12,204 nucleotides of DNA, taken from an uncultured archaeon. Its GTDB lineage: Archaea; Asgardarchaeota; Heimdallarchaeia; Heimdallarchaeales; Kariarchaeaceae. Positions 1 to 12,204 of the stretch are shown here, one piece after another. The first letter of the stretch is position 1. Every line of letters starts with the position of its first letter. A program made the translations under genes and the position numbers. The DNA is taken from positions 1 to 12,204 of the forward strand of contig CAZYCQ010000059.1 of assembly GCA_964645535.1 (NCBI GenBank). Direction: 5' to 3'. The notes below the pieces were generated by a model that was given only the letters and a program-made list of their open reading frames with translations, was not told the DNA's origin and ran no database searches.

Positions 1-208
1 ACTTTCATACATGTTTTTGAAGTACCTACTTCCTATGGAACCTCAAATATTTTCATATTTTTCATTAAAACTTCAAATTGAAATTTTAAATCTTCGTGAT
101 GTTATTTTCCGTTTTTTTGGAATTCTTCAATAACTAAAGAATTTCAAATCAACATTAATTGAATAAAACCTCGATATATTTTTTCCAAATTTACCCTTTG
201 ATACCGAA

Positions 209-217
209 TTATATTAA
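209..217 (+). promoter_or_regulatory. Putative archaeal TATA box for the 240..560 gene (likely leaderless transcript)
   Basis: TTATATTAA lies 23-31 nt upstream of the GTG at 240, which is typical archaeal spacing. The region is AT-rich, so this is weak evidence. Confidence 0.35.
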
Positions 218-239
218 TTAATAAATCACATCAAAACTT

Positions 240-560
240 GTGGAGTTTTACACTAATTTAGGTGAAATCCTGCAAAAGATAATAGAAAAGGCTGAAGAAG
301 ACGGACTTATCACAATGGAGGAACAGGAGCTCATTAATGTCTTGGATATTACTTTTAGAGATCTGGATCAGGCCATCAAAAATGCTCTTGAGGATCATTA
401 TCTCTCTAAACAAGAAGAACTGGTGCTTAGGGAAAAACGTGCAAAAATAATTGATGAAGCGTGGGAGGTCATTTCCAAAGATAATGTTATCAGTGAAGAT
501 GAAGCGATTCTGATTAGAACCTTACTTCAACTTATCAAGAATATCAAGGTTACTGAGTGA
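240..560 (+). CDS. Small acidic helical protein with three TerB-like D-G-x-I-[TS]-x-x-E repeats; paralogue of 1247..1567
   Basis: 106 aa, GTG start. Repeats: AEEDGLITMEEQELI / ALEDHYLSKQEELVL / ISKDNVISEDEAILI. Aligns along its length with 1247..1567. Confidence 0.75.
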   Translation: MEFYTNLGEILQKIIEKAEEDGLITMEEQELINVLDITFRDLDQAIKNALEDHYLSKQEELVLREKRAKIIDEAWEVISKDNVISEDEAILIRTLLQLIKNIKVTE

Positions 561-563
561 TTT

Positions 564-1202
564 CTATTTTACAAAATATAAATCCAATAATGAAACAATA
601 GCATCCTTTAATTCCTTTTCTGCAACTTCTCGTGATGCTCCTGATTTGATTAGTCGATCAAGTACTTCCATAAAGCTGATCAATCCACCGAAATCCGGAT
701 TTTCACCAGAAAAGGCGATTTGGAATTCCTCGATCATAGGACCTTCCTTCTCCAAATCTCCTTTTGGAACTAGGTTTCCTCCTTTTCCCTTTTTTGGAGC
801 AACTGCTTTTGGAATTCCTTCAGGCTTTTTCACTATTACTTTTGTGGCTTTTTTGCTCTCTTTCTTCTTTTTCCCATTTCCTTTCTTTACTTTTAAATCT
901 TCAAGGGATAAATTCGGTTTTCTTTCTCCTTTTTCTAAAAATTGATCTATTGTATTGGTATCTGATATATCCACTTCCTCAATGGAAAACTGAAAGCCGA
1001 GTTTTCCATTAAGTTCCTTAGCCTTGATTTCCCCCATTCTCTTGGTTGTTTTGGCAGACGATTTTCCTTTATAGATCCAAATTTTTCTATCAAAGGGGTC
1101 TTGGATAAGCAATACCCTTCTTGAATTAAACGCTTTCTTATTTGGCGTCAATTCTTCCATGGATCCGTCTGCCTTGACGTTGATCACTTGATAAGGTATC
1201 AT
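564..1202 (-). CDS. Single gelsolin-domain protein with Lys-rich linker and C-terminal helical domain
   Basis: N-terminal FNSRRVLLIQDPFDRKIWIYKGKSS...GEIKAKEL matches the gelsolin-repeat pattern (S-x-x-hhhhD...h[WY]h[WY]xG-x-x-S...A-x-x-h). ATG at 1202; alternative TTG at 1205. Confidence 0.75.
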   Translation of the reverse strand: MIPYQVINVKADGSMEELTPNKKAFNSRRVLLIQDPFDRKIWIYKGKSSAKTTKRMGEIKAKELNGKLGFQFSIEEVDISDTNTIDQFLEKGERKPNLSLEDLKVKKGNGKKKKESKKATKVIVKKPEGIPKAVAPKKGKGGNLVPKGDLEKEGPMIEEFQIAFSGENPDFGGLISFMEVLDRLIKSGASREVAEKELKDAIVSLLDLYFVK

Positions 1203-1246
1203 CAAATATCATATGTCAGTCTAGCATTTATTCTTTTAGGAAAATC

Positions 1247-1567
1247 TCATTGGTCAAACATAACTGATTTTATTAAACCACTTATCAATGCACGTTCCTC
1301 TTTAGTGATATTGAAATCCTGTGAGGATGTTTCATATGCATTCTTCAAAATCATTTTCTTGAGACGCTTAAGTTCTATTTTCTCCTCATCAGTGAGATCA
1401 CCTTTTTGAATGGTTGCCTCAATTCTTTCCCGTAATTGTTTGATGTCCATTTTCAATTGCTTTAATATGGCCATCTCATCATCTGTAATGATCCCATCTT
1501 CTAATGCAATCATCATTATGTCTGTCAGCAGATTCTGTAACTTTTCATCTTCATGGGAAAGAGCCAT
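1247..1567 (-). CDS. Small acidic helical protein with three TerB-like repeats; paralogue of 240..560
   Basis: 106 aa, ATG start. Repeats: ALEDGIITDDEMAIL / TIQKGDLTDEEKIEL / SSQDFNITKEERALI. Confidence 0.78.
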   Translation of the reverse strand: MALSHEDEKLQNLLTDIMMIALEDGIITDDEMAILKQLKMDIKQLRERIEATIQKGDLTDEEKIELKRLKKMILKNAYETSSQDFNITKEERALISGLIKSVMFDQ

Positions 1568-1651
1568 ACTTTCAACTGAAACTTCCCATTCAAAAATGTA
1601 TTCTTTCTCCCTGTAGTTTGAATTTCCTTAAAATCTATCAAAGGAAGGTAG

Positions 1652-2698
1652 TTATCGTGTATCCCTCAACAGATTCATTAGGGCTCTTGGAACATCCTCA
1701 TGTGAACTGACAGGTGCAAAACGTCCTTTTCCTTTCCGAGCCATATCTTTACATAATCGTTGTCCCCAGTCATATTTGGAGGGGAGTCCCAAAACATGAA
1801 GCTTTGGAAAACGATGGAGTTGCTTTCTTGGATCTCCTCCTCTATTGAAGACACCATCTGTCACTAAAATCGCAAATTTGTTTCGATTTCTCATTTTTTC
1901 CAGCTCTACACCTGCCATGATCAACGCTTCTGTAATATTTGTATATCCCGCACTTTCTGCCTCAAGAATACGGTCAATCAAATGGTTGATTGGCACACGT
2001 TCTCGCGCTCGCTTGATCAAGTATGGTTTTGTGTTGAACAGAACAATTGCATACTCGTCATGTGCAAGATGATATGCCATGACAGCCACAGCTAAGGCTG
2101 CTGTGGTAAACCGTTCCCCAAACAATGATCCTGAGGTATCAAAAATTAAAACCCCTGATTTTGTCTTTTCTCTTTTTTCCAACGCTACAATGTTGTCATA
2201 AGTTAAATATCCTGTTTCCATAAAGTTTTCCAAGGTTGCTTCTTCATCAAAATCATCTGCATCTGGAGAATATTCGGTCTGTATCCAGATGTTTCCACGA
2301 AGTCCTCTCCCAATGATTCCTTCTGATACTTTCAGGATGCTTCGCCGTGCAAGACGCTTGAAAATTGGTTTTGCCTTTTCACTCATTGAGCCCCGTAGCA
2401 TGAAAAACAGGTTCGGTGCACTATTGTCGCCTGAAGCTGCTCGACGTCCGAGTAATTGAAAGCCTTGTGGGCTCTCCATTGCATCGGCAACAGCTGCGGG
2501 ATTGGATATTGCCAATCCTTGGATAGCTGGCATATTTTCTACCTCAATTGCCTTTTCTGCTGAATCCCGAATAGTCATGAAATCCATTCCTTTTGATAGT
2601 TGGTGATATTTCATCGGGTTACGACGACCTCGAACTATTTCAGCTTCCAGTAACTTTTTCTTGTCCATTTTTCCTCGAAATGAGGGCATCCGCTTCAT
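1652..2698 (-). CDS. von Willebrand factor A (MIDAS) domain protein, CoxE/ChlD-like MoxR partner; frame open upstream to 2746, possibly expressed as a -1 frameshift fusion with the AAA+ gene
   Basis: Complete MIDAS motif: DTSGS (DxSxS), GYTNI (T) and LVTDG (D). Preceded by the CoxE-like segment DFDEEATLE. Adjacent to a MoxR ATPase. Confidence 0.9.
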   Translation of the reverse strand: MKRMPSFRGKMDKKKLLEAEIVRGRRNPMKYHQLSKGMDFMTIRDSAEKAIEVENMPAIQGLAISNPAAVADAMESPQGFQLLGRRAASGDNSAPNLFFMLRGSMSEKAKPIFKRLARRSILKVSEGIIGRGLRGNIWIQTEYSPDADDFDEEATLENFMETGYLTYDNIVALEKREKTKSGVLIFDTSGSLFGERFTTAALAVAVMAYHLAHDEYAIVLFNTKPYLIKRARERVPINHLIDRILEAESAGYTNITEALIMAGVELEKMRNRNKFAILVTDGVFNRGGDPRKQLHRFPKLHVLGLPSKYDWGQRLCKDMARKGKGRFAPVSSHEDVPRALMNLLRDTR

Positions 2699-2707
2699 GA
2701 GATCATC

Positions 2708-2746
2708 AGAGAGCTGGTCCCAGCTCCCTTCACTCAGAAAAAATTT
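2708..2746 (-). other. Putative -1 programmed ribosomal frameshift signal (slippery heptamers, 7-nt spacer, stem-loop)
   Basis: Minus strand reads GAA AAT TTT TTC TGA GTGA AGGGAGCTG-GGAC-CAGCTCTCT. Heptamers A_AAT_TTT (2746-2740) and T_TTT_TTC (2743-2737). 9-bp stem at 2729-2708. The -1 frame is the VWA frame. Confidence 0.78.
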
Positions 2747-3606
2747 TCATCCTCCAGGATTTCAAGGATGATATCGCTTAGAACGTCTTCAACCCGGCGT
2801 TCGATCCCATCCTCAAGTTCAACTTTAGTGGCCAATGCCATGACTCCAGCCTCAATCCAGGATTCCCTCTGTTCAACATCCATAAATCGCAATAGGCTGG
2901 CAAAATCAATTGCTCCACGTATGGAACTTCCACGTCGAAGATCTGGCCAATTGCGTGTTTGGCGTGTAATTTTCACCACAACACGGACAACATCGTCATT
3001 GGTTAATCCAGAACGAATTTTTACAATCTTTTGTTCTTCTTCCTCACTCTGATATTCCAATCGAACCCAAGCAAAACGATCTTTCAATGCCTCGCTCAGT
3101 GGTGTAGTTGCAACAAATTCTTGTGGATTCATTGCACTGATAATATAAAATCCATCAGCGCTCTTGACTGAACCCAATTTAGGAATGATGACCTGCTTTT
3201 CATCCATTGCTGAGAGCAAAACGTTTTGGGTTCCTTCCGGCATACGATTTAATTCATTCAAAAATAAAATCGCACCTTTCTGCATTGCACTTACAAGAGG
3301 TCCTACTACAAAAGATTCCCAGGTATATCCCTTTTGCATAACCATTGGCGGATCAAAATGGCCGACCAAACGTGCAGCATTATATCGTTCGTCACCATCC
3401 ACTCGCTCCAGATTCTGCGAAAAATAACTAGCTATTGCATGTGCCAAAGTGGTTTTACCAACACCAACATCCCCTTCCAACAAGAGATGTTTTCCAGCCA
3501 ACTTTGCTGCCAAACATTTCCTTAGCTCGACCTCCCTTCCTACAATATTAAAACGTGTTTGGATATCCTTGATCATTTCATCTAACTTAACCTGTTCTGT
3601 CATCAT
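2734..3606 (-). CDS. MoxR-family AAA+ ATPase (CoxD/GvpN-like)
   Basis: Walker A GDVGVGKT, Walker B variant ILFLNELNR, sensor I AMNP, Arg finger LSEALKDRF, sensor II SIRGAI. Confidence 0.92.
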   Translation of the reverse strand: MMTEQVKLDEMIKDIQTRFNIVGREVELRKCLAAKLAGKHLLLEGDVGVGKTTLAHAIASYFSQNLERVDGDERYNAARLVGHFDPPMVMQKGYTWESFVVGPLVSAMQKGAILFLNELNRMPEGTQNVLLSAMDEKQVIIPKLGSVKSADGFYIISAMNPQEFVATTPLSEALKDRFAWVRLEYQSEEEEQKIVKIRSGLTNDDVVRVVVKITRQTRNWPDLRRGSSIRGAIDFASLLRFMDVEQRESWIEAGVMALATKVELEDGIERRVEDVLSDIILEILEDENFF

Positions 3607-4153
3607 ATATCATTCCTCAAAACAAAGTAACATTCTATAATAATCAAGAGACCGTTTTTAAAAAACTCAACCTTATGAACACTCGAATTCTATAAACATT
3701 AAATTTCAAATGTAAACCCGTTCTATGATCAAAAAATAGCATTTTACCATCACAATGGTTTCTTCTTGTACGGAAAATTGATTGAACACTCCTTTATTCC
3801 GACAACTTTTCAAGTTTGTATTTATTTTTTATCCGTAATCCCAAAATCAGCTAACATGCCCTGTTTCAGCACGAATTATCGATTTTTACCCAAAACAAAA
3901 TTATTAATTCCAAATCAAAATCAAACATCGCAAAACCAATTCTTTTTTCATTAGATTGGCCTTGATAATTTAGGGTTGTTGTAATCGTACAATTCAAACA
4001 AATTGGTGAAAACTGCATCAACCTTACATCATAAATGAAAACATCCTTCAAAATTACAAAATATTTCCCGAAAAATCTAAATTGCAAAGTCAAATAACAT
4101 CTAAACATCTATTGGAAAAGCATAATCATTCAAAGTAACTCATTCAAGGAAAA

Positions 4154-4268
4154 TAGCAGGGGTGGGATTCGAACCCACGAACCTCTAAAGGACAGGATGC
4201 CTCCAAATATTTCCACTATGTGGAAATCAACTTGAGTCCCGCGCCGTTGACCACTTGGCTACCCTGCT
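4154..4268 (-). tRNA. tRNA-Leu(CAA) with a 32-nt intron at position 37/38 (intron 4199..4230)
   Basis: Acceptor stem AGCAGGG/CCCTGCT plus discriminator A; D arm GCC..GGC; anticodon stem CGGGA/TCCTG with loop CT-CAA-G^A; long variable arm; T arm GTGGG-TTCGAAT-CCCAC. No encoded CCA. Confidence 0.95.
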
Positions 4269-4314
4269 TTTATCAGGTCGTAACCTGACTCATATTGTTT
4301 AAGAGAGAAAGAAG

Positions 4315-4328
4315 TTAATAATTTTATC
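4315..4328 (-). promoter_or_regulatory. Putative BRE+TATA promoter of tRNA-Leu
   Basis: Minus strand GATAAAA-TTATTAA, a purine-rich stretch followed by a TATA-like box about 47-53 nt upstream of the mature tRNA 5' end. Confidence 0.35.
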
Positions 4329-4486
4329 TTTGATACATTGGCTTCTTTGAAACAAATTTTTGTTGCCATGTCACAAAAGATGTTAATCATTGAAATACTT
4401 CTTTTACTCTATGATCCTTTTCATCAATTATTCTTGATTAAGTGGCCAATAGGTAACCTTGATTAATGTTTCTTTTGCTAGTTAAT

Positions 4487-5095
4487 ATGTTGGATGCAGG
4501 TATAGTAATTTTGACTTCAGATTTTCGATTGGCATATAAGGTTCAATCGTTGCTTTCGGGTCGTTTTTCACGCCTTATTCACAGTGTTGATCCATCGGAT
4601 GTTCATAATAGTGATATCGTGATCACAACCTATCGAGAATTTTTGGAAAACAATTTTGATCGGGTACTTCGTTTTTCAAGCCATCGATCTGTGACATTGA
4701 CAAGTCTATTGTCCGGCATCAATTCTTTTTTCACACAACCTACTGGATTATGCCTAGTGGGTGTGGATCCAGGAAAGACAGTTGGTGTTGGCTTAATCTT
4801 CAATGGTTCTGTTTTATCGACACGAACATTTACTGATTTATATGCTTTGGTTACTTGGCTCCGGAAAGAATTATCATTATTGGCATATGAGGAGTTGATA
4901 TTCCGAATTGGTGATGGGGGTGATAAATACCATGAACCGTTAGTGGATCTTTTGTTCAAGGAATTTAGTCATTTGGGGTCATTTGAATTGGTAAATGAAA
5001 CTCGTACTTCTGTGAAAGTAGGATCCCGTTCATTGCATGAAGAAGCCGCTTTACGAATTGCCCGTCGATATGGTGTTCGAATTGAAGAACATTAA
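4487..5095 (+). CDS. RNase H-fold (YqgF/RuvC-like) putative nuclease with an extra N-terminal alpha/beta domain
   Basis: LVGVDPGKTVGVGL (hhGhDPG), FRIGDG, LVNETRTS and HEEAALRIA are YqgF-like motifs. Start could be 4466 or 4487. Confidence 0.7.
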   Translation: MLDAGIVILTSDFRLAYKVQSLLSGRFSRLIHSVDPSDVHNSDIVITTYREFLENNFDRVLRFSSHRSVTLTSLLSGINSFFTQPTGLCLVGVDPGKTVGVGLIFNGSVLSTRTFTDLYALVTWLRKELSLLAYEELIFRIGDGGDKYHEPLVDLLFKEFSHLGSFELVNETRTSVKVGSRSLHEEAALRIARRYGVRIEEH

Positions 5096-5931
5096 TCAAG
5101 TCCGAGATTGAATTTTTTGACATATTCAAGGATTTTGTAGGTGATTTTCGGGTCTTCCTCAGAAATATTTCCGACAACAATGGCTTGAGGAATATATTTA
5201 TTGCTAAGAATTGTTTTTACATCTTCTACTGATTTAATTCCTCCACCATAAATGGCATTTGGAACGATTGTCGGATAGCTATTCCCATTCATGGCTTGAG
5301 CTTCAAGAATATCTTGAATTAGATTTTTATTCATTCTTTGCTGTCCTGAGCCTGCCTCAATGTAGAACCATTTAAAAAAAGGGTCATTTCTTGCATCGAT
5401 AAAACGCTGTTTGATAGTTTCAGGATCGGGATTTGTATCTGCCTTTGTCCTTTTTGCAGCTTTTCCTCCCATTGGATGATATGCAAGTGGGTAAATTTCA
5501 GCCTTAAGAAATGGAGATAAGAGTTTTGTCAAAAATTTTGCCTTGAAAAGGAGATAATTGCTGGTTGAATTAATGGGAATAGGGGCAAAAATAAACTTTG
5601 GCCCTCTAATGAGATGTTGTGTGCTGCTTGGAAAAAGGCCAATGGCAGAATCAAAAGAATTCTTGTACTTTTCTGGAGTAAGACCTGGGATATAAGGTGG
5701 ATTATCTCTTTTTTTTATGTGGTGAAGGATTTTCTTGTACATTTTCTTGTATCTTCTTTTTGTAACGAATCGTTCTGAGGCACCCAACAAAGCAAAGTTG
5801 TCGTCTTCTATCTCAAATATTTGGTAAAATTCTTCTGAGTAAAGGTCAATTTTTGCTGGATCTGCGAGAATTCCAAGATGGACTTTCAATGTTTTTATTG
5901 AAGAATCTTGCGATTTAACTTTGGTGTTCAA
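5092..5931 (-). CDS. Geranylgeranylglyceryl-phosphate synthase family protein (PcrB/GGGPS, group II-like, divergent)
   Basis: Motifs ADPAK, LLGAS, LFPS, INS, YIEAGSG, YGGGIKS and IVVGN in the canonical order. TTG start overlaps the upstream gene. Confidence 0.85.
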   Translation of the reverse strand: MNTKVKSQDSSIKTLKVHLGILADPAKIDLYSEEFYQIFEIEDDNFALLGASERFVTKRRYKKMYKKILHHIKKRDNPPYIPGLTPEKYKNSFDSAIGLFPSSTQHLIRGPKFIFAPIPINSTSNYLLFKAKFLTKLLSPFLKAEIYPLAYHPMGGKAAKRTKADTNPDPETIKQRFIDARNDPFFKWFYIEAGSGQQRMNKNLIQDILEAQAMNGNSYPTIVPNAIYGGGIKSVEDVKTILSNKYIPQAIVVGNISEEDPKITYKILEYVKKFNLGLD

Positions 5932-6391
5932 TAAATGGAACTAGGTTTAATTCGTCTCTATCCCCTTTAATTTTGAAAATATTGTTTGTGTAGTATCTAG
6001 TCTGCTGAAGGTATTGTGGCTTATCATTCTTGATAAAGGAGACAATTATAACTTCATGTTTCTTGGCGATTTCTTTTAGAATCTTGATGGTGAACGTATA
6101 AATTCTAAGATTCAAAAATTTTTCATCTTCATTGCTCGGAAGTTCAAATAGAAGAGCAGGAATACCATAGACGATGATGGTTCTCTTTTGATTTGGAAGA
6201 ATTTTTGGTAGTTCTGTTATGAGCCTGACTAGGTTTTTCTTATTTTCTGGCCTAAAAATGGTAGTATCCCTGATAGTTATCATTTTGGTACAATCAATGA
6301 TCATGCAAGGATTTTCTGCCAATTTGCAGATTCGTTTAACGATCCAAGCCAATGGTGTTTTTCCAAAAATCACTTTGAAGTTGTCTTTCAC
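5915..6391 (-). CDS. Minimal, degenerate RecA/RadB-fold protein (probably ATPase-dead)
   Basis: Strand/helix order resembles RadB: VIFGKT (collapsed Walker A), CMIIDC, TIIVYGI (Walker B position without Asp), LKEIAKKHEVIIVS, TNNIFKI. GTG start preceded by the SD-like GAGGGT. Confidence 0.55.
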   Translation of the reverse strand: MKDNFKVIFGKTPLAWIVKRICKLAENPCMIIDCTKMITIRDTTIFRPENKKNLVRLITELPKILPNQKRTIIVYGIPALLFELPSNEDEKFLNLRIYTFTIKILKEIAKKHEVIIVSFIKNDKPQYLQQTRYYTNNIFKIKGDRDELNLVPFIEHQS

Positions 6392-6424
6392 ACCCTCAGA
6401 TTGACTTATGCAATAAAATATTTG

Positions 6425-7435
6425 CTAATCAAAAAGATCTTCATCTTCAGCATATTTGTATCCAAGAAGAAAGAGACCGAAGAAGATAAGCGATGCGATG
6501 ATGATGACAACTCCCTTTAAAGGAATCCTTTCACTGAGAAAATGGGCAAGGGAAAATACAGGGATCATAAGGAGCCCTACATTTGCATTTTCCTCAATAC
6601 TTACGTTCTTAATGCGTGCTAGAACAAACTGTAAAACTCCAAGGACAAACGCGATGGCATTCATGATATTGAAAAACCCATTAGAAGGATCCGCTAGATA
6701 TACAAGGAAAAGAACAAGGAAGAGTGCGAACTTCAAGACGAGAACGAACCCATAGTTGACATTTTCCCTTGATCCATATTGTTTTGCTCCTTCCATGAGA
6801 AAGAGAATAAAATTTCCTATCGCAATAGATATGGCAAGGCTAAGTCCAAATCCGAAGAGGGTGTCGATGTTGCTCAACCAAAAATGGTATACAATATTCC
6901 ATTGCTCAACGTATTTAAAATAGAATGCAAAAGCAACCAAAGAGGGGATAAAAAGGAGAGCTAGACTCGGAATAACCCAAACTAGCCAATGGAATCTTCC
7001 AATGTAAACTTTCCTAAGAGCCATTCTTGTGGCAAAAATGATTCCAAGAATGGTAATGATTGGGCTAAAGAAGGGCATAATAATAAAGACGAGAACAAAA
7101 ATAGCATTGACTCCATAGAACAGCTTTTGATCAATTCGGACTTTTCCCATAGCTCTTCCCATGAGTTCATATGCATTTGCGATTCTGTTTGCTCTGATAA
7201 TGCTGAACAGAACCCAAGGTAACGAAAAAAGAATTGGAATTCCAAGGTTTACTATCCATGGTACATATTTCTTTTCAATCGGTACAAATGAGAAGGTATC
7301 TATAATCTGATTAAAGTTTGAAATCAAAGTATCATTCCAGAATATTGTATAATATATGAAATAAATCGGTGTAAAAACAATCTGGATCAATACCATAAGT
7401 CTATTGAGCATAATTCCATCAAATCTATTCGACAC
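6425..7435 (-). CDS. Polytopic integral membrane protein of unknown function (about 9-10 TM helices)
   Basis: 336-aa ORF with repeated long hydrophobic segments and an acidic C-terminus. GTG start. Confidence 0.8.
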   Translation of the reverse strand: MSNRFDGIMLNRLMVLIQIVFTPIYFIYYTIFWNDTLISNFNQIIDTFSFVPIEKKYVPWIVNLGIPILFSLPWVLFSIIRANRIANAYELMGRAMGKVRIDQKLFYGVNAIFVLVFIIMPFFSPIITILGIIFATRMALRKVYIGRFHWLVWVIPSLALLFIPSLVAFAFYFKYVEQWNIVYHFWLSNIDTLFGFGLSLAISIAIGNFILFLMEGAKQYGSRENVNYGFVLVLKFALFLVLFLVYLADPSNGFFNIMNAIAFVLGVLQFVLARIKNVSIEENANVGLLMIPVFSLAHFLSERIPLKGVVIIIASLIFFGLFLLGYKYAEDEDLFD

Positions 7436-7485
7436 AATCTACTAGAGATCTGACAATTATATAGAATTTTTCAATACATATTGGA

Positions 7486-7908
7486 TTATATCTTCTGCTT
7501 AATCATGTTTTCAAGTGCAAGCCAAGCAATGAAAATTGCAGCAATACCAAGTGCAACAAGCATATTTGCCCTGTCTGTATCATGAGGATTAGAAGGTGCT
7601 TCTTTCAGAAGAAAAAGCCCAAGTGCACCAAAAAACATGAGAAGACCTGCCACAATCCCTTCAATAAGAAATTGCCTTTCCAAAGCCCCTGTATAAATCA
7701 AAACAGGATTTCCTGCACTGTCTGCACCAATTGCGATAGGTGATTGAATAAGGTCATAAACTCCGCCAATAAAGATATAAAAGACACTTACATAGACAAG
7801 AGCATAAATGACTTTAGGGGATATGGTTGTTGGGATGGTTGGCTCAATTTTAGGTAAATAGAAATTGGGTTGTCTTACCCCTGGGAAAATCCACGGTAAT
7901 TTTACCAT
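7486..7908 (-). CDS. Oligosaccharyltransferase subunit OSTC/DC2-like (OST3/OST6 family TM domain)
   Basis: Three TM helices. SPKVIYALVYVS..IGGVYDLIQSP..G and QFLIEGIVAGLLMFFGALGLFLL closely match eukaryotic OSTC as I recall it ([47 protein letters not shown]). Confidence 0.85.
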   Translation of the reverse strand: MVKLPWIFPGVRQPNFYLPKIEPTIPTTISPKVIYALVYVSVFYIFIGGVYDLIQSPIAIGADSAGNPVLIYTGALERQFLIEGIVAGLLMFFGALGLFLLKEAPSNPHDTDRANMLVALGIAAIFIAWLALENMIKQKI

Positions 7909-8010
7909 GCATCCTCTTTTGAATATGTGTTTATATTGTTTCTTTTTTGTTCAACCAAAATAGTTGATCAATAACTGACATTTATTATCCTCATTAAACT
8001 GGCTAGCCTG

Positions 8011-8448
8011 ATGGTAACAATCAAATTGAAAAATGAAATAATGGGTTTTTCTTCAGCTCATATTTCGAATATTGATGGACAATGGAGGCTTCACGGTCAT
8101 AATTTCCAAGTAGCAATAGATATGGAGGTACCGTCTGTAAATTGTGGCAATACTGGTTATTTTGAAGAAATTCGTAGAAAATTAAAGGTTTTGGATCACA
8201 AGGTCATTGTTCCTGAAAATTGCATTGTAAAAAAACAAGGATCTAATTTTATTGCATCATTTGAAGGAAATTTATTTACTTTCCCTATAAAGGATTCCTA
8301 TGTTATGAAGAGGAATTCAAGTGAAATTGTGGATCTTCTTGATGAAATTATCACGATTCTATCGGAATATGACCTTATCAGAGTTTCATTGTCTTATGAT
8401 GGGCTTACTTGGATCGAGAAGCGAATAAAAGGTTTAAGTGGAGGATAG
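8011..8448 (+). CDS. 6-pyruvoyl-tetrahydropterin synthase/QueD-like T-fold protein, divergent paralogue
   Basis: FSSAH, LHGHNF and LDHKVIVP are present. The Cys of CxxxHGH is absent (QWRLHGH). Confidence 0.75.
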   Translation: MVTIKLKNEIMGFSSAHISNIDGQWRLHGHNFQVAIDMEVPSVNCGNTGYFEEIRRKLKVLDHKVIVPENCIVKKQGSNFIASFEGNLFTFPIKDSYVMKRNSSEIVDLLDEIITILSEYDLIRVSLSYDGLTWIEKRIKGLSGG

Positions 8449-8462
8449 GTGTCAATTGATTA

Positions 8463-9377
8463 ATGAAAGTAGTCATCGCTGATCCTCTACATAAAAAAGT
8501 TAATGAAATATTGAAAAAAGCTGGAATGAAGGTTGTCGATGTTTCCTCGAACAAAGAGAGACTTGAAGCAGAATTGCAGGATGCCCAAGCATTGGTTGTC
8601 AGAAGTGCAACGAAAGTCAATCTAGATCTCCTTGAAAAGGCACCAATGCTAAAAATAATTGGTCGGGCAGGTGTTGGTCTTGATAATATAGATCTTGAAG
8701 CAGCAAAAAACAAGGGTATTCAGGTTGTTAATAGTCCTGAAGGTCCAACTGTAAGTGTAGCTGAATTTACTCTAGGATTGATGATTGCAGTTGCAAGAAA
8801 GTTTGGAATTGCGTATATGGGTACAAGAGAAGGAAAATGGCCAAAAAAACAGGCTAAAGGGATTGAATTGAGAGAAAAGACTCTTGGCATAATTGGATCT
8901 GGGGCTATTGGTGGTCAATTAGCTAAATATGCTATAGCCTTGGGCATGAAGGTCATTGCATATGATATTATTGAATATGATCACTTAAAATCATTAGACA
9001 ATTTCAAGTACGTCCCTTTGGAAACTTTGTTGAAGACTGCCGATTTTATATCACTCCATGTTCCTCTTGTTCCTGCAACAAAACATATGATTAATTCCGA
9101 AGCATTCAAAAAAATGAAAGATGGTGTTATTATCATCAACGCTGCAAGAGGTGGTGTTATTGATGAAAGTGCCCTTCTTGAATCATTGAATTCTGGAAAA
9201 GTTGCAGGTGCTGCTTTGGACGTTTTCGAAACTGAACCTCCTATCAATAAAGAACTTTTAGAACATCCCCAAGTCTTTGTAACTCCTCATATTGGTGCCA
9301 ACACAATTGAAGCCCAAGAAAAGAATGGGACTATTGTTGCACAAAAAATTGTCTCTTTCTTCAAGGCTGAATCCTAG
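8463..9377 (+). CDS. serA: D-3-phosphoglycerate dehydrogenase-like D-2-hydroxyacid dehydrogenase (short form, no ACT domain)
   Basis: VRSATKV, GRAGVGLDNID, GIIGSGAIG (Rossmann), LHVPL, INAARGG, LDVFETEP and TPHIGA. Confidence 0.88.
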   Translation: MKVVIADPLHKKVNEILKKAGMKVVDVSSNKERLEAELQDAQALVVRSATKVNLDLLEKAPMLKIIGRAGVGLDNIDLEAAKNKGIQVVNSPEGPTVSVAEFTLGLMIAVARKFGIAYMGTREGKWPKKQAKGIELREKTLGIIGSGAIGGQLAKYAIALGMKVIAYDIIEYDHLKSLDNFKYVPLETLLKTADFISLHVPLVPATKHMINSEAFKKMKDGVIIINAARGGVIDESALLESLNSGKVAGAALDVFETEPPINKELLEHPQVFVTPHIGANTIEAQEKNGTIVAQKIVSFFKAES

Positions 9378-9555
9378 AACGAATGATTTCAGGTTTAGGA
9401 ATCACAATTCCAATAACTATCCAAATTAAAAGAATCAATAGCGAAGACTCTAATGGTAATCCGTTATTGTATTGGTAATAGATAAGAAGAATTCCAGGAA
9501 AAATCAGAATGAAATCGTAGAGCAATGAAAGAATTGCTTGATCATTCTTCGACAC
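9361..9555 (-). CDS. Small two-TM membrane protein, hypothetical
   Basis: 64 aa with two clear hydrophobic helices. Fills the gap between serA and tRNA-Ala and overlaps the serA 3' end by 17 nt. GTG start. Confidence 0.6.
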   Translation of the reverse strand: MSKNDQAILSLLYDFILIFPGILLIYYQYNNGLPLESSLLILLIWIVIGIVIPKPEIIRSRIQP

Positions 9556-9672
9556 AATGTTGGGGTTTCCTTAGTTTACAAAAACATTTCCCAACGTTAC
9601 CTTCCAAAACCAATAAATAACAAAAAGATAACTCGTTAAATGGTTGAAATTCAATTTCAGCCTTTATATGTT

Positions 9673-9746
9673 GGGCGGGTAGATCAGCCCGGTAGATCGC
9701 CTGATTTGCAATCAGGAGGCCCCGAGTTCAAATCTCGGTCCGTCCA
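9673..9746 (+). tRNA. tRNA-Ala(TGC)
   Basis: Acceptor GGGCGGG/TCCGTCC with the G3:U70 Ala determinant and discriminator A; D stem GATC/GATC; anticodon arm CCTGA-TT TGC AA-TCAGG; T arm CCGAG-TTCAAAT-CTCGG. Confidence 0.97.
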
Positions 9747-9752
9747 TTTTTT
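9747..9752 (+). terminator. Oligo-T archaeal terminator after tRNA-Ala
   Basis: T6 run immediately after the discriminator base. Confidence 0.5.
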
Positions 9753-9818
9753 CTATTGAATAGGGAATTATATGAATTTAAAGCAAACTCTATTATTGCA
9801 ACAGATTGAGTTTAGCAT

Positions 9819-10808
9819 ATGTCTGAAATAGATGTACACGTTGCCGAGTATAAATCGCTTCTCAAAGAGTTTGCAAAGACTTTCTTTTCCTATTTTGAAA
9901 AAGGTAGAGCACAGGCAATTTCCTGTAAAGAAAAAATCCTGATCTGCGGCATGGGGGGTTCTGCAATATCCGGTGATTATCTTAGAACAGTCCTCTCATA
10001 TTATAGCGATTGCGAAGTCGTTGTATCAAAGAGTTATGAACCACCAAATTTTGTGGATGAAACATGGTCCGTATTTGTCATTAGTTACTCAGGAAACACT
10101 GAAGAAACACTTTCCCAAGCCAAGATTTTATTAGACCGAGGAATCAAAATTGCAGTGATTTCTTCAGGTGGTATTTTAGGTAATCTAGCTAAAGAAAACA
10201 ATCTTCCTTTTTTCAAAGTTGAGGAGGGTCTTCAACCGAGAGCTGCTTTACCAAACCTTTTTGGAATTTTACTTGGTGCAGTTTACGATTCTTTTTCACT
10301 TCCACTAAACTTGGACATAATTCTTCCAGAACTTGAACAACATGTGAACATGTTGCATTCTCAAGAGCCATTCATGAAAAATCTAGCTTTTAGTCTAGTT
10401 TCAAGGTCTGTTTTTGTAATTTCTTCAACACTTTTTGGATCAGTGGGTTTGCGTTTTCGATGTCAACTAAATGAAAATTCAAAATTGCATGCCGCAAATT
10501 TTGAATCTCCTGAATTTAGTCATAATGCCATTATTGGATTTGATGGGAAAGGAGCAGATGTATTCTTCATTATTTTGAGATCGAAATATGAACATCCTAG
10601 AACAAAACTTCACCTTGACTTTTTGGAGAATCATTACAGAGATTCCATGGTTTCTCTTGAAGCAGAAGGCGATTCGCTTTTGACACAGATACTTTCAATA
10701 ACTGCCTTCCTTGATTATTTTTCTGTAGTCGCCGCAGAAATACAAGAAATCGACCCTTATACCATTACCTCGATCAACCTCTTAAAATCAGAGCTTAAAT
10801 CAAAATAG
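9819..10808 (+). CDS. Bifunctional phosphoglucose/phosphomannose isomerase (archaeal PGI/PMI, SIS domains)
   Basis: GMGGSAISGD, SYSGNTEETL, SSGG, QPRAA, QLNENSK and PEFSHN motifs. Confidence 0.92.
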   Translation: MSEIDVHVAEYKSLLKEFAKTFFSYFEKGRAQAISCKEKILICGMGGSAISGDYLRTVLSYYSDCEVVVSKSYEPPNFVDETWSVFVISYSGNTEETLSQAKILLDRGIKIAVISSGGILGNLAKENNLPFFKVEEGLQPRAALPNLFGILLGAVYDSFSLPLNLDIILPELEQHVNMLHSQEPFMKNLAFSLVSRSVFVISSTLFGSVGLRFRCQLNENSKLHAANFESPEFSHNAIIGFDGKGADVFFIILRSKYEHPRTKLHLDFLENHYRDSMVSLEAEGDSLLTQILSITAFLDYFSVVAAEIQEIDPYTITSINLLKSELKSK

Positions 10809-11393
10809 GAAATAAGCAATCCCAACATCTTCTAAACTATCTTGTTTAATCTTAGGTATCCAATATCCTTGACCCATTTCAACAACTCTGTCTCCAAAAA
10901 TAAATTGTTCGAAATCAGGTTTTGGAAAAGGTTGTCTCCAATCAATGGGATTCTTTTTTGTTTTTGAAAATGCTGCGGCATAACTTTTAATTTTGTTTGT
11001 TTTTTGGTCTCCCATAATTTCACTAAATTCTCGCAGAATTTTAGATCCCACCCACTTTACAGTTATATTTTCAAATTTAATGATAATGATCCCCTTTTTT
11101 TTAAAATCAAAAATTGAATTATATTGATTTACTTGATCTAATTCTTTTTTTGCATTTTGAAGACAATTAATCAAAAAATCATTTTTATTCTGAATAGATT
11201 TGGTATAAATTGAAAATTTAGTTATAAGTTCTCCAAAACGTTCACTGCTAATCCCAAACTTAATCGAATAATTGACTCTGATGAAAAGACCCGTGTAATA
11301 AAAAAACGTTCTTTTTTCTGGATTAATACTGATTTTTCTTGCAAATTCTGAGATGATAAATGCATCTCTAAACCTTCCATTGGGCTTCATCAT
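10800..11393 (-). CDS. Hypothetical basic protein, translationally coupled to queD
   Basis: Long ORF in very AT-rich DNA. ATG at 11393 overlaps the queD stop (ATGA). No recognisable motif. Confidence 0.6.
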   Translation of the reverse strand: MMKPNGRFRDAFIISEFARKISINPEKRTFFYYTGLFIRVNYSIKFGISSERFGELITKFSIYTKSIQNKNDFLINCLQNAKKELDQVNQYNSIFDFKKKGIIIIKFENITVKWVGSKILREFSEIMGDQKTNKIKSYAAAFSKTKKNPIDWRQPFPKPDFEQFIFGDRVVEMGQGYWIPKIKQDSLEDVGIAYFLF

Positions 11394-11743
11394 TCGTTCC
11401 TCAACCATTCTTCTTCAGCATAGGAATCCTTATCTTCCCATATTCGAACTTTTACCCATTGGAAATTGTCCTTTTCTGGAAGTTTTAAGATTTCCTCCAA
11501 TAACTTCAAGACAAGATTTTCGACTGTAGGTTGCTCAATTACATCGTTCAGGAAGATATGGTCGAATTTATTGATTGATTGTTTGAGGTGTGTAAAATCA
11601 ACTATCATTCCTGAGTTATTGACTTTCCCTCCTATTTCGACTTCAATCAAATAATTATGCCCATGAGTTCTCTGACATTTACTTTCATAAGGAAGATAAA
11701 GTCTATGGGCAGACGAAATTTCAGCCCGATAGAATATTTTCAT
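11390..11743 (-). CDS. queD: 6-carboxy-5,6,7,8-tetrahydropterin synthase (preQ0/archaeosine pathway)
   Basis: SSAHRL, CQRTHGHNY (CxxxHGH), GMIVDF, FDHIFLN and PTVENL; all catalytic and Zn-binding residues are present. Confidence 0.9.
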   Translation of the reverse strand: MKIFYRAEISSAHRLYLPYESKCQRTHGHNYLIEVEIGGKVNNSGMIVDFTHLKQSINKFDHIFLNDVIEQPTVENLVLKLLEEILKLPEKDNFQWVKVRIWEDKDSYAEEEWLRNE

Positions 11744-11788
11744 ACCTCTTCTATGTTTTTTTGAGATTTATGTTTTGAGGAATATTCT

Positions 11789-12202
11789 TCAATTCATGTC
11801 CAACACATTTCTGTAACTTGCATCTATAATATTGCTCAATCCCTTTCCTGAAGAGTAATCAAACAATGAAAGTTTGTTTATCCCCCTTGAAAGTAAATCC
11901 TTGAAAAGTTCAATAGGTCTGCTCTGGTCTTTCTTTGAATTATAGGCAAGAATAATATTTATGTCAGATAATCTTGATGTTGGTACTTCAGTGAAAATTG
12001 TATCTTTTTCATAAGTATCAACATCTACAACGACACTCTGAAGTGATTTATCTTTGAAATGGCGCAATGAATCTTCATACGGAACTTGAATCAATGTCAG
12101 GTTATTATAGATAAGTTCAACCTTCTTCTTTGTAATAATGCTCCTTGTTTCTTCTCCTCGATCCAAATTAAGCATCAAAATAGAAAGAACTGATTTGAAA
12201 AA
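11789..12202 (-). CDS. Probably 5'-truncated ORF whose C-terminus resembles a degenerate Ras-like small GTPase domain
   Basis: The frame stays open to the window edge. VVVDVD, IILAYNSKKD (G4-like) and FDYSSGKGLSNII (G5 region plus final helix) occur in GTPase order. Confidence 0.5.
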   Translation of the reverse strand, partial: FFKSVLSILMLNLDRGEETRSIITKKKVELIYNNLTLIQVPYEDSLRHFKDKSLQSVVVDVDTYEKDTIFTEVPTSRLSDINIILAYNSKKDQSRPIELFKDLLSRGINKLSLFDYSSGKGLSNIIDASYRNVLDMN

Positions 12203-12204
12203 TT

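Follow-up and report, generated by a model that had tools for sequence, protein, structure and literature searches.

A probable programmed −1 frameshift joining a NorQ-like ATPase to a VWA protein in Asgard archaea

The window analysed here, a 12,204-nucleotide stretch of DNA of an Asgard archaeon from a hot-spring metagenome, carries on its minus strand what appear to be two genes, one for an AAA+ ATPase and one for a VWA-domain protein. These are very probably one recoded gene, in this archaeon and in most of its phylum. Judging from comparative sequence analysis, programmed −1 frameshifting would yield two products, a NorQ-like ATPase (290 aa) and an ATPase-VWA fusion (651 aa), a reading to which we assign a probability of about 0.87. 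Recoding of this kind had been proposed in a sequence-only reading of the window and is now strongly supported by the conserved phase, the slip site, the open frame, VWA frames devoid of start codons and natural fusions. The locus is not previously described in the literature found and is a variant of the known recoded AAA+/AAA+-VWA architecture. Literature on MoxR/VWA, Asgard or kink-turn-stimulated frameshifting, apart from the gene set of Antonov 2020 (MBE), yielded nothing relevant. A 2021 review counted one demonstrated archaeal cellular −1 frameshift and asked whether more exist (PMC8211752).

Locus organization

The ORF, heptamers, hairpin and TGA codons of the sequence-only reading were all found at their coordinates on the minus strand, on which all features of the locus given below lie. 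The ATPase ORF (2734..3606) encodes the zero-frame product of 290 aa, with AAA_5/AAA_3 similarity and of the NorQ/CbbQ/GvpN-like MoxR class, and ends at the stop TGA 2734..2736. The −1 frame is closed by a TGA (2747..2749) just 5′ of the slip site, leaving an overlap of 10 nt, and is then, as had been claimed, open into the VWA region, with no stop in the window sequence from 2746 to 1652. Two overlapping, correctly phased heptamers are present: A_AAU_UUU (A_AAT_TTT, 2740..2746), the conserved −1 slip heptamer of the aligned −1 loci, and U_UUU_UUC (T_TTT_TTC, 2737..2743). Translation confirmed the expected lengths of the ORF and of the predicted fusion (290 and 651 aa), and the junction peptide is identical from either heptamer; the predicted tryptic junction peptide of the 651-aa fusion ends ...DENFFLSEGSWDQLSDDLMK.

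The −1 frame (1652..2740) would add 362 aa after the shift: a linker of ~23 aa modelled with low confidence, a helical bundle, a beta-finger and a VWA domain. The MIDAS DxSxS motif of the latter (DTSGS, 2126..2140) is invariant in 71 homologues, as is a later Asp. Candidate internal ATG codons at 2698, 2689 and 2668 (2666..2698), the last preceded by GAGG, are possible but unconserved independent starts.

At 240-1567 of the window, a protein of 213 aa that begins like gelsolin is encoded between two helical paralogues of 106 aa each, which look TerB-like by eye; none has a Pfam match. These TerB-like and gelsolin-like neighbours recur in only three loci, all of the window's family; homologues occur near the locus in just two further genomes of that family and do not directly adjoin it. 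The segments 5092-5931, 8011-8448, 8463-9377, 9819-10808 and 11390-11743 hold housekeeping neighbours, namely a PcrB-family gene and, by eye, two QueD-like genes, one phosphoglycerate-dehydrogenase-like gene and one sugar isomerase. Across 21 loci, no conserved client gene was found within ±6 kb and no neighbour is kept beyond the family. A sigma-70 promoter and terminator scan, a method not suited to archaea, remained at chance level.

Conservation of the −1 phase

All 30 nearest homologues have the VWA frame at −1. The archaeal locus set (n = 132) covered the order, class and phylum of the window and a second phylum of small genomes, inferred to be Korarchaeota-like. By VWA phase, 114 of these loci are at −1, 11 at +1 and seven are fused in frame, and each −1 locus has an in-phase slip site; the alignment of homologous junctions, suggested earlier as a check, thus gave a phase that is not random. 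The −1 state was found in 16 Asgard families, the groups including (under their database names) Ca. Heimdallarchaeum, Jordarchaeales, Baldrarchaeia, Asgardarchaeia and Lokiarchaeota, and a homologous locus was present in 43 of 43 genomes of the Korarchaeota-like phylum; such locus counts overstate independence because the genomes are related. Several Asgard families gave no match at the search threshold used, and one query for relatives in viral contigs returned none. All 27 loci scored in Bdellovibrionota are at −1, nearly all with A_AAA_AAN, and distant Asgard paralogues use A-runs. The bacterial homologues L176-L205 (Bdellovibrionota) show −1 phase throughout; they carry A_AAA_AAG or longer A-runs and lack a kink-turn. 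The congeneric genome G001 has two copies of the locus (L002 and L031), which share 98% and 92% identity with the window; each is in −1 phase, and their stems covary.

The homopolymer run at the junction and the abundance of fused homologues could point to an assembly indel or a pseudogene of a simply fused gene. The probability of this is practically negligible: in a second sample (X2, with X1 possibly the source sample), one contig spans 2202-3128, including the A4T6 run, with 0 differences and 0 gaps, and the same phase recurs in 114 independent assemblies, closed Ca. Heimdallarchaeum genomes among them, with both halves conserved.

Within the 19 codons past the ATPase stop, stops counted over 91 loci number 0 in the −1 frame, 47 in the 0 frame and 84 in the +1 frame, the last figure being inflated because GATGA is conserved. 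At 26 of 89 Asgard −1 loci, from seven families, the earliest ATG, GTG or TTG lies more than 30 nt into homologous VWA-frame sequence, and the first start codon of the f18 loci lies at +269 and +605.

Start codons are central to the view that the locus consists of two translationally coupled genes. The VWA protein would then start at ATG 2698 or 2668, or, in the Korarchaeota-like phylum, at the ATG of GAUGA, and the kink-turn predicted at the junction would repress or couple initiation as in l7ae leaders; repression of translation through L7Ae and kink-turns is known (PMC5539422). In the Korarchaeota-like phylum, GAUGA provides an ATG in the VWA frame, which overlaps the ATPase stop as ATGA in nine loci. 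The sequence-only reading had named independent initiation at ATG 2698 as a rival. Even within the genus that codon is not kept, Leu taking its place in L004. Every locus of the window's order nevertheless offers some ATG no more than 70 nt from the stop, and extra independent VWA initiation may occur there. Met 2668 aligns with V/I of fused proteins, inside a conserved F-G-K/R motif, and the 26 Asgard −1 loci above have no usable start codon. Coupling also fails to explain why the U-run is invariant and keeps a fixed distance of 8 nt, why a UUU_CGN variant exists at +1 loci and why the spacer is free of stops. As a replacement for frameshifting it is improbable; it may operate alongside it.

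Slip site

At all 114 −1 loci an in-phase N_NNT_TTY lies inside the overlap, at most two codons from the stop in 97 of them. The P-site codons are GAT, AAT, GGT, CGT, GTT, CAT and CTT, all ending in T; with one locus taken per family, the chance of seven P-site codons all being NNU is ~1e-4 by codon usage. The first base is repeated (X_XN) in 96 of the 114 loci versus a background of ~26% before Asp codons. The family consensus is X_XNU_UUY, represented by G_GAU_UUU, A_AAU_UUY, G_GGU_UUY, C_CGU_UUU and others, and heptamers starting with G_GA and G_GU are known viral variants (PMC5009743). By this comparison, the homologous slip site in the window is the upstream A_AAU_UUU at 2746-2740. The second heptamer, U_UUU_UUC, is common in the window's order and in family f5, but not phylum-wide; hence, the slip site proposed earlier is retained in its upstream heptamer and the 7-nt spacer, which had been counted from U_UUU_UUC, is not a feature of the phylum.

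A run such as A4T6 might also act during transcription, the RNA polymerase inserting one base and producing an in-frame fused mRNA. Bacterial and paralogous loci have runs of A7-A11, and the efficiency of fs-chlD frameshifting rises with A-run length (PMC3711429). However, most archaeal −1 sites hold merely T4 (G_GAT_TTT), selection on codon phase and on a repeated first base is a signature of tRNA re-pairing, and the +1 class requires CGN in the A site. Programmed transcriptional slippage is thus very improbable as the general explanation. Paralogues of f5 (L051 and L052 versus L068) differ between the fused and the split state by one A in a run of 10-11 A, and for them polymerase slippage is more plausible.

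Structured element downstream of the slip site

A 9-bp hairpin with a GGAC loop (2708..2729) had been noted after the slip site. It is present and its pairs covary, but its reading as a plain hairpin was not upheld: the element at 2736-2698 matches the standard kink-turn consensus, and the putative stimulator is better read as a kink-turn. The standard motif consists of a canonical stem, a 3-nt bulge and tandem G.A pairs (McPhee 2014, PMC4382518; PMC5539422). In the predicted fold the hairpin is the canonical (C) stem. The non-bulged, box-D-like strand UGAGU-GA (2730..2736) starts with the zero-frame stop TGA and has G2n/A1n at 2731-2730, that is, +9/+10 after the heptamer. The bulged, box-C-like strand (2698..2707) comprises the bulge GAU (2707-2705), G1b/A2b (2704-2703), U3b (2702) and CUCA (2701-2698), which pairs with UGAG; 3b.3n is U.U.

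The hairpin alone only modestly exceeds shuffled sequences (z of −2.15 for 37 nt and −1.0 to −1.4 for 71-150 nt), and therefore the single window could not prove it. Folding energy and z-score have their sole peak at +3 to +9 after the heptamer. Among the 114 −1 loci, G stands at +9 in 99 and A at +10 in 104, the tandem GA being located 8 nt and the canonical stem 10 nt past the heptamer. A strict kink-turn pattern begins at +9 in 54 of the 114 loci, spanning ten Asgard families and the Korarchaeota-like phylum, and at any other offset in no more than two (background 8e-5); a loose pattern gave a second peak at −5, an artefact of the heptamer that is gone under the strict pattern. The bulge is GAU in 48 and AAU in two of the 50 distinct strict-pattern sequences, and GA and AUGA are invariant in alignment A1.

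Loci chosen only for RAUGA (n = 60) have GA at +9 in 58 cases, and their first five stem pairs are 93% complementary versus 38–68% in slid controls. In 14 distinct sequences, seven of seven stem pairs vary on both sides and 95.7% are paired. The stem covariation is 0.63 versus 0.29 in shuffled and at most 0.21 in slid sequences, a control leaning toward the kink-turn because the structure was derived from the same sequences. The earlier suggestion that the hairpin be examined for covariation and spacing across loci thus led to a covarying stem and to a kink-turn pattern starting at a fixed +9. The non-canonical stem is paired 4/4 in the window, 71% in A1 and ~50–67% phylum-wide.

The reading of GAUGA differs between lineages, being GAU-GAN (Asp-Asp/Glu) in Asgard, whereas the Korarchaeota-like phylum reads NNG-AUG-A and thereby has an ATG in frame; the motif is therefore kept as RNA and not by protein constraint. 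In part of the Korarchaeota-like phylum (L154, L157, L158, L160, L163-L165, L167, L168 and L226), the AAA frame continues past the hairpin as far as the TGA within GATGA; these loci have an ATGA overlap with the VWA frame and keep the heptamer and the kink-turn spacing.

The bulged stem covers the stop codon, and mRNA introns occur in archaea (cbf5). A bulge-helix-bulge intron or processing site, whose excision would join the two frames, is nevertheless exceedingly improbable. By eye the geometry is that of a kink-turn, with one 3-nt bulge and tandem G.A, and not of two 3-nt bulges around a 4-bp helix. Moreover, the −1 frame runs through the element without a stop in 91 of 91 loci, and element lengths vary among loci in steps of 3, as a coding sequence would.

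The kink-turn is absent or degenerate in families f2, f5, f8, f12, f13 and several genera of f1. Since the slip site persists there, the kink-turn is not indispensable. The 3′ structure is weak in f2, f8 and f12, f5 carries a plain hairpin, and no kink-turn was found in any +1 or bacterial locus. A paralogue in f2 (L054-L060, 35–40% identical) combines an A-run and −1 phase with a kink-turn-like motif 12 nt past the A-run, a motif that the f2 orthologue has largely lost. An Rfam search of the element found no family near the threshold. Scanning the whole genome G000 for a heptamer, 8 nt and a kink-turn showed no enrichment of this spacing and no second convincing cassette. At G000:C1:5441-5473 (plus strand), a T-run leads into a kink-turn-like hairpin. 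The opposite strand carries an ORF of 217 codons resembling a membrane protein, and the hairpin's own strand has no matching long ORF.

The window's genome encodes two proteins of the L7Ae/L30e family, L7Ae in the region of G000:C21:17572-17832. The predicted kink-turn is of the type that L7Ae binds, and therefore the slip may be protein-controlled. Judging from its conservation, the kink-turn likely acts as the stimulator. The further proposal that L7Ae is needed for the frameshift or regulates it, both its binding and its effect being inferred, falls just short of an even chance.

+1 and fused loci

All 11 +1 loci (L033-L038, L104, L107, L115, L135 and L162) have an in-phase TTT TTT CGN (UUU_UUU_CGN) inside the overlap, the background being 2 in 100,249 codons. 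Influenza PA-X and amalgaviruses use an identical UUU_CGN core for +1 frameshifting (PMC3498833, PMC5052127); this signal concerns relatives and not the window. The +1 loci belong to five groups, f6, f21, f22, f23 and one second-phylum locus, which are not one clade in a quick tree (no formal test).

The search for natural in-frame AAA-VWA fusions that had been recommended revealed more than 100, of ~600–720 aa, in Bathyarchaeia, Nitrososphaerales, Methanomethylicia and Njordarchaeales. The slip motif is missing at the protein level in 103 of 120 fused homologues. Fused genes of Njordarchaeales (L106, L109 and L111) keep TTT TTT CGN where the AAA part meets the linker (codon 290) and have a stop in the +1 frame 2–4 codons on, and a Bathyarchaeota fusion (L234) has TTT TTT CGN in its linker. 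From their sequences, such fused genes probably have reversed polarity, being long by default and giving the short ATPase by +1 slippage. Two fused-gene genomes, both small and probably incomplete, have no separate short paralogue; together with the fusions that have no slip motif, this means that the short subunit may not always be needed.

In L053 (G013:C74) and L136/L139/L140/L141 (f19), the short ATPase and the long ATPase-VWA protein are separate genes, adjacent in L053, which recalls chlI plus chlD. At G000:C2:25241-28102 (L070), a second AAA_5 gene is followed directly past its TGA, in the same frame, by a 647-codon VWA frame with a TTG start 9 nt beyond the TGA.

Protein families

The AAA_5/AAA_3 ATPase adjoins a VWA domain with an intact MIDAS, and its best single-domain PDB match is NorQ (50 bits). 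The ATPase stays below the curated cut-offs of the named subfamilies (NorQ, GvpN and MadB), the best scores being 88 versus 475 and 70 versus 267 bits. The structure model covers the −1 product alone (pLDDT 87). It starts with ~23 low-confidence residues that lead into a helical bundle, followed by a beta-finger and a VWA fold; its top four fold matches are NorD in NorQD complexes. According to the model and these similarities, the VWA half is NorD-like in fold and the ATPase is NorQ-like, neither a chelatase nor a midasin. NorQ/NorD and CbbQ/CbbO are likewise MoxR-VWA pairs (PMC9976466), and shared features are the intact MIDAS and the beta-finger that precedes the VWA core. Unlike in those systems, where the adaptor is a separate gene, it would here be tethered to the ATPase subunit by the predicted recoding.

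Midasin was rejected as the closest relative: its top PDB rank is a sum over six domains, the best of which scores 36 bits. The comparison with midasin/Rea1/Mdn1 drawn in the sequence-only reading survives as a conceptual analogy, with AAA_5-type module(s) and a MIDAS in one chain, but there is one AAA module here versus six, the per-domain similarity is lower than to NorQ and no orthology signal was found. The main text of Eme 2023 makes no mention of Mdn1, MoxR or frameshifts. Identification as a chelatase subunit was rejected as well. On the ATPase half, the ChlD/CobT profiles TIGR02031 and TIGR02442 score 28 and 26.1, far below their cut-offs of 499.55 and 779.45, and the CobN/ChlH large subunit (PF02514) was not found in the window's genome, which is 89.4% complete. 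Some published fs-chlD genomes are likewise without CobN/ChlH (PMC9227772).

Discussion

In the proposed mechanism, most ribosomes would halt at UGA 2736 and release the 290-aa NorQ-like AAA+ subunit. A minority, with tRNA-Asn and tRNA-Phe on A_AAU_UUU, would be made to pause by a structured element located at the mRNA entry channel and would slip back one base, producing the 651-aa AAA+-linker-helical bundle-VWA(MIDAS) protein. The pausing element would be the kink-turn, with tandem G.A pairs from 9 nt past the heptamer, and L7Ae would probably bind and stiffen it; part of the non-canonical stem would sit inside the ribosome at slippage, which counts against the kink-turn. Both products probably form a ring of mostly short subunits with one or few VWA adaptors, which would remodel a client. 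A NorQ hexamer carries one NorD (NorQ6:NorD1; PMC9976466), and by this analogy a minority long subunit is sensible. A role of the two products in setting stoichiometry has, on the same analogy, roughly even odds.

Among the closest known systems is fs-chlD, which the earlier reading had also named (Antonov 2013, PMC3711429; Kuznetsov 2022, PMC9227772; Atkins 2016, PMC5009743). The likeness holds insofar as one gene gives a short AAA+ and a long AAA+-VWA protein by frameshifting, −1 shifts are commoner than +1, AT-rich slip sites are accompanied by 3′ structure, fused and split relatives coexist and some archaea are included. It does not extend to the ATPase, which by profile score belongs to another AAA+ subfamily. 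The archaeal sites also differ, X_XNU_UUY here versus A_AAA_AAR there, and a kink-turn stimulator is absent from the text of PMC3711429, PMC9227772 and PMC5009743. The fucA1 gene of Sulfolobus (De Lise 2021, PMC8211752) is similarly a cellular archaeal −1 frameshift gene with a heptamer and a stem-loop; however, it is strain-specific, most Sulfolobales genes being full length, whereas the site described here is kept across the phylum and beyond.

L7Ae/kink-turn control (Daume 2017, PMC5539422) likewise involves a kink-turn consensus with box C/D-like strands within archaeal mRNA. The known cases repress translation, whereas the motif predicted here lies at a fixed distance past a slip site. 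Protein-stimulated frameshifting of cardioviruses and arteriviruses (PMC5009743) offers a further parallel in its non-canonical XXX heptamers (G_GA, G_GU) and a possible protein roadblock. In contrast to viral frameshifting, the gene here is a cellular archaeal one, and the proposed stimulator is a host ribosomal/sRNP protein.

Based on sequence comparison, we tentatively suggest an ancient frameshift common to Asgard and the Korarchaeota-like phylum, with an L7Ae-bound kink-turn as the stimulator. Where the kink-turn was lost, its place would have been taken by plain hairpins, by a +1 UUU_CGN slip or by in-frame fusion with the same +1 slip making the short form. Taken as a whole, this scenario is somewhat short of even odds.

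In most Asgard genomes, current annotation treats this probable single gene as two and assigns the VWA half a presumably false start. The locus is a phylum-wide, deeply conserved candidate; with its defined site, an RNA element at a fixed distance and natural −1, +1 and fused variants, it makes archaeal frameshifting directly testable. The cassette is also a short, portable candidate for a protein-switchable frameshift. If true, a kink-turn stimulator would represent a new type of signal for frameshifting, and L7Ae would gain a role in elongation. A cellular frameshift would then be under the control of a host RNA-binding protein, and the ratio of ATPase to ATPase-VWA protein would be tied to free L7Ae.
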